From: Vicinamibacteria bacterium
GTDB lineage: Bacteria > Acidobacteriota > Vicinamibacteria > Marinacidobacterales > Marinacidobacteraceae
Assembly: GCA_964291235.2 (NCBI GenBank)
Contig: OZ219815.1
Span: forward strand, 608,001 to 672,000
Direction of reading: 5' to 3'
DNA length: 64,000 nucleotides
The translations under genes and the position numbers were made by a program. The stretch's first letter is position 1, and each line of letters begins with the position of its first letter. Under the pieces are notes generated by a model that saw only the letters and a list, made by a program, of their open reading frames with translations, ran no database searches and was not told the DNA's origin. Shown here piece by piece: positions 1 to 64,000 of this stretch.

Positions 1-150
1 AATCGAGCCTCCGAACCTGATCGGAGCGCACGCCCCCTCCGATCGGACCTCCCGGCGGGAGTTCCACCTCGAGGGGATACCCCTTCCGCGGAGGACGGCG
101 CACCAAGAGCGTCCGGCGCCCACGTTGGCGGAGCGCAGCATCATCGGGGC
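1..150 (-). pseudogene. Degraded MazF/PemK-family toxin remnant, running off the window edge
   Basis: Minus strand reads RKGYPLEVELPPGGPIGGGVRSDQVRRLD, resembling MazF/ChpA KGYPFEV...GVILSDQVKSLD. No intact N-terminal part in the same frame. Confidence 0.5.
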
Positions 151-207
151 TGGTTTCGCGCTCCGGCGCGGCCCCAACCGGAGAAGTGGCCGCCGGCGAC
201 CAAAGCG

Positions 208-240
208 AAAGGCCCGCCGCCCCGAAGGGCGACGGGCCTT
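208..240 (-). terminator. Intrinsic terminator of the TonB-dependent receptor gene
   Basis: Hairpin AAGGCCCG-CCGCCC-CGAA-GGGCGA-CGGGCCTT, followed by TTT on the minus strand, about 25 bp after the stop at 265. Confidence 0.75.
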
Positions 241-264
241 GAAGGTGCTTTGGCTAGAGGATCC

Positions 265-3174
265 CTAGAAGGTCAGGCGGGCGCTGAGGCCGATCGTCCG
301 GCCCTGGATCCACTCGATGGTGTTCCGGTACGCCCCGCCAGCGCGCATGATGAAGTTGGTCTCCGAGGCGTTGTTCAACGCGTTGAAGACATCCAGCATG
401 AACTGGATCTCGGCGCTGTCGCCGAGGCTGACCGCCTTGTCCACCCGGAAGTCGACGATCGAGACGGTGTCCGAACGGCGGTTGTCCAGGTGGTCGAGGA
501 AGATCGTCTGGGTTCCCACGTTTCCGATGCCCACGCTCAGGAGCGGCGCCCACGGGAAGCCGCTGACGTAGCGGAGCGTTCCGGCGACACCGACCTCATA
601 AGGCATGACGTAGCGTGCCGCGCCCTTGAACTGCCAGTTGGTCACGCTCTGGATGAGCGGGATGAAGCCGTACTGGTAGGTCCAGCCGACCCCGACCGGG
701 TCCGTCGTGAGCGGGCTCGTGGACTGGCCAGGGGTCCGGCCTTCGTTCCGCCACTGGTAGTCGAAGTAGGCGTTCCAGAAGAAGTTGTTCCGGAACCGCC
801 GGTTGACACCCAGCGAGAGCGTCGTCCAGTTGAAATCCGCTTCGCCGTCCGGCACGTTCGTGACGAGGTTTTCGCTCGTCGGAGCGCCGTCCGGGAGGTC
901 GTGCACCGTCAGCATCGTGCCGGCAAGTCCGTCAGGACAGGCGGCAGGGCAGGGAACCTGCTTGGTGTTCGTCAGTTTTCCGGCCCGGGCGATGTTCAGG
1001 GGTTCGAAAAATGCGCCCGTCTGGCGCTTGTGGACGAGCGAGGCGCGGAGCCCGAGGTCGTTGCCAACCTGGTGCTCGAAGGAGGCGCTGACCTCATCCA
1101 CATAGGGCTGTGTCGTGTTCGAGTCCACCGCGCTGCCGGTCGGAGGCACGCTGAAGTCCGAGCCGAGTCCGGCACCCGTGCTGCCGCCGAGACGATCGCC
1201 CAGTTCGTGCACGCCGTCGAAGAGGCCGTTCATGTTCTGATCGAGGAATCCGTAGGTGACGCTCTTGTTGCCACCGGGGTTCGTACTCTGCCATCCACTG
1301 TTCATGTTGTGGTAATAGCGTCCCCCGTAGCCCTTGACGACGGTGCGGCCCTCGCCGGTGACGTCATAGGTGAAGCCCACGCGCGGCGCGATGTTCCACC
1401 AACTGATCACGTTGCTGTTTCCCTGAATTTCGGCGCCAGGTCCGAACAACTGCGGTAGCGCCCCGGCGACATTCGCGTCGATGTCCGCGATCTCGCGGAT
1501 GCAACCGACGACTGCCTGACAGGTGCTGCCCGGCACGTTGTTGGAACCGAGGTACCCGATCCGCTGGCTTCCGAAGCGGACACCCGCGTTGAGCGTCAGC
1601 CGGTCCGTCAACGTCCAGACGTCCTGGGCGTAGAAGTCGATGTGGGTGTTCCGGTCCTGGTTGAAGTTCGGGAAGCTCTGGAAGTGGATCTCGTTCACGT
1701 TTTGCGGCCGCGGCGGATCCTGTGCGCTGTTGTCGAGGTAGCGCACTGCGCCCGAGTTGGCGTTCCAGCCGAACTGCCGCTCGTCGATCTGCATGTCCCA
1801 GCCGAACTTGAAGTCGTGGCTGCCGCTCTCGGTGGGCAGGTAATAGTTGAACTGACCGGTCGAGTGGGGCTTCCAGCGGTTGAAGGTGAACGGCCTCCAG
1901 CCGGCGCCCGACCAGAAGCTGGTGCCCGAGTCGAAGCGCGGCGGATTCGTCGCCGGATCCACGGCAGGCGTCATCGGCCAACCGAAGCCGAAGTGGTTCA
2001 CCTGGATGTTGCTGTAGAGCCGGTCGCTCCAGACTCGCTGCCACTCGGCCTTGTGCAGCCAGCTCCACGAGTCCTGCGCCAGGATGGATTCCGCCGGGCG
2101 GTTCGCCGAGAGACCCCGGAAGGGCTTCTGCTTCAGCGACCAGTGGTGGAAAGTGATGAACTGGTCCCGCTCGGTGATCTGCCAGTTCGCCTTCACCGTG
2201 AACATGTCGAAGTCGCCGAGGTCGGTACCCTCCGATTCGGGCTGCCCGGAAATGATCCGGTCGATGACGAACCGGTTGTAGGCAGCGTAGAACCACGCCT
2301 TGTCCCGCACGATCGGTCCGCCGAGATCGATGTGCGCCTCGTAGAACTCGATCACCGGCGCCGTGGTGCCGCCGCGGCCCATCAGGTCCGACGTGATGTT
2401 GTCGTTGATCCAGTCGGGCGGCTCGTAAGCGAAGTGCTCGGTTCCAGAGAAGTCGTTACCGCCGCTCTTCCACACCGCGTTCACCGTCGCGCCCGGGGTG
2501 TTCGATTCCACATCGGCACCCTGCGCGGACACCTGGAACTCACCGATCGCGTAGAAGTCGTAGTAGCCGCCCGCGCCGCCGGTCCCCTCGGTGGTGTTCA
2601 CACCGTCGTTGATGATCCGGTTCTGTCCCCGGACCCCGAAGGTCTCGTAGCCGGACTGCTGGCTCTTGTGGGACCCGCCCACGTCATAGCCGCGCATCCG
2701 CACGCCCGGGCTCTGCTGGAGGACCGCCCACATGTCGGTTGCCGACGGGACGTCCTCGAGCTGGGTGGTGTCGAAGGTTGCCGACACACCCGTCGTCTTC
2801 ACGTCCACCACCGGGGATTCGCCCGTCACGGTGACGGTCTCGGCGACGGTCGCGATGTCCATCGTGGCGTTGATCTCGAAGGTCGAGCCGCCAACCACGG
2901 TGATGTCCTCGAAGACGACGGTCTGGAAACCGCCGAGTTCGAAGGTCATGTTGTAGCTGCCGCCGACGAGTTGGGCGAATCGGTAGGACCCGTCCACGTC
3001 GGTGGTCGCGCTCCGGGCGGCCACGAGTTCATCGGACTCCAGGGTCACCGTCACTCCGGGGAGCACGAGGCCCTGGGCGTCGCTCGCGGCGCCCTCAAGG
3101 CGCCCGTAAATCTGCTGGGACAAGGCCGCACTGGGCCATGCCACCAGCAGCGTAAAGAGAATGAGTTTTCTCAT
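265..3174 (-). CDS. TonB-dependent receptor, Oar-like, with N-terminal carboxypeptidase-regulatory-like domain
   Basis: Signal peptide MRKLILF...; LPGVTVTL and ETVTVTGESPVVDV motifs; PRVGFTYD; C-terminal ARLTF. AGGAGG RBS before ATG 3174. Confidence 0.9.
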   Translation of the reverse strand: MRKLILFTLLVAWPSAALSQQIYGRLEGAASDAQGLVLPGVTVTLESDELVAARSATTDVDGSYRFAQLVGGSYNMTFELGGFQTVVFEDITVVGGSTFEINATMDIATVAETVTVTGESPVVDVKTTGVSATFDTTQLEDVPSATDMWAVLQQSPGVRMRGYDVGGSHKSQQSGYETFGVRGQNRIINDGVNTTEGTGGAGGYYDFYAIGEFQVSAQGADVESNTPGATVNAVWKSGGNDFSGTEHFAYEPPDWINDNITSDLMGRGGTTAPVIEFYEAHIDLGGPIVRDKAWFYAAYNRFVIDRIISGQPESEGTDLGDFDMFTVKANWQITERDQFITFHHWSLKQKPFRGLSANRPAESILAQDSWSWLHKAEWQRVWSDRLYSNIQVNHFGFGWPMTPAVDPATNPPRFDSGTSFWSGAGWRPFTFNRWKPHSTGQFNYYLPTESGSHDFKFGWDMQIDERQFGWNANSGAVRYLDNSAQDPPRPQNVNEIHFQSFPNFNQDRNTHIDFYAQDVWTLTDRLTLNAGVRFGSQRIGYLGSNNVPGSTCQAVVGCIREIADIDANVAGALPQLFGPGAEIQGNSNVISWWNIAPRVGFTYDVTGEGRTVVKGYGGRYYHNMNSGWQSTNPGGNKSVTYGFLDQNMNGLFDGVHELGDRLGGSTGAGLGSDFSVPPTGSAVDSNTTQPYVDEVSASFEHQVGNDLGLRASLVHKRQTGAFFEPLNIARAGKLTNTKQVPCPAACPDGLAGTMLTVHDLPDGAPTSENLVTNVPDGEADFNWTTLSLGVNRRFRNNFFWNAYFDYQWRNEGRTPGQSTSPLTTDPVGVGWTYQYGFIPLIQSVTNWQFKGAARYVMPYEVGVAGTLRYVSGFPWAPLLSVGIGNVGTQTIFLDHLDNRRSDTVSIVDFRVDKAVSLGDSAEIQFMLDVFNALNNASETNFIMRAGGAYRNTIEWIQGRTIGLSARLTF

Positions 3175-3584
3175 GCTGCTTGGTCCTCCTTGGGGGGTCG
3201 GAAGCATGGAAAGGAGAAAGATGTCAGTCAGGAGTAGCAACGGCCGGACCAAGGGGGCCGACCGAGCCGTTTCCGTTCCTAAGTCGTTCTGAATTCGTTT
3301 TGTTACGTCCGCACCTCGCGGTGCCGAAATCCAAGTAATTCACCCCAATATTCGTTTTATTGGAGCCGAACAGCCAATTGTCTTGAATCTCGTAGGCCCC
3401 TGTCAACCCGGGAAGGTCGGTTCTGGGCTCATCAGCGGCGCCCCAAGACGCGGACCGGGCCTCCGGATGCCGGGGGCTGTGCGGTCCAATACGGCTGATC
3501 GGATCGTGCGGCGACCCTGGCGCTGCTCCAGGGCGACCACCGAAGAGCGCGGATTCTTTCCGTTGGGATGCCGATAAGAAACGG

Positions 3585-3968
3585 AGTGCGAAGAGTCTCG
3601 ACGGACCGCTGACTCCCGAGGAACGCGGCGCGCTCTTCGAAGGATGGACCCATGGCCTCCTCCGGACGTACGCCGGGGAGCGGGAGCTCTTCGATGACAT
3701 CCACTATTGGTCACCCGCCGAATCTCGGACGGAAGTGGATTTCCTTCTCCGCCGTGGCCGGGACTTCCTGGCCGTCGAGGTGAAGGCGGGCGAGCGCTAC
3801 CACCCCACGATGCTCCGGGGGTTGCGCGCCGTGGACGAGCTACCCGGCCTGGTCCGCCGGGTTCTGGTGTACGGCGGGCGTCGCTCGTTCCGGACCGATG
3901 ACGGAATCGAGATCTGGCCCGCTGTCCGGTTCGCCGCAGAACTCGCCGCCGACAGCCTCTGGCCCTGA
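3585..3968 (+). pseudogene. 5'-truncated AAA-14/DUF4143 ATPase, C-terminal part only
   Basis: Frame reads PEERGALFEGW...IHYWSPAESRTEVDFLLRRGRDFLAVEVKAG, a typical DUF4143 C-terminus. No Walker A domain or proper start upstream. Confidence 0.7.
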
Positions 3969-4055
3969 TCGGCCCGGTGGGCAAGAGCGCGCCGAGCGCC
4001 GAGACGCTCCCGGTTCGCCGGCTGGTGTCCGGCCCCCCCTTAGACTCCGCATTTC

Positions 4056-5402
4056 GTGGAAGCCCCCCTCCCCTTCCGGACTGCCGGAGCAGCTCTCACC
4101 GCCAACCCGCTGCGCACGGCGCTTGCGCTGATCGGGCTCGTCATTGGCGTCGCCTCGGTCATCACCATGGCGGCGCTCGCCTCGGGAGCCCGGGCCGCCG
4201 TAGCCGACGACGTTCGTTCCGCCGGAACCAACATCATCATCGTGCGGGCCGGCAACTACATCCGGGGAGGCGATGCGGTGAACATCCCTTCCGGCTTCGG
4301 CCGCGCCGACACCCTGACCCCGGAAGACGCCGAGGCGATCCGAGGCGTTGCGGACGTGGCGATGGTGAGCCCGGTGGTCGAGGAAAGGACGGGACTGCTC
4401 TCGGATGCCGGAGACTCGTTCGCGCAGGTCCACGGAGTGTCCGCCGAGGGGCCCCGGATCTACCAGGTGCGCTTCCAGGACGGCGAGAACTTCACCGCCG
4501 CCGACGTGCGGGAGCGGAGGGCGGTGGTGCTGCTCTCGTCCCCGGTGGAGGCCGAGCTCTTCCCCGGGCGTTCCGGGGTCGGGCGCTCCGTTCTGATCCG
4601 CGACCGCGAGTTCGAGGTCCGAGGCGTCTATCAGTCATCCGACCGGAAGCTTGCGGAGGCGGCGATGGTCCCCCATACGCTGCTCGCCGACATCGTCGGG
4701 CGCGACTATCTGCAGGCGGTCGCCATCGCCACCGAACGGGCCGGCGACGCCTCCCGGGTGGGTCGCGACGTGGCCAACCTGCTTCGTGAGCGACACCAAC
4801 TGACCCGCTCCGCGCCGCCAGCGGAGGCGAGCGCTCCGCATGCCTTCCGGCGCGGAACGCGCCTGCCCGATGACTTCGTGGTGCGAACCCAGGCGACCGC
4901 GGCGCTGACCCAGGGCCTCTACACGACGGCTGCCGCCTTCGTGCTCGCCTCCATGCCCAAGCTAGACGAGGTCACCTCCGAGGAGATGGTCGGCACGCTC
5001 AACCGCGCCACCTCGACCATGACTCTCCTGCTCGGAGCCCTCGCCGGGGTCTCCCTCATCGTCGGGGGCGTCGGGATCATGAACGTCATGCTGCTCGCCG
5101 TGACCGAGCGGACGCGGGAGATCGGACTGCGGCTCGCGGTCGGAGCGCGCCGCCGCGACGTCTTGTGGCAGTTTCTTGCGGAGGCAGTGGGCCTCGCAGC
5201 GCTCGGCGGCCTCTTCGGGGTCGCGCTCGGCGGGCTGTCATCCGCGCTCGTGGAGACGATGTTTGGATGGCGGACGCTGATTCCCACGCTCGCAATCGCG
5301 GGCGCCGCCATCCTCGCGATGGGGGTGGGAGTGTTCTTCGGCTGGTATCCGGCCCGGCGGGCGTCGAGACTCGACCCCATCGTGGCCCTCCGCTCCGAAT
5401 AG
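4056..5402 (+). CDS. MacB/FtsX-family ABC transporter permease
   Basis: LRTALALIGLVIGVASVI; GGVGIMNVMLLAVTERTREIGLRLAVGA; PARRASRLDPIVALRSE. Confidence 0.92.
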   Translation: MEAPLPFRTAGAALTANPLRTALALIGLVIGVASVITMAALASGARAAVADDVRSAGTNIIIVRAGNYIRGGDAVNIPSGFGRADTLTPEDAEAIRGVADVAMVSPVVEERTGLLSDAGDSFAQVHGVSAEGPRIYQVRFQDGENFTAADVRERRAVVLLSSPVEAELFPGRSGVGRSVLIRDREFEVRGVYQSSDRKLAEAAMVPHTLLADIVGRDYLQAVAIATERAGDASRVGRDVANLLRERHQLTRSAPPAEASAPHAFRRGTRLPDDFVVRTQATAALTQGLYTTAAAFVLASMPKLDEVTSEEMVGTLNRATSTMTLLLGALAGVSLIVGGVGIMNVMLLAVTERTREIGLRLAVGARRRDVLWQFLAEAVGLAALGGLFGVALGGLSSALVETMFGWRTLIPTLAIAGAAILAMGVGVFFGWYPARRASRLDPIVALRSE

Positions 5403-5501
5403 AACGTGCCTCCAGGCCGGCACTGCCCCGCGAAGCGGGGCGGCGGGAGCGAGCCCCGCAACTCCACGTTGGTTCCCCCTCTCGGCGGGGATCCCAACAG
5501 C

Positions 5502-6032
5502 CTAGGGCTCAGGCTTCGGGGCTTCGGGAGTCGGAAGCGGCATTCCAGTGTGGGGGTCCACCGTCGGAGGCTCCATGATGAACGGAACCTCGATCTCGTA
5601 GGGAGCGCCCTCGAACCGGAAGTACACGATCGCTACGGTGTCCTCCGTGTCGATCGGACGCCCGCCCGCGATCCACGCTTCGCCGAACTCATCGATCCGG
5701 GGCCGGAGCGGTTCGAGCTCTTCTCCCGCATCCCCAACGCGCCGAATACTGATCCGCACGTCCTCCGCGACCGCGGCGGGCAGTTCGCTGCGCGTCGCAT
5801 CCGAGAAATAGAGCCGATGCTCGCCCTCGGCGGTGAGCACGACCTCGAAGTGGAGGTCGCCGTGCATGAACACGTACCCCCCGTACCGCGGGGAGTGATC
5901 GCCGTGGGCCATCATCATTCCCCCCATGGCCGCCATGTCGTCCATCCCGTCCGCGGCCGGTTCTTCGGCGGGGGCGCCGCACCCGGACACCACGAGGATC
6001 GCGAGCACCAAGAGGCGCACCGGGCGAATCAT
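5502..6032 (-). CDS. Met/His-rich lipoprotein, putative metal binding
   Basis: Lipobox VSG-C; MDDMAAMGGMMMAHGDHSPRYGGYVFMHGDLHFEVV; GAGG upstream of ATG 6032. Confidence 0.75.
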   Translation of the reverse strand: MIRPVRLLVLAILVVSGCGAPAEEPAADGMDDMAAMGGMMMAHGDHSPRYGGYVFMHGDLHFEVVLTAEGEHRLYFSDATRSELPAAVAEDVRISIRRVGDAGEELEPLRPRIDEFGEAWIAGGRPIDTEDTVAIVYFRFEGAPYEIEVPFIMEPPTVDPHTGMPLPTPEAPKPEP

Positions 6033-6050
6033 CAGAGCCTCAACCAACCG

Positions 6051-7367
6051 TCAATTATGGGGTGACGACGCGAGGAGACGAATGAGTTCGGCCGGACTCA
6101 TGGCTTCGCGGATCGTCAGCAGGATTCTGGACAGGCGGTCGGACGGTGAGAGTTGGGGATCGATGAGGCCCTCGAGCGCGGCGCCGAAGCTTGGATCGGC
6201 AGCCGGGCGTACGAGAGCGTATCCGCCGAAGCGGTCGGCATGCGCGAGAAGGCCGTGAGGGTCCGGCACCAGGGCCTCGAAATCGAGCGCGCGCAGCGCC
6301 TCCAGGCGACTGAGCTCACCGTCCAGATACCCGGCGAGCACCCGCGACACCACGGGTTCCAGAGCCCGCAGCGACTCGTCCACGGGGGTCCCCGGCGCCA
6401 GCTCTTCGAGAGCCGCCGCCAACCCTTCGAAGACCGCGGTCCGGGGACCGTAAAGCGGCACGATCCCGAGTTCGGGCCACCCCCTGGTCTGGAATTCCCG
6501 ATCGGCGACCGCCGCCTGCAGGTGGTGGCCGGGGACCCCTTCGTGACAGGCCAGGCGCTGTAACTCCTTGGATCGCAGCCGAAGGCCCGCCGGGAGCCAC
6601 AGTGCCCCGCGTCCCTCCCCGGCATACCGGTAGAAAGGAGACGGCCCGGTGGGAAGCCTCGACGCCTCTGCAGGGGTTATCCAGTGGATTCCAAGCGGTT
6701 CCAGGCCGATGTCCACGGGCTCCGGGAACGCCAGTTCCCGGCAGCCGGCGAACGCCTCCCGCAGGCGGCCTTCGGTCCCTTCCCGAGGCGCGTCGGAGCG
6801 CTCGTAGTGACGGCGCACGCGTACCTTGAGGGGCGCGACTCCCTCGAGGGCGCGATCCACCCGGAAGTGAAGCCGCTCCAGGTCCACTTCGGGCTCGTTC
6901 CAGTCGAGACCGAAGACCTCACGAAGCTCTTCCGCCACCGGCCGCTGATCCCCGAGCAGTTTCCGGGCGCGAAACGCGAGCGCGCGGAGCGACGCCTCGA
7001 TGCGGCGCACCCGGAATTCTTCTTCGGTACGCGCCATCTGCCCCGCGCCGTCGGCAAGACGCCCGGCCCGCTCGGCAATTTCCCGGAGCTCGAGGTCCAG
7101 GGGCTCCAGAGGAGCGTCGAGGAACACCAGATCCAGGAACAGCGGATCGCGCTCGTGGAGCGCGAAAGCGAGTTCCACATACCGGCCGGCGAGCTCGTCG
7201 GCCGTCCTTGGGGCGGGATTCGCCGCCGGTGGTGGCGCGGGGCCGCAGGCGGCCCAGAGAATGAGAGCCACCGAGGCGAGCTGCGGGAGACGGAAAAGAG
7301 TGCGGAAGGCGCGGATTCGGGAAGCGTATGCGGGGTAAATCCCGGATGCAGCCGCCATCCCGGGCAT
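6051..7367 (-). CDS. Short DUF885-like lipoprotein with zincin-type HExxPGHH motif; start uncertain
   Basis: CHEGVPGHHLQ and downstream VFEGLA motif as in DUF885; lipobox WAA-C. Confidence 0.7.
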   Translation of the reverse strand: MPGMAAASGIYPAYASRIRAFRTLFRLPQLASVALILWAACGPAPPPAANPAPRTADELAGRYVELAFALHERDPLFLDLVFLDAPLEPLDLELREIAERAGRLADGAGQMARTEEEFRVRRIEASLRALAFRARKLLGDQRPVAEELREVFGLDWNEPEVDLERLHFRVDRALEGVAPLKVRVRRHYERSDAPREGTEGRLREAFAGCRELAFPEPVDIGLEPLGIHWITPAEASRLPTGPSPFYRYAGEGRGALWLPAGLRLRSKELQRLACHEGVPGHHLQAAVADREFQTRGWPELGIVPLYGPRTAVFEGLAAALEELAPGTPVDESLRALEPVVSRVLAGYLDGELSRLEALRALDFEALVPDPHGLLAHADRFGGYALVRPAADPSFGAALEGLIDPQLSPSDRLSRILLTIREAMSPAELIRLLASSPHN

Positions 7368-7460
7368 GACAGCCCGGCAGACAAGGCGGCGCTTCTTGGC
7401 GTGGCGATCCGCCGTCGTCGTTTGAGTTGACGTTGTCGGGGGTGACCAAGCTTGGGAGTC

Positions 7461-7681
7461 AGGAGCGCCGGCCTCCAGGCTGGCATCGCGGCCGCAGGTC
7501 GCGAAACTCCCATCGTCAACCGGCCAGGATGGCGCCGCAGCCCGGCAGTGTGGCGCTGCGCCACTCGCGCGCCCGTACGGCCACGCGCGGTCATCGCTTG
7601 GGTCGGTGTTGTGGACGCAGATTGAGTCTGGGAGTTTCGCTTCGCTATGCGAAGCGATGCCGGCCGGAGGCCGGCGCTCCT
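7461..7681. repeat. Inverted pair of REP-like palindromes (7461-7511 forward, 7630-7681 reverse)
   Basis: AGGAGCGCCGGCCTCC(A)GGCYGGCATCGC-hairpin-GCGAAACTCCC present in both orientations. Confidence 0.8.
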
Positions 7682-7705
7682 GGCACTCCTTGCACTCCTC
7701 GCCCT

Positions 7706-7734
7706 TTGACGGCCGCCGAGCCGGGGCATATCTT
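7706..7734 (+). promoter_or_regulatory. Sigma70-type promoter of M20 paralog 1
   Basis: TTGACG-17 bp-TATCTT, homologous to the promoters at 9736 and 41071. Confidence 0.7.
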
Positions 7735-7921
7735 CTAGCAGCCTGTGGAGGAAGTGACGCGAGCACCGAGAACGGGGAGGCGCCCGGCTGACAAGGCGCC
7801 CGAGGGAGGAATACCAGGTGTATTCCGACCGAAGGGCAACGATGAGGGTCGCGTAGCGACCCGGTTCAGCCGGGATGCATCGCCGTTCGAATGCCGCGTG
7901 ACTTTCTGCACAGGCTGCTCA
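7735..7921 (+). mobile_element. 187-bp MITE-like structured element, copy 1
   Basis: CTAG-CAGCCTGTG...CACAGGCTG-CTCA; aligns end to end with the reverse complements of the copies at 11512 and 14122. Confidence 0.85.
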
Positions 7922-7986
7922 AAGTGACCGCTCGCTAGGCGCGATGGTGCGGTCACGGCTCCGTTCGACTCAGGGAGGAGACTCTG

Positions 7987-9672
7987 ATGACCCGAAAAAC
8001 AACCCGATTCGGCCTGTTTTTGATCTTCGCCGCCGGGCTCGGCTTACTGGCCTGTGGAGCGCCCGAGACGGAGGACCGGACCGCCCCCGGCGCCGAGACG
8101 CTCGGCGTCCGGGCCGACGGCGACACCCAGATCTCCCCCGACCTGTCGCGGATTCCCGAGGAACTGCAGCAAGTGTTCCGCCACATCGACGACAACGTGG
8201 ATCGCCAGCACGTGATGAACCTGAGGCGCTGGATCCAGCAGCCGAGCATCTCGAACTCGGGCGAGGGAATCCCCGAGTCGGCCCAGATGGTCAAGGGGTT
8301 CTTCGATCAGCTCGGTTGCCAGCATTCCCAGGTGTACGAGATCCCCATGACCGAGTGGGGGCAGCCGGGCAATCCGGTGGTGTACGCGAACTGCAACTAC
8401 GGCGCCGAGCGCACCCTGCTCATCTACTGGATGTACGACACGATGCCGATCACCCAGCCCGAGGCCTGGGTGCTCCCGCCGTTCGACGGGGAGTTCACCG
8501 AGTTCGGCCCCTTCAAGAAGGTGATGATCGGCCGCGGCGCGACCAACTCCAAGGGTCCGCAGATGGTCCAGTGGAACGCCTTCCACTCGATCTACGAGGA
8601 AACCGGCACCATGCCGGTGAACCTGATCTTCATCGCCGAGGGCGACGAGGAGCGGATGTCCATCGGCCTCCGCCAGTTCGTCCGCGAAAACCCGGATCTG
8701 TTCCGCGAGGCGGAGGCGATGTACCGCTTCGGGCGGCAGTCACGCTCCGGCGCCGCGGGCATCGGGGGCGGTTCGGAAGGCTGCGTTTACATCGAACTCA
8801 CCACCAGCGGAGCGAGCTGGGGACGGGGCCCGGTGGCCTCCAACATCCACGGATCCAGAAAACGCTCCGTGGACGCCCCGGCGCTCCGCCACGTGAAGAT
8901 GCTCTCGTCACTGGTAACCGATGACGGGAACGGGGTGTTGGTTCCCGGGTTCTACGACGGCGCCGACCCGCTGAACGACGCGGAGGAAGCGATGTTCCAA
9001 AACGCCGCCGAGAACATCGACCTGGCGGTCGCCGCCGAGAACATCGGGGTGGCCCGCTTCATCAGCGACGATCCGCTGACCTACCTGAAGAGCGCGCGCT
9101 ACGGCATTTCCTTCAACATGGACGGCGTCTGGGCCGGCAACATGTATCCGGGCGGCGCCGGCGCCATTCTGCCGAACCGCATTACCTCCAAGCACAACAT
9201 GCGCTACGTCCCCAGCATGGACGGGCTGGAGATGGTCCAGAAGATCCGGGACTACCTGGATGAGCAGGGCTACGAGGACGTCGAGATGACGATCATCGGG
9301 GACGTCCCGTGGTCGAAGTCCAGCTACGACAACCGGGCGGCGCACTCCCTGCTGCACACCTATGACATTTTCGGGATCCCCTACCGGGACCCGATCGAAG
9401 GGGAGAGCATCCTCGGCGGTTACTGGCCCGCCTATCTCTTCAGCGGCCGGGACGGGGATTTCGCCGACGGCACCGACCTCTCGATGCCGATCGTGGGCGG
9501 CGCCGGCGGCCACGGAGGCGGCTCCCACGCGGCCAACGAGTTCTGGGTGATCGAGGGCGCCGGCAACGTCTATGGGATGGCCGGCGGCGAGAAGACGGTG
9601 GCGACCTTCCTCTACGCCTACGCGGGGCTGCTCCCCGATGCCCCGGCCGAGACCGGGATGGACGAGGAATAG
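7987..9672 (+). CDS. M20/M25/M40-family metallohydrolase lipoprotein, paralog 1
   Basis: Lipobox LLA-C; QPSIS, YWMYDTMP, GRGATNSKGP, EGDEE and HAANE motifs; GGAGG RBS. Confidence 0.88.
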   Translation: MTRKTTRFGLFLIFAAGLGLLACGAPETEDRTAPGAETLGVRADGDTQISPDLSRIPEELQQVFRHIDDNVDRQHVMNLRRWIQQPSISNSGEGIPESAQMVKGFFDQLGCQHSQVYEIPMTEWGQPGNPVVYANCNYGAERTLLIYWMYDTMPITQPEAWVLPPFDGEFTEFGPFKKVMIGRGATNSKGPQMVQWNAFHSIYEETGTMPVNLIFIAEGDEERMSIGLRQFVRENPDLFREAEAMYRFGRQSRSGAAGIGGGSEGCVYIELTTSGASWGRGPVASNIHGSRKRSVDAPALRHVKMLSSLVTDDGNGVLVPGFYDGADPLNDAEEAMFQNAAENIDLAVAAENIGVARFISDDPLTYLKSARYGISFNMDGVWAGNMYPGGAGAILPNRITSKHNMRYVPSMDGLEMVQKIRDYLDEQGYEDVEMTIIGDVPWSKSSYDNRAAHSLLHTYDIFGIPYRDPIEGESILGGYWPAYLFSGRDGDFADGTDLSMPIVGGAGGHGGGSHAANEFWVIEGAGNVYGMAGGEKTVATFLYAYAGLLPDAPAETGMDEE

Positions 9673-9735
9673 CAATCCGAAAGCGTTCCGCTCCGGCGTG
9701 GTCGCGTCCGCGCCGCGGGCGGCGCACCTCGCCCT

Positions 9736-9765
9736 TTGACAGGCCGGCCGGAAGGGACATATCTT
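9736..9765 (+). promoter_or_regulatory. Sigma70-type promoter of M20 paralog 2
   Basis: TTGACA-18 bp-TATCTT. Confidence 0.7.
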
Positions 9766-9832
9766 CCAGAGTTGGCCGTCCCCCGGAGTGAGGTGCGGCC
9801 GCTGCTCGGTCCCACCCACGAAGGAGATTTTG

Positions 9833-11515
9833 ATGACGCGAAACGCAACCCGATTCGGCCTGTTCCTGCTGCTCGTTTGCGGGCTCGGCTGGCTCGCCTG
9901 CGGAGCCCCCGAAATGGAGGACCGGATGGCGCCCGCCACCGAGACACTCGGCGTGCGCGCCGCGGGCGACACGGAAATTGCACCCGACATGTCGCAGATC
10001 CCCGAGGAACTCCAGCAGGTGTTCGGGCACATCGACGACAACATCGATGAGCACGTGATGAATCTCCGTCGCTGGATCCAGCAGCCGAGCATCTCGAACT
10101 CGGGCGAGGGAATCCCCGAATCAGCCCAGATGGTCAAGGGGTTCTTCGACCAGCTCGGCTGTCAGCAATCGCAGGTGTACGAGATTCCCATGACCGAATG
10201 GGGGCAGCCCGGCAACCCGGTCGTGTATGCGAACTGCGACTACGGCAAGGAGCACACGATCCTCATCTACTGGATGTACGACACGATGCCGATCACCCAG
10301 CCCGAGGCCTGGGTGCTCCCGCCGTTCGACGGGGAGTTCACCGAGTTCGGCCCCTTCAAGAAGGTGATGATCGGCCGCGGCGCGACCAACTCCAAGGGTC
10401 CGCAGATGGTCCAGTGGAACGCCTTCCACTCCATCTACGAGGAGACCGGATCCATGCCGGTCAACCTGATCTTCATCGCCGAGGGTGACGAGGAGCGGAT
10501 GTCCATCGGCCTCCGGCAGTTCGTCCGCGAAAATCCGGAACTCTTCGCCGAGGCGGACGCGATGTATCGCTTCGGTTCCCAGTCGCGCTCCGGGGCCGCC
10601 GGCATCGGCGGCGGATCGGAAGGCTGCGTTTACATCGAACTCACCACCAGCGGAGCGAGCTGGGGACGGGGCCCGGTGGCCTCCAACATTCATGGGGCAC
10701 ACAAGCGCTCCACCGACGCCCCGGCGCTCCGCCACGTAAAAATGCTCTCTTCCCTGGTTACCGAGGACGGGAACGGGGTGTTGATTCCCGGGTTCTACGA
10801 CGGCGCCGACCCGCTGAACGACGCCGAGGAGGCGATGTTCCAAAACGCCGCCGAGAACATCGACATGGCCGTTGCCGCCGAGAACATCGGAGTGGCCCGC
10901 TTCATCAGCGACGATCCGCTGACCTACCTGAAGAGCGCGCGCTACGGCATTTCCTTCAACATGGACGGCGTCTGGGCCGGCAACATGTATCCCGGCGGCG
11001 CCGGCGCGATCCTGCCGAACCGGATTACCTCCAAGCACAACATGCGCTACGTCCCCAGCATGGACGGGCTGGACATGGTCCAGAAGATCCGGGACTACCT
11101 GGATGAGCAAGGCTACGAGGACGTCGAAATGACGATCATCGGAGACGTCCCGTGGTCGAAGTCCAGCTACGACAACCGGGCGGCGCATTCGCTGCTCCGC
11201 ACCTACGACGTCTTCGGCATCCGCTACCGCGATCCCCTCGAGGGCGAATCCATACTGGGCGGTTACTGGCCGGCATACCTGTTCAGCGGCAGGGACGGGG
11301 ACTTCGCCGACGGCACCGACCTCTCGATGCCGATCGTCGGCGGGGCGGCCGGACACGGCGGCGGCGCCCACGCGGCCAACGAGTTCTGGGTCATTGAGGG
11401 CGCCGGCGAGGTCTATGGGATGGCCGGGGCCGAGAAGTCGATCGCTACTTTCCTCTACGCCTATGCCGGACTGCTACCCGATGCCCCGGCCGAGACAGGG
11501 ATGGACGAGGACTAG
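9833..11515 (+). CDS. M20/M25/M40-family metallohydrolase lipoprotein, paralog 2 (tandem duplicate)
   Basis: Nearly identical to 7987-9672; AAGGAG RBS before ATG 9833; lipobox WLA-C. Confidence 0.88.
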   Translation: MTRNATRFGLFLLLVCGLGWLACGAPEMEDRMAPATETLGVRAAGDTEIAPDMSQIPEELQQVFGHIDDNIDEHVMNLRRWIQQPSISNSGEGIPESAQMVKGFFDQLGCQQSQVYEIPMTEWGQPGNPVVYANCDYGKEHTILIYWMYDTMPITQPEAWVLPPFDGEFTEFGPFKKVMIGRGATNSKGPQMVQWNAFHSIYEETGSMPVNLIFIAEGDEERMSIGLRQFVRENPELFAEADAMYRFGSQSRSGAAGIGGGSEGCVYIELTTSGASWGRGPVASNIHGAHKRSTDAPALRHVKMLSSLVTEDGNGVLIPGFYDGADPLNDAEEAMFQNAAENIDMAVAAENIGVARFISDDPLTYLKSARYGISFNMDGVWAGNMYPGGAGAILPNRITSKHNMRYVPSMDGLDMVQKIRDYLDEQGYEDVEMTIIGDVPWSKSSYDNRAAHSLLRTYDVFGIRYRDPLEGESILGGYWPAYLFSGRDGDFADGTDLSMPIVGGAAGHGGGAHAANEFWVIEGAGEVYGMAGAEKSIATFLYAYAGLLPDAPAETGMDED

Positions 11516-11698
11516 CAGCCCGTGGCAAAACCCACGCGGCGTTCGACGAGCGATGCATCCCGTCTGAACCGTGCCGCTTCGCGGCGCTCGGCGTTGCGCT
11601 TCGGTCGAAATACACCCGGTATTCCTCCCTCGCGCGCCTTCTCAGCCGGGCGCCTCGCCCGTCTCGGCGCTCACGCGGGTTTCACCACGGGCTGCTAG
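11512..11698 (-). mobile_element. 187-bp MITE-like structured element, copy 2
   Basis: CTAG-CAGCCCGTGG...CCACGGGCTG-CTAG; the left CTAG contains the M20 stop codon. Confidence 0.85.
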
Positions 11699-11808
11699 CA
11701 ACCGGAAATTGAGCAGCGCTCTGGTTCGTCCCGGGGACCCGGCTTCCGGAGGGGAGCCGGGTCCGACGTTTGGGGCGCGCCCCTGACCCCTGAAAGGCCA
11801 CGAGACCC

Positions 11809-12546
11809 ATGCCGGAGGAATCGCCTCCCACCGCAATTGAAGTTCGGGATCTCGTCAAGACGTACGTCCTGAGCGAGACCCATCGGGTGGAGGCCCTCCG
11901 TGGACTCACCCTGTCGGTGGACAAGGGGGAGTTCCTGTCGGTCCTCGGCCCGTCCGGATCCGGCAAGAGCACCCTGATGCACATCATCGGCTGTCTCGAC
12001 CAGCCGACCTCCGGGGAATACCACCTCATGGGACGCGACATCTCCCGCCTCGGGAACGACGAGCGCGCCCGCATCCGGAACGAGGAGATCGGGTTCGTCT
12101 TCCAGAGCTTCCACCTGCTCGCCCGGGCCAGCGCCCTCGAGAACGTGGAACTTCCCATGCTCTACGGGGCCAAGCGGCCGGGACGCGAAGAAAGACGCCG
12201 GAAGGCGTCCGAAGCGTTGGCGGCCGTGGGCCTCTCCGACCGGGCGACCCACGCCCCGAGCCAGCTCTCCGGAGGCCAGCAGCAGCGGGTTGCCATCGCC
12301 CGGGCCCTCGCCAACCGGCCGCGCCTCCTGCTGGCGGACGAACCGACCGGCAATCTGGACACCCGGACCGGACGGGAAATCCTCGACACCTTCGCCCGGC
12401 TCAACTCGGAACGAGGACTGACCGTGATCATGATCACCCACGACCGGCAGGTGGCGCAGTATGCCTCCCGAAGCGTTGAGCTGCGGGACGGACGAATCCT
12501 CACCGACGAAGGAATATCGAGCAATGGAGCAGACCCCGGTGCCTGA
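11809..12546 (+). CDS. ABC transporter ATP-binding protein (MacB/LolD type)
   Basis: GPSGSGKST, LSGGQQQRV, LLADEPTGNLD, ITHD. Confidence 0.95.
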   Translation: MPEESPPTAIEVRDLVKTYVLSETHRVEALRGLTLSVDKGEFLSVLGPSGSGKSTLMHIIGCLDQPTSGEYHLMGRDISRLGNDERARIRNEEIGFVFQSFHLLARASALENVELPMLYGAKRPGREERRRKASEALAAVGLSDRATHAPSQLSGGQQQRVAIARALANRPRLLLADEPTGNLDTRTGREILDTFARLNSERGLTVIMITHDRQVAQYASRSVELRDGRILTDEGISSNGADPGA

Positions 12547-14074
12547 TCCCAAAAACGGAGCACGTTTCCAGCGCCTGTTACGCGAGTTGCCCGCCGAACG
12601 GCGCACGGCGCTCGAAACCGCCGTCCAGAGCCTGCGGCGCTACCCGCTCCGGACCACGCTGACCCTGCTCGGCCTCGCGTTCGGGGTGGCGGCCCTGATG
12701 GCGACGATCGCCCTCGGTCGCGGTGCCCAGGGTGCGATCCAGGATCAGGTGCGCGCCGCCGGTCTCAACGTGATCGAGGTGACGGCCGGCAACTATCGGA
12801 CCCGCGGAGAGCGGCCCATCGGGGGCATCGAGGCGCCCGCCCGGCATGGGGCGGCCCTCCCTCCTGGCGTGCTGGAGCGCTTCCTGAGGAAGATCGAGCC
12901 GGTGGCTCTGGCGCATCCCGAGAACGATCCGATGGAAAAACACGATCATCCGACGGCCGCGGATCGGCTCGGAGATTCGGCAGCCGGTCTCGGCGCGGCG
13001 GCGACGCTGACCAGCGACGACGCCGACGCGATCGCATCGCTACCCGGTGTCGCCCATGTCGCATCAGGCATCCACGAGAGCGTCCGCATCTTCGCCGGTG
13101 ACCGACGCTGGTTCACACGGCTTCACGGCACCGACGTGGACCTCGTGCAGATCCGCCGGTCGTTCGCGATGCAGCACGGACGGTTCTTCAGTGCCGGAGA
13201 ACTGAGGCGCTCCTCCCAGGTGGTGGTGCTCGGCAGCGTCGCGCGGGACCAGCTCTTCGGCCAGGGCGAGGACCCGGTCGGCCGCGAGGTCAGCATCTGG
13301 AACCAGTCGTTCGAGGTGGTCGGCGTCGTGGTGAGCAGCAACTGGATGAATCCCGGCGCTCCCGGCGACGATGAATTCGACGCGGTGTACACACCCTTTA
13401 CCGCCGTCCATCGGCTGCTCAACGCCACGAACCTCAACTCCATCACCGTGACCGCGGCGTCGTCCGGACGGGTCACCGAGGTGTCCCGGGACATCACCGA
13501 TCTGCTCCGCGAGCGGCACGGAATCGGGGAAACCCAGGCTGACGATTTCACGGTGACGACCCAAGCGTCGGAGGTGCTCGGCAAGGGCCTTCATCCGAAG
13601 GTGGCCGAAACCCTCGCCGGCAACATCCCGAATCTCGAACGCACCACCCTGCGACAGCTCGCCGCGACCCTCGAACGTTCCAGCAGCACCATGTCGGCGC
13701 TGCTGCTCGCCATCGCGCTCGTCTCGTTGATCGTGGGCGCGATCGGGATTTCGAACGTCATGCTGCTCTCGGTGCGCGAACGGATCCGCGAAATCGGGCT
13801 GCGAATGGCGGTCGGAGCGCAGACCGGGGATGTCGGCAACCAGTTCCTCACCGAGTCCGTGCTGCTCGGCGCCGCCGGGGGGGTGCTGGGCGTCGTGATC
13901 GGCGCGGTGGCCGCGGTGGTAGTCGAGAGTTCGTTCGGATTGGCGGTCGAGGTTTCGGCAGTGGCCGGCCTGATCTCGTTCCTGGTGGCGCTCCTCACCG
14001 GAGTGATCGCCGGGGTCAGTCCGGCGCGGCGAGCCGCCCGTCTCGACCCGATCGTCGCCCTCGGTTCGGAATAG
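12524..14074 (+). CDS. MacB/FtsX-family ABC permease with a His-containing periplasmic insertion
   Basis: LRTTLTLLGLAFGVAAL; NVMLLSVRERIREIGLRMAVGA; RLDPIVAL; insert HPENDPMEKHDHP; overlaps the ATPase stop. Confidence 0.9.
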   Translation: MEQTPVPDPKNGARFQRLLRELPAERRTALETAVQSLRRYPLRTTLTLLGLAFGVAALMATIALGRGAQGAIQDQVRAAGLNVIEVTAGNYRTRGERPIGGIEAPARHGAALPPGVLERFLRKIEPVALAHPENDPMEKHDHPTAADRLGDSAAGLGAAATLTSDDADAIASLPGVAHVASGIHESVRIFAGDRRWFTRLHGTDVDLVQIRRSFAMQHGRFFSAGELRRSSQVVVLGSVARDQLFGQGEDPVGREVSIWNQSFEVVGVVVSSNWMNPGAPGDDEFDAVYTPFTAVHRLLNATNLNSITVTAASSGRVTEVSRDITDLLRERHGIGETQADDFTVTTQASEVLGKGLHPKVAETLAGNIPNLERTTLRQLAATLERSSSTMSALLLAIALVSLIVGAIGISNVMLLSVRERIREIGLRMAVGAQTGDVGNQFLTESVLLGAAGGVLGVVIGAVAAVVVESSFGLAVEVSAVAGLISFLVALLTGVIAGVSPARRAARLDPIVALGSE

Positions 14075-14121
14075 GAATCCGCCGGCCGGCGAGCGGCGGC
14101 AGGTTCAGTCGGGCAGCGGGA

Positions 14122-14308
14122 TTAACAGCCTGTGGACAAAGTCACGCGGCATTCGAACAGCGATGCATCCCGGCTGAACCGGGCCGCTGCGCGACCCTCA
14201 TCGTTGCGTTTCGGTCGGAATACACTCGGTATTCCTTCCTCACGCGCCTTGTCAGCCGGGCGCCTCACTGTTCTCGGTGCTCACGTCACTTTATCCACAG
14301 GCTGTTAA
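14122..14308 (-). mobile_element. 187-bp MITE-like structured element, copy 3
   Basis: TTAA-CAGCCTGTGGA...TCCACAGGCTG-TTAA. Confidence 0.85.
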
Positions 14309-14495
14309 CGGAGCGGTCAGGCCGGACGGATCCGCCTGAGCGAAGACCCGCTCCAGCCGCCACTGAATCCAGATTCCATCGCCGCCGCCCGAGAGGAGAA
14401 AGAACAGCAAGAAGCCGGCGGCGATCGCCGCATCAGGAAACCGGCGGACCCGCTCTTTGATCACCCGGTCTGTGCGGGGCTACCGGTATCGCTTC

Positions 14496-16694
14496 TCAGC
14501 GCTCCTGTTCCTGACGCGGCGGCGCGCCGCGCTCGGCTTCGCTGACCCGGGTCAGGGCTTCCTCGACCTGCGGCTGTTCCGCGTCGAGCGTCAAAGAGCG
14601 CTCGAACGCCTCCCGGGCTCCGGCAAAGTCGGAAACCTGAAACCGGGCGAGCCCCAGCAGGTTGAGGCTCTGCGTGTCCGGGTTCTCGAGCAGGATGGCG
14701 CGGGCCAGCAGGTCTTCGGCGTCCTCGTAGCGGCCCAAATGGAAATACGCCTCCCCGAGGACCCGAAGCAGGTCGTAGCGGTCCTGGACTTCCGCATAGA
14801 CCGGCTCCAGCAGTTCCACCACCGTCGCCGGGTTGCCCGCTTCGATTTCGAGCCCCGCCAGGAGCTCGCGGGCGCGTCCGAGGCGAGGCGCCATCGCCAC
14901 GGCTTGCTCGATCACCGGGCGAGCCTCCTCCGTCCGTTCCAGCGCCATGAGCTGTTCGCCCAGCGCCAGGCTCGTGAAGCCCGGGTTCTCCGGTCCGAAG
15001 GGCAGCATGTTGCCGTGAAAACCTGCCTCGAGCAGATTTCCGCGGGGAGATACCGTGAACGGCGCGCGGCGTGAAGACATCACGCCCCCGGCCCGGTCGA
15101 GCAGGTCCGCCTGGATCTCGTAGCGCCCCGCTCCGATGTCCAGCAGGGAAAAATCGAGCGCCACAAATCCGCTCGCCGCATCCGGCTCCGCTGGCTCGTC
15201 GCTCGTGTACGCCACCTCGCCATCGGTCAGCGGTTCGCGGCTCACGATCCGGAAGCGGACCGACGCTTCCTCGGGCGCGTGCTGGGGCACCACTCCGGCG
15301 ACAAAGTTGTCGCCGATGGCGTAAACCCCCTGCGGGTTGGGCACTACGCCGGCAAGGCCGATTCGAAAGGGGCGATAGCGCGCCGGAGCCGCTTCGATCC
15401 GCCTCCCGAGCACCAGGTCGCTGAGTCGTGCGGTTCCGTCGCGCGGTGGCACGCTGACGTCGGTCTCGATCAGGGTGTAGCTCTTCGCGCAGTCTTCCTC
15501 TTCCCGCGAGGCGCACGCCCGGTTCCGGAGCACGATGCGCACGGTGTGATCCCCCGGGATCAGCGGCAGGACACCGGCCCAGGAGAACGGGCGCTGCAGG
15601 GTGCCGCGCGCCTCTTCGTCCGTCAGGGAAACGAAGGACTCCCTCCGGAATTCGGTGACGATCTGCTCGGGGTCGTCGCGCAAGACAGCTTCGACGGACC
15701 CAATGAACGCGGTGTCATAGCTGCCGCGATCCTCGTTGCGGATGAAGGCGGTGTACTGGGCGTCCACCTGGACCACCCAATGCAGGAAGGAGGCGTCTTC
15801 AGGCCCCGGAAGAACCGCTACCGCACCGTGTCCGGGGACGTAGGTGAACAGGTAGTCGGCCTCGATCGCGCCCCGTTCGAAGTCGAGCCGGTCCGCATAG
15901 CTGTCGTCGAGGCCGCGGAACGGCACCTCGTGGATATCTCCCAGCAGGTCCAGCGAGCCGAAGGGCACGGCCTGGAACCGGGTGATGTCCTGCTCGTCGG
16001 TGCGGAAGGACATGGCCGCGTTCGCGATCTCGGGGTCGAATTCGTAGAGGACTTCGTACGCGCGTTCCATCTCGTCGCGAAAATCCCGGCGCTCGGGCTG
16101 ATAGCCGGTCAGGAGCGCCGCGGGGCCGTCCGAAATGGGGTCGTAGAGCTGTAGTTCCCCGACTCCGTGCCGTCTCCAGAAGAGGAGATAGAAGAACGCC
16201 GGAAGTCCGAAACGCTTCAGCTCCGAGTTGTTGAAGAACCAGAGTTCGGTCGGGTAGATCTCATCCCGAGCTTCGAAATTCTGGATCGATCGGGGCGCCC
16301 CGAGCAGGATGTAGTAGCGGCCGCGGTCCGTCTGCCAACCCTCGCGGAAGGTGGAGCGCCCGAACCACTTGTTCACGTAGTCGAACCGCTCGTAGTGCTC
16401 GATCCTGAACTCGTTCTCGGGGGTCGAGGGGTTGTGGTCGCGCTTCCGCCAGAAAGCATCCACGAACGACTCGCGCTGTTGCTCGGAGGTCAGCGTCAGG
16501 AACACCCGCTTCTCGCGATCGGTGATGAGATAGACGACCTCCTCGGTCAGCCAGACTTGGTAGTGCTCCGGAAGGGCCGCGATCTTCTCTTTCTCGCTCA
16601 ATTCCTCCTGCGCCGCGCCCGACGCGGTGATTCCGGCTACGAGGATCGCGGCAAGAACCAGAATGGAGGGGAGACGCCGTACTGTTGGAGCCAT
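14496..16694 (-). CDS. GWxTD domain protein with C-terminal TPRs
   Basis: Signal peptide; WLTEEVVYLITDRE, FWRKRD and GWQTDRGRYYILLG motifs; TPR-like C-terminus. Confidence 0.9.
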   Translation of the reverse strand: MAPTVRRLPSILVLAAILVAGITASGAAQEELSEKEKIAALPEHYQVWLTEEVVYLITDREKRVFLTLTSEQQRESFVDAFWRKRDHNPSTPENEFRIEHYERFDYVNKWFGRSTFREGWQTDRGRYYILLGAPRSIQNFEARDEIYPTELWFFNNSELKRFGLPAFFYLLFWRRHGVGELQLYDPISDGPAALLTGYQPERRDFRDEMERAYEVLYEFDPEIANAAMSFRTDEQDITRFQAVPFGSLDLLGDIHEVPFRGLDDSYADRLDFERGAIEADYLFTYVPGHGAVAVLPGPEDASFLHWVVQVDAQYTAFIRNEDRGSYDTAFIGSVEAVLRDDPEQIVTEFRRESFVSLTDEEARGTLQRPFSWAGVLPLIPGDHTVRIVLRNRACASREEEDCAKSYTLIETDVSVPPRDGTARLSDLVLGRRIEAAPARYRPFRIGLAGVVPNPQGVYAIGDNFVAGVVPQHAPEEASVRFRIVSREPLTDGEVAYTSDEPAEPDAASGFVALDFSLLDIGAGRYEIQADLLDRAGGVMSSRRAPFTVSPRGNLLEAGFHGNMLPFGPENPGFTSLALGEQLMALERTEEARPVIEQAVAMAPRLGRARELLAGLEIEAGNPATVVELLEPVYAEVQDRYDLLRVLGEAYFHLGRYEDAEDLLARAILLENPDTQSLNLLGLARFQVSDFAGAREAFERSLTLDAEQPQVEEALTRVSEAERGAPPRQEQER

Positions 16695-16807
16695 GAGGAG
16701 TTGATGGTAGTCCCCGCGAAACCGGCGCGCAAAGCACTGGTGAGGAGTGCCGCGGAGGCCCCCTCGCCCCTCCCCCGCCAAATCTTGCGATACTCCGGCC
16801 CGAGCGC

Positions 16808-18367
16808 ATGATGTCCGGATCGAATTTGCGTCGCCCGTCCGCGGCCGGAGCGGTCGCGGCTGCCGGCGGAGCGCTCCTGATCGTCGGTTTCGTCGTCACC
16901 GCGGCCGCCCAGAACAGTCCGCCTTCCAACCCGCTCTCCACTGCCCGCCAACTGGTCGAGGCAGGCCGACTCGAGGAGGCCATCCCCCACCTGGAACGGG
17001 CTCGCAGTGCCGATCCAGCAAATGCACAGGCCCTCTGGATGCTGGCGGTCGCGCGGCTCAGGCTCGGAGCCTTGCCGGAGGCCGCTTCGCTGGCCGAGGA
17101 ATTCGGACGTCTCGTTCCGGACAGCCCCACGGGTCCCCTGCTCGCGGCGAGCGCCCTCACGAGCCTCGGTCGCCTCCCCGAGGCGGCAGCCGCACTTTCC
17201 GAAGCGCTCGAGCGGGATCCGCGGCATCCCGAGGCGCGCCGCGATCTTGCCGTCCTGGTCGGCCGGCAGGGACGGATCGAAGAAGCCGTCGGCCGGTTGG
17301 AAGAACTTCGCGCCGAGTACCCGGGGAGGCCCGAAATCCTGGCTCCGCTGGGAGTGCTCTACGTGCAGCAGGGGCGCGGCGCGGACGGCCTTTCGGCCCT
17401 CACCCGGGCGGCCCAAGTCGATCCGGACTCGTTCGAGGCGCGCCATCACCTGGGAGCGCTCCTCTCGCAGCTCGGGCAGTTCGAGTCCGCGAGTGCTCAG
17501 CTCGACGCGGCTCTGGCCCTGCAACCCCGAAACCCCGGGACCCTGTTCGAGATCTGCCTGTTGCGTTCCCGCGAAGAACGCCTCGAACTGGCGAAAGAAG
17601 CCTGCGCGGAAGCGGCCGCGGCGGCTCCCTTGAATCCCGAGGCGCAATTCGCGAGCGGCGACGTGCTCCACTATCTGCAGGAAGGGGAGACCGCGGAGCG
17701 CGCCTATCGGGAAGCCATCCGGCTGGACCCGGACCACTTCCGTGCCCGTTTCCGTCTGGGGCTCCTGCTCCACGAAACCGGACGAAGCGCCGAAGCGATC
17801 CCGGTGATGACGTCTGCGGTGGACGCCGGCGAATCTCCGTCCACGCCGGAACAACGCGCCGGCGGCCTGACCACGCTGGGCCAGGCTCTCGCCGCCACCT
17901 CGGACACGACCGGCGCCGCCCGTCGGTTGGCAGAGGCCATCGCGGCGGCCCCGACCCTTCCGGAACCCCACCTCCACCTCGGGAACCTGCTCGTGCGCAG
18001 CGGTGATCCCGAGCGGGTCGCCAAAGGACGGGAACACCTGCAGCGGTTCGCCGAACTCAAACGTTTTTCGGATCGGACAAACGAGCTGAAGGCCGGCGTC
18101 AACGCGAACCCCGGGGCTCGCGAACCCAAGATGGCCCTGATCGCCCATCTCATCAGGGGCGGGGACCCGGCCCAGGCGCTTCAGGAATCGGGCCGGCTGC
18201 TCAGCCTCGCTCCCGCGGAGCCGCTCCACCATCTGATCTACGCCGAGTCCCTGGCGGCGCTCGGCCGGCTGGAGGAAGCGCGAGCCACCCTGCAGGCGGC
18301 GCTCTCCGACTGGCCGAAGAACGCTGATCTGCAGGAGGCCGCGACGCGCCTCGGCCGGAACCCGTGA
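16808..18367 (+). CDS. Secreted tetratricopeptide repeat protein
   Basis: N-terminal hydrophobic signal; repeated A...LG...G...EA...AL..DP TPR pattern. Confidence 0.85.
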   Translation: MMSGSNLRRPSAAGAVAAAGGALLIVGFVVTAAAQNSPPSNPLSTARQLVEAGRLEEAIPHLERARSADPANAQALWMLAVARLRLGALPEAASLAEEFGRLVPDSPTGPLLAASALTSLGRLPEAAAALSEALERDPRHPEARRDLAVLVGRQGRIEEAVGRLEELRAEYPGRPEILAPLGVLYVQQGRGADGLSALTRAAQVDPDSFEARHHLGALLSQLGQFESASAQLDAALALQPRNPGTLFEICLLRSREERLELAKEACAEAAAAAPLNPEAQFASGDVLHYLQEGETAERAYREAIRLDPDHFRARFRLGLLLHETGRSAEAIPVMTSAVDAGESPSTPEQRAGGLTTLGQALAATSDTTGAARRLAEAIAAAPTLPEPHLHLGNLLVRSGDPERVAKGREHLQRFAELKRFSDRTNELKAGVNANPGAREPKMALIAHLIRGGDPAQALQESGRLLSLAPAEPLHHLIYAESLAALGRLEEARATLQAALSDWPKNADLQEAATRLGRNP

Positions 18368-20064
18368 CCCCCAGCCGGCGGCGGGTCGCGGTGGCGATTC
18401 CCGCCGGGCTCGCAGTGCTGGTCTTCCTGGTGGGGCCCGCGGCGTCCGGCGGTCCCGGCCAACAGATCCAACTCGAAGATGTCACCGCGGCGAGCGGAAT
18501 CGACTACCGAAACGTGAGCGGAGAACCCGAGAAACGGTTCATCGTCTCTTCGCTCGGCGCGGGGGTGGGCCTCCTCGACTACGACCAGGACGGCGACCTC
18601 GACATCTACTTCGTCAACGGCGCGCCGCTCGAGGATCGGACGCCCGGTCCGGGGCTGCCGAACCAGCTCTTCCGCAACGAGGGGGATCTCCGCTTCACGG
18701 ATCAGACCGAGGCCGCGGGTGTTGGAGACACTGGTTGGGGCTACGGAGTCGCGGTCGCGGATTTCGACAACGACGGCTTCCCCGACCTCTACGTAACGAA
18801 TCTGGGCGAGAACGTTCTCTTCCGAAACCGGGGGGACGGCTCGTTCGAACGGCTTGCCGCGGCCGGCGGCGCGTCGCATCCCGGCTTCTCCACGTCCGCC
18901 GCCTTCCTGGACGCCGAAGGCGATGGCGACCTCGACCTGGTGGTCCTGGGCTACACCGCGGACTCCATCGACTCGCTCCCGCTGCCGGGCGCCGGGGCAA
19001 GCTGCGTCTGGTTCGGGCTGCCCGTCTTCTGCGGCCCGTCGGGGCTGATCCCCGCCCCGGACGGTTTCTTCCGGAACCGGGGAGACGGAACCTTCGAGGA
19101 CACCACGGAAGCCGCCGGGCTGGCAAGCGTGGATCCGGCATACGGACTGGGGGTGGTGACCGGGGATCTCGACGGCGACGGGGACACCGACTTCTATGTC
19201 GCAAATGACTCCGTTCCGAACCACCTGTTCATCAACGACGGCCAGGGGAGATTCAGCGAACAGGGGCTTCTCGCGGGAACCGCCTACAACGTGGATGGCC
19301 TCGCACAGGCCGGCATGGGAGTGGATGCCGGCGACTTCGACGAGGACGGCCAGCTCGATCTCTTCGTCACGAACTTCTCGCACGACACGAACACCGCCTA
19401 CCGAAACGCGGGAGGCGGCTTCTTCGAGGACAGCACCACCCGGAACGAACTCCGGATGCCGGGCTGGTTCTACCTGGGCTGGGGAACCCGGTTCATCGAT
19501 CTCGACGCCGACGGCTGGCTCGATCTGTTCGTTGCCAACGGACACGTCTATCCGGAGGCGGAGGCCGCGGGCAGCGGAACCCGCTACCCGATGCAGAACC
19601 AGCTCTTCAGGAATGGGGGGAGCGGCGCTTTCGTCGAGGAAGCGTGGGACGGCCCGGAGCGCTCGAGCCGCGGGCTGGCGGTCGGGGATCTGGACGAAGA
19701 CACGCTTCCGGACCTGGTGGTCGTGAACGTGGACGACGAAGCCGCGGTCTTCAAGAACCGGAGTGGCGGACGCGGGATCACTCTGCGACTGGTGGGCGCC
19801 GGAGCCCCCAGGGACGGGAACGGGGCGAGGGTTTCGTTCTCAACCGCGGACGGGGTACGAAGAGCCAGGGAAGTGCATCGGAGCGGGAGTTTCCTGTCGT
19901 CGAACGACCCACGGGTGCACTTGGGCGCCGGAAACGGAGAGGAGGTCTTCGACGTGGTGGTTCGCTGGCCGGGCGGCGAGGCGGAACGCCTCCGCGACCT
20001 CCCCGCGGCGGGTCGGTTGATCGTCGTCCGCGAAGGCGCCGGAGTGGTCGAAGGCAGCCGTTAA
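18364..20064 (+). CDS. CRTAC1-family protein (FG-GAP repeats, ASPIC/UnbV domain)
   Basis: Repeated DYDQDGDLD, DFDNDGFPD and DLDGDGDTD motifs; C-terminal SFLSSNDPRVHLG...VRWPGG. Confidence 0.92.
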   Translation: MTPSRRRVAVAIPAGLAVLVFLVGPAASGGPGQQIQLEDVTAASGIDYRNVSGEPEKRFIVSSLGAGVGLLDYDQDGDLDIYFVNGAPLEDRTPGPGLPNQLFRNEGDLRFTDQTEAAGVGDTGWGYGVAVADFDNDGFPDLYVTNLGENVLFRNRGDGSFERLAAAGGASHPGFSTSAAFLDAEGDGDLDLVVLGYTADSIDSLPLPGAGASCVWFGLPVFCGPSGLIPAPDGFFRNRGDGTFEDTTEAAGLASVDPAYGLGVVTGDLDGDGDTDFYVANDSVPNHLFINDGQGRFSEQGLLAGTAYNVDGLAQAGMGVDAGDFDEDGQLDLFVTNFSHDTNTAYRNAGGGFFEDSTTRNELRMPGWFYLGWGTRFIDLDADGWLDLFVANGHVYPEAEAAGSGTRYPMQNQLFRNGGSGAFVEEAWDGPERSSRGLAVGDLDEDTLPDLVVVNVDDEAAVFKNRSGGRGITLRLVGAGAPRDGNGARVSFSTADGVRRAREVHRSGSFLSSNDPRVHLGAGNGEEVFDVVVRWPGGEAERLRDLPAAGRLIVVREGAGVVEGSR

Positions 20065-20819
20065 CCGGACTCCGGAGGGTTCCACCACTCCCGCCAGCGG
20101 ACGGGCGGACGGCCGCGCCGCCGCCACAAACGGATCAGGTTGCGATGGCCGGCGATGACCGAGCGGGGACGGAAGTACTGGCTCTCCCCTGCCCGGCGCT
20201 CGTGATGGCTCACCTCGACCTCCGCGAACCGGACACCGCGGTCGCCAAGGGCCGCAAGAAACTCCACGACCGCGGTTCCGTCGTCGAAGCTCATCAGCCG
20301 ATCGGGACCGAGGTCCCGCCGGAAGAGTCGAAAATCGCAGTCCCAGTCCTTGAGATCGGGAAGTCCGAACGTCCTCGCGATCACCTGGTGGAAGCGCGGG
20401 CCCAGAAGTCGCCGCAGCGGTCCGTCGGCGCGGCTTCGGCGGAAGCCGTTCACGAACTGGACGTCCGCGGTTGCGGCATCGAGCAGTTCGGTGAGTTCGA
20501 AGGGATCGAACTGCCCGTCGCCGTCGGTATAGACGACGAGGGGAAACCGGGCGGCGGCGAAGAGGTCCCGCAGCGTGGCGCCGTAACCCTGGTTCTCCTC
20601 GTGGGCGAGCGTTCTGACCTGGGGGATTTCGCGGGCCAGGCGTGCGAGGACCGCGGCGGTCTGGTCGGTGCTTCCGTCGTTCAGGATGAGGATCTCGAAC
20701 TCCCGGCCAGTCGAGCGAAGCGCCGCTTCGGCGCGCCGGGCCACCCACGCGATGGCGCCCTCGTCGTTGAAGGCAGGAAAGCAGGCGCTGACCCCTGCTC
20801 CCCGGTTCTTCTCGTCCAC
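20061..20819 (-). CDS. Glycosyltransferase family 2 (DPM1-like)
   Basis: PAFNDE, NDGSTD, NQGYG, YTDGDGQFDP, HHERRAGES; start uncertain. Confidence 0.88.
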   Translation of the reverse strand: MDEKNRGAGVSACFPAFNDEGAIAWVARRAEAALRSTGREFEILILNDGSTDQTAAVLARLAREIPQVRTLAHEENQGYGATLRDLFAAARFPLVVYTDGDGQFDPFELTELLDAATADVQFVNGFRRSRADGPLRRLLGPRFHQVIARTFGLPDLKDWDCDFRLFRRDLGPDRLMSFDDGTAVVEFLAALGDRGVRFAEVEVSHHERRAGESQYFRPRSVIAGHRNLIRLWRRRGRPPVRWREWWNPPESG

Positions 20820-20881
20820 GGGCTGCTCTTTTTTCACCGGCTGCTTTCTCACCGAGTCGGCGAAGATAGACCACGAATCCC

Positions 20882-21610
20882 GTGGAACGACTCGCACTGC
20901 ACCGGTTTGCCTCGCCCTGGCTGCGGCACCAGCACGTGGCCCGCTACCGCTGGGCCGCGAACCTGGCGGCGGGGAGACGGATCCTGGACCTGGCGTCGGG
21001 GGCGGGATACGGGTCCGCGCTGCTCGGGGAAGGAGGGGCCCGGTCCGTGGTGTCCGCCGATCGCGCCGGGGAGGCGTTCGCGGAGGCGGCGCTGCCCGGT
21101 TCCGGGGCGGGGAACCTCCGCGGAGTCATTACCGACGCCTCGCGGCTTCCTTTCGCGGACGGCAGCTTCGATCTCTACGTTTCTTTCGAAACCATCGAGC
21201 ACGTCGAAGACGACAAGGCGGTCGTCGCGGAGGCGCGGCGGGTGCTCGCTCCGGGAGGAGTCTTCCTCTGCTCGACCCCGGAGCGGGAGGTCATCAGCCC
21301 GGGGCGAACGCTCGCCGACCGTCCCGACAATCCGTACCACGTCCGGGAATACGCGCGGAGTGAGTTCGCGGCGCTGCTCGGGACCGGCTTCGATCGCGTG
21401 GAGTGGTACGGCCAGACGCCCGCCAGCCAGGGACACAAACGGCGGCTCACGCAGTTCGCCGCGCTCTCGCCGCTCCTCGCGCGCCGACTCCATCAGGTCC
21501 GCAACATCGTCCGCCTGCCCGCCGAGGGCGAAGCGCGCCACGCCCCCTACCCGCTCGCGGGCGCCCGCGGCTGGCCGGAAGTGCTGATCGCCGTCTGCGG
21601 GCCGGTCTGA
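20882..21610 (+). CDS. Class I SAM-dependent methyltransferase
   Basis: HVARY, ILDLASGAGYG, SFETIEHV, NPYHVREY. Confidence 0.9.
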   Translation: MERLALHRFASPWLRHQHVARYRWAANLAAGRRILDLASGAGYGSALLGEGGARSVVSADRAGEAFAEAALPGSGAGNLRGVITDASRLPFADGSFDLYVSFETIEHVEDDKAVVAEARRVLAPGGVFLCSTPEREVISPGRTLADRPDNPYHVREYARSEFAALLGTGFDRVEWYGQTPASQGHKRRLTQFAALSPLLARRLHQVRNIVRLPAEGEARHAPYPLAGARGWPEVLIAVCGPV

Positions 21611-21618
21611 CGAAACGG

Positions 21619-22308
21619 CTAACGGGAAACGACCGTCGCCGACTCGACGACGATGGGCGTCTCGGGTACGTCGTTGGCCCCGGCGCGGCTCACCACCCGG
21701 GCAGCCTCGATCTGATCCACGGCGTCCATCCCCGAAATCACCTTGCCGAACACCGCGTAGCCCCATCCCCGCGGGTCGGGCGACGTGTGATCGAGCATCG
21801 CGTTGTCCTTGGTGTTGATGAAGAACTGCGAGGTCGCGCTGTGCGGATCCATGGTTCGCGCCATCGAGAGCGTTCCCCTCAGGTTCAGGAGACCGTTTCG
21901 GGCCTCGTTCTCGATGGGGGCGCGGGTCTCTTTCTCTTGCATGTCGGCGGTGAAGCCGCCGCCCTGAATCACGAAACCGCGCACCACCCGATGGAAAATG
22001 GTGCCGTCGTAGAAGCCATCCTCCACGTACTGGAGGAAGTTCTGGACGGTTAGCGGCGCTTCGTCGGGGTACAGCTCGATGGTCAAGTCGCCGGCGGTCG
22101 TGCGCATCAGCACCGCCGACGGGCCGGGCGTGGGCAGATCGGCTGCGGTTTCGGTTGAAGGTGTGGTGGGTTCCATAGGGGTCGTTTCGGCGGTGGATTC
22201 GGATGCGGGCGAAACCGCCTCGCCGCCGCCTCCGCAGGCGGGGAGCCAGAGGGCGAGCAGTAGTACCGCCCCGTGATTCGGGACGCGGGAGATTCCAGGG
22301 AGTGTCAT
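21619..22308 (-). CDS. Cyclophilin-type peptidyl-prolyl isomerase, lipoprotein
   Basis: FYDGTIFHRVVRGFVIQGGG, SMART, SATSQFFIN, YAVFGKV; lipobox LPA-C and a Pro/Thr linker. Confidence 0.93.
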   Translation of the reverse strand: MTLPGISRVPNHGAVLLLALWLPACGGGGEAVSPASESTAETTPMEPTTPSTETAADLPTPGPSAVLMRTTAGDLTIELYPDEAPLTVQNFLQYVEDGFYDGTIFHRVVRGFVIQGGGFTADMQEKETRAPIENEARNGLLNLRGTLSMARTMDPHSATSQFFINTKDNAMLDHTSPDPRGWGYAVFGKVISGMDAVDQIEAARVVSRAGANDVPETPIVVESATVVSR

Positions 22309-22342
22309 GTCGGTTTGCCTGCGGAAAAAGGGAGCCGCTCGC

Positions 22343-22873
22343 TCAGGACGCCATCGCGAGCCGGGCCGGGCATTCAAGGGAGAGCAGCCAGCGTTTGGCG
22401 TCGAGCCCGCCGCCGTATCCGGTGAGTTTCTTCGAGGCGCCCACGATCCGGTGACAGGGGATGACCAGCGGCAGGGGATTCCCGCCGTTCGCGGCGCCGA
22501 CCGCCCGGCAGGCCGCCGGGTTGCCGACCGCGCGGGCGATGTTCTGGTAGCTGGCGCGGGCGCCGTACGGCACGCTCGCCACCGCATCCAGAACGGCGCG
22601 CTGGAAGGGCGTGCCGGTCCGGTGGAGCGGGAACGTGAACTCACGGCGCTCCCCCGCCAGGTAATCCCGAATCTGGCGCGCATAGTCATCGTGCTCCCCG
22701 GGCGAGGCCGGAATCGCCGATCGGACGTTCCTCGTGCGCCAGGCGGCGGAAGCTCGGGAACGGCGCTCATCGCAGAACAGGATGCCGGCAAGACCCTGAT
22801 CCGTCGCGAGCAGCTCCAGCCTTCCGATCTCGGGGATTCCGGTCTCCATGAAGGAGGAGCGGCAGGTCAGCAT
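22343..22873 (-). CDS. ogt: Methylated-DNA--protein-cysteine S-methyltransferase
   Basis: GTPFQ, RAVGAANGGNP, active site PCHRIV, LTGYGGGL. Confidence 0.92.
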   Translation of the reverse strand: MLTCRSSFMETGIPEIGRLELLATDQGLAGILFCDERRSRASAAWRTRNVRSAIPASPGEHDDYARQIRDYLAGERREFTFPLHRTGTPFQRAVLDAVASVPYGARASYQNIARAVGNPAACRAVGAANGGNPLPLVIPCHRIVGASKKLTGYGGGLDAKRWLLSLECPARLAMAS

Positions 22874-22950
22874 CGGCGCGGATTCTACCCGTCGGGAAGG
22901 CACGCGGAGCGGCTTCCGCGTGGGGTAGGCTCGCCCCGCTCCCGCGTCTC

Positions 22951-23607
22951 ATGCCCGCCGTCTCCGCTGTGCTCTTCGACTGGGATGGCACCTTGGCGGA
23001 CAGTTTCGCCACCACCCGCTATGCGTCGCTCTCGGTTTTCGGGCACTTTGGGATCCCGATGGACGAAGCGCGGTACCAGGCCACCTACCGGCCCGACTGG
23101 CACGAGACGTACCGACAGCTCGGAATTCCCGAGGCCCGCTGGGACGAGGCGGGAACCATCTGGCGGGAGAAGTACATCGAGCGGAGCCACGCGGTGAGCC
23201 TGTTCCCGGATGTCCTCGGCACGCTCAACGCGCTCGCCGACCGGAACCTGCGGCTTGGGGTGGTTACGAGCGCCGATCGGCGGCGATTTCTGGAGGACCT
23301 CGACCGGCTTGCACTGGCGGATCGCTTCGAGGCTCTTGTGGCCTTCGAGGACACCCGGAACAAGAAACCCCATCCCGAAGCGCTGCTGCTCGCCCTTTCC
23401 CGCCTTGGGGTTCGGTCGCGAGACGCGCTCTACGTGGGGGACCGGCCGGAAGACATCGCCATGGGGAAGCGGGCCGGCGCCCTCACTGCCGCCGTCGTGA
23501 GCAGTTTCAGCAATGAGGAAATGCTCCGGTCGGCAGCGCCCGACATCCTGCTGCCGGCGATCGGAGACCTTCCCGGCGCGCTCCCGCGAACGGCTCCGCG
23601 ACCATGA
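22951..23607 (+). CDS. HAD-family hydrolase (phosphoglycolate-phosphatase-like)
   Basis: LFDWDGTLADS, VVTS, KPHPE, YVGDRPED. Confidence 0.9.
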   Translation: MPAVSAVLFDWDGTLADSFATTRYASLSVFGHFGIPMDEARYQATYRPDWHETYRQLGIPEARWDEAGTIWREKYIERSHAVSLFPDVLGTLNALADRNLRLGVVTSADRRRFLEDLDRLALADRFEALVAFEDTRNKKPHPEALLLALSRLGVRSRDALYVGDRPEDIAMGKRAGALTAAVVSSFSNEEMLRSAAPDILLPAIGDLPGALPRTAPRP

Positions 23608-24932
23608 TCCGGTCCGCCGAGCGGCCGACCCGGCTACCCAGGTACCCGGCGAGCGCCGTCTTCTACCGGGATCTTGAGCGCACCTACCGGATCGCCGCGC
23701 GCGCCGAGGGCGCCTGGATCGAGGCGGAAGACGGCGCCCGCTGGCTGGATGCCTGCGGCGGGGCGCTCACGATCAGCATCGGGCACGGCCGGAGCGACGT
23801 CGTCCGCGCCGCGACCCGCCAACTCGAATCGGCCGCGTACGTGCACGGAGCGCAGTTCACCACGGAAGCCATGGAGGAGGCGGCAGCCGCGCTGGTGGCG
23901 GCCCTGCCCCCGGCCTATCGCGACGCCAAGGTGTACCTGACCCCGGGCGGGGCCGAGGCGGTCGAGACGGCCCTGAAGCTGGCCCGCGCTCACGCGATCG
24001 CGGCCGGCCATCCGGAACGGAGCCGCATCGTCTCCCAGCGACCCGGCTATCACGGCAACACGCTCGGAGCGCTCGCGGTCTCGGGGAGGGATGCCCTGCG
24101 GGCCCCCTACCTTCCGCTCCTCGCCGAAATGCCGCTGGTATCCGCGCCCTGGTGCCCGCGCTGCCCCCTGAAACTCCGCTATCCCGAGTGCGGGGTCGCC
24201 TGCGCCGGGGAAATAGACCAGGCACTTGCGAGAGAGGACCCGAGCGTTGCGGCCGTCCTCGTGGAGCCGGTGCTCGGCGCGTCCGCGGGCGGGTTCGCGC
24301 CGCCCGAGGACTACCTGCGGTCGGTCCGCCGCACCACCACCGAACGGGGCGTTCTCCTCATCGCGGACGAGGTGCTCACCGGCTGCGGCCGAACGGGGCG
24401 CTTCCTCGCTTCGGAGCACGCCGGCGTGGACGCGGACATCCTGGTGCTCGGCAAGGGGTTGACATCGGGCTACCTCCCCGGAGGAGCGGTGGTTGCGAAA
24501 AGAGAAGTCGTCGAGGCGGTCGCGCCCGATTTCCGGCATGGGTTCACCTTCTCGCACCATCCCGTGGTGGCCGCCGTCGTTCGCGAAGTGCTCCGGGTGA
24601 TCCGCGACGAAGGTCTGGTCGCGCGTGCGGCCGCGCTGGAATCGGATGTCCGGGCGGCACTCCAACCCCTCACCGGAGCACCGGCGGTGGAGGGCTGGTG
24701 GGTCCGCGGGCTGCTCGCCGGAATCGCGCTCCAGCCGGCACGCGCCGGAGGGGTCTCGGCCCGGCAGTTCGCGGCAGCCGCGTGGGAGCGTGGCTTGCTC
24801 GTGTACCCGGTCGGCGGACCGGAGGGACAGGGGGACCTGGTCGTGCTCGCTCCTCCACTCACGGTCAGCAGTGAGGAAATCAGTGAGATCGGAAGCCGCC
24901 TCCGTTCAGCGTTCAACGAGTTTTCCGCGTGA
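23604..24932 (+). CDS. Class III PLP-dependent aminotransferase
   Basis: GGAEAVETALK, YHGNT, LIADEVLTGCGRTG, LGKGLTSGY, HGFTF. Confidence 0.93.
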   Translation: MIRSAERPTRLPRYPASAVFYRDLERTYRIAARAEGAWIEAEDGARWLDACGGALTISIGHGRSDVVRAATRQLESAAYVHGAQFTTEAMEEAAAALVAALPPAYRDAKVYLTPGGAEAVETALKLARAHAIAAGHPERSRIVSQRPGYHGNTLGALAVSGRDALRAPYLPLLAEMPLVSAPWCPRCPLKLRYPECGVACAGEIDQALAREDPSVAAVLVEPVLGASAGGFAPPEDYLRSVRRTTTERGVLLIADEVLTGCGRTGRFLASEHAGVDADILVLGKGLTSGYLPGGAVVAKREVVEAVAPDFRHGFTFSHHPVVAAVVREVLRVIRDEGLVARAAALESDVRAALQPLTGAPAVEGWWVRGLLAGIALQPARAGGVSARQFAAAAWERGLLVYPVGGPEGQGDLVVLAPPLTVSSEEISEIGSRLRSAFNEFSA

Positions 24933-25936
24933 CCGACAGACCCCTTCGCGACCGGGTGGCCGTGGTGGCTGGCGCCACCCGCGGCGCCGGACGGGGGATC
25001 GCAAGGATGCTCGGCGCCGCGGGCGCCACCGTCTATTGCACCGGTCGCAGCGTGCGCGGCAATCCAGCCACCGCCGGACGGTCGGAGACGATCGAGGAGA
25101 CCGCGGAGCTGGTCACCGCCGAGGGCGGGCGCGGGATCGCAGCCCAGACGGATCACACCGTGGAGCCGGAGGTTGAGGCGCTCTTCGCGCGTGTCCGTTC
25201 GGACCACGGCCGGCTCGACGTGCTGGTGAACGACATCTGGGGCGGTGACGCGCTCACCGAGTGGGGGAAACCCTTTTGGGAACTCTCGACCGCGCAGGGC
25301 CAGGCGCTGCTCGAGCGGGCCGTTCAGACCCACCTCATCACCAGCCGGCACGGGGCGCCGCTCATGGTCGAGCGCGACGCCGGCCTCATCGTCGAGGTGA
25401 CCGACGGCGACACCATGGGGTATCGCGGCAATCTCTTCTATGACCTGGCCAAGAACGCGGTCATCCGGCTCGCCCTCGGCATGGCCGCCGATCTGCACGC
25501 CCATCGGATCACGGCGCTCGCGATCACTCCCGGGTTTCTGCGCTCGGAAGCCGTCCTCGACCACTTCGGGGTGACGGAGGCGAACTGGCGGGACGCGATC
25601 GACAAGGATCTCTATTTCGTCGAATCCGAGACTCCGTGTTTCGTGGGCCGCGCGATCGCGGCGCTCGCCGCCGATCCGAGGGTCCGGGAGAAGAACGGTG
25701 GTCTGTTCTCGAGCTGGGGGCTGGCGCGGGAGTACGGGTTCACGGACGTTGACGGCCGTCAGCCTCACTGGGGGGAGTTCTTCCTCGGGCAGGTGCGCCG
25801 CATCGTCGAACAGGAAACCCCGCCGGACGAGATGGACCGCTTCGTGGTGCAGACCCGGCTGTGGCAAACGGAACGCGACCCGGCAACAGCCTCGGAGGCG
25901 GAGCGGTTGCGCGCGTGGCTCCGGCTGTACGGATAG
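24929..25936 (+). CDS. SDR-family oxidoreductase (DHRS1-like)
   Basis: VAGATRGAGRG, LVNDIWGG, YDLAK, TPGFLRSE. Confidence 0.9.
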   Translation: MTDRPLRDRVAVVAGATRGAGRGIARMLGAAGATVYCTGRSVRGNPATAGRSETIEETAELVTAEGGRGIAAQTDHTVEPEVEALFARVRSDHGRLDVLVNDIWGGDALTEWGKPFWELSTAQGQALLERAVQTHLITSRHGAPLMVERDAGLIVEVTDGDTMGYRGNLFYDLAKNAVIRLALGMAADLHAHRITALAITPGFLRSEAVLDHFGVTEANWRDAIDKDLYFVESETPCFVGRAIAALAADPRVREKNGGLFSSWGLAREYGFTDVDGRQPHWGEFFLGQVRRIVEQETPPDEMDRFVVQTRLWQTERDPATASEAERLRAWLRLYG

Positions 25937-26066
25937 CGGCGGACGGCGCCCCGCCATGCCGCCTCACGGTAGAGACCGCCTCAGCGACCCGCGGGAAACA
26001 ACGAAGACCTGGACTGATAATCCCTCCCAGAGACGTCCCGATCTGTCCGAGTCCAAAGTCCTCACC

Positions 26067-26963
26067 ATGCGCGAAGCGGTGGCCCGCTTCGTCCGCGACG
26101 GGGACACCGTCGTCATGGAGGGGTTCACGCACCTGATCCCGTTTGCGGCGGGACACGAGCTCATCCGCCAGCAGCGCCGGGATCTCACTCTCGTCCGGCT
26201 CACGCCGGACCTCCTAATGGACCAGATGGTTGCCGCGGGAACGGCCCGCAAGCTGGTCTTCGGCTGGCTCGGAAACCCCGGCGTCGGCTCGCTCCACGCG
26301 ATCCGGCGGGCAGTCGAGCGCGGCTACCCGGCACCGCTGGCAATCGAGGAGTACTCCCACTTCGGGCTGCTCTGCCGGTACAAGGCCGCGGCCTCCGGAC
26401 TTCCCTTCTTGCCGCTCCGCGGCTACCGGGGTACCGACCTGCCGTCAGCCAATCCGAACCTCAAGCAGGTCACCTGCCCGTTCACGGGCGAAACCCTCGA
26501 CGCCGTCTCCGCGCTGCACCCCGACGTCGCCATCCTGAACGCACAGCGCGCCGATGCCGAGGGCAATACCCAGATCTGGGGCCTGGTCGGCGCGCAGCGC
26601 GAAGCTGCCTTCGCCTCCCGGCGCGTGATCGTGGTGGTGGAGGAGGTCGTCCCGGAAGAGGTGGTCCGCGCCGATCCGAACCGGACGCAGATTCCCTCGG
26701 TTGTGGTGGACGCCGTCGTGGAGGAGCCGTGGAGCGCCCATCCGAGTTTCGCCCAGGGCTACTACGACCGCGACAACGCCGCCTACGTTGCGTGGGACCG
26801 GGTCACCCGCGACCCGGCGGAGCTCGATCGGTATCTGGGCGAATGGGTTCACGGCCTGCCGGATCGCGGCGCGTATCTCGAGCGGCTGGGTGAGGCAACC
26901 ATGGGCCGCCTGCGGCCGGGCTCCCGGCTCGCCGGCCCGGTGGACTACGGGGACTACCGGTGA
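26067..26963 (+). CDS. CoA-transferase subunit A (glutaconate CoA-transferase type)
   Basis: MEGFTHLIPFAAGHELIRQ, GNPGVGSL, EEYSH; the start may lie slightly upstream. Confidence 0.9.
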   Translation: MREAVARFVRDGDTVVMEGFTHLIPFAAGHELIRQQRRDLTLVRLTPDLLMDQMVAAGTARKLVFGWLGNPGVGSLHAIRRAVERGYPAPLAIEEYSHFGLLCRYKAAASGLPFLPLRGYRGTDLPSANPNLKQVTCPFTGETLDAVSALHPDVAILNAQRADAEGNTQIWGLVGAQREAAFASRRVIVVVEEVVPEEVVRADPNRTQIPSVVVDAVVEEPWSAHPSFAQGYYDRDNAAYVAWDRVTRDPAELDRYLGEWVHGLPDRGAYLERLGEATMGRLRPGSRLAGPVDYGDYR

Positions 26964-27742
26964 CCCGGCGACCGGGCGCGCCGACGCCGGCGGAAATCAT
27001 GGTCTTCGCGGCCTGTCGCGAGGTGCGCGACCGGGACTCCGTGTTTGTCGGGGTAGGCCTACCCAACCTCGCCGTGCAGCTCGCCCTTCGGCTCCACGCG
27101 CCGCGCTGTCACCTCATCTACGAGTCCGGGGTGTTCGGCGCCCGCCCCGTCCGGCTGCCGATCTCCATCGGGGACCCGTGCCTCGTGACCGGGGCCGCTC
27201 AGGTGCTCCCGATGGCGGAAACATTCCTGTATTTCCTGCAGGGCGGGCGCACCGATCTGGGTTTTCTGGGCGCCGCCCAGATCGACCGCTACGGCAACCT
27301 CAACACAACAGTGGTGGGACCCGACTACGACCGGCCCAAGGTGCGTCTTCCGGGCGCCGGAGGAGCTCCCGATATCGCCCTGAACGCGAGTCGGACCGTG
27401 ATCATCGCGCGGCAGGATCGACGGAAGTTCGTCGAGACGCTCGACTTCCGCACCACCGTCGGCTGGGCGGAGGGCGGCAGGAGCCGGGAGGCGATCGGCG
27501 CGCCGGGAGGCGGTCCCGTCCGGGTGATCAGCGACCTCGGGGTGTATGGATTTGCCGGGGAGACCCGGGAGATGACGCTCGAATCGGTCCATCCCGGAGT
27601 GACCCTGGATCAGGTGCAGGACGCGACCGGCTGGGATCTCAAGGTGTCCTCCTCGCTGGGCGTCACCGAGGCGCCGGACGAAACGATGCTCCGGCTACTC
27701 AGAGAGGAACTGGATCCGGATCGGATCTACCTCAAGGGTTGA
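26960..27742 (+). CDS. CoA-transferase subunit B (glutaconate CoA-transferase type)
   Basis: FVGVGLP, LIYESG (catalytic Glu), GAAQIDRYGNLN, RLPGAGGA. Confidence 0.9.
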   Translation: MTRRPGAPTPAEIMVFAACREVRDRDSVFVGVGLPNLAVQLALRLHAPRCHLIYESGVFGARPVRLPISIGDPCLVTGAAQVLPMAETFLYFLQGGRTDLGFLGAAQIDRYGNLNTTVVGPDYDRPKVRLPGAGGAPDIALNASRTVIIARQDRRKFVETLDFRTTVGWAEGGRSREAIGAPGGGPVRVISDLGVYGFAGETREMTLESVHPGVTLDQVQDATGWDLKVSSSLGVTEAPDETMLRLLREELDPDRIYLKG

Positions 27743-28512
27743 TGTACGGCGCGGTCATCGGCGACTACGTCGGCTCGCGCTACGAGTTCGGAAACCACCG
27801 CTCGACCCGGTTCGAGTTCTTTGGCTCCGGATGCCATTTCACGGACGACACGGTCTGTACGGCCGCCGTCGCCGACATCCTGCTCCACGGCCGCGACCCG
27901 GTGGCGACCATGCAGGCGTGGTGCCGGCGCTATCCGGACTGCAGTTGGGGCGGCCGATTCGGCCGGTGGATTCACGAACCAGCGCCGGCCCCTTACGGCA
28001 GTTACGGCAACGGAGCCGCGATGCGGGTCTCGCCGGCCGCGTTCCTGCATCGCGCCCGCCCGCTGGCCGAAGCCCTCGCCGCCGCCGATCGCGTCACCAG
28101 GATCACCCACGATCACCCGGAGGGGATGAAGGGCGCCCGCGCCACCACCCACGCGATCTGGCTGGCGTTCCAGGGAGAGACTGCCGGACCGATCGCGGCC
28201 GCAATCCACAAGACCTACGGGTACGACCTCTCGCGGAGCGTCGCCACCATCCGCGAGACCCACGAGTACAACGAGACGTGTCAGCGGACCGTGCCCGAGG
28301 CGCTGGTGTGCGCCTTTGAGGCCACAAACTTCGAACAGGCCATCCGGAACGCGGTTTCCCTCGGTGGCGATGCCGACACCCTGGCCGCGATTGCGGGACC
28401 GGTCGCGGAAGCCCTCTACGGCATTCCCCCGGATTTCATCTCCCTGGTGGAGACCGGGGTTCTCGGCGACGCACCGGACATCCTCGCAGTCTTGAACGCG
28501 ATGTACGCGTAG
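27742..28512 (+). CDS. ADP-ribosylglycohydrolase-family protein
   Basis: MYGAVIGD, FTDDT, SYGNGAAMR, THDHPEG, GGDADT; TGATG coupling to the previous gene. Confidence 0.9.
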   Translation: MYGAVIGDYVGSRYEFGNHRSTRFEFFGSGCHFTDDTVCTAAVADILLHGRDPVATMQAWCRRYPDCSWGGRFGRWIHEPAPAPYGSYGNGAAMRVSPAAFLHRARPLAEALAAADRVTRITHDHPEGMKGARATTHAIWLAFQGETAGPIAAAIHKTYGYDLSRSVATIRETHEYNETCQRTVPEALVCAFEATNFEQAIRNAVSLGGDADTLAAIAGPVAEALYGIPPDFISLVETGVLGDAPDILAVLNAMYA

Positions 28513-28537
28513 CGCCCACGCGCGTGGGCGCGCCCCG

Positions 28538-31164
28538 TCAGTGTTGCCAGGAGTCGGCGATCGTGACATCGGCCACCAGGGGGACCCTGAGTTCCGCGAC
28601 GGATTCCATCTCGTGGCGGACGACCTCCCCGACGGCTTCGGCCTCGGCGGCATCTACTTCGACGAGCAGTTCGTCATGGACCTGAAGCAGCAGGAGTCCT
28701 GAAGTAGGCGCCAGCGCCCGGTCCACGCCGAGCATGGCGATCTTGATGAGGTCGGCCGCCGTCCCCTGGATCGGGGCGTTCACCGCCATCCGCTCCGCGG
28801 CCTCTCGCCGGGCCCGCTGGGTGGTGCGGATCTCGGGGATGTGCCGCTGTCTGCCGAAGAGAGTGGTCACGCGCCCCGTCGTGCGGGCTTCCTCCCGGAT
28901 CGCCTCGATCAGGTCCGCAACCCGGGCGTAGCGGGCGAAGTAGGCGTCGATGAAAGCCTTCGCCTCTCCCGTCGAAACACCGATCTCCTTGGCCAGGGTG
29001 AACGCCGTCTTTCCGTAGATGACCGAGAAGTTCACGATCTTGGCCCGCCGGCGCGCCTCTGCCGGGCTCAGACCGAAGTCCCCGAAGACCTCGCCCGCGG
29101 TACGGGCGTGGATGTCTTCCCCGACCGGAACGCTTCGATGAGTACCGGATCGCCGCTCAGATGGGCCAGGATGCGGAGTTCGATCTGCGAGTAATCCGCC
29201 GACAGCAGACGTTTCCCGGGAGCGGCAATGAAAGCCTCGCGGACCTGGCGGCCAAGGTCGGAGCGGACCGGGATGTTCTGCAGATTGGGATCCGAGCTCG
29301 AAAGCCGCCCGGTCGCGGCCACCGCCTGGTGCAGTCGAGTGTGGAGCCGGCCGGTTCCCCTGGCGACGAGCGCGGGCAGCGGGTCCACATACGTGCTCCT
29401 GAGCTTCGCGACCTCGCGGTATTCGAGGACCAGTCGCGGCACCTCGTGGTAGAGCGCGAGGTCTTCGAGCACATCCGCCCGGGTGGAGGCGCGCTTGAGC
29501 TTTTGGGTCTTCGCGGTCTGCGGAAGCTGCAACTTGTCGAAGAGAACCTCCCCGAGCTGCTTGGGACTCTGGATGTCGAAACGCATCCCGGAGAGCTCGT
29601 GGATTCGACCGGTCAGTTCCTCGAGCCGTGCCTCCAGCTCCTTGCTCAACGTACCGAGAGCCGCGGTGTCGAGGCAGATGCCACGGGTCTCGATACGGGC
29701 GAGCACGGGCAGCAGGGGCATCTCGATGTCGCGAAAGACACCGGAGAGACCCTCGGCCTCGAGGAGGCTGTCCAGTTCTTCCGCGAGTTGGTGCTGCCAG
29801 GCCGCCGCGACGGCCAATCGCTCGTCGGGTGTCGGGGTACCGAAGAGACTGGCCTGCTCCGGGCGCGGCTCGGGGAGGGCGAGGCTCACATAGTCGCGGA
29901 GCACATCGGAGAATCCCTGGGCCCGACGAGTCGTGTTGAGCAACCAGGCGGCCACCTGGGAGTCGTGGGCTACCTCCGGCAACCGTCCGCCCTGTTCGAG
30001 CCACCAACGAACGAACGGCTGCACGCCGTGACCGATCAGCGCTACACCGTCCGCAAGTGCCGGCCGGAGTGTCGCGACCAGGTCCTGGTCCCCGATCCGG
30101 GGGCCGACCGCAACCAGCAGCGGGTCCGTAGCGGAGGAGGCGATCCCGAGCGCGGTCAGCGGCGCCGGGTCACGGTCCCGGGACGCGCCGAACATCGCAT
30201 GGACCGAGAGCCGCCCCGTGCGCCGGGCGCGTTCGACAACGCCGGCGACATCGGCGGGTCCGGCAGCGGTCTTCACGGCGGGAAGCCGCGCCGGGGCGGC
30301 CGGCGCCAGGTCTCTGGCGTGGGTCCGGAGTTCGAGCTCCTCGAGCAGCTCGCGGGCGTCCTCCATCCGGGGGCCGTTGTACCGGAGGCCTTCGAGCTTC
30401 TCACCGGCCTCGGGGACGGGAACATCGAGCCGTAGCCGGGCGAGTTCCCGCGAAAGCCGGGCAGAGGCCGCGTGCTCGTCGAGCAGGGCGGCTGTCCGCT
30501 TCCGCGCGACTTCGCCGGTGCGGGCCAGGATCTCCTCGACGCCGCCGAACGAAGCGATGAGAGTCGCCGCGGTCTTGGGACCGATCCCCGGAACCCCGGG
30601 GATGTTGTCCACGGAGTCCCCGACGAGGCCGAGATAGTCGGGCACCCGCTCCGGCGGCACCTTCAGTTTCGCCTCCACCCCATCCCGATCGAGCCGCCTG
30701 GCGGTGTCGGCCGGCGGTACGACGCTGACCCGGTCGTCAACAAGCTGGAGCAGGTCCTTGTCGCCGGAAACGACCAACACCCGGTACCCTCTGCCGCTCC
30801 CGGCGCGCGCGAGAGTTCCGATCACATCGTCCGCTTCCACTCCGGCGACCTCGACAACCGTCACTCCCAGCACCCGCGAAAGATCCCGCGTGAACGGAAC
30901 CTGCTGCGCCAGTTCGACCGGCATTTCCGGCCGGTTCGCCTTGTACTCGGGATAGGCCTCGTGACGGAAGGTGGGGCCCGGCGCGTCGAAGGCCACCGCG
31001 GCGAACTCGGGAGCCTCCTCCCGGAGAATCTTCCGGAGCGTGGCGACGAAACCGTGGAGGGCGCCGTTCGGCAGGCCGTCGGACCGGGTCAGCCGGGGCA
31101 TCGCGAAGAACGAACGGAACAGCAGGTTGTTGCCGTCCACCAGCAGCAGCGTCGCTTCAGCCAT
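28538..31164 (-). CDS. polA: DNA polymerase I, with a frameshift at about 29119-29122
   Basis: 5'-exonuclease motifs LVDG, EADD, GDSVDNIPGVPGIG. Motif A (SADYSQIELR) is in one frame; EDIH, AKIVNFSVIYG and LQVHDEL are in the next frame. Confidence 0.95.
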
Positions 31165-31203
31165 CAAATATCGGAAACGCCCGGATTCTACGCAGCGGCG
31201 GCT

Positions 31204-31872
31204 GTGGTCCTCGCGGTTGGAGCCGGGCTCGGGTGCGCTCCGGCAGCGTGGGAAGAGCACCACCGGCTCGGACTCGACGGGTCCGGGCGCACCGTAGTTC
31301 GCATCTCCTCCGACCTGCTGCCCGGCAATACCCCGGTAGAAGCCCTCGTCACGCTCCGCGACCGGCTTTCCGGCGACGGGTTGACCGTCACCAGGACGCG
31401 CACCCGACGACGGGGACACGTCGAGGCCGTGGTCACCTTCGATTCCATCTCGAGTCTGTGCGAGACGGCCCTCCTCCGCCGCACCTGCGGCCTGCGGCGT
31501 ACCGCGGACGGAGGATTCGATCTAAAGATGACGATCGAGCCCCAGCCGAACCTTCGCGCGCCGCCCGGGGAAGCCGTCGAGATCCGCCTGCGGACCGAAG
31601 GAAGGATCCTGGAGCACAACAGCGACAGCCGGCTCCAGCGGGGAAACGTCCTGTCCTGGGGTCGGCCGCTCGACCAGTTCCTGGGAGAGGGACTGACCGT
31701 GCGGGTGCGGACCGACGGGACCAGCGTCTTCGCCGCGACGACGCGAATCGTGTTCCGGGGTGCGGTCATCGCGCTCGGAATCGTGGGACTTGGTCTGGCG
31801 CTGTTGGTGATCGAAGGGCGAAGGCGCCTCCGGCGGGAGAAGCGGAACGAGGAAATGGCTTCGGACGCGTGA
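31204..31872 (+). CDS. Hypothetical envelope protein (possible lipoprotein with C-terminal TM helix); start uncertain
   Basis: AGLG-C lipobox-like motif, LGLDGSG, C-terminal hydrophobic helix followed by a basic tail; fills the gap between polA and the ABC operon. Confidence 0.6.
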   Translation: MVLAVGAGLGCAPAAWEEHHRLGLDGSGRTVVRISSDLLPGNTPVEALVTLRDRLSGDGLTVTRTRTRRRGHVEAVVTFDSISSLCETALLRRTCGLRRTADGGFDLKMTIEPQPNLRAPPGEAVEIRLRTEGRILEHNSDSRLQRGNVLSWGRPLDQFLGEGLTVRVRTDGTSVFAATTRIVFRGAVIALGIVGLGLALLVIEGRRRLRREKRNEEMASDA

Positions 31873-31884
31873 CGCTGGTTCGTT

Positions 31885-32802
31885 TCAACCGATCAGCGTC
31901 TCGAAGAACTCCGCCGCGACGTCAGCCGGCTGTTCCCCACCCACGTCCACCCGGCGGTTGAGCGCCCGCATCGTCTCGGTGCTGATCGCGCCGCCGAGAC
32001 GCTCAGCCAGTTCAGCCACCGCGGGGTGGGCGTCCGCCCGGTAGAGCAGCGCGGACTCGTAGGGGGGGAACCAGCCGAGGTCGTCCTCAAGAACGAGCAG
32101 ATCCAGCTTGGAGATCCGCCCATCCGTGGAGTTGCCGACCGCCACATCGGCCTGACCTGCCTCCATCACCTGGAAGACCATGTCCACTTCGACCTCGATC
32201 GACTCGGGCTGTTCGCTGAAGCCGTAGTGCTCCATCATCCCGCGGAGGCCGTCGGCCCTCTCGAAGAACGGATATCCGGCGACGAAGAGGTACCCGGAAA
32301 TCCGGGCCAGGTCGGAAATCGTCCGCAGGCCGCGCTCTCGCGCGAAGTCCCGGGGAACCGCGAGCACGTAGTCGTTCGAGAAACCGATCGGCGGGCCGAG
32401 CAGGAGATCGAAGCGCTCCCGGTAGAGATTCTTCACCCGCTGGTAGATCTCTCCGGCGGTCTGTCCCGCGACGAACGTCTCGCGCATGATCGCCGAGTAG
32501 GACGTCCCGGTGTATTCGATGTAGCAGTCGAGATCTCCGTTCACGATGGCGGTGTGCAGGACGAAGGTCTGCATCTGGAACCGTTCGGTGACCGCCAGCC
32601 CCGACGCCCTGAGGAGACGCGCGAGCAGCTCTCCCAGGATGATCTGTTCCGAATACGTCTTGGCCCCGAGCACTGCCGACGGCCCCTGGGGGCCACAGCG
32701 TGTTCCCCCGAGCCCGGGCGCGAGCAGGGCGCCGGAAGCACCCAAGTGCCGGAGGAAACGGCGGCGGCGCATGCCGCTGGCGGTGGGGAGGGTCGCTGTC
32801 AT
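31885..32802 (-). CDS. Osmoprotectant (glycine betaine/choline) ABC substrate-binding protein, Tat signal
   Basis: RRRFL; GAKTYSEQIILGE, YIEYTGT, STDGRI, LEDDLGWFPPY. Confidence 0.9.
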   Translation of the reverse strand: MTATLPTASGMRRRRFLRHLGASGALLAPGLGGTRCGPQGPSAVLGAKTYSEQIILGELLARLLRASGLAVTERFQMQTFVLHTAIVNGDLDCYIEYTGTSYSAIMRETFVAGQTAGEIYQRVKNLYRERFDLLLGPPIGFSNDYVLAVPRDFARERGLRTISDLARISGYLFVAGYPFFERADGLRGMMEHYGFSEQPESIEVEVDMVFQVMEAGQADVAVGNSTDGRISKLDLLVLEDDLGWFPPYESALLYRADAHPAVAELAERLGGAISTETMRALNRRVDVGGEQPADVAAEFFETLIG

Positions 32803-33449
32803 GGGGAAACGGCTGCCCGCGACGCCACGAGGCGCGATTCGAGCTTCGCGAGGCCGGCGTCGGCGAGCAACGCGAGGAAGGCCGAGGGTATCGCCCCGGC
32901 GAAGAGCAGCCGCGAATCCAGCATGGCCAGCCCGCGAAAGATCAGCGACCCGAGGCCGCCAGCGCCGACCGCAGCCGCGATCGTCACCAGGCCGACACCG
33001 ACCACGGTCGCGATCCGGATGCCCGAGAAGATGGAAGGGAGGGCGAGCGGCACCTCAACCAGCGTCAGCCGTTGCCAATCGGTCATCCCCATGCCGTTGG
33101 CAGCGTCGAGGATGGCCGGATCGACCTGTTTCACCCCGGTGACCGTGTTGCGGAGGATGGGCAACAGCGCGTAGAGGACGAGCGCGATGATCGCGGTCCG
33201 GCTACCGATGCCGCCAAGAAACGGCAGTGGGATCAGGAGACCGAAAAGCGCGAGCGACGGCACCGTCTGGATGACCCCGGCGAAGCCAAGCACCGGGCGC
33301 GCCAGAGCCGGAATCCGCGTGATGGCAAGGCCGAGCGGAACGGCGATCAGCACGCCCGCCACCGTGGAAATCACCACCAGCACCACATGCTCGAGCGTGA
33401 GGCTGAGAATCTCGGTCGAGCGGCTCGCCAGGAACTCCAGGAAGCTCAT
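32799..33449 (-). CDS. Osmoprotectant ABC permease (OpuCB-like)
   Basis: QTVPSLALFG, AANGMGMT, GAGGLG. Confidence 0.92.
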   Translation of the reverse strand: MSFLEFLASRSTEILSLTLEHVVLVVISTVAGVLIAVPLGLAITRIPALARPVLGFAGVIQTVPSLALFGLLIPLPFLGGIGSRTAIIALVLYALLPILRNTVTGVKQVDPAILDAANGMGMTDWQRLTLVEVPLALPSIFSGIRIATVVGVGLVTIAAAVGAGGLGSLIFRGLAMLDSRLLFAGAIPSAFLALLADAGLAKLESRLVASRAAVSP

Positions 33450-34195
33450 CCGCCGGCCCCGATCGTGGCGCCCTCGATGAGGCCGCGGACCAGATCGTCA
33501 GCCGGCGCCTCCCGGATTTCCCGCGGCGTCGCCAACTGGCGGATCCCGCCGTCGGCGACCACCGCGATGCGGTCCGCCAGGCGGAAGGCTTCCGTAACGT
33601 CATGGGTGACGAAGAGCACGGTCTTGCCCAGCTCGCGCGCCAGGGATCGAAACTCCTCCTGAAGACTGCGCCGCCCGATCGGGTCCACCGCGCCGAAGGG
33701 CTCGTCCATGAGCAGCGCCTGTGGGTCGGCCGCCAGGGAACGCGCGACCCCGACGCGCTGGCGCTGCCCGCCGGATAGCTGATCCGGGCGGCGGCGCCCG
33801 TGCTCGTGAGGGTCGAGACCGACCAGGAGCAGCATCTCGGCGGCCCGCTCGCGGCGGCGATCGGGACTCCAGCCCAGCAGGCGGGGCACGAGCGAGACGT
33901 TCTCGCTCACGCTCAGGTGCGGCAGCAAACCCACGCCCTGGATCGCGTATCCGATGCCGCGCCGGAGTTCGACCGCATCCCAGTCGTTCACCTCGCGATC
34001 ACCCACGCGCACCTCTCCGGAATCGGCGGAAACCAGTCGGTTCACGAGGCGCAGCAGCGTCGTCTTCCCGCAGCCGCTCCGGCCGAGCAGGACGAGAATC
34101 TCTCCGGGCGTTACCTCGAGCGACACGCGGTTGAGGACGGTCTTGCCGCCAAAACGCTTTACGACCTCCCGGAAGGAGATCGCGACCCCTTTCAC
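33446..34195 (-). CDS. Osmoprotectant ABC ATP-binding protein
   Basis: GRSGCGKTT, LRRGIGYAIQ, LSGGQRQRVGVAR, LMDEPFGAVDP. Confidence 0.93.
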   Translation of the reverse strand: MKGVAISFREVVKRFGGKTVLNRVSLEVTPGEILVLLGRSGCGKTTLLRLVNRLVSADSGEVRVGDREVNDWDAVELRRGIGYAIQGVGLLPHLSVSENVSLVPRLLGWSPDRRRERAAEMLLLVGLDPHEHGRRRPDQLSGGQRQRVGVARSLAADPQALLMDEPFGAVDPIGRRSLQEEFRSLARELGKTVLFVTHDVTEAFRLADRIAVVADGGIRQLATPREIREAPADDLVRGLIEGATIGAGG

Positions 34196-34869
34196 CGCGC
34201 CGTAGAGGATCCCGGCGCCTCGGTTGGTTGTCCCTCGACCAGCACCTCGTCGGCCATTCCGGCAAAGAGTCCCGAGTCGAGCACTCCGGGGATTTCGCGA
34301 ATCTCCCGGTGAAGCGCCGCCGGATCCGTGATTTCGCCGAAAGAGGCGTTGACGAGCAGATTCCCGTTGTCGGTCACGAATGGCTCCTCACCGGCTTCCA
34401 TGCGGATGCGGGCCTCGGCCCCCATCGTCGTGAGGGCCCTTTCGACCTGCGGTGCGGCAAAGGGAATCGCTTCCACGGGGACGGAGCGCTGGGCGCCGAG
34501 CCGGTGCGAGAGCTTCTCGGGACCCACCAGCACCACGAAGCGCGAGGCCGCCGCGGCGACGACCCGCTCCCGGACCAGCGCCCCGCCGTGTCCCTTGATG
34601 AGATTCAGGTCCGGGTCCACCTCGTCGGCGCCGTCCACCGCGAGGTCCACGGCGGCCACCTCCCCGAAGGTAACCAGCGGAATCCCGAGCGAGCGGGCCA
34701 GGCGGTCGGTGGCGAGCGAAGTGGGAATTCCCCGGACCGCGAGCCCGTCCCGCACCCTCGCTCCCAGTTCCCGGACGAAACCGGCGGCCGCCCGCCCGGT
34801 GCCAAGTCCGATCACCATTCCGGATTGCGCCCACGAAGCGGCCCGGACGGCGATCTCCCAGTTACTCAA
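34192..34869 (-). CDS. rpiA: Ribose-5-phosphate isomerase A
   Basis: GLGTG, DGADEVD, IKGHGGAL, TDNGN. Confidence 0.93.
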   Translation of the reverse strand: MSNWEIAVRAASWAQSGMVIGLGTGRAAAGFVRELGARVRDGLAVRGIPTSLATDRLARSLGIPLVTFGEVAAVDLAVDGADEVDPDLNLIKGHGGALVRERVVAAAASRFVVLVGPEKLSHRLGAQRSVPVEAIPFAAPQVERALTTMGAEARIRMEAGEEPFVTDNGNLLVNASFGEITDPAALHREIREIPGVLDSGLFAGMADEVLVEGQPTEAPGSSTAR

Positions 34870-34901
34870 GGCGGCTTGCGAGAGAGTACCGTCAGCAGCC
34901 C

Positions 34902-36749
34902 ATGGAGGAAAACCGAGGCGATGCGGTCACCCGGCTGCTGCCCTCGCCGCGCCGGTTTGAACGCCTGCCGGGCACGTTCCGCCCTGGGGTCCGCTCCCGG
35001 ATCGTCCCCGGTGCGGGAACCCCGGCGGAGCACGAGGCGGCAACGGTCCTTCAAGCTCGGCTCGGGGAGCGCGCCTCGGCGGGCGTCACCGTCGCCGCGT
35101 CGCCGACAACCGCCACCGGAAACCTTGTCCTGACCGAAGCCGGGGAGGACCCCGAGGGCTTCGACCTCCGGGTGGAGGCGGCGGGCGTGGTCCTTCGAGG
35201 GGGCGCGGCCGGACTGCGCTACGGAGCCGAAGCCCTGGCCCAACTCCTCGGCCCGGACGGCGGAATTCCCGCCGTTCACGTCCAGGACTCCCCCGCCCTC
35301 CGGCGGCGCGGCTTCTTGCTCGATATCTCCCGCGGCAGGGTCCCCCGCCCGGAAACCATCCGCGAGCTCATCGAAACCCTGGCGCGTCTTCGCTACAACG
35401 AGCTGCTGCTCTACACGGAGCACACCTTCCTGTTTGAAAAGCACCCCGAGATCGGCGCGGAGTCGGGGGGCTACTCGGCGTCCGAACTTCGTGATCTCGA
35501 CGCCTGCGCCCGACGGCACGGGGTGGAACTCGTCCCCTGCCTCCAGACGTTCGGCCACTTCCGGCGCATCCTGGAGAAGGCCCCCTACCGGTGCCTCGCG
35601 GAATCGGACCGGCTCTGGTCGGCCTCTCCGGAAGCGCCCGGGACCTATCCGCTGCTCGAGGACATGCTGGAGGAATTCCTCCCGAACTTCGGCTCGGGCT
35701 GGGCCCACCTCAACTGTGACGAGCCGGTGGACCTCGGAAAGGGGCTTTCCCGGGAACGGGAGGCCCGCGAAGGGCCTGCGGCGGTCTTCGCAGGACACGT
35801 GAACCGGGTCGCCGCCATGGCGCGGAATCTCGGGAAGCGTCCGATGATCTGGGCTGATGTGCTGGCCGACCACCCCGAGGCGCTCGATCTGCTGGACGCG
35901 GACATCGTGCTCTGCGATTGGTGGTACGAACCGGATCACGACTTCGATCGGGTGCGGCGCTTTCGGGACGCCGGCCGAGATTTCCTGAGCGTCGCCGGTA
36001 CCTCGTCGTGGAGCAGCCTGTTCCCACGCCTCGATACCTCCCTGCCGAACGTCCGGGGACACGCCCGCGCTGCAAAACGGTTCGGAGCCTCGGGGTTCAT
36101 CATGACCGACTGGGGAGACGGGGGACACTTCAACCTGTTCGGGGGCTCCCTGTATCCGATCGCGGCGGCCGCCCAGGCCGCCTGGGGAGACGAAGATCGG
36201 GAAGAGACCGAGTTTGCGGCGGCGTTCTCGGAACACGTGGCCGGGGATGCGTCCGGGTTTTCGGGAGACTTCTGCCGCCGCTTGGGGCGGCTGCACGACG
36301 CCGGGTTCTCCCATTTCAACCATTCCCCCCTGAAGACGGTCTTCTTCGACACCCGGCTCCGCAGAAGCCCCCGCACACCGGCCCGGCAAGCGCTGGAAGC
36401 CACCCTCCGGGAACTGCGCCGGCTGGCCGCCGAGGTGGGCACCCGCGGCCTTCCCTCGGGCCCCTCCGGGGCCGAGTGGCGGTTCGTGCTGGACGCCTCC
36501 TTGCTCGGCGCGGAGCGCGGTCTCGCGGCGCTTCGCTTGCGTGATGCCGAGCGCCGGGAGAATCGGGAAGACCGCCAGCTCGCCGCGGAACTCACCTCCC
36601 TGGCCGACCGGCAACGCGGCCTCGCCCGCCGGTTCCGGAAGCTGTGGCTGGCCACGAACCGACCGGAGGGCATCGAAACGGCGCAGAAGCTCTTTCGGAA
36701 CGCGGTAAGGGCGCTCCGGAGGGCCGCTCGTTCCCTCGCGCCTGACTAA
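34902..36749 (+). CDS. GH20 beta-N-acetylhexosaminidase-family protein
   Basis: RGFLLDISRGRVP, LYTEHTF, LVPCLQTFGH, catalytic HLNCDE, TDWGDGG. Confidence 0.88.
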   Translation: MEENRGDAVTRLLPSPRRFERLPGTFRPGVRSRIVPGAGTPAEHEAATVLQARLGERASAGVTVAASPTTATGNLVLTEAGEDPEGFDLRVEAAGVVLRGGAAGLRYGAEALAQLLGPDGGIPAVHVQDSPALRRRGFLLDISRGRVPRPETIRELIETLARLRYNELLLYTEHTFLFEKHPEIGAESGGYSASELRDLDACARRHGVELVPCLQTFGHFRRILEKAPYRCLAESDRLWSASPEAPGTYPLLEDMLEEFLPNFGSGWAHLNCDEPVDLGKGLSREREAREGPAAVFAGHVNRVAAMARNLGKRPMIWADVLADHPEALDLLDADIVLCDWWYEPDHDFDRVRRFRDAGRDFLSVAGTSSWSSLFPRLDTSLPNVRGHARAAKRFGASGFIMTDWGDGGHFNLFGGSLYPIAAAAQAAWGDEDREETEFAAAFSEHVAGDASGFSGDFCRRLGRLHDAGFSHFNHSPLKTVFFDTRLRRSPRTPARQALEATLRELRRLAAEVGTRGLPSGPSGAEWRFVLDASLLGAERGLAALRLRDAERRENREDRQLAAELTSLADRQRGLARRFRKLWLATNRPEGIETAQKLFRNAVRALRRAARSLAPD

Positions 36750-36771
36750 CCCAGCGTCAGGACGGAAAACG

Positions 36772-38328
36772 TCAGTCTCGGATCGAACCTCGGAAGAAGC
36801 TCGGGAGCGAGTCGCCTCTGGCTTCGGGCGCGGCCGCCTCGTCAGCATCATCTGCCTCGGCGGGTTCGGGCTCCCCTTCGCTCGCGGCGGGTTGCTCGTC
36901 CTGCTCTTCGTCCGGCGCTTCGGCTTCCGATGCGGCTTCCAACGGGGGGTCTTCTTCGGACGCGGCAGCCGGCGAAGTCCCGGATTCTTCGGGCTCCCCC
37001 ACAGCCGGCTCGGGCGGAGTCGCCGGCTCGATAACGGGGGGAATCTCCTCCGAGCCGTCCGGCCCGGCCGAGAGCTCCTCGCCCGTCTCCGGGGATTCGC
37101 TTACCGGTTCTTCGCTCCGGGATGTCGGGGTGGCGGCTTCCGCCGCTGCTTCCGGAGCCGGCGGAGGTTCTTGCTCCGGCGCCGGGGCGACCTCCGGCGG
37201 CGCCCCCCCGCCGGCAGCGCTTCGCGAGGGGCGGGCAAAACTGCGGAAGGCTCGGTCGTAGCGGGTCAGCACCGAATCCCAGTCGTGGCGAGACTGCAGG
37301 AACTCGCGGCCAGCGGCGCCCATCCGCGCGAAGAGGGACGGGTCCCGCAGGCCTAGCTCCAGGATCAATTCGAACTCGTCGTAGTTCTGATAGTAGAGAC
37401 CGCCGCCCGAGGTCCGGCAATCGTCGGCAAGTTCCGTCGCGGAGGCGTTCGCCAGGATCGGGACACCGAGGGAAAACGGCTCCGCCGCGGTCGTCGAGAA
37501 GGCGGCGAGCCGCTCGGGGATTACCGCTACCAGAGCCCCGCCGACCGCGTCGAAGCGGGCGCCCGGAGTGTCCGGCTGCACAACGTGGATGTCGGGTCGC
37601 TGGGGGAGGCGCAGGGCCGACGGCCCGATCAGGACCAGCTCCAGCGCGACATCCGGATGGCGGTCCTTGAACGTGGAATAGAACCGCAGCAGTTCCTCGA
37701 TCCCGCGACCCGGCTCCAGCGGCACGGCTGAAATCAGATAGTTCGCGCTCACGCCGGCGCGTCGCCGGAAGGCCGGCACGTCCGCGGTGCGCGGAAGCAG
37801 GAGCGTCCCGGTGACGGTCTCCCGCATGCGACGGTGGACCTGATAACGCTTCAGGACCAGTATCTCCTCGGCTTCGCTTCCAAAGACGAAGGCCGCGGGG
37901 TGTTGAAAGATCTCCGAATTTGCGCCGGCTGCCTCGGCGTCGGCAAACGGCAGCAACACCGCGCGGCGCGGGTCGAGCTTCGCTGCTTCGCGGCAAACGG
38001 ACGATGACCCGAACAACACCACCAGGTCGTAGTCCCCCGACCGGTCGCGCAAATAGGCGAGTAAATCCGGAGAGGTCAGCGAGTCCGCGCCGGTGGAACC
38101 GGGCGGTTTCGCCGACGCTGCGGCCGCGGCCGGAAAACGCACCACCCGGACGCCCTTGTCCTGAATCTCCCCGTCCCTGAACGCCTCTTCCGATGGTCCC
38201 GCCGCCGTGGTCGTGACAACGGTCGTTCGCCAACTGTCAGGCGCCCGGCCGGCCAACTCCGCCGCGAGCCGCTCCGGCGAAGTTGCGTCTCCCGCCCGAA
38301 AGCGGGGAGTTACGAAGACCAGACGCAC
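36772..38328 (-). CDS. GT4-like glycosyltransferase with degenerate motifs and an acidic disordered C-terminal tail
   Basis: VFVTPRF, SPDLLAYL, SGGGLYYQNYDEF, RMGAAGREF...HDW; Glu/Pro/Ala-rich tail. Confidence 0.75.
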   Translation of the reverse strand: MRLVFVTPRFRAGDATSPERLAAELAGRAPDSWRTTVVTTTAAGPSEEAFRDGEIQDKGVRVVRFPAAAAASAKPPGSTGADSLTSPDLLAYLRDRSGDYDLVVLFGSSSVCREAAKLDPRRAVLLPFADAEAAGANSEIFQHPAAFVFGSEAEEILVLKRYQVHRRMRETVTGTLLLPRTADVPAFRRRAGVSANYLISAVPLEPGRGIEELLRFYSTFKDRHPDVALELVLIGPSALRLPQRPDIHVVQPDTPGARFDAVGGALVAVIPERLAAFSTTAAEPFSLGVPILANASATELADDCRTSGGGLYYQNYDEFELILELGLRDPSLFARMGAAGREFLQSRHDWDSVLTRYDRAFRSFARPSRSAAGGGAPPEVAPAPEQEPPPAPEAAAEAATPTSRSEEPVSESPETGEELSAGPDGSEEIPPVIEPATPPEPAVGEPEESGTSPAAASEEDPPLEAASEAEAPDEEQDEQPAASEGEPEPAEADDADEAAAPEARGDSLPSFFRGSIRD

Positions 38329-38329
38329 G

Positions 38330-39133
38330 TCACTTGCCTCCCGCGGCGCCGCCGTTGCCGCCTCGGCGCCCGCCGCCGCGGCTGGGGCGGGGGGATCCCT
38401 GTCGTGAGTTCTGCCGGGCCGGCTGTCCTCCCGTCTGGCGCGATCCCTGACCCGAGCCCTGCCGGTCACGACGTCCCGCGCCCTCGCGGTCCGAGCGGCC
38501 GCCATCGTTGCGGCGCCGGTCTCCGCGTCCTCGATCCGAGCGGCTCCCACGGCCGTCCGAACGTCCGCGCCCGGATTGGCCGCCCCGCTGCGGGGCATCC
38601 GCGCTCGCCGATCCGGAACTGAAGGAGAAGTCGGCGTGGACGCCCAGCCGGCGAAGCTCCGACTTGATCAGGTTCATCTCGAGGCGTGTCAGTTCAAGGT
38701 CTCTGTTCGTGGCCCAGAGGAGCCGGCGGTGGTACTCGTTGATTTCGGCCTGCCGGGAAGCCTGTTCCACGGCGGGGTGAAGATTCACGAGCAGCCGGGT
38801 GACCGGTGTGAACAACCAGCGCAGCAGTCGCGCGAGGCCGAAAGAGGAACTCCGAAACGCCTTCTCCGACAAACGGATGTTCCAGCGGGCGGTGTCCCGG
38901 GAGCGGATCCGCTCCGCGAATTCGTCACTGAATCCGCGTGCGCTGAGCGGCATCAGCATCCGCTTCTTCACATCCGCTTTGAATTCACGTTCGCTCTTCG
39001 TTCCTTCCTCCGCCCGTTCACGGGCAACACGGCGGATGTCCGCCATGATCTTTTCGACGTCCGGCTTCGCGCCGGACGGGGTCTTTGGCGAAGCCCCCTT
39101 CGTGGTTGCTTCGTTGGCTATGGAAATCGCCAT
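38330..39133 (-). CDS. Hypothetical protein with coiled coil and Arg/Gly-rich tail
   Basis: AAGGAG RBS; DVEKIMADIRR, QAEINE; low-complexity RG tail. Confidence 0.75.
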   Translation of the reverse strand: MAISIANEATTKGASPKTPSGAKPDVEKIMADIRRVARERAEEGTKSEREFKADVKKRMLMPLSARGFSDEFAERIRSRDTARWNIRLSEKAFRSSSFGLARLLRWLFTPVTRLLVNLHPAVEQASRQAEINEYHRRLLWATNRDLELTRLEMNLIKSELRRLGVHADFSFSSGSASADAPQRGGQSGRGRSDGRGSRSDRGRGDRRRNDGGRSDREGAGRRDRQGSGQGSRQTGGQPARQNSRQGSPRPSRGGGRRGGNGGAAGGK

Positions 39134-39442
39134 GTGTCTCCTTCGCGCCCGCCCGAGCGGCGGGACTTTGTTGTGCGCGGAGAGGATCAGCAGATTCGGT
39201 GGTGTTGGGTCCCCAGCCGGAACCGGCGGGGGGAGTCTCAGGCACACCTCGCCCGAGAACGATCTGGCGGTGCAGGTATGCCATCACCCGAATTCGATCC
39301 CTTCCGCGAGCGCACTGCCCAAAGAGGCAGCGCACACGGAGAGCCGGAGCGCGCGGGCGGGCCCCGTCAGGTGATGTTCAGAACGAACCGGCCAAAGGAA
39401 TCGACCGTTTCTTCACCTTCCCAGAGGCCTCCCGCGTCGCCC

Positions 39443-39778
39443 TCAAAAGCTCCCGACTGCGGAGTCTTCCGACTCGAAGGTCTCGAATACGGTGACCAGT
39501 TTCGTAATCTGCAGCAGATCCTGCATTCGGGCCGTGAGGTTGAGTAGCTTCACGCTCCCGCCGGCCTGCACCATGCGCGTGTGGCAGCGGACCAACTCGC
39601 CGAGCCCGGCACTGTCCACGTAGGGGACATCCGCCAGATTCAGCAAGAGCTTCCGATTTCCCGCCGCGATCGCACCGCGGACTTTGTCCCGCAGGACATC
39701 ATCGCCTTCACCGAGAAGGATCTTTCCGTTCAGATCCATTACGGTGACACCGTTGTTGCTGCGTTCCGTGATTTGCAT
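39443..39778 (-). CDS. STAS-domain anti-sigma-factor antagonist
   Basis: LLNLADVPYVDSAGLGELV, LLQITKLVTVF; GGAGG RBS. Confidence 0.93.
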   Translation of the reverse strand: MQITERSNNGVTVMDLNGKILLGEGDDVLRDKVRGAIAAGNRKLLLNLADVPYVDSAGLGELVRCHTRMVQAGGSVKLLNLTARMQDLLQITKLVTVFETFESEDSAVGSF

Positions 39779-39982
39779 TTTGCTTCCTCCCTTTCCCGGG
39801 GCTTCGCGGTTCCCGCCATCCCCATTTCCGGGGACGCTGCCACATGGGCGCGCAGGCGTCGCTGGGCGACTGATTCTGTGTACCGGCGGAAACCTTTATG
39901 ACGCCCGCTCCGAGGTCTGTTTCGTTCCCCGCTTGCGGAGGTTCGGACCCGGAGAACCTGAGCGTCGCTTAGACTGGGTATC

Positions 39983-40053
39983 CTAGCAGCCTGTAGCTAA
40001 AGTGACGTGAGCATCGAGAACTGGGCCGCCTGACTTTACTCACAGGCTGCTAA
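39983..40053 (+). mobile_element. Internally deleted 71-bp copy of the 187-bp element
   Basis: CTAG-CAGCCTGT..AAAGTGACGTGAGCATCGAGAAC...TGACTTT..CACAGGCTG-CTAA matches both ends of copies 1 and 3. Confidence 0.8.
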
Positions 40054-40076
40054 CTCCAAACGTAGTCGGGACGAGA

Positions 40077-41039
40077 GTGAGCGGCGGACGCGCAAACCGG
40101 CCGCGGATCGTTCTTCCCGAAAGCCAGGACCCTCGAATCGTCGAGGCCGCCCGGGCACTTGCGGACGATCCGGAACTGGAACCGGTGCTGGTGGGGCGTC
40201 CGGAGACCCCCGCGCTGGACCGGGCAGGCGGTCGCGACGCTGTACAGACGGCAAGACCCCAGGGTGCCGCTCTTGAGCAGGCCACCGATCTCCTCTGGTC
40301 GCGACGCCGGGACCGCGGGATGACGCGGTCCGCGGCTCGGGAAGCGGCGCAGGATCCCCTGGTGTTCGCCAATTTGCTGGTCGCTGGGGGAGAAGCGCAC
40401 GGCGCGGTGGCCGGTGCGGCAACCACCACCGCCGAAGTGATCCGCGCGGGCTTGCTGGCCGTGGGAACCCGACCGGGAGTCTCCCGGGTCTCGGGCGCGT
40501 TCGTGATGGAGTTTCCCGAAGGACGATCCCCCCTGCTGTTCGCCGACGGCGCCGTGATTCCGCGACCGAGTGTCGCGGAGCTGGTCGAAATTGCGCTGCT
40601 CTCCGCGGAGACGGCGCGGGACCTCCTCGGAATGGAACCCCGCGTGGCCTTCCTCTCGTTTTCGACGAAGGGGAGCGCCGACCATCCGGAAGCGCAGCGC
40701 ATGGCAGAGGCGGCCCGACAGGTACGGAAGTTGAACCCCGGGCTCAGCGTGGACGGCGAACTTCAGGCGGACGCGGCGCTCGTCCGTTCCGTGGCGGAGA
40801 GCAAGGCGCCGGGGAGTCCGGTCGCCGGACGGGCCAACGTACTTGTCTTTCCCGACCTGGCGTCCGGGAATATCGCCTACAAGCTGGTCGAGCGGCTCGG
40901 CGGCGCCTCCGCAACCGGACCGATCCTTCAGGGACTTGCCGCCCCCGTGAACGATCTGTCGAGGGGCGCGAGCGTCCCGGACATCATGCGATTGGCGAGG
41001 CTGACCGCGCGCGCGGCGCCGAATCGGGCCTCGCGGTAG
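40077..41039 (+). CDS. pta: Phosphate acetyltransferase
   Basis: [51 protein letters not shown]. Confidence 0.92.
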
Positions 41040-41070
41040 GTCGGATGCGGACGGCCAGCGGAAACGTCCT

Positions 41071-41100
41071 TTGACAGTGCCCGAGCCTCCCGCGTATGTT
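41071..41100 (+). promoter_or_regulatory. Sigma70-type promoter of M20 paralog 3
   Basis: TTGACA-18 bp-TATGTT. Confidence 0.7.
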
Positions 41101-41159
41101 CCGAAATGTTGTCCGCAGGGACCGCCCCCGCGGTGACCCGGGCGACGGCGAAGGAGACG

Positions 41160-42827
41160 ATGGCGATGCGCAACCGGAGAGTCTGGACCCTGCTCCCGCT
41201 ACTGCTGGCGGGGCTCTTGCTGGCTGCCTGCGGCGGCGGCCCGGACATGGACGCGGAACCCGCCCCGACCGCGGCGGAGCTCGGGATCCGGCCTCAGGGG
41301 GACACGACGCTCAGTCCGGACATGTCCCGCGTCCCCGAGGAACTCCAGCAGGTGTTCCAGCACATCGACGACAACGCGGACCGGCACGTGATGAACCTCC
41401 GCCGCTGGATCCAGCAGCCGAGCATCTCCAACTCCGGCGAGGGGATCCCCGAGTCGGCCCAGATGGTGAAGGGTTTCTTCGACCAGCTCGGCTGCCAGCA
41501 TTCGCAGGTGTACGAGGTTCCGATGACCGAGTGGGGCCAGCCGGGCAATCCGGTCGTGTACGCGGACTGCGACTACGGCAAGGAAGACACCCTGCTCGTT
41601 TACTGGATGTACGACACGATGCCGATCACCCAGCCGGAGGCCTGGGTATTCCCGCCGTTCGACGGCGAGTTCACCGAGTTCGGCCCCTTCAAGAAGGTGA
41701 TGATCGGCCGCGGCACCACGAACTCGAAAGGGCCCCAGATGACCATGTGGAACGGGATGCACTCGATCTACGAGGTCACGGGATCCATGCCGGTGAACCT
41801 GATCTTCATCGCGGAAGGCGACGAAGAGCGGATGTCCATCGGCCTCCGCCAGTTTGTGCGGGAGAACCCCGAACTCTTCGCCCACGCTGACGCCATGTAC
41901 CGGACGGGGCGTCAGGCGCGGAGCGGAGCGGCCGGCTTCTCCGGCGGCTCCGAGGGTTGCGTTTACATCGAGTTGACCACCAGCGGCGAGAGTTGGGGCC
42001 GCGGGCCGTTGGCATCGAACATCCACGGCATCCACAAGCGTTCGACGGATGCCCCGCTGCTCCGCCACATCAAGATGCTGGACACCCTCATTACCGACGA
42101 CGGGAACGGGGTTCTGGTGCCGGGCTTTTACGACGGCGCGGTGCCGCTGTCACCGGCGGAAGAAGAAATGTTCCGCACCTCGGCGGAGAACCTCGATCTC
42201 GCGATTGCCGCAGAGAACATCGGCGTGGCCCGGTTCATGACGGACGACCCGCTCCAGCACTTGATGAACGCCCGCTACGGCATCTCCTTCAACATGGACG
42301 GCATCTGGTCCGGAAACATGTATCCGGGCGGAGCCGGCGCAATCCTGCCGAACCGGGTCACCTCCAAGCACAACATGCGCTACGTGCCCAACATGGACGG
42401 ACTCGAGATGGTTCAGAAGATCCGCGACTATCTCGACGCGCAGGGCTACGAGGACGTCGAAATGACGATCGTCGGGGACGTGCCCTGGTCGAAGAGCAAC
42501 TACAACAACCCGCTCGCCGACTCGGTCCGGGAGATGCTCTCCATCTTCGGGGTCCGCTACCGCGATCCGATCGCGGAGGACTCCATCCTCGGCGGCGGCT
42601 ACTGGCCGGCCTATCTGTTCAGCGGCCGGGACGGCACCCTGCCGGGCGGGACGGACCTGGCGATGCCGATCGTGGGCGGGGGTGTCGGACACGGCGGCGG
42701 CGCCCATGCCGCCAACGAGTTCTGGGTGATCGAGGGAGCCGGCGAAGTCTACGGAATGTTGGGCGGGGAAAAGTCGGTGGCGACCGTGCTCTACTCCTAC
42801 GCCGGATTGCTGGGCGATTCGAACTGA
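41160..42827 (+). CDS. M20/M25/M40-family metallohydrolase lipoprotein, paralog 3
   Basis: AAGGAG RBS; lipobox LAA-C; YWMYDTMP, GRGTTNSKGP, EGDEE, HAANE. Confidence 0.88.
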   Translation: MAMRNRRVWTLLPLLLAGLLLAACGGGPDMDAEPAPTAAELGIRPQGDTTLSPDMSRVPEELQQVFQHIDDNADRHVMNLRRWIQQPSISNSGEGIPESAQMVKGFFDQLGCQHSQVYEVPMTEWGQPGNPVVYADCDYGKEDTLLVYWMYDTMPITQPEAWVFPPFDGEFTEFGPFKKVMIGRGTTNSKGPQMTMWNGMHSIYEVTGSMPVNLIFIAEGDEERMSIGLRQFVRENPELFAHADAMYRTGRQARSGAAGFSGGSEGCVYIELTTSGESWGRGPLASNIHGIHKRSTDAPLLRHIKMLDTLITDDGNGVLVPGFYDGAVPLSPAEEEMFRTSAENLDLAIAAENIGVARFMTDDPLQHLMNARYGISFNMDGIWSGNMYPGGAGAILPNRVTSKHNMRYVPNMDGLEMVQKIRDYLDAQGYEDVEMTIVGDVPWSKSNYNNPLADSVREMLSIFGVRYRDPIAEDSILGGGYWPAYLFSGRDGTLPGGTDLAMPIVGGGVGHGGGAHAANEFWVIEGAGEVYGMLGGEKSVATVLYSYAGLLGDSN

Positions 42828-42863
42828 CACCGAGCTCGCCTCCCGGAAACCAGGCGGCCCTCC

Positions 42864-42892
42864 TTGACATGGGGGGCCGCGGGGACTAGCGT
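42864..42892 (+). promoter_or_regulatory. Putative rpsU promoter
   Basis: TTGACA-17 bp-TAGCGT. Confidence 0.55.
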
Positions 42893-42973
42893 TCTCGCTT
42901 CCCCTTGGACCGCTCTCGGTCCGGGGTTTCTCATTTTTCACCAGAGCACGAGCGGAATCACACAGAGGATCTC

Positions 42974-43168
42974 TTGGCGGAAATCGTCGTCCAGGAAGGC
43001 GAAACGATCGATGTGGCACTCCGCCGCTTCAAGCGGCGGGTTCAGGCCGAAGACATCATCAAGGAAATCAAGCGCCACTCCTTTTATGTGAAACCGGGCG
43101 ACAAGCTGCGCGCCAAGCGGGCCGCAGCACGCAAGCGGGCCCGCAAGCGTCGGCGTCGTACGCGGTAG
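42974..43168 (+). CDS. rpsU: 30S ribosomal protein S21
   Basis: TTG start after GAGG; AEIVVQEGETIDVALRRFKR...YVKPG. Confidence 0.92.
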   Translation: MAEIVVQEGETIDVALRRFKRRVQAEDIIKEIKRHSFYVKPGDKLRAKRAAARKRARKRRRRTR

Positions 43169-43192
43169 TCGGGCTGCTGCGCCGGCGGCGCC

Positions 43193-44476
43193 GTGCGGGT
43201 TCTGCTGGTTGGAAGCGGCGGGCGCGAACACGCGCTGGCGTGGGCGATCTCGCGCAGCCCTGAACTCGAGGAACTGATCGCGGCGCCCGGTAACCCCGGG
43301 ATCAGCCGACTGGCGCGCCCGGCGCCGGTGGGAGCCGAAGACGTCGGCGGTCTCGCCGGCCTTGCCTCCGCCGAGAGTGTGGATCTGGTCGTCGCCGGCC
43401 CGGAAGCGCCGCTCGCCGGAGGACTTGCCGATCGGCTGGCGGAGCGGGACATCCCCTGTTTCGGACCGCGGCAGGAAGCGGCGCTCCTCGAAGCCTCCAA
43501 GGAGTTCGCCAAGGACTTCATGGGCCGCCACGGAATTCCGACGGCCCGTCACACCGTGGTGCGGGAGGCGAGATCGGCGCGGTCGGCGCTTCGCTCCGGG
43601 GACTATGGCGAGCGGCCGGTGATCAAGGCGAGCGGACTCGCCGCCGGCAAGGGCGTCTTCCTCCCGGCGGACCTCGACGCCGCCGAACGGGACGCGGTGC
43701 GGCTTCTGGAAGGCGGCCTCGGCGAGGCCGGCAAGGCAGTGGTCATCGAGGAGCGGCTCGTGGGGCCCGAACTGAGCGTGTTCGCCATCAGCGACGGAAC
43801 CCGGGCGGTCGGGTGCGGGACCGCGCAGGACTACAAGCGACGCTTCGAGAACGACGAGGGCCCGAACACCGGAGGCATGGGAAGCCTGAGCCCCGGCCTC
43901 GGCGCCGACGCCGCGACCATGGAACGAGTGCGCCGCGAGATCGTGGAACCGACAATCGCCGGACTGCGCGCCGAAGGGCGCGAGTACCGGGGAGTGCTCT
44001 ACGCGGGGTTGATGCTGACCGCGGACGGGCCGAAGGTGTTGGAGTTCAACGTGCGATTCGGCGACCCGGAGGCGCAGACGCTCATGCCGCGGCTGGACTC
44101 CGACTTGCTGCCGCTGTTCCATGGTGCCGCCAGCGGACGGCTACCCGAGACAGCCATCCGCTTCCGGCCGGAACCCGCCGTCACCGTGATCCTGGCGTCG
44201 GACGGGTACCCCGGAGCCTACCGGAAGGGCGTTCCGATCCAGGGACTTCCGGATGCGGTCGAAGTCGGAAACGCCTACGTATTCCACGCGGGAACCCGGA
44301 TGGGCGCGGCCGGAATCGAGACCGCGGGCGGACGGGTGATCGCGGTGACCGGAGTCGGCGCCGACTGGGAGAGCGCGCGAAGCGCCGCCTACCGGACGGC
44401 CGATTCCATTACCTGGGAGAAAAAGGCCTGCCGCCGCGACATCGCGGCGGCCGCAATCCAAAAGGAGACAACATGA
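43193..44476 (+). CDS. purD: Phosphoribosylamine--glycine ligase
   Basis: GSGGREHALAW, GLAAGKGV, GPNTGGMG, EFNVRFGDPE. Confidence 0.97.
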   Translation: MRVLLVGSGGREHALAWAISRSPELEELIAAPGNPGISRLARPAPVGAEDVGGLAGLASAESVDLVVAGPEAPLAGGLADRLAERDIPCFGPRQEAALLEASKEFAKDFMGRHGIPTARHTVVREARSARSALRSGDYGERPVIKASGLAAGKGVFLPADLDAAERDAVRLLEGGLGEAGKAVVIEERLVGPELSVFAISDGTRAVGCGTAQDYKRRFENDEGPNTGGMGSLSPGLGADAATMERVRREIVEPTIAGLRAEGREYRGVLYAGLMLTADGPKVLEFNVRFGDPEAQTLMPRLDSDLLPLFHGAASGRLPETAIRFRPEPAVTVILASDGYPGAYRKGVPIQGLPDAVEVGNAYVFHAGTRMGAAGIETAGGRVIAVTGVGADWESARSAAYRTADSITWEKKACRRDIAAAAIQKETT

Positions 44477-44979
44477 GTTCCACCGGCAACCCCAAAGTCC
44501 TCATCGTGATGGGCAGCCCCTCGGACATCGAGGTCATGCGAGAGGCCAAGAAAGTCCTGCAGTCGCTCGGCGTCTCCTGCCGGATGGGCATCTATTCCGC
44601 GCACCGCACCCCCGCCCGCGCCGCCGCGCTGGCGGAGAGCGCCCGCGAAAACGGGGTGGTCGCGATCATCGCCGGAGCCGGAATGGCCGCTCATCTGGCC
44701 GGAGCGATGGCCGCCCGCACCATTCTGCCGGTCATCGGCGTTCCGCTGGCGGCTTCGCTCAGCGGGCTCGACGCCTTGCTCGCCACCGTGCAGATGCCTC
44801 CGGGGTTTCCGGTTGGAACCGTCGCGGTCGGGAAGGCCGGCGCCCAGAACGCGGCCCACTTCGCGGCGCAGATCGTGGCGCTCAGCGACTCCGCGGTCGC
44901 CGAGCAGATCATCGCGTGGCGCCGCGCCAAGGCGGCCGCCGCCGAAACCGCCTCCGACGAGCTCGAAGCCGAAGACTGA
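44473..44979 (+). CDS. purE: N5-CAIR mutase
   Basis: MGSPSD, SAHRTP, AGMAAHLAG, VQMPPGFPV. Confidence 0.97.
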   Translation: MSSTGNPKVLIVMGSPSDIEVMREAKKVLQSLGVSCRMGIYSAHRTPARAAALAESARENGVVAIIAGAGMAAHLAGAMAARTILPVIGVPLAASLSGLDALLATVQMPPGFPVGTVAVGKAGAQNAAHFAAQIVALSDSAVAEQIIAWRRAKAAAAETASDELEAED

Positions 44980-44998
44980 GAAGCGCGGGGGACCGCCT

Positions 44999-45046
44999 GG
45001 AGCAACGGCCTCCGGCCGGCATCGCTCGCCCGAGGCGAGCGAAACG
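44999..45046 (+). repeat. REP-like palindrome, same family as 7461
   Basis: GGAGCAACGGCCTCCGGCCGGCATCGCTCGCC-CGA-GGCGAGCGAAAC. Confidence 0.7.
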
Positions 45047-45074
45047 CACAGCAGCGTCCGGAGAATTGAAGAAA

Positions 45075-47690
45075 ATGTTCACCCGTGTCACACCGCAATG
45101 GCGAAGTCATTGCCTGGCGATGCTCCTGGCGCTCGCCCCTTCGTTGCTCGCGGCCCAACCCACCGGATCCATCGAAGGCCGGGTCGTTGATGCAACCGGC
45201 AGCGCGCTCCCCGGGGCTACCGTGTCCTTGATCGGCGACGTCCCCGCGGGCGCGGAACCGCAGATCACCGCCGCCAACGGCCGCTTCACCTTCGGGGACG
45301 TTCCGGTTGGCGACTACCTGGTCGAAGCCACCCTGCCCGGCTTCGACACGCGCAGCGAACCCGCTTCCGTCGAGGCTGACGCGGTCGCGCGGCTCGAGTT
45401 GATTCTCCCGATCAGCCGGGTCATGGAATCCATCACGGTGGTGGCCGAGGAGCCGCGGAGCTTCGCTACCAACGTGGTGGCCGAACCGATGGTCGCCCAG
45501 CAGTCTCCGATCACGAGCGTGCTGGCCGTGGTGGACAACCTCCCCGGCGTCTCCATTCAGGAGGGGGACAGCTACGGCACCGACGATTGGTCCACCAGCA
45601 TTTCGATGCGCGGCTTCCAGGTCAATCTCGACGAAGCGCAGATCGGGACGACGATCGACGGGATGCCGAACGGCACCTCGGACTACTGGAGCGGCTCCAA
45701 GGCCAACCGGTTCGTGGACCCGGCGAACATGGGCGGAGTCACGGTCTCTCAGGGAACCGCGGACATCGCCTCACGGTCCATCGAGGCGCTCGGCGGAACC
45801 CTCGATTTCACGACCGACGAACCGGAACACGAGCGGAAGTTCACCGCGGCCCTCGATCTGGGGTCCGATGACGGCCAACGGTTCTACCTGCGCATGGACA
45901 CCGGGCACCTCTTCGGCCAGGAAATCCGCGCCTGGGTTTCCGCGGTGCGCCAGGAAAGCCGCGACTGGATCCAGGGGTTCGCCCGGAGCGAGCGGGACCA
46001 CCTGGCCGGCAAGATTCGGGCGGGCGTCGGCCGCCTGGACCTTTCGGCGTACGTTTCCTACGACGACACCGACAACGCTTCCTACCAGCGGCTCACGTCC
46101 GATGCCGAGTTCCGAAGCGATCCCCGCTGGGACCGCCTGATCGACACCTGGACGGACACGCCGTGGGTCAACCAGCTGTACCGTCCCGGCTGGTCCATTC
46201 CGCGAAAGAACACCTTCGGCTATGTGAAGGCCGACTTCGCCGCCACCGATGTTCTCTCGATCACCGGTGGCGCCTACTACCACCGGCAGTGGGGACGGGG
46301 TGATTGGCTGCCTCCGTACCTCGTGGACGTCACGGCGGACGGCGGAGGTGCGGAATCGGAACTGGCGTCCGGCTTCACCGCCCGCGGCGGTGAACCGCTC
46401 GGTCAGGTCCAATTCGTGGATCCGGAAGGCGTCCCGCTGGCGCCGCGGCCCGGGTGCGTCTCCTCGCTGCAGTTCCCCTACGGGGGCGCCGGGCCGGAGT
46501 TCGACCCCGCGTGTCACCCGGCCGGTGCGGTCCCGCAGCAGTCCTACCGGCACAGCCACTACGGCAAGGAGCGGGTCGGCCTCACCCTCGATGGGGACTG
46601 GTTCGGGCAACTCGCCCTGGGCGGCAACCGGCTCCGCGCCGGACTCTGGGCCGAAGACGGCCGGCGGGACCTCGGCCGGGATTGGCACAAGGTCGTGGAC
46701 GCCCGGGTCTCCCATCACTACGACGACACCCCCTACTGGCGCCAGTACGACTGGCAGTTCCCGCAGTCGGTGATCAAGTGGTACGTCGAGGACACCCTGT
46801 TCGCCGGCCCCCTGGCCATCAACGCGGGGGTCCGGCAGTACCTCGTGGAGGTGGGCCGGAAAGACCACTTCGGCGACACCTCCGAACTCTCGGTGTCCTC
46901 GGATTCGGACCTTCTCCTCTCCGGCGGACTCACCTACACCGCCCCGGTTCCCGGGCTCGAGCTCTTCGCCGGGTACGCGCAGAACTTCAAATCGCTTTCC
47001 GACCGGCTCCTCGAAGTGCCGGGACGGAGTCTCGATGGACTCGAACCCGAGACCGCGGAAAACCTGGACGTCGGGTTCCGCTACTCCGGAGATCGCTTCG
47101 CCGCCACCGCCACCTACTATCGGATCGATTTCCAGAACCGGATCTTCTTCCTTTCGCCCCAAACGGCCGCCGGCCCGAACTACCTGATCGCCGGAGGCGG
47201 CTCGTACTTCAATGCCGGCGGCATCGACTCCCGGGGGTTGGAGCTGTCGGCGACGCTACGGGTCACGGAATCCACGTCGTTCTACACGGCCTGGACCCGA
47301 AACGACGCGACCTACCTCGGCGCCGGCGATCCGCTCGTCTCCGCCGCCCAGGGCATCCGGCCCGGGAGTCAGGTCGTCGGGGTGCCGCGCACACTCGTCG
47401 TAGTTTCGGCCGACCACGGCGGAGAACCGGTGGCCGTGGGTATCTCCGCGAAGTACACCGGGACGCGGGGCGTCACCCTGGACGGCTCGTGGAACGCAGA
47501 CGCCTACTGGCTCCTCGACGCCTACTTCCGCTGGTCGGCGGGCCGGATCAGCGAGAGACTCCGGGGCCTCGAAGTCGCCTTGATCGGCAACAACCTGCTC
47601 GACCGGCCCTATCTCGCCACCATCAGCGGGCAGGCGGCCTTCCTGGGCGCCCCGCGTACCGTGTCGCTGAACGTGACCACCTCGTTCTGA
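45075..47690 (+). CDS. TonB-dependent receptor
   Basis: Signal peptide, N-terminal CarboxypepD-reg-like domain, plug ISMRGF, LEPETAEN, NNLLDRPY, terminal Phe. Confidence 0.92.
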   Translation: MFTRVTPQWRSHCLAMLLALAPSLLAAQPTGSIEGRVVDATGSALPGATVSLIGDVPAGAEPQITAANGRFTFGDVPVGDYLVEATLPGFDTRSEPASVEADAVARLELILPISRVMESITVVAEEPRSFATNVVAEPMVAQQSPITSVLAVVDNLPGVSIQEGDSYGTDDWSTSISMRGFQVNLDEAQIGTTIDGMPNGTSDYWSGSKANRFVDPANMGGVTVSQGTADIASRSIEALGGTLDFTTDEPEHERKFTAALDLGSDDGQRFYLRMDTGHLFGQEIRAWVSAVRQESRDWIQGFARSERDHLAGKIRAGVGRLDLSAYVSYDDTDNASYQRLTSDAEFRSDPRWDRLIDTWTDTPWVNQLYRPGWSIPRKNTFGYVKADFAATDVLSITGGAYYHRQWGRGDWLPPYLVDVTADGGGAESELASGFTARGGEPLGQVQFVDPEGVPLAPRPGCVSSLQFPYGGAGPEFDPACHPAGAVPQQSYRHSHYGKERVGLTLDGDWFGQLALGGNRLRAGLWAEDGRRDLGRDWHKVVDARVSHHYDDTPYWRQYDWQFPQSVIKWYVEDTLFAGPLAINAGVRQYLVEVGRKDHFGDTSELSVSSDSDLLLSGGLTYTAPVPGLELFAGYAQNFKSLSDRLLEVPGRSLDGLEPETAENLDVGFRYSGDRFAATATYYRIDFQNRIFFLSPQTAAGPNYLIAGGGSYFNAGGIDSRGLELSATLRVTESTSFYTAWTRNDATYLGAGDPLVSAAQGIRPGSQVVGVPRTLVVVSADHGGEPVAVGISAKYTGTRGVTLDGSWNADAYWLLDAYFRWSAGRISERLRGLEVALIGNNLLDRPYLATISGQAAFLGAPRTVSLNVTTSF

Positions 47691-47727
47691 GCGGCAGCGG
47701 CGACTCGGCCGGAAACGACCAGCCACT

Positions 47728-48866
47728 TCAGGCCGGGGTTGCGGCCAGTTGGCCGCAGGCCGCGAGGACGTCCTTTCCGCGGCTGCGCCGGAGGGTGGCG
47801 ATGAAGCCGGCCGCCGAGACGCGGCCCAGGAAACGTTCGGCGTCTTGCTCGGTCCCCGTGCCAGATGGATCGGCCGATGGGGCGGCCCGGGAGACGGATC
47901 CTCCCAGGGGTTGAAGGCGATCAGGTTCACGTGAGGACGGATCCCGGACGCGGTCAGGCGGCGCAGTTGCCGCAGCAGTTCCCGGGCGTCGTCGGGGCGG
48001 TCGTTCTCACCGCCGAGCAGGACGTACTCGATGGTGATCCGGCGGCTTGACGGAGGCAGCTCCTCCAGCGCCGCGACAATCTCCGGGATCCGGTGGCGCC
48101 GACCGATCGGCATGAAGCGGCCCCGCGTGGCGTCGTCGCCGGCATGGAGACTGATGGCGATTCCCACGTGTGGAGCGGCGTGGCCCAGCTTGCCCATCTC
48201 CTCGGGCAGTCCGACCGTGGAGACGGTGACCCGACGGGGAGGGATATCGAACCCGTCGGAATCGGTGAGGAACTCCAGGGAACCGATCACGGCGTCGGTG
48301 TTCAGGAGGGGCTCGCCCATCCCCATGTAAACGACGTTCCGCCTGCCCTTGGCGGCCTCCGGAGCGGCGCGCTCGGCGAGCAGCACCTGGGCGGCCACTT
48401 CGCCGGCGGTGAGGTTCCGGCGGAACGGGATGGCGCCGGAGCGGCAGAAGGTGCAGGCGAGGGGACAGCCGACCTGGGTGGAGACGCAGACCGTCAGGTC
48501 GGAGGCGGCGCCGTCCGCTCCCTGGGATCGCCCTGACCGAGCGCCCGCGGCGTCGCGCCGGTTCCCGATCACCACAGTCTCGACCAGGAGGCCGTCCTCC
48601 AGCTCGATCAGCAGCTTGACGGCGCCGTCGCCGGATTGCGCCGACTCCACCACCCGCGGGTGCGCGATGCGGAACCGGGCAGCGAGATCATCCCGCAGCG
48701 CGGCGGAGAGATCGGTCATCTCCCGAAAGTCGGCGTGGCCATGCCGGTAGAGATGGCGGAAGAGTTGGCGTCCGCGGTACGGCGGGAGGCCGAGATCTTC
48801 CGCCACCTGGATCAGTTCCGCGCGGGAGAGACCGTAAAGATTTTGCACTGGGGACCCACGATACAT
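47728..48866 (-). CDS. rlmN: Radical SAM rRNA/tRNA m2A methyltransferase RlmN, with a frameshift at about 47854-47857
   Basis: STQVGCPLACTFC, MGMGEPL, ISLHA and IEYVLL in one frame; C-terminal RRSRGKDVLAACGQL in the next frame. Confidence 0.93.
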
Positions 48867-48993
48867 CGGGGGTGGCGTGCGGGCCGGCAGGACGGTGCTG
48901 TCCGGAAGCGGGGCGACACGCCGGTTTCGCGCCCCTGCGGGCAGCGATCCCGGTCCGGAAGCTCCGATCGGGACAACGGGACGGCGCTCCTCT

Positions 48994-49041
48994 CCACAAC
49001 CCATTGTGGTCCACCCCGCCGAAACCCCCAATATGTTGGGG
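48994..49041. promoter_or_regulatory. Tandem NrdR-like boxes (48994-49009 and 49026-49041)
   Basis: CCACAACCCATTGTGG and CCCCAATATGTTGGGG versus consensus acaCwAtATaTwGtgt; starts 32 bp apart. Confidence 0.6.
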
Positions 49042-49049
49042 GTCAGGCG

Positions 49050-49079
49050 TTGACCCTGAGCGAGGGCGGGTGCTACGCT
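49050..49079 (+). promoter_or_regulatory. Putative promoter of the MBL-purB-purSQL-purF operon
   Basis: TTGACC-18 bp-TACGCT with extended -10 TG. Confidence 0.55.
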
Positions 49080-49130
49080 CCGGGCCTCCGAATCGCCGTG
49101 TTCAGCGCCCTTCCCTGAGGCCCGAAAATC

Positions 49131-50003
49131 GTGGAAATCAGCCTGCGTGTCCTTGGTTCCGGAAGTTCCGGAAACGCGGCGTTGATCTCGGGCGGACCCA
49201 CCACGCTGCTCGTGGAAGCCGGCCTTTCCTGCCGCGGCCTCGAGAAGCGGATCGCGGAGGCCGGACGCCGTCCTTCCGACATCGCCGCCGTGCTCGTCTC
49301 CCACGAGCACGGCGACCATTGCAAGAGCGCCACCACCTTCGCGGCGAAACACGGTATTCCGGTCGCCTGCACCGAGGGCACCTGGCAGTGTCTCCTGTCG
49401 AAGAACGGTTCCGAGACGCCCGATTGGCTTCCGCTGGCCCCGGGCGAGAGCCGCCGCATCGGAACCATCACGGTCGGCCCGTTCCGGACTCCCCACGACG
49501 CCCGGGACCCCATCGGGTTCCGGTTCGAGCGCGGGAGCGCGATCCTCGTTCACGCAACCGATTTCGGCCACCTCTCGCGGGAAATGGAAGAAGCCATGGA
49601 AGGCGCGTCGGTGTTGCTGATCGAGTCCAACTACGACGAACAGCAGCTCTTCGAGAGCCGCTACCCGTTCTCCATCCGCCAGCGGATCGCCTCCACGCGC
49701 GGCCATCTGTCGAACGGCGCCCTGGCGCTGTATCTCCGGCGACGACTGCCAGCTTCGGTGAACACGGTGGTACTCGCCCACCTCTCGGAGAACACCAACA
49801 CCCCCGAACTCGCACTGCGGACGGCTCGCGCGGCGCTCGATGCCGGTGGGCGGCGCGAGGTGCGGTTGCTCGTTGCCCGGCGCCACCACCTGACGGAAGA
49901 AATCTGGACTCGACCCACCCGCGTCGCCGCGAAGACTCCCGCGCTGCCCCGGGTCAACCGCCTGCTGAACCCCGTACCTCTGCGAGCCCCCACGCTGTTC
50001 TGA
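49131..50003 (+). CDS. MBL-fold metallohydrolase (YycJ/WalJ-like)
   Basis: LGSGSSGN, SHEHGDH, PHDA, ESNYD, GHLSN, LAHLSENTN. Confidence 0.9.
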   Translation: MEISLRVLGSGSSGNAALISGGPTTLLVEAGLSCRGLEKRIAEAGRRPSDIAAVLVSHEHGDHCKSATTFAAKHGIPVACTEGTWQCLLSKNGSETPDWLPLAPGESRRIGTITVGPFRTPHDARDPIGFRFERGSAILVHATDFGHLSREMEEAMEGASVLLIESNYDEQQLFESRYPFSIRQRIASTRGHLSNGALALYLRRRLPASVNTVVLAHLSENTNTPELALRTARAALDAGGRREVRLLVARRHHLTEEIWTRPTRVAAKTPALPRVNRLLNPVPLRAPTLF

Positions 50004-50007
50004 TTCG

Positions 50008-51315
50008 GTGCTCACCGATCGCTACGTCCGCCCCGAGATGGGGGCTATCTGGACCGACGAGGCGCTCTTTGCTTCGTGGATGGAGGTGGAGGTCGCCGCC
50101 GCCGAGGCGATGGCGGCCGAGGGGATCGTTCCCGAGACCGCCGCCGCCGCTATCCGGCGCCGGGCCGGCTTCGACATTTCCCGGATCCACGAGATCGAGA
50201 AAACGGTCCAGCACGACGTGGTGGCGTTCACCCAGTCGATGGCGGAGCACGTGGGCGCCGAAGGGCGCTGGATCCACTTCGGGCTCACCAGTTCCGACGT
50301 GGTGGACACCGCGCTCGCGACCCGGCTGGTCCGCTCCGCGGATCTGATCCTCAAGCGGATCGAAGAACTTCGGGCAATTCTCCGCCGCCGCGCCGACGAG
50401 CATCGCCGGACGGTGATGGTGGGACGCACCCACGGCGTCCATGCCGAGCCGATGACCTTCGGAATGAAGCTCGCCCTCTGGTGGGCCGAGATGGGACGCA
50501 ACCACCGCCGCCTCGCCGCCGCGCGGGAGGCGGTTCGCATCGGGAAGCTCAGCGGCGCGGTCGGCACCTTCGCCCACCTGCCCCCAAGCGTCGAGCAGCG
50601 GGTCTGCGGCGCCCTGGGCCTCCGTCCCGCGGCAATCTCCACCCAGGTCATCCAGCGCGACCGGCACGCCGAGCTGGCGGCCGCCCTCGCGATCCTCGCG
50701 GGCACCCTGGAAAAGATCGCCACCGAGATCCGCACCCTCCAGCGGACCGAGATCCGCGAGTTGGAGGAACCCTTCGGCCGCGGCCAGAAGGGCTCTTCGG
50801 CGATGCCCCACAAGCGGAACCCGGTCGGCTGCGAGCAGGTGTGCGGCCTCGCCCGGATCATCCGGGCAAACACCCTCCCCGCCATCGAGAACATCGCGCT
50901 CTGGAACGAGCGGGACATCTCCCATTCCTCGGCGGAGCGGATGGCCATTCCGCAGAGCTTTCTGCTGGCCGATCACATCCTGCTGCGCATGACCCGGATT
51001 CTCGACGGACTTGTGGTGCGCCAGGACTCCATGCTGGAGAACCTCAACCGGATGAACGGCATGGTGTTCAGCGGCCAGGTGCTGCTCGACCTCGCCGCGA
51101 AGGGGATCTCCCGCGAAGACGCGTACCGCATGGTGCAGGGGGCCGCCATGCGCCTTTGGGAAAGCGGCGGCACCTTGCGCCAGCGGCTCGACGAGGACGA
51201 TCGGATCACGGCGCTCCTGACTCGCGAGGAGCTCGATGCCGCGTTCGATCTCGACGTGCAGCTCCGGCATCTGGACGAGGTCTTCGAACGGGTATTCCGG
51301 GAGGACGACGCATGA
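50008..51315 (+). CDS. purB: Adenylosuccinate lyase
   Basis: HFGLTSSD, GRTHGVHAEP, SSAMPHKRNP. Confidence 0.97.
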   Translation: MLTDRYVRPEMGAIWTDEALFASWMEVEVAAAEAMAAEGIVPETAAAAIRRRAGFDISRIHEIEKTVQHDVVAFTQSMAEHVGAEGRWIHFGLTSSDVVDTALATRLVRSADLILKRIEELRAILRRRADEHRRTVMVGRTHGVHAEPMTFGMKLALWWAEMGRNHRRLAAAREAVRIGKLSGAVGTFAHLPPSVEQRVCGALGLRPAAISTQVIQRDRHAELAAALAILAGTLEKIATEIRTLQRTEIRELEEPFGRGQKGSSAMPHKRNPVGCEQVCGLARIIRANTLPAIENIALWNERDISHSSAERMAIPQSFLLADHILLRMTRILDGLVVRQDSMLENLNRMNGMVFSGQVLLDLAAKGISREDAYRMVQGAAMRLWESGGTLRQRLDEDDRITALLTREELDAAFDLDVQLRHLDEVFERVFREDDA

Positions 51316-51563
51316 AGTTCCGGGTCCGGGTGTTGGTCCGGCTGCGGCCCTCGGTGTATGACCCGCAGGGGGAAGCCATCCGGCGGGCGATCGCGGCCGA
51401 TCCGCGCCTCAGCGCGGAGTCCGTCCGCCAGGGAAAGATGTTCGAACTGGAAATCAAGGCCGGATCGCCCAGCGAGGCGAAGTCGCGAGGCGAGGAGATC
51501 GCTTCCCGGGTACTTGCCAACCCCGTGCTCGAGGACTTCAGCGTCCAGGTGATTCTCAACTGA
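51312..51563 (+). CDS. purS: FGAM synthase subunit PurS
   Basis: YDPQGEAI, VRQGK, LANPVLEDF. Confidence 0.95.
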   Translation: MKFRVRVLVRLRPSVYDPQGEAIRRAIAADPRLSAESVRQGKMFELEIKAGSPSEAKSRGEEIASRVLANPVLEDFSVQVILN

Positions 51564-52258
51564 TGGCTCGCTTCGCGGTACTCGTTTTCCCCGGGACAAA
51601 CTGCGAAGGCGATGTGCTTCATGCCCTCCAGACGGTGACTGGCCAGCCAGCGGAACTCGTCTGGCACAAGGAGGGCTCGCTCGACGGGTTCGACGCGGCA
51701 GTCGTGCCGGGCGGGTTTGCCCACGGTGACTACCTGCGGGCGGGCGGGCTCGCCCGTTTCTCCCCCGTCATGGAGCCCCTCGCCCGGATGGCGGAGAGTG
51801 GGCGGGCCGTGGTCGGAATCTGCAACGGCTTCCAAATCCTCCAGGAGGCCGGCCTGCTGCCGGGCGCCATGCTGCGGAACCGGTCCCTTTCCTACGTGTG
51901 TCGGGACGTTCGGATACGCGTCGAAGCGAGTTCTTCGTCCCTCACCTGCGGGCTTGCACCCGGCGCCACGCTTCGGATGCCGGTGGGGCATGCGGAGGGA
52001 AACTTCCGCGCCGACGACGAGGTTCTGGAAGCGCTCGAGGCCGACGAGCAGGTGATCTTTCGCTATTGCGACGAAGACGGGGAAGCCAGCGACGACGCGA
52101 ACCCGAACGGCTCCCGGAACAACATCGCGGGACTCCAAAACCGCCGGGGCAATGTTGCGGCCCTGATGCCCCACCCCGACCGGGCTTACGAAGAGGCGCT
52201 CGGCGGCGCCGACGGTTGCCACCTCTTCGAGAGCCTCCACCGGTTCACCGAATCGTGA
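51563..52258 (+). CDS. purQ: FGAM synthase glutaminase subunit PurQ
   Basis: [34 protein letters not shown]. Confidence 0.96.
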
Positions 52259-52268
52259 GCCCCCGCCC

Positions 52269-54491
52269 GTGAAGCCGGTCGCGACTCTCGAAGCAGCCCT
52301 CGCTGCGGGGCTCACCGCCGAGGAGTTCCACCAGATCGGGGGCCGACTCGGAAGAGCCCCGAATCCGACCGAACTCGGAATGTTCTCCGCCATGTGGTCG
52401 GAGCACTGCTCGTACAAATCCTCGCGGCGGCATCTCGCCCGCTTTCCGACCGAATCGCCGAGCGTCATCGAGGGCCCCGGGGAAAACGCCGGTGCGGTGG
52501 ACATCGGCCATGGCCTGGCCGCGGTCTTCAAGGTGGAATCGCACAATCACCCCACCTTCATCGAACCGTTCCAGGGCGCGGCGACCGGCGTGGGCGGCAT
52601 CCTGCGGGACATCTTCACCATGGGGGCGCGGCCGGTCGCACTCATGAACTCGCTCCGGTTCGGCCCGCTGACCGTTCCCAGGAACCGGGCCCTGCTCACC
52701 GGAGCGGTCGCCGGAATCGCCAACTACGGAAACAGCATGGGAATCCCTACCGTCGGCGGCGAGGTCTTTTTCGAGGACTGTTATTCCCTGAATCCGCTGG
52801 TCAACGCCTTCGCGCTCGGAATCGCTCCCGCGGACCGGATCTTCCGGGCCCGCGCCGATGCGCCCGGAAGCCCGATCTGGTGCGTCGGCAGCAAGACCGG
52901 ACGCGACGGGATCCACGGCGCGTCCATGGCGTCGGCGGCGTTCGACGAAGAGGCCGAAGCGAAGCGGCCAACTGTCCAGGTCGGAGATCCCTTCCTCGAG
53001 AAGCTGCTCATGGAGGCGTGTCTCGAACTCATGCAGGGGGACGCGCTGATTGCGGTGCAGGACATGGGGGCTGCCGGGCTCACCTGCTCCACCGCCGAGG
53101 TGGCGTCCCGCGGCGGCGCCGGGGTGGAGATCGAACTGGACCGGGTCGCCCAGCGCGAAACCGGAATGAACGCCTACGAGATCATGCTCTCGGAGTCTCA
53201 GGAGCGAATGCTCCTCGTGGTCCGGAACGGCTGCGAGGCCGAGGTATCCCGGATCTTCGACAAGTGGGACCTCGATGCGGCCCCCATCGGCACGGTGAGC
53301 GGCGACGGCCTGCTCCGCGTCCGTCATGGAGGACAGGTCGCGGCCGAGGTGCCCTGCCGGGCGCTGACCGACGACGCTCCGGCATTCGACCGGCCCACCG
53401 CGCGGCCTTCGTGGTGGCCCGCCCCCGAAATCACCCCGGCCGACCTCCCCGAGCCCTCCGACTGGAACGCGGTGGTCCGGGCACTCGCGGGATCCCCCGA
53501 GCTTTCCAGCCGCCGGTTCATCTACGAGCAGTACGACCACATGGTCCGCAGCGACACGATCGTCCGTCCCGGGGGGGACGCCGGGGTGGTGCGGATCAAG
53601 GGGACGGGAATCGGAATCGCCATGTCCCTCGACGGCAACGGCCGCTATACGGCCCGCGATCCCCGCCGGGGGGGCGCACTGGCGGTCGCCGAGGCTTGCC
53701 GGAACCTCGCCACGGTCGGAGCAACGCCGGTCGGCGCCACCAACTGTCTCAACTTCGGAAACCCGGAACGGCCGGAGATCATGTGGGAGTTCACCGAAGC
53801 CATCGCCGGCATGACCGAGGCGCTCGAGGTCCTCGGAGTGCCCATCACCGGCGGCAACGTCAGCTTCTACAACGAGACGGAGGGCCGCAACATCTTCCCC
53901 ACGCCGGTGGTCGGCGTGGTCGGTGTCCTCTCGGAGGCAACCGGGCGGATCCCACAGCACTTCACGGCGGCGGGGGATCTCCTCTTCCTGGCGGGTCCCG
54001 AAGGCGGAGACGCGCTCGGCGCGAGCGCCTTCCTGAAGGAACACCACGGGAGCACCGACGGGCGGCCGCCGAAGCCGAACCTCGATGCGGAGGTCCGTCT
54101 CGGAGCCTTTCTCAGGGAGGCGGGGGCAGCGGGACTCGTCGCCTCGGCGCGCGATCTCTCCGAGGGAGGACTCGCCGCGGCGGCGATCGAGAGTCTCTTC
54201 GCTCCCGACGGCTCCATGCTGGGCGCCGAACTCCAGGTTGCATGTGCAAAGCGGCTCGAGGGGGCGCTCTTCGGCGAAGCGCCCGCGCGGGCCTTGCTCA
54301 GCGTGCGGCCGGCTGACGCGGATGCGCTTGCCGAGCTCGCATCACGCCACGGGGTGCCGCTTGGGGAACTGGGCCTCGTGGGAGGCGACGCACTCCGGGT
54401 CCGGACGAATGGAGCCCCGACGGTTTCCCTCGATGTCGAGGACATCGCCGATGCCTTCCGGAACAGTTTGGGACGGATCGCCACCGGATAG
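52269..54491 (+). CDS. purL: FGAM synthase subunit PurL
   Basis: [41 protein letters not shown]. Confidence 0.97.
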
Positions 54492-54516
54492 CCGGGGGGC
54501 CGGGTAGGATGCACGG

Positions 54517-55980
54517 GTGAGCCAGATCGAGCTCCCGGTGGTCGATCACCCCGGTCCTCCCGAGAGGGACACTGCGGACCGGTTCCATGAGGAGTGCGGG
54601 GTCGTCGGGATCTGGAATCACCCGGAGGCGGCGCGCCTTGCCTATCTGGGGCTCTACGCGCTGCAGCACCGCGGCCAGGAGGCCGCCGGCATCGTCGCCG
54701 CGGCTCCGGACCGGAGAGGCCTCGTCGGGGTGAACGGCCCGGGGCACGTGGCGGATGTATTCGATGTCGACGCGCTCGACACCCTCGCGGGACGCGCGGC
54801 GATCGGGCACACCCGCTATTCCACCGCCGGAGACAGCAGCCCCAAGAACATCCAGCCCATCCAGATCGAGTGCAAGTTCGGCCACATCGCGGTCTGCCAC
54901 AACGGCAATCTGGTGAATGCCCACATCCTGCGGCACATGCTGGTGCAGCGGGGCTCCATCTTCCGCACCACGAGCGATACCGAGGTGCTCGTGCACCTGT
55001 TCGCCAAGTCCGGGCAGACCGAGGAGCTGGAAGCGGTAGCCGAGGCGGTCCGCCAGGCCGAGGGGGCTTTCTCGCTGCTCTTCCTGACCGAGGACGCCCT
55101 TTACGCGGTCCGGGACCCACGGGGTTTCCGGCCACTGCTACTCGGCAAGGCGGGCGACGGTTACGTGGTCTGCTCCGAGACCTGCGCCCTCGATCTGCTC
55201 GACGCCGAGTACATCCGGGACATCGACGCGGGCGAGATGATCCGGATCGACGGCGACGGGATCCACTCGCTGAAGGTCTTCGACGAGGCGCCGATTTCCC
55301 AGTGCATCTTCGAGCACGTCTATTTCGCCCGCCCGGATAGCCGCGTTTTCGGCCGGGACGTTTACAAGACCCGGATCAAACTGGGGCAGAGCCTCGCCGC
55401 AAGCACCGGAGTCGAAGCCGACGTGGTGGTTCCGGTTCCGGACTCGGGCCTCATAGCCGCCATCGGCTACTCCCAGGCCACCGGGATACCGCTCGAGATG
55501 GGGCTGATCCGCAACCACTACGTGGGACGGACGTTCATCGAGCCCCGGCAGTCCATCCGGAACTTCGGAGTCCGGGTGAAGCTGAATCCGGTGCCCGCCG
55601 TGCTGAAGGGCCGCCGGGTCATCCTGGTTGACGATTCCATCGTGCGGGGCACGACGAGCCGCAAGCTGGTGCAGATGGCGCGGAACGCCGGCGCCACCGA
55701 GGTCCATTTCCGGGTGTCCTCGCCCCCCACGACCGGTCCCTGCCACTACGGCATCGACACCCCGCTACGGTCGGAGCTGATCGCGGCCAAACAGAGCGTG
55801 GAGGAAATCCGGCAGTACCTGAACGCGGACAGCCTGGCCTATTTGCCCCTCGAGGCTCTCGAAGACTCGGTGGAGGAGGAGCGGGACCGCTACTGCACCG
55901 CGTGCTTCTCGGGCAAATACCCGCTACCGGTTCCGGAGGCCGACCGCGCCCGCAGCCTGTTCGGCAAGGAGCGTCACTAG
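54517..55980 (+). CDS. purF: Amidophosphoribosyltransferase
   Basis: EECGVVG, LQHRGQE, HTRYST, VDDSIVRGTTS. Confidence 0.97.
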   Translation: MSQIELPVVDHPGPPERDTADRFHEECGVVGIWNHPEAARLAYLGLYALQHRGQEAAGIVAAAPDRRGLVGVNGPGHVADVFDVDALDTLAGRAAIGHTRYSTAGDSSPKNIQPIQIECKFGHIAVCHNGNLVNAHILRHMLVQRGSIFRTTSDTEVLVHLFAKSGQTEELEAVAEAVRQAEGAFSLLFLTEDALYAVRDPRGFRPLLLGKAGDGYVVCSETCALDLLDAEYIRDIDAGEMIRIDGDGIHSLKVFDEAPISQCIFEHVYFARPDSRVFGRDVYKTRIKLGQSLAASTGVEADVVVPVPDSGLIAAIGYSQATGIPLEMGLIRNHYVGRTFIEPRQSIRNFGVRVKLNPVPAVLKGRRVILVDDSIVRGTTSRKLVQMARNAGATEVHFRVSSPPTTGPCHYGIDTPLRSELIAAKQSVEEIRQYLNADSLAYLPLEALEDSVEEERDRYCTACFSGKYPLPVPEADRARSLFGKERH

Positions 55981-56081
55981 CAACCTGTGGTGAAAGCACC
56001 CCGCACGAGGCCCGGGGACATTCGGCGCTGTGAGTCTGCCGATCTCCATGTGTGCGGGGTGCTTTCACCACGGGCTGCCCC
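55977..56081. mobile_element. Short hairpin element sharing the ends of the 187-bp family, with a different interior
   Basis: CTAG-CAACCTGTGGTGAAAGCACCCCGCAC...GTGCGGGGTGCTTTCACCACGGGCTG: 26-bp inverted repeat with 2 mismatches; the CTAG contains the purF stop. Confidence 0.7.
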
Positions 56082-56132
56082 CGGATGTTTCACCGGGCGC
56101 CCGAGACACTCACAGGAAGAAGCAGCAAACAA

Positions 56133-57890
56133 ATGAGTAGACGAATCGCACGGATCGTGGTTCCGGTCGCCCTGGCGGCGACCCTCGCCGTGGGAGTTCT
56201 CGCGCTTCCCCCGCGAGCCCTCGCCCAGGCCGCCCCGGCCCAGGCCCCGATCAACACTTACAACGCCATCCACCACCCGGTCGTGGGGCGGAACGGGATG
56301 GTGGCCAGCCAGAACTTTCTGGCCACCCGGATCGGCGTGGACATCCTGCGCCAGGGTGGCAACGCCATCGACGCGGGGGTGGCCGTGGGGCTGGCGCTCG
56401 CGGTGACCCTGCCGCGCGCGGGCAACGTGGGGGGCGGCGGCTTCATCCTGGTGCACCTGGCCGAGGAGAACCGCACGGTCGCGGTGGACTTCCGCGAGAC
56501 CGCTCCCGCGGCCGCGCATTCCGACATGTTTTTCGGGGAGGACGGCGAGGTCGACGACGACGAGTACCGCTTCAGCCACAAGTCGTCGGCGATTCCGGCG
56601 TCGGTGGCCGGCTTCGATCACCTGCTGCGCAACTACGGCACGATGAGCTGGCGGGAAGTGGCCGAGCCGGCCATCGAGATGGCGCGCGACGGCGTGGTGG
56701 TGTGGGAGGACCTGGCCGTGAACCTCGCCCGCAGCAAGACGCGGCTCAGCGCCAACCCCGCCTCGCGGGCCAAGTTCTACAAGCCCGACGGCTCGAACTA
56801 CGAGGTAGGCGACATCTACCGGCAGCCGGATCTCGCCTGGACGTTGGAGCAAATCGCGGAGGGGGGCGCTGAAGCGTTCTACGGGGGCGAGATCGCACGC
56901 CGCATCGCCAACGACATGGCGAAACACAACGGCCTGATCACGATGGAAGACCTGGCCAGCTACCGCGTCGTCGAGCGCGAGCCGGTGCGCGGTACCTTCC
57001 GGGGCTACGACATCGCGGCCATGTCGGCGCCCAGTTCGGGCGGGATGCACATCGTCCAGATGCTGAACATCTTCGAGAACTTCCCGTTGAAAGAGATGGG
57101 CTACGGCAGCGCGGACGCCATGCACGTCATGGCCGAGTCGATGAGGCTCGCGTACGCCGACCGCAGCAAGTACCTGGGCGACCCGGATCACCTCGATCTC
57201 CCGGTCGCCGCGCTCACGAGCAAGGACTACGCGGCGGAACTCGCGAAAGGCATCTCCCTCAGTCGCGCCCGGCCGTCAGCGGAGGTCGGTCCCGGCAACC
57301 TGGCGCCCTACGAGAGCCCGGAGACCACCCACTATTCGGTCCTCGACAGCGAGGGCAACGCGCTGGTCAACACCTACACGCTGATGTTCTCCTACGGCTC
57401 GGGGGTCGTGATCGACGGCACCGGCATCCTCATGAACAACAACCTCGGCAACTTCACATTGAGGCCCGACATCCCCGACGCATTCGGGCTGATGGGAAGC
57501 GCGGATAACCAGATCGCGGCGGGCCGCCGCCCGGTCAGTTCGATGACGCCCATCATCGTGCTGCGCGAAGGCCGGCCGTTCCTGCTCACCGGAACCCCGG
57601 GCGGCAGCCGCATCATCACCACCAACCTGCAATTGCTGGTGAACGTGCTCGAACACGGCATGAACATCGCCGACGCCACCGCGCGACCCCGGATGCACCA
57701 CCAGTGGTACCCGGACCGGCTGGAGCTGGAGAGCGGCTTCAGCCCCGACGTGATCCGCGCGCTGCGGGCCCGCGGCCACGACGTGCAGTTCAGCGCCGGC
57801 ATGGGGAGCCTGCAGACGGTGATGTTCGCCGACGGGCTGTTCTACGGCTACGGCGACCCGCGTCGGCCGGGGGCGATGGCGCTCGGGTGA
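56133..57890 (+). CDS. ggt: Gamma-glutamyltransferase
   Basis: Signal peptide; GGNAIDA, GGGGF, DFRETAP, catalytic ETTHYS, PVSSMTP, PGGSRII. Confidence 0.95.
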   Translation: MSRRIARIVVPVALAATLAVGVLALPPRALAQAAPAQAPINTYNAIHHPVVGRNGMVASQNFLATRIGVDILRQGGNAIDAGVAVGLALAVTLPRAGNVGGGGFILVHLAEENRTVAVDFRETAPAAAHSDMFFGEDGEVDDDEYRFSHKSSAIPASVAGFDHLLRNYGTMSWREVAEPAIEMARDGVVVWEDLAVNLARSKTRLSANPASRAKFYKPDGSNYEVGDIYRQPDLAWTLEQIAEGGAEAFYGGEIARRIANDMAKHNGLITMEDLASYRVVEREPVRGTFRGYDIAAMSAPSSGGMHIVQMLNIFENFPLKEMGYGSADAMHVMAESMRLAYADRSKYLGDPDHLDLPVAALTSKDYAAELAKGISLSRARPSAEVGPGNLAPYESPETTHYSVLDSEGNALVNTYTLMFSYGSGVVIDGTGILMNNNLGNFTLRPDIPDAFGLMGSADNQIAAGRRPVSSMTPIIVLREGRPFLLTGTPGGSRIITTNLQLLVNVLEHGMNIADATARPRMHHQWYPDRLELESGFSPDVIRALRARGHDVQFSAGMGSLQTVMFADGLFYGYGDPRRPGAMALG

Positions 57891-57950
57891 GGACCGGACG
57901 GCAGCCACATCGTCCTCCTGGAATCGATGGCCCCGGCGATAGCTTGGCCG

Positions 57951-58300
57951 GGAACAGGTTGGAGAGTTTCGCCTCGCTTTGCTCGGCGATGCCAGCCGGA
58001 GACTGGCGCTCCTACCCCTGGTGACGGCGCCCCAGGCCCAAACGGGGACGGCGTAACGCCCCTGTGCCCTCCTCCCTGCAGCACCGCCGCCCTCCACCCC
58101 CACGGCGCGCGACAGCGGAGCGCCGGCCTCCGGCCGGCATCGCGGCCAAAGGCCGCGAAACTCACCCACCTCGTCCGCCGCACCGCACCCATCCAAACGG
58201 GGACGGCGCATCGTCACACTCCACAAATGCGGAGCGGAACAGGTTGGAGAGTTTCGCCTCGCTTTGCTCGGCGATGCCAGCCAGAGGCTGGCGCTCCTAC
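57951..58300. repeat. BIME/REPIN-like cluster of three REPs in alternating orientation
   Basis: Direct repeats 57951-58013 and 58236-58298 begin GTAGGAGCGCCAG on the minus strand; opposite-orientation copy at 58117-58163; repeated linker CCAAACGGGGACGGCG. Confidence 0.85.
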
Positions 58301-58313
58301 TCCCAGCGGGTCG

Positions 58314-61127
58314 TCAGACCCCCTCTTCCGATGAAGCGTCCAGCGGCGCGCCCTCGGCGTCCACGCGGCGAACCGGACCGAGGCCCTCAAGCGCCGGCCC
58401 CAGGCGCCCCTCGTCACCGACCGCCACCAGCGCACTCCCTTCGCTTCCGAGATAACGGGCGGCGGCTTCCGCAACCTGCTCGCGGGTCACCGCTTCGATC
58501 CGCGCCGGATAGTTCCGGATTTCCGAGAGCGGCTCGCCCCGCTGGAGAACCCCGGCGATGATCCCGGACACTCCCCCGAGAGTTTCGAAGCGCTGCGCAT
58601 GAGTACGGGTGATGGCGAGCTTCGCTTCGGTCAGTTCCCGCATCCGAATCGGACGCTTTCCGGACGCGAGACCGTCCACCTCGGACAACATCTCTCGGAT
58701 TGCCGGCGCGGCCTGCTCGATGTTGAGCGACGCAGAGGCCGTGAGGATGGAGCGACGGGGAAGTTGCCTCGCCCCCGAGAACGCTCCGTAGGTGGCGCCC
58801 ATCCGCTCGCGGAGGTTCTGGTTCAGCCGGCTGGAGAATCCGCCCCCGAGGATGTGCAGCGCGAGACGTAGCGCATCGCGGTCCGCGGAGTCCCGCGGCG
58901 GCCCCTGCTTGCGCCAGGCCACCACCGCCTGCGGCCCTTCCTTGCCGGTCGGATGAAGCAGCACACCGGTTGCCGCGGCGGGAGGATCGCCCGGGGTTTC
59001 GTCGCTGGAGTCCCCGGTCGGTTCCCAGTCGCCGAAAAACTCCTCGAAGCGAGCCGCCGCCAGGTCGGGGTCCAGGTCCCCGCACAAGACGATCCTGGCC
59101 CCCTCGGGGGTGAAATGCGATCCATGGAAGGCGGCAAGATCGGCGGTGGTAACGGCCGGTAAGGTGGCTTCGTCCCCGCGCCAACCGTAGGGATGCCCGT
59201 CGGAGAACGCCGTGCGGCGCACGATGCGCCGGAGCACCGCAGTCGGTTCGGCCCGAGCCTCCTCAAGCTCATCGAGCCGGATCGGGACGATCCGCCCGAG
59301 TTCCGCCTCGGGAAATGCTGGATTCAGGAGCAGATCAGCGGTGAGTTCAAGGGTCGCAACCAGGTGCTCGGACAGACAGGAAAAGCTGATGGATGACTGC
59401 TCCGTTCCGGACCGGGCGCCGATGTCGGCTCCGATCCGGTCGGCCTCCGCCTCGAACTGACTGGCCGTGCGGTTCTTCGTCCCCCGGCTCAGCATTTCCG
59501 CGGTGAGGCTCGCCAGTCCCGCCAGCTTCCGGGGTTCGTTCTGTCTGCCGCCGGAAACCATGATGGTGCCGACGATCTTGGGAAGGTCGTGGCGGGGCAA
59601 TACGTAGAGGCCGACCCCGTTCCCGAGTTCCCGAAATTCCGGGAGCGGAGGCTCGAAATGGCCCCTCCGGCCGCGCCGGGGAAGACGCGAACGATCCGGC
59701 TCGGGCGGGGGTTTCGCGTCATTCGGCGCCGGCGCCGCTGCGGGCGACCGCCACTCCCCCGGCCCGATGGCCACCGGAACCACCGGCGGCTCGCCTTCGG
59801 TTTCCGGTTCGCCGTAGAGCAACTCGACGCGGGGCGCGAGCAGGTATTTGCGGGCCGCTCGCCGCAGGTCTTCGCGGGTCACTTCCCGGTACCGCACCCA
59901 GTGCTCTGACAGCTTCGTCGGGTCTCCGCTGAACGTCGCGTAGCGGGCGAGCAGGTCCGCCTTGGTTCCCAGCCGTTCGAGGGCGCCCACGAAGGCGACC
60001 TGGGTCGCCGCCTTCACCCGCTGCAGCTCCTCCTCGGTTGGTCCATCGTCAGCCATCCGGACCAGTTCCTCGTCCATCTGCTCGCGCAGGCGGGCGAGGG
60101 AGACCTTCGGGCGCGCAGTGGCAACGACCCCCGTCAGGCCGCCCGATTCCAGCGAATAGTGGAAGGCGCTGACCTCGGAAGCGGTGCGGTCCTCATAGAC
60201 CATCCGGCGGTAGAGCCGCGAGTTCAGGCCGTCCGACAGGACTTCCGACAGCATGTCGAGCGCCGGTTCGTCTTCGTGAAAGAACGGGACCGTGGACCAG
60301 CCACAGTAGATCCGCGCGTGGGGCACCGCCTCCGGGACCACGATGCGGCGGTGCGCGGTCCGGTTCGCGGCGGGGAACGACGGACGGCCGGGAACCTTCC
60401 CGGGCGGGATCGGTCCGAAGTAGCGCCGCACGAGTTCCATCGCCCGGCGCTCGTCGTAGTCGCCGGCAACCACCAGCACCGCATTGTTCGGGGCGTACCA
60501 GGTACGGAAGAAGTCGTGGACCTCGCCCAGGTCGGCGGCGGCCAGGTGGGCCATGTCGCCGATCACGTCCCACGAATACGGATGTCCGGGAGGAAACAGC
60601 GCGTGGAACATCTTTTCCCATGCCGTCCCGTAGGGCACGTTGTCCATGCGCTGGAAACGCTCGTTGCGGACTACTTCACGTTGCGTGTCCAGTTTGGTCT
60701 GGTCGAGGACATCGAGGAGATACGCCATCCGGTCCGATTCGGCCCACAGCGCGAGTCCGAGCGCCTCCCGCGGCACCGTCTCGTAGTAGTTCGTCCGGTC
60801 GTGACTCGTGGTGCCGTTCACCCCACCTGCCGACAGGCTGGCGCCAGCCCGCTCCATGAGCCGGATGAAGTGGCTGTTGTTGTGGCGCGAGCCTTCAAAC
60901 ATCAGGTGTTCGAAGAGGTGGGCGAATCCGGTGCGCCAGGGCTGCTCGTTCTTGGATCCGACGTGGTACCAGAGCGCCACGTGCACGACCGGGAGACGGC
61001 GGTCCTCGTGGAGCAGCACCCGGAGTCCGTTCCCGAGGGTCCGAGCCTTGACCGGGACCGAGATGTCGGGGGCCATTTCGGCGGCAGCCCGCCCCCTGGA
61101 AGCTGCGATTGGAGTCGATTCAGGCAC
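58314..61127 (-). CDS. M16-family zinc peptidase (pitrilysin/insulinase-like, two-module)
   Basis: GFAHLFEHLMF (HxxEH), NGTTSHDRTNY, YAPNNA, SRLNQNLRE; alternative start at 61076. Confidence 0.93.
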   Translation of the reverse strand: MPESTPIAASRGRAAAEMAPDISVPVKARTLGNGLRVLLHEDRRLPVVHVALWYHVGSKNEQPWRTGFAHLFEHLMFEGSRHNNSHFIRLMERAGASLSAGGVNGTTSHDRTNYYETVPREALGLALWAESDRMAYLLDVLDQTKLDTQREVVRNERFQRMDNVPYGTAWEKMFHALFPPGHPYSWDVIGDMAHLAAADLGEVHDFFRTWYAPNNAVLVVAGDYDERRAMELVRRYFGPIPPGKVPGRPSFPAANRTAHRRIVVPEAVPHARIYCGWSTVPFFHEDEPALDMLSEVLSDGLNSRLYRRMVYEDRTASEVSAFHYSLESGGLTGVVATARPKVSLARLREQMDEELVRMADDGPTEEELQRVKAATQVAFVGALERLGTKADLLARYATFSGDPTKLSEHWVRYREVTREDLRRAARKYLLAPRVELLYGEPETEGEPPVVPVAIGPGEWRSPAAAPAPNDAKPPPEPDRSRLPRRGRRGHFEPPLPEFRELGNGVGLYVLPRHDLPKIVGTIMVSGGRQNEPRKLAGLASLTAEMLSRGTKNRTASQFEAEADRIGADIGARSGTEQSSISFSCLSEHLVATLELTADLLLNPAFPEAELGRIVPIRLDELEEARAEPTAVLRRIVRRTAFSDGHPYGWRGDEATLPAVTTADLAAFHGSHFTPEGARIVLCGDLDPDLAAARFEEFFGDWEPTGDSSDETPGDPPAAATGVLLHPTGKEGPQAVVAWRKQGPPRDSADRDALRLALHILGGGFSSRLNQNLRERMGATYGAFSGARQLPRRSILTASASLNIEQAAPAIREMLSEVDGLASGKRPIRMRELTEAKLAITRTHAQRFETLGGVSGIIAGVLQRGEPLSEIRNYPARIEAVTREQVAEAAARYLGSEGSALVAVGDEGRLGPALEGLGPVRRVDAEGAPLDASSEEGV

Positions 61128-61192
61128 GAAGGGCCGGGAATATACTGCCCTCCCTCCAGACGTTCTCTCATTTCTTGCGGATAGCCGGTCGC

Positions 61193-62338
61193 GTGTTTCT
61201 CCGAGTCCCCCGAACCCTGGGGGCGGCGAGCCTGCTGATTCCGGGCCTGCTGCTGCCGAACGCGGCGTCCGCCCAGGCCGAAGATCTCTTCACCGCGGAT
61301 CGTCTGGTCGAGGAAATGACCGCCAAGCAGGTGGTCTTCGAGACCACCCACGGGGCCTTCATCATCGAGGTCCTTCCCGAGAAGGCTCCCAACCACTCCG
61401 CCTTCTTCCTGCAGCAGGCGGAGGCGGGCAACTACGACGGGACCGCGTTCCACCGGGTCATTGCCCGCGGCATCGTGCAGGGCGGCGATCCCCTGTCGGA
61501 GGATCCGGAAGCCACCGACGTGTACGGGACTGGAGGTTTGCTGCGGCTCGCCCGCGAACCGAACGACGAACTCCACGTCCGGGGCGCGGTCTCGGCGGTG
61601 CAGGTGCCCGGCCAGCCCGACAGCGCCGGCTCCCAGTTCTTCATCGTGATCACCGACCAGCCGTCGCTCGACGGGGCATACACCGTGTTCGCCCGGGTCG
61701 TCGAGGGAATCCACGAAGTCACCCTGATCTCGGAGCTTCCCGCCGACGAGAAAGGGATGCCGGTCGAGAGGGTGGAAGTGCTCCGCGCCACCGTCCGCGA
61801 CCGCCCTCCGGAGCTTCCCGCACCGTTTTCGGAGGAGAGCGACGCGGAACTCGCGAACTTCCGGGTGGTGCTGGAAACCCCACACGGGGAGATCGGGATT
61901 GAATTCCTTCCGGAGACCGCTCCCAACCACATCAGGAACTTCCTGCGCCTGGCGGCGCTCGGGGCCTACGACGGGACGGCGTTTCATCGGGTCGTCCCCG
62001 GATTCGTGGTTCAGACCGGCTGGATGGATACGCGCGACGCACCGGTCCCGGAGAGCATAGAAAAACACATCACGAACCTCGCCCCGGAGTTCAGCGACAT
62101 CCCGCACGAGCCCGGGGTCGTCTCGATGGCCCGGCTGGAAGCGCTCGACAGCGCCATGACTTCCTTCTTCATCGTGACCGGGCGAGCCTCCGCCCTGGAC
62201 GGCCAGTACTCGGTGTTCGGCCGGGTGATCTCGGGATACGACGTCGTGGAGACGATCGAGGCGCTCCCGGCCGGTGAGGACGAGGCGCCCTTCGAGCGGG
62301 TGGAGATCGTCCGGGCTCGCGTGGAGACGGTTGAATGA
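61193..62338 (+). CDS. Secreted tandem two-domain cyclophilin peptidyl-prolyl isomerase
   Basis: Two YDGTAFHRV...Q motifs, SAGSQFFI and SAMTSFFI, LDG.Y.VF; signal-like N-terminus. Confidence 0.9.
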   Translation: MFLRVPRTLGAASLLIPGLLLPNAASAQAEDLFTADRLVEEMTAKQVVFETTHGAFIIEVLPEKAPNHSAFFLQQAEAGNYDGTAFHRVIARGIVQGGDPLSEDPEATDVYGTGGLLRLAREPNDELHVRGAVSAVQVPGQPDSAGSQFFIVITDQPSLDGAYTVFARVVEGIHEVTLISELPADEKGMPVERVEVLRATVRDRPPELPAPFSEESDAELANFRVVLETPHGEIGIEFLPETAPNHIRNFLRLAALGAYDGTAFHRVVPGFVVQTGWMDTRDAPVPESIEKHITNLAPEFSDIPHEPGVVSMARLEALDSAMTSFFIVTGRASALDGQYSVFGRVISGYDVVETIEALPAGEDEAPFERVEIVRARVETVE

Positions 62339-63345
62339 AGCGCAGCGACATCCTCGACGTGGCGATCGTGGGGGGCGGTCCCTCCGGACTCGCCACCGCG
62401 ATCGAGTGCCAGCGCGCGGGACTCTCCTACGAGATCATCGAAAAGGGCGGCCTCGTGGACGCCATCCGCCGCTTTCCGATCAACATGGTTTTCTTCACGA
62501 CGCCGGAGTTGCTCGAAATCGGCGGCCTTCCGCTCGTCTGTCACCGCGAAAAGCCCTCGCGCTACGAAGCTCTCGTGTACTACCGGAAGGTCGCCCAGCA
62601 CTACGACCTGCACCCACGACTCTTCACGCGGGTCCTCCGCGTTGAGCGCGACGGCCAGACGGACGGGACCCTGTTCACGCTCCACTTGAAGAGCGAACGG
62701 CCGGGAATCCCGGATCCGGGACCGGTGCGAGCCCGCAACGTGGTGATGGCCATCGGCTACTACGACACCCCGAACCGGCTCGACGTGCCGGGGGCGGACC
62801 TCGACAAGGTTTCCTGCCGATACGTCGAGACCCATCCCTATTTCGGATCGCGGGTCGCGGTGATCGGCGGCGGCAACTCGGCGGCCGAGGCCGCTCTCGA
62901 GCTCTTCCGGGCTGGCGTGGACGTCACGCTGATCCATCGCGGCGAGACCCTTTCCTCCCATCTCAAGTACTGGGTAAAGCCGGACATCGAAAACCGTCTG
63001 GCGCGGCGGGAGATCACGGGGTGGCTGGGTTCGGTGGTCGAGGAGATCCGGATGGACTCCCTGACCCTGCGGGACCGCGACGGGGAGACGCACGAAATCC
63101 CGAACGACTTCGTCCTCGCGCTCCTCGGTTACCGGCCGAACTATTCCTTCCTGGAATCGCTCGGCGTGCGGAGTGAGGGCGAGGACGGGAGACCGGTCAC
63201 CGACCCCGAGAGTTTCGCGACGGAGGTGCCGGGGCTCTACCTCGCCGGCGGGGTGGTGGCCGGGCGCCGGACGAACATGGTCTTCATCGAGAACGGCCGG
63301 TTCCACGGCGAGGCCATCATCCGCCACATCTGCGCGACGCGCTGA
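62335..63345 (+). CDS. YpdA-family FAD-dependent disulfide reductase (putative bacillithiol disulfide reductase)
   Basis: [50 protein letters not shown]. Confidence 0.88.
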
Positions 63346-63373
63346 GGCGGCAGAGCGTCGGCGAAGGGGAAAC

Positions 63374-64000
63374 GTGCCGGAAGACCCGTGGGCCGCGGTG
63401 GAACTGGACTTCCGCGGGTTTCCTCCGGAGGAGATGGTCGAGCGGGCCCGGCAGTTCGCCGAACACATGGTCCAGCGCCGCACGGTCCGGGAATTCGACT
63501 CCCGCCCGGTGCCCCGGGGGGTGATCGAGGCGGCGCTCCGCACCGCGGCCTCGGCTCCCAGCGGGGCCAACCTGCAGCCCTGGCGATTTGTGGTGATCGA
63601 GGACGCCGCGATCAAGGCGAGAGTCCGGGAGGGGGCGGAGGCCGAGGAGCGGGCGTTTTACGCCGGCCGGGCGCCGCCGGAGTGGCTCGCAGCTCTCGAA
63701 CCCCTGGGCACCGATGCCAACAAGCCGTTCCTCACCGAGGCTCCACTGCTCATCGTCGTCTTCATGCAGCGCTACACCGTCGGCGCGGACGGGAGCCGGG
63801 TCCGGAACTACTACCACTCCGAGTCGGTCGGCATCGCGACCGGGTTCCTGATCGCGGCGCTCCACCACGCCGGACTCGCCACCCTCACCCACACTCCCAG
63901 CCCGATGAAATTCCTGAACGAATTGCTCGACCGCCCCGCGAACGAAGTCCCGTTCCTCCTCCTGGTGGTCGGCTATCCGAAACCCGGGGCGCGGGTGCCG
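63374..64000 (+). CDS. Nitroreductase-family protein, iodotyrosine deiodinase-like (runs off the window)
   Basis: My translation, not in the ORF track: [59 protein letters not shown]. Confidence 0.85.

Follow-up and report, generated by a model that had tools for sequence, protein, structure and literature searches.

A 187-bp MITE of Vicinamibacteria shares its termini with an IS5/IS1182-like insertion sequence and carries a fold that is very likely selected on one strand

Three copies of a 187-bp repeat are found in the 64,000-nucleotide window analyzed here (positions 608,001 to 672,000 of contig OZ219815.1, Vicinamibacteria bacterium assembly GCA_964291235.2), with the positions, ends and flanks that a first-pass annotation of this DNA had given (Table 1). 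Their ends read CAGCCYGTGG...CCACRGGCTG, a repeat search pairs them as inverted or direct repeats of 182-185 nt that are 81-90% alike, and all three can be aligned without gaps at a mean column identity of 88%. An M20-peptidase gene (7987-9672) lies downstream of copy 1. The TAG in the CTAG flank of copy 2 is the stop codon of an M20-peptidase paralogue (9788-11515), and an ABC-transporter ATPase gene comes next after this copy. The window also contains an internally deleted fourth copy that had previously been overlooked. The structured core listed in Table 1 was defined by alignment A3 together with the fold, model R1, the searches and the pair counts.

Table 1. Coordinates of the MITE copies and their parts in the window.
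Feature	Position	Strand	Description
MITE copy 1	7735-7921	+ (better-folding orientation)	187 bp including 4-nt flanks
Copy 1, left flank	7735-7738	+	CTAG
Copy 1, core between flanks	7739-7917	+	
Copy 1, left terminal inverted repeat region	7739-7758	+	
Copy 1, conserved structured core	7762-7895	+	Element positions 24-157; part common to elements with other termini
Copy 1, side hairpin with C(GNA)G triloop	7846-7862	+	GGGTCGC-GTA-GCGACCC; lineage-specific
Copy 1, right terminal inverted repeat region	7898-7917	+	
Copy 1, right flank	7918-7921	+	CTCA
MITE copy 2	11512-11698	-	187 bp; flanks CTAG/CTAG
MITE copy 3	14122-14308	-	187 bp; flanks TTAA/TTAA; between convergent genes
Internally deleted fourth copy	39983-40053	+	Both ends retained; core 63 nt; flanks CTAG/CTAA

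The source genome, a Vicinamibacteria MAG of 3.45 Mb, contains 82 non-overlapping nhmmer matches to the element, of which 62 are near full length. The element can be found in all 15 congeners, with first-look candidates ranging from 26 to 564 per congener, and in 33 of 41 relatives. Its interior of approximately 110-135 nt occurs in 82 of the 151 genomes of the class, representing 15 of 19 sampled families, and also in other classes of the phylum. Copies occupy no fixed genomic context, and interrupted or deleted ones are common: truncations are present, and 29 of 60 copies in the source genome carry mini-inserts. One such mini-insert, 18 nt long, is nested in the core at some ten positions of the alignment, most often flanked by GGC and GC; its exact copies range from 6 to 1288 per genome between congeners.

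The site of copy 3 is empty in the congeners examined: none of the 11 orthologous stretches contained the MITE in the 700 bp next to the gene end, and two genomes that retain the downstream gene (G013 and G004) have the four nucleotides TGAG where the source genome (G000) reads TTAA-MITE-TTAA. Both the collection of genomic copies and the search for empty sites had been proposed in the first-pass annotation, as had a comparison with Rfam, in which no family matched the element; a literature search likewise found no description of it. Among 231 copies, the flanks CTAG/CTAG were observed 31 times and TTAA/TTAA 30 times, while non-palindromic flanks were inverted in 13 cases and direct in 7. Across the element, 116 of 132 copies have complementary inner flank bases and 79 of 132 have complementary outer ones. 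Complementarity of this kind at the inner base is not expected from a simple duplication of 4 bp and suggests that a pairing constraint, or a correction at the DNA level, reaches into the flanks. In every feature tested the element is a MITE, a kind already known from bcr1, ERIC and Correia-like MITEs, and the earlier suggestion of a new class of non-autonomous element is therefore not borne out.

An autonomous insertion sequence (IS) with the same termini was discovered in a congener. This 1516-bp IS (L009:183-1698) reads TTAA-CAGCCTGTGGTGAAAC...CCACCACAGGCTG-TTAA and encodes a 484-aa ORF, and its terminus matches that of the MITE consensus, on the left side, at 16 of 16 nt. The transposase matches the Pfam domains DUF772 (60 bits) and DDE_Tnp_1 (42 bits), both over cut-off, and scores below the NCBIfam cut-offs for IS1182 (149 bits versus 270) and IS5 (76 versus 140), so that it is a diverged IS5/IS1182-like member. 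One congener (G001) carries 14 full copies of the IS with 100% identical protein, and diverged copies are present in G009, G008, G004 and G018. Identical 4-mers were seen on both sides of 10 of the 12 IS copies examined, four of them non-palindromic (ATAG, TTAG, TTAC and CTAA); the target duplication is a direct 4-bp NTAN. Duplication of a 4-bp YTAR-like target is typical of the IS5 group and is a likeness that the partner IS shares, as it shares with IS5/IS1182-type elements the pairing of DUF772 with DDE_Tnp_1, a length of about 1.5 kb and short terminal inverted repeats. Its transposase ORF crosses the right end and stops within the duplicated TAA. These observations uphold the proposed link to an IS5-type DDE element, and we hold with high confidence that the MITE is tied to the 1516-bp IS. 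The two share only about 16-20 nt per end, and the MITE interior is not the remnant of an IS deletion. We found no transposase of the partner-IS type in the source genome. A search for HUH genes bounded by the same ends had also been proposed; the source genome encodes one Y1 (HUH) transposase, which is RAYT-like and lies among arrays of another, REP-like repeat, with neither MITE ends nor the 18-mer within 1.5 kb.

Copy 1 folds with a minimum free energy (MFE) of -114 kcal/mol, which none of 200 shuffles equalled (z = -11.0), compared with -97 kcal/mol for its reverse complement. The interior forms a branched rod. Its long helix contains an invariant G-U pair and a bulged A; the other parts are a helix of four pairs, an A/U-rich hairpin whose loop reads YGGGM, and the lineage-specific side hairpin described below. 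The single-stranded stretches of the interior are also conserved. The compensatory changes that had been listed for the three window copies are real and hold in larger samples. In a genus set of 76 distinct 179-nt copies, 95.7% of cells are paired and changes on both sides occur at 35 of 69 pairs, against only 9-16 pairs when partners are slid by 1-3 columns. A deep set of 51 distinct cores, 50 of which retain the G-U pair, is 94.3% paired with 32 of 44 pairs compensatory, against 8-11 in the slid controls. None of 500 shuffles reached any of five measures in the genus set, nor did any of 500 match the deep set, although such controls overstate independence because the copies are related by descent, and alignment A4 was fitted to the structure of the model. 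At positions 11-20, in the outer stem, the covariation may alternatively reflect the differing cognate ends of IS subfamilies.

The first-pass annotation had placed particular weight on a side hairpin with a GCG-N-AGC loop. This holds for the three copies in the window; the heptamer is not conserved across the family, where the side loop among 96 distinct copies is G-N-A in 78, AAA in 11 and different in 7. The closing pair is always C-G, and the one after it covaries (GCGNAGC, TCGNAGA and CCGAAGG). C(GNA)G triloops are known for very stable DNA hairpins and are more familiar from DNA than from RNA. The entire side hairpin is absent from distant relatives of about 160 nt, which makes it a lineage-specific added arm rather than a conserved key feature.

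The strength of the fold differs between the two strands. In all 96 copies it is the forward (copy-1) strand that reaches the lower MFE (on average -111.5 kcal/mol, against -90.7 for the reverse strand), and this strand carries 548 G-U cells but only 20 A-C cells. Variant pair types present in more than two copies comprise 19 G-U and 0 A-C (binomial p = 4e-6), whereas rare types comprise 26 G-U and 18 A-C (p = 0.29); G-U variants spread into subfamilies and A-C variants never do. Unpaired positions give no sign of excess C>T on the forward strand, with C>T at 1 site against G>A at 11. Nor do the copies show an orientation bias, in replication or relative to co-directional neighbours, from which the asymmetry could stem. 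The orthologous copy 1 is identical at 170 of 179 positions (95.0%) to both G008 and G001, while third codon positions in the adjacent gene match at 83.7% and 82.2% in the respective comparisons and the spacer at 80% (p = 3e-6 and 3e-7); this evidence of constraint in place comes from a single locus compared with two relatives, and gene conversion among copies could also yield it. Among the nine differences from G008 are one compensated pair (111, U-A to C-G) and three wobble changes; two others fall at unpaired positions, and two mend mismatches peculiar to G000. The G001 set departs from this at two positions. Covariation, strand asymmetry, the spread of G-U but not A-C variants and the slow divergence of the orthologue together make it very likely that the interior fold is selected in a single-stranded form of one strand, as had been proposed.

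We regard an IS-mobilized MITE whose one-strand-selected fold acts as RNA as a reasonably probable explanation overall. The DDE transposase of the 1.5-kb IS5/IS1182-like IS would recognize in trans the MITE's terminal inverted repeats of about 20 bp. This IS appears to target NTAN sites, for the most part CTAG and TTAA, and to duplicate 4 bp there. The source genome would have lost this transposase, so that its copies would now be stranded. The interior module, which is not IS-derived, has been joined to at least four kinds of ends across the phylum, and its fold would be maintained on just one of the strands, among variants as they multiply and likewise in one or more resident copies. We take the selected molecule to be a transcript of the element, a structured RNA that would act in cis or bind protein and so favour the element's retention or spread. 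That the molecule is RNA we consider slightly better than an even chance, based on wobble tolerance, which is also expected of G-T pairs in single-stranded DNA. Since the element shows no orientation preference relative to neighbouring genes (20 copies antisense and 11 sense among co-directional neighbours, p = 0.15, with genes called by a crude method), any cis role in read-through transcription would require the element to have its own promoter; a by-eye check of the element revealed no convincing sigma-70-like promoter.

It is unlikely, but worth weighing, that single-stranded DNA is the selected molecule, one folded strand being copied or excised during replication or by an HUH-type enzyme, with the fold joining both ends into one enzyme-recognized duplex. 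The asymmetry among common but not rare variants fits selection at a copying step, yet such selection fails to explain why an old resident copy is conserved where the genome has no transposase for it. Most copies in the 96-copy sample carry the C(GNA)G triloop, a hairpin that is nonetheless missing from most of the family, and the Y1 transposase of the source genome is a point in favour that is offset by the unrelated arrays around its gene. Pairing that seemingly extends into the flanking 4-mers and the lack of orientation bias relative to neighbouring transcription would also be compatible with a DNA intermediate. IS200/IS605-type elements, however, show leading/lagging strand bias, whereas the forward strand of the MITE is leading in 33 copies and lagging in 31. 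Furthermore, the sole element found with the same termini has a DDE transposase and 4-bp duplications, which mark double-strand cut-and-paste or copy-and-paste, while HUH enzymes leave none.

Rather improbable is a third reading, in which the core is a family of trans-acting or host-serving ncRNA genes that travels in MITEs and is kept by the host as useful RNA or for protein binding. A domesticated ncRNA had been named as an alternative in the first-pass annotation, and it is strengthened by our observation, new here, that one core is bounded by transposon ends of at least four kinds, unrelated to one another, and is kept across most sampled families of the class. The near-invariant G-U pair and bulged A, the conserved single-stranded stretches, the slow divergence of copy 1 and the retention of so many matches without a transposase fit this as well. 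On the other hand, the many-fold spread in copy number between congeners, the gain and loss of copies at orthologous sites, the frequency of damaged copies and the lack of a fixed context make the element resemble selfish repeats and not a gene that the host needs, and no Rfam family matches. Finally, long imperfect palindromes are hot spots of templated mutation and conversion can homogenize multi-copy families, so compensation could have arisen at the DNA level, one arm being copied onto the other by template switching within quasi-palindromes or by inter-copy gene conversion, with pairing in the duplicated flanks following naturally, but this process is strand-blind and is brought close to refutation by the strand asymmetry. 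Against it stand also the absence of a matching mutational bias at unpaired positions, random replication orientation, and the persistence across the phylum of bulges, internal loops and an invariant G-U that have not been turned into perfect pairing.

Among known systems, Correia/NEMIS elements of Neisseria and ERIC of enterobacteria are MITE-like, 100-160 bp long and present in hundreds of copies; they are whole-length imperfect palindromes that form long hairpins in transcripts, and they are inserted at TA-containing sites, often beside stop codons, with duplication of TA. The element described here resembles them in size, whole-length palindromic fold, TA-containing sites, stop-codon proximity and copy number. 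Their RNA hairpins act on host mRNAs in either orientation, whereas its fold is kept on one strand only; its partner IS duplicates 4 bp, and it shares no sequence with them. The nested 18-nt mini-insert, as distinct from the MITE, recalls the SDR of heterocystous cyanobacteria, which reportedly comprise units of about 20 nt in hundreds to thousands of copies and are said to be inserted as discrete blocks inside other repeats, including MITEs. Both are very short, abundant and block-inserted in repeats, but the mini-insert belongs to a different phylum, has no sequence relation to SDR, and has its own unit length and preferred site.

REPIN/REP sequences associated with RAYT (Y1/HUH) enzymes are described as hairpin-forming dispersed repeats whose copying needs one folded DNA strand (PMC3116915, PMC3733652), with REP superfamilies defined by a GTAG/CGTC tag (PMC3116915). 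The MITE is likewise a hairpin-forming dispersed repeat, in a genome that holds one RAYT-like gene with its own REP-like arrays. Unlike REP sequences as described there, it has the terminal inverted repeats of a DDE IS and target duplications, lacks the GTAG/CGTC tag, and does not have its ends beside that RAYT gene. A further counterpart in kind is bcr1 of the Bacillus cereus group, which is summarized as a dispersed, non-coding repeat of about 155 bp that is flanked by short direct repeats (5-bp duplications), varies in distribution between related strains, and forms a branched double-stranded fold with RNA-level compensatory base changes (Klevan et al., 2007, in Delihas, 2011; PMC3184786). 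The two are thus alike in size class, dispersal, lack of coding capacity, flanking repeats, strain variability and covarying branched fold, although bcr1 is reported in that account to be transcribed, whereas the 187-bp element is known here from its sequence. We know of no partner IS identified for bcr1; the 187-bp element differs from it in having an IS with identical termini, a strand-specific fold, and a core that is found between unrelated termini.

The 187-bp element, a 179-nt MITE core with 4-nt flanks, is a real and well-supported feature whose interior is unusually informative. Three copies had been reported in the first-pass annotation, and all were found again at the same places and on the same strands, together with a fourth that is incomplete. 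The three align without gaps at a mean column identity of 88%, and a repeat search of the window returned them as 182-185-nt repeat pairs that are 81-90% alike. Throughout the genome (G000; 3.45 Mb in two contigs, 68% G+C), two nhmmer rounds gave 82 non-overlapping matches, 62 of them near full length, and ends could be refined for 60 copies. Short, non-coding and present in many dispersed copies, the 179-nt core has the size and copy number of a MITE, and variation among its copies is dominated by compensatory pairs, not by codon-like change. Inspection of the core by eye revealed no convincing -35/-10 pair, and no conserved reading frame follows its conserved ATG. Public genomes scanned with a pattern gave at least 117 stretches with the element; among the matches listed, all belong to MAGs whose titles name Acidobacteria, Vicinamibacteria or 'Candidatus Marinacidobacterium'. 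It is present in all 15 congeners and in 33 of 41 relatives (genome tallies include the unpublished G033 as one row, on which no claim depends), while viral contigs searched with the core pattern gave no matches.

Positions of the repeats, genes and insertions discussed in the text (window coordinates unless a contig, C, or a fetched locus, L, is named)
Feature	Position	Strand	Remark
MITE copy 1	7735-7921	+	Re-located where first reported
MITE copy 2	11512-11698	-	Re-located where first reported
MITE copy 3	14122-14308	-	Re-located where first reported
Fourth MITE copy	39983-40053		Both ends present, interior lost
M20-family peptidase genes, three paralogues	7987-9672; 9788-11515; ~41300-42900		
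GCCGGCC-GGAG-GCCGGC hairpin repeat	7619-7686; 57951-58018; 58236-58303		
GCCGGCC-GGAG-GCCGGC hairpin repeat, inverted	44990-45051		
18-nt unit	near 172-189		Degenerate copy
18-nt unit as discrete block	G000 C2:725444-725664; C1:1002231-1002433; C2:635332-635570		Examples
~90-nt insertion in MITE	G000 C2:1807640-1807951; C2:1054340-1054668		Two of four copies
Y1_Tnp transposase-like gene	G000:C1:16598-16834 (L224:1501-1737)		
Partner IS	L009:183-1698		Congener G001
Head-to-tail MITE arrays	L003:5647-6040; L030:7496-7879; L170:1318-1687		Relatives
IS630-type elements at or in MITE	L118:1405-2534; L135 and L137:1372-2517; L133:1366-2585		Congeners

Several arrangements accompany the element. Copies 1 and 2 bracket a tandem pair of M20-family peptidase genes, and the three paralogous genes of this family are 76-92% alike in DNA. 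Some relatives carry head-to-tail tandem arrays of the MITE with a period of 183-185 bp and one CTAG common to neighbours. Four copies of the pooled set, two of them in G000, hold a further insertion of ~90 nt at element position 150, which is hairpin-like itself and so constitutes another nested element. IS630-type elements of congeners are inserted at the TA flanking the MITE, and one lies within the central A/T-rich hairpin of the MITE, which thus offers other elements preferred target sites.

As the first-pass annotation had suggested, a transposase gene bounded by the ends of the element was sought, and a DDE-encoding IS of 1516 bp was found in a congener by scanning fetched loci for long intervals between element ends. 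This partner IS reads TTAA-CAGCCTGTGGTGAAAC...CCACCACAGGCTG-TTAA, and its ORF (484 aa; L009:248-1702) extends through the right end, with the stop in the flanking TAA. The left end, CAGCCTGTGGTGAAAC, equals the MITE consensus over the first 16 nt, beyond which IS and MITE sequences are unrelated, and the right end terminates in CCACCACAGGCTG, so that the MITE has its terminal inverted repeats in common with an autonomous IS. Related ISs in the congeners G009, G008 and G004 begin with the same 10 nt, and the ISs of G018 and G019 have a single mismatch within this stretch. The protein matches Pfam DUF772 and DDE_Tnp_1, both over cut-off; against NCBIfam its best match is IS1182 at 149 bits (cut-off 270), followed by IS5 (IS5_4) at 76 bits (cut-off 140). 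The earlier guess of an IS5-type partner was right, in that an IS with matching ends, 4-bp duplications and a DUF772 plus DDE_Tnp_1 transposase exists, although this transposase scores below the NCBIfam IS5 and IS1182 cut-offs.

G001 holds 14 full copies of the partner IS with 100% identical protein, and diverged partners are found in G009 (82%), in G008 and G004 (65%) and in G018 (56%). No match to the protein was obtained in G000, a 90% complete genome, nor any to the DDE_3, DUF4096, DDE_Tnp_1, DDE_Tnp_1_2 and DUF772 profiles, and pairs of ends 350-6000 bp apart in G000 enclose only ordinary genes and no partner IS. The four congeners richest in first-look MITE candidates (336-564 each) are G001, G004, G008 and G013, of which the first three hold the partner IS and G013 none with this query. 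High MITE counts in IS-holding genomes would be one hint, and one hint only, of mobilisation in trans by the IS transposase.

The 187-bp element is a MITE of a known general kind, and other classes were considered. An IS630-type element with TA duplication was favoured at first, because the non-palindromic flanks in G000 comprise five inverted cases and no clean YTAR direct repeat. Of the 15 congeners, 6 carry DDE_3 elements and G000 carries none; three kinds were examined, all of which end differently (TACATAGCGCC, GTGCCGCGTC and GTGTGGCGTCCC). An IS630 or Tc1-mariner derivation was dropped because the IS with matching ends has direct 4-bp repeats and the ends of the congeners' IS630-type elements differ. 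An IS200/IS605-type element was rejected on account of the terminal inverted repeats, the flanking repeats and the lack of a replication strand bias. The search for a HUH gene with the same ends, also proposed earlier, was unsuccessful: the sole Y1_Tnp gene of G000 is flanked by a different repeat with no MITE end within the 3.2-kb locus, and a REPIN or REP moved by a RAYT was rejected.

At 10 of the 12 partner IS copies examined, the same 4-mer stands on both sides, and at four of those ten it is a non-palindromic direct repeat (ATAG, TTAG, TTAC and CTAA); the enzyme therefore duplicates 4 bp. The 4-bp duplication that had been proposed for the MITE is borne out for its partner, while the MITE's own non-palindromic flanks are inverted in 13 cases versus direct in 7 among 231 copies. 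In G000 the MITE flanks are mostly CTAG or TTAA; in the set of 231 copies, CTAG/CTAG is found 31 times and TTAA/TTAA 30 times. The inner flank bases on the two sides are complementary to each other in 116 of 132 copies (G-T in 12, A-C in 2) and the outer ones in 79 of 132, a complementarity that plain 4-bp duplication does not predict.

Orthologous sites differ in the presence of the element. Copy 1 is present in G008 and G001, and copy 3 is absent from 11 of 11 orthologous stretches of congeners. The search for empty sites in related MAGs yielded one of 4 nt for copy 3 in G013 and G004, where the downstream gene is kept: the site reads GGGA-TGAG-CGGGG, versus GGGA-TTAA-[MITE]-TTAA-CGGAG in G000. 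In two DNA runs, a single contig each connects 11517 with 11724 through 18 letters of different sequence, the shorter side being 30 letters; the joint may come from a co-occurring strain that lacks copy 2, but its support is too slight to build on. Contigs of four DNA runs from one study, mapped on 7000-15000, break at the repeats.

The interior of the element holds a fold. Copy 1 folds at -114 kcal/mol (z = -11; 0/200 shuffles) and its reverse complement at -97 kcal/mol. Across 76 distinct 179-nt copies, 95.7% of cells pair, and changes on both sides are seen in 35 of 69 pairs (290 cells); none of 500 shuffles reached any of five measures, and sliding the partners by 1-3 columns left 9-16 such pairs. 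The compensatory stems listed in the first-pass annotation are all among the covarying pairs of this set. The outer stem differs between copies (GGTGAAAC... versus GGATAAAGTGAC...) in the same way as the ends differ between two IS subfamilies, that of G001 and G009 and that of G008 and G004, and for this reason covariation in this stem may be transposase-driven and reflect recognition, a reading that would not apply to the inner helices. Covariation supporting a conserved secondary structure, the generic mark of a structured RNA, is present here in sequences that are related and, in the deep alignment, fitted to a model. Comparison with Rfam 15 gave no matches at gathering scores over the whole window and none at E up to 10 on 7700-7960; no described family matches the element.

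The decisive point for a fold selected on one strand is an asymmetry between the strands. Of the two strands, the forward one (copy-1 orientation) folds at the lower energy in every one of 96 distinct copies (mean -111.5 versus -90.7 kcal/mol), and the paired columns contain 548 G-U cells against 20 A-C cells. Variant pair types found in more than two copies comprise 19 G-U and no A-C (p = 4e-6), whereas those found in one or two copies comprise 26 G-U and 18 A-C (p = 0.29); both kinds of mutation therefore arise, and only those that keep a wobble pair on the forward strand spread. Mutational bias does not explain the asymmetry, since unpaired positions show C>T at one site and G>A at 11. Neither does orientation, since the forward strand is leading in 33 copies and lagging in 31, and copies between co-directional neighbours are antisense in 20 cases and sense in 11 (p = 0.15, with a crude gene caller). 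Compensatory changes could be made by a DNA-level process that 'perfects' palindromes, yet such a process cannot tell the strands apart, and this rival is nearly excluded by the asymmetry. Selection on the interior fold, as claimed at first pass, is upheld by the covariation together with its restriction to one strand.

Resident copies were compared with their surroundings at one locus. In the orthologues of copy 1 in G008 and in G001, the MITE core is identical at 170 of 179 positions (95.0%) in both cases. The adjacent peptidase gene is 83.7% and 82.2% identical (G008 and G001, respectively) at codon position 3 and 94-97% identical at positions 1 and 2, and the spacer between element and gene is 80% identical; the shortfall of differences in the copy-1 core has p ~3e-6 and 3e-7. 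The nine differences from G008 consist of a single compensated pair (111/121, U-A to C-G), three gains or losses of a wobble pair, two unpaired positions and two mismatches confined to G000, and the set of differences from G001 departs from this at two positions. This comparison, of one locus in two related genomes and with a possible contribution of gene conversion, speaks for constraint on resident copies even where the genome has no transposase.

Weak matches in other families of the order cover the interior only, because the same ~110-nt core sits there between different ends. Type A ends (CAGCCYGTGG...) are those of this genus, and also occur in a ~160-nt form without the GNA hairpin in families f6, f9, f14 and f19 and in another class (f61). 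Type B ends (CTAG-TGTCYCGTCTCGGAAGTG...) are found in the relatives G032, G040 and G027, with a similar end in G046; type C ends (CTAG-TGCCGTGGTCCATAAATAGTGCCC...) in G026 and G040; and type D ends (AGTACTCTGATCCGTAAATACGG...) in G046. Type B and C ends were not found in the 12 IS loci in which they were sought. An alignment of 40 cores has the same helices; of 30 predicted pairs, 15 show compensated changes, and a G-U pair next to a bulged A is invariant. The covariance model that had been called for was built on this alignment and recovers the core across class and phylum. A sample of the class gave more than 1,000 matches, from which several hundred cores can be gathered; 82 of its 151 genomes and 15 of its 19 families have the core, with the highest copy numbers in G118 (135) and G046 (130). 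In a phylum sample the core was found in 17 of 151 genomes, including multi-copy matches in three families outside the class.

Among 51 distinct cores from all sources, which are related sequences aligned by fitting to the structure of the model, the share of paired cells is 94.3%, and compensated changes are seen at 32 of 44 pairs (0/500 shuffles; slid controls 8-11). The G-U pair is retained in 50 of these 51, and deep cores hold 102 G-U cells versus 14 A-C cells. The GCG-N-AGC mini-hairpin, which the first-pass annotation had taken to be conserved, did not hold up: the side hairpin with this loop exists only in the family holding the window, where the heptamer itself is not conserved, and the arm is absent elsewhere. 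Judged by these sequences, the core predates the MITE and is more widely distributed.

The MITE is itself a site of insertion. Lengths of the MITE core cluster at 179, 197, 215, 233, 251 and 269 nt because an 18-nt unit, CCAGTTCTCCCGGTGGGG, is inserted in it. The unit occurs in either orientation at ~10 MITE alignment positions (some within 1-2 nt of another), sometimes in tandem, and forms a discrete block in the MITE and in other repeats; its left flank is usually GGC and its right flank starts with G. At least one insert is carried by 29 of 60 MITE copies in G000, where 194 matches were found (at most three mismatches; 83 exact). Of these, 68 lie within the MITE, and many of the other 126 occupy the loop of a further hairpin family, which is REP-like. 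The window has the unit only as a degenerate copy. Exact copies number 564 in G001, 631 in G004, 525 in G008, 1288 in G013, 220 in G018 and 6 in G009. None was found in the sister families f2 and f3 (16 genomes), and the reversed control gave none in all genomes searched. We know of nothing comparable outside small dispersed repeats of cyanobacteria.

The window also holds a second dispersed repeat, a GCCGGCC-GGAG-GCCGGC hairpin, and similar repeat arrays flank the single RAYT-like gene of G000. This gene, the only Y1_Tnp (HUH) transposase-like gene of the genome (33 bits, above cut-off), lies between tandem ~130-nt repeats, an arrangement typical of REP-associated tyrosine transposases. The second repeat family with the RAYT-like gene looks like a REP/RAYT system.

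MITEs are usually viewed as transposase-binding ends around junk; the conserved part here is the interior, not the ends. The interior fold belongs to one strand, persists over phylum-scale divergence, is kept in copies no longer able to move and recurs between unrelated ends. Our analysis added the partner IS, the 4-bp duplication, the empty site, the conserved orthologous copy, the core under four kinds of ends, the phylum spread and the 18-nt insert. The fold may act as RNA or as single-stranded DNA, and may serve either the element or the host. If it acts as RNA, it would represent a large uncatalogued structured-RNA family in Acidobacteriota with a ready deep alignment; if it acts as single-stranded DNA, it would imply a strand-specific step in a DDE-mobilised element, which is absent from current models of IS5-type transposition. 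A speculative reading, which we consider rather unlikely, is that the real unit of selection is the ~110-nt core, a self-promoting single-stranded module in the form of an RNA with catalytic or protein-binding activity or of a folded DNA strand. The core would have joined itself repeatedly to the ends recognised by unrelated transposases (at least four kinds) and so have spread throughout the phylum, and it is in turn parasitised by the 18-nt insert; there would then be three nested mobile levels, with a known mechanism for the outermost only. In practical terms, short-read assemblies of sponge-associated Acidobacteria break at these repeats and at the 18-nt insert. Annotation pipelines should also take account of them because they sit on stop codons.

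Our literature search found no description of this family, and the supplements of the 2024 MITE census may list it (PMC11602168). In the part of that prokaryotic census consulted, Acidobacteria are mentioned for phage MITEs only (PMC11602168). For hairpin copying that is specific to one strand, the known example is the REPIN; the one RAYT-like gene of G000 is adjoined by a different repeat. Correia/NEMIS and ERIC, which are hairpin MITEs, are also near to the element. The closest described repeat is bcr1 of the Bacillus cereus group, which is described as a MITE-like repeat with an RNA fold kept by compensatory changes (PMC3184786).
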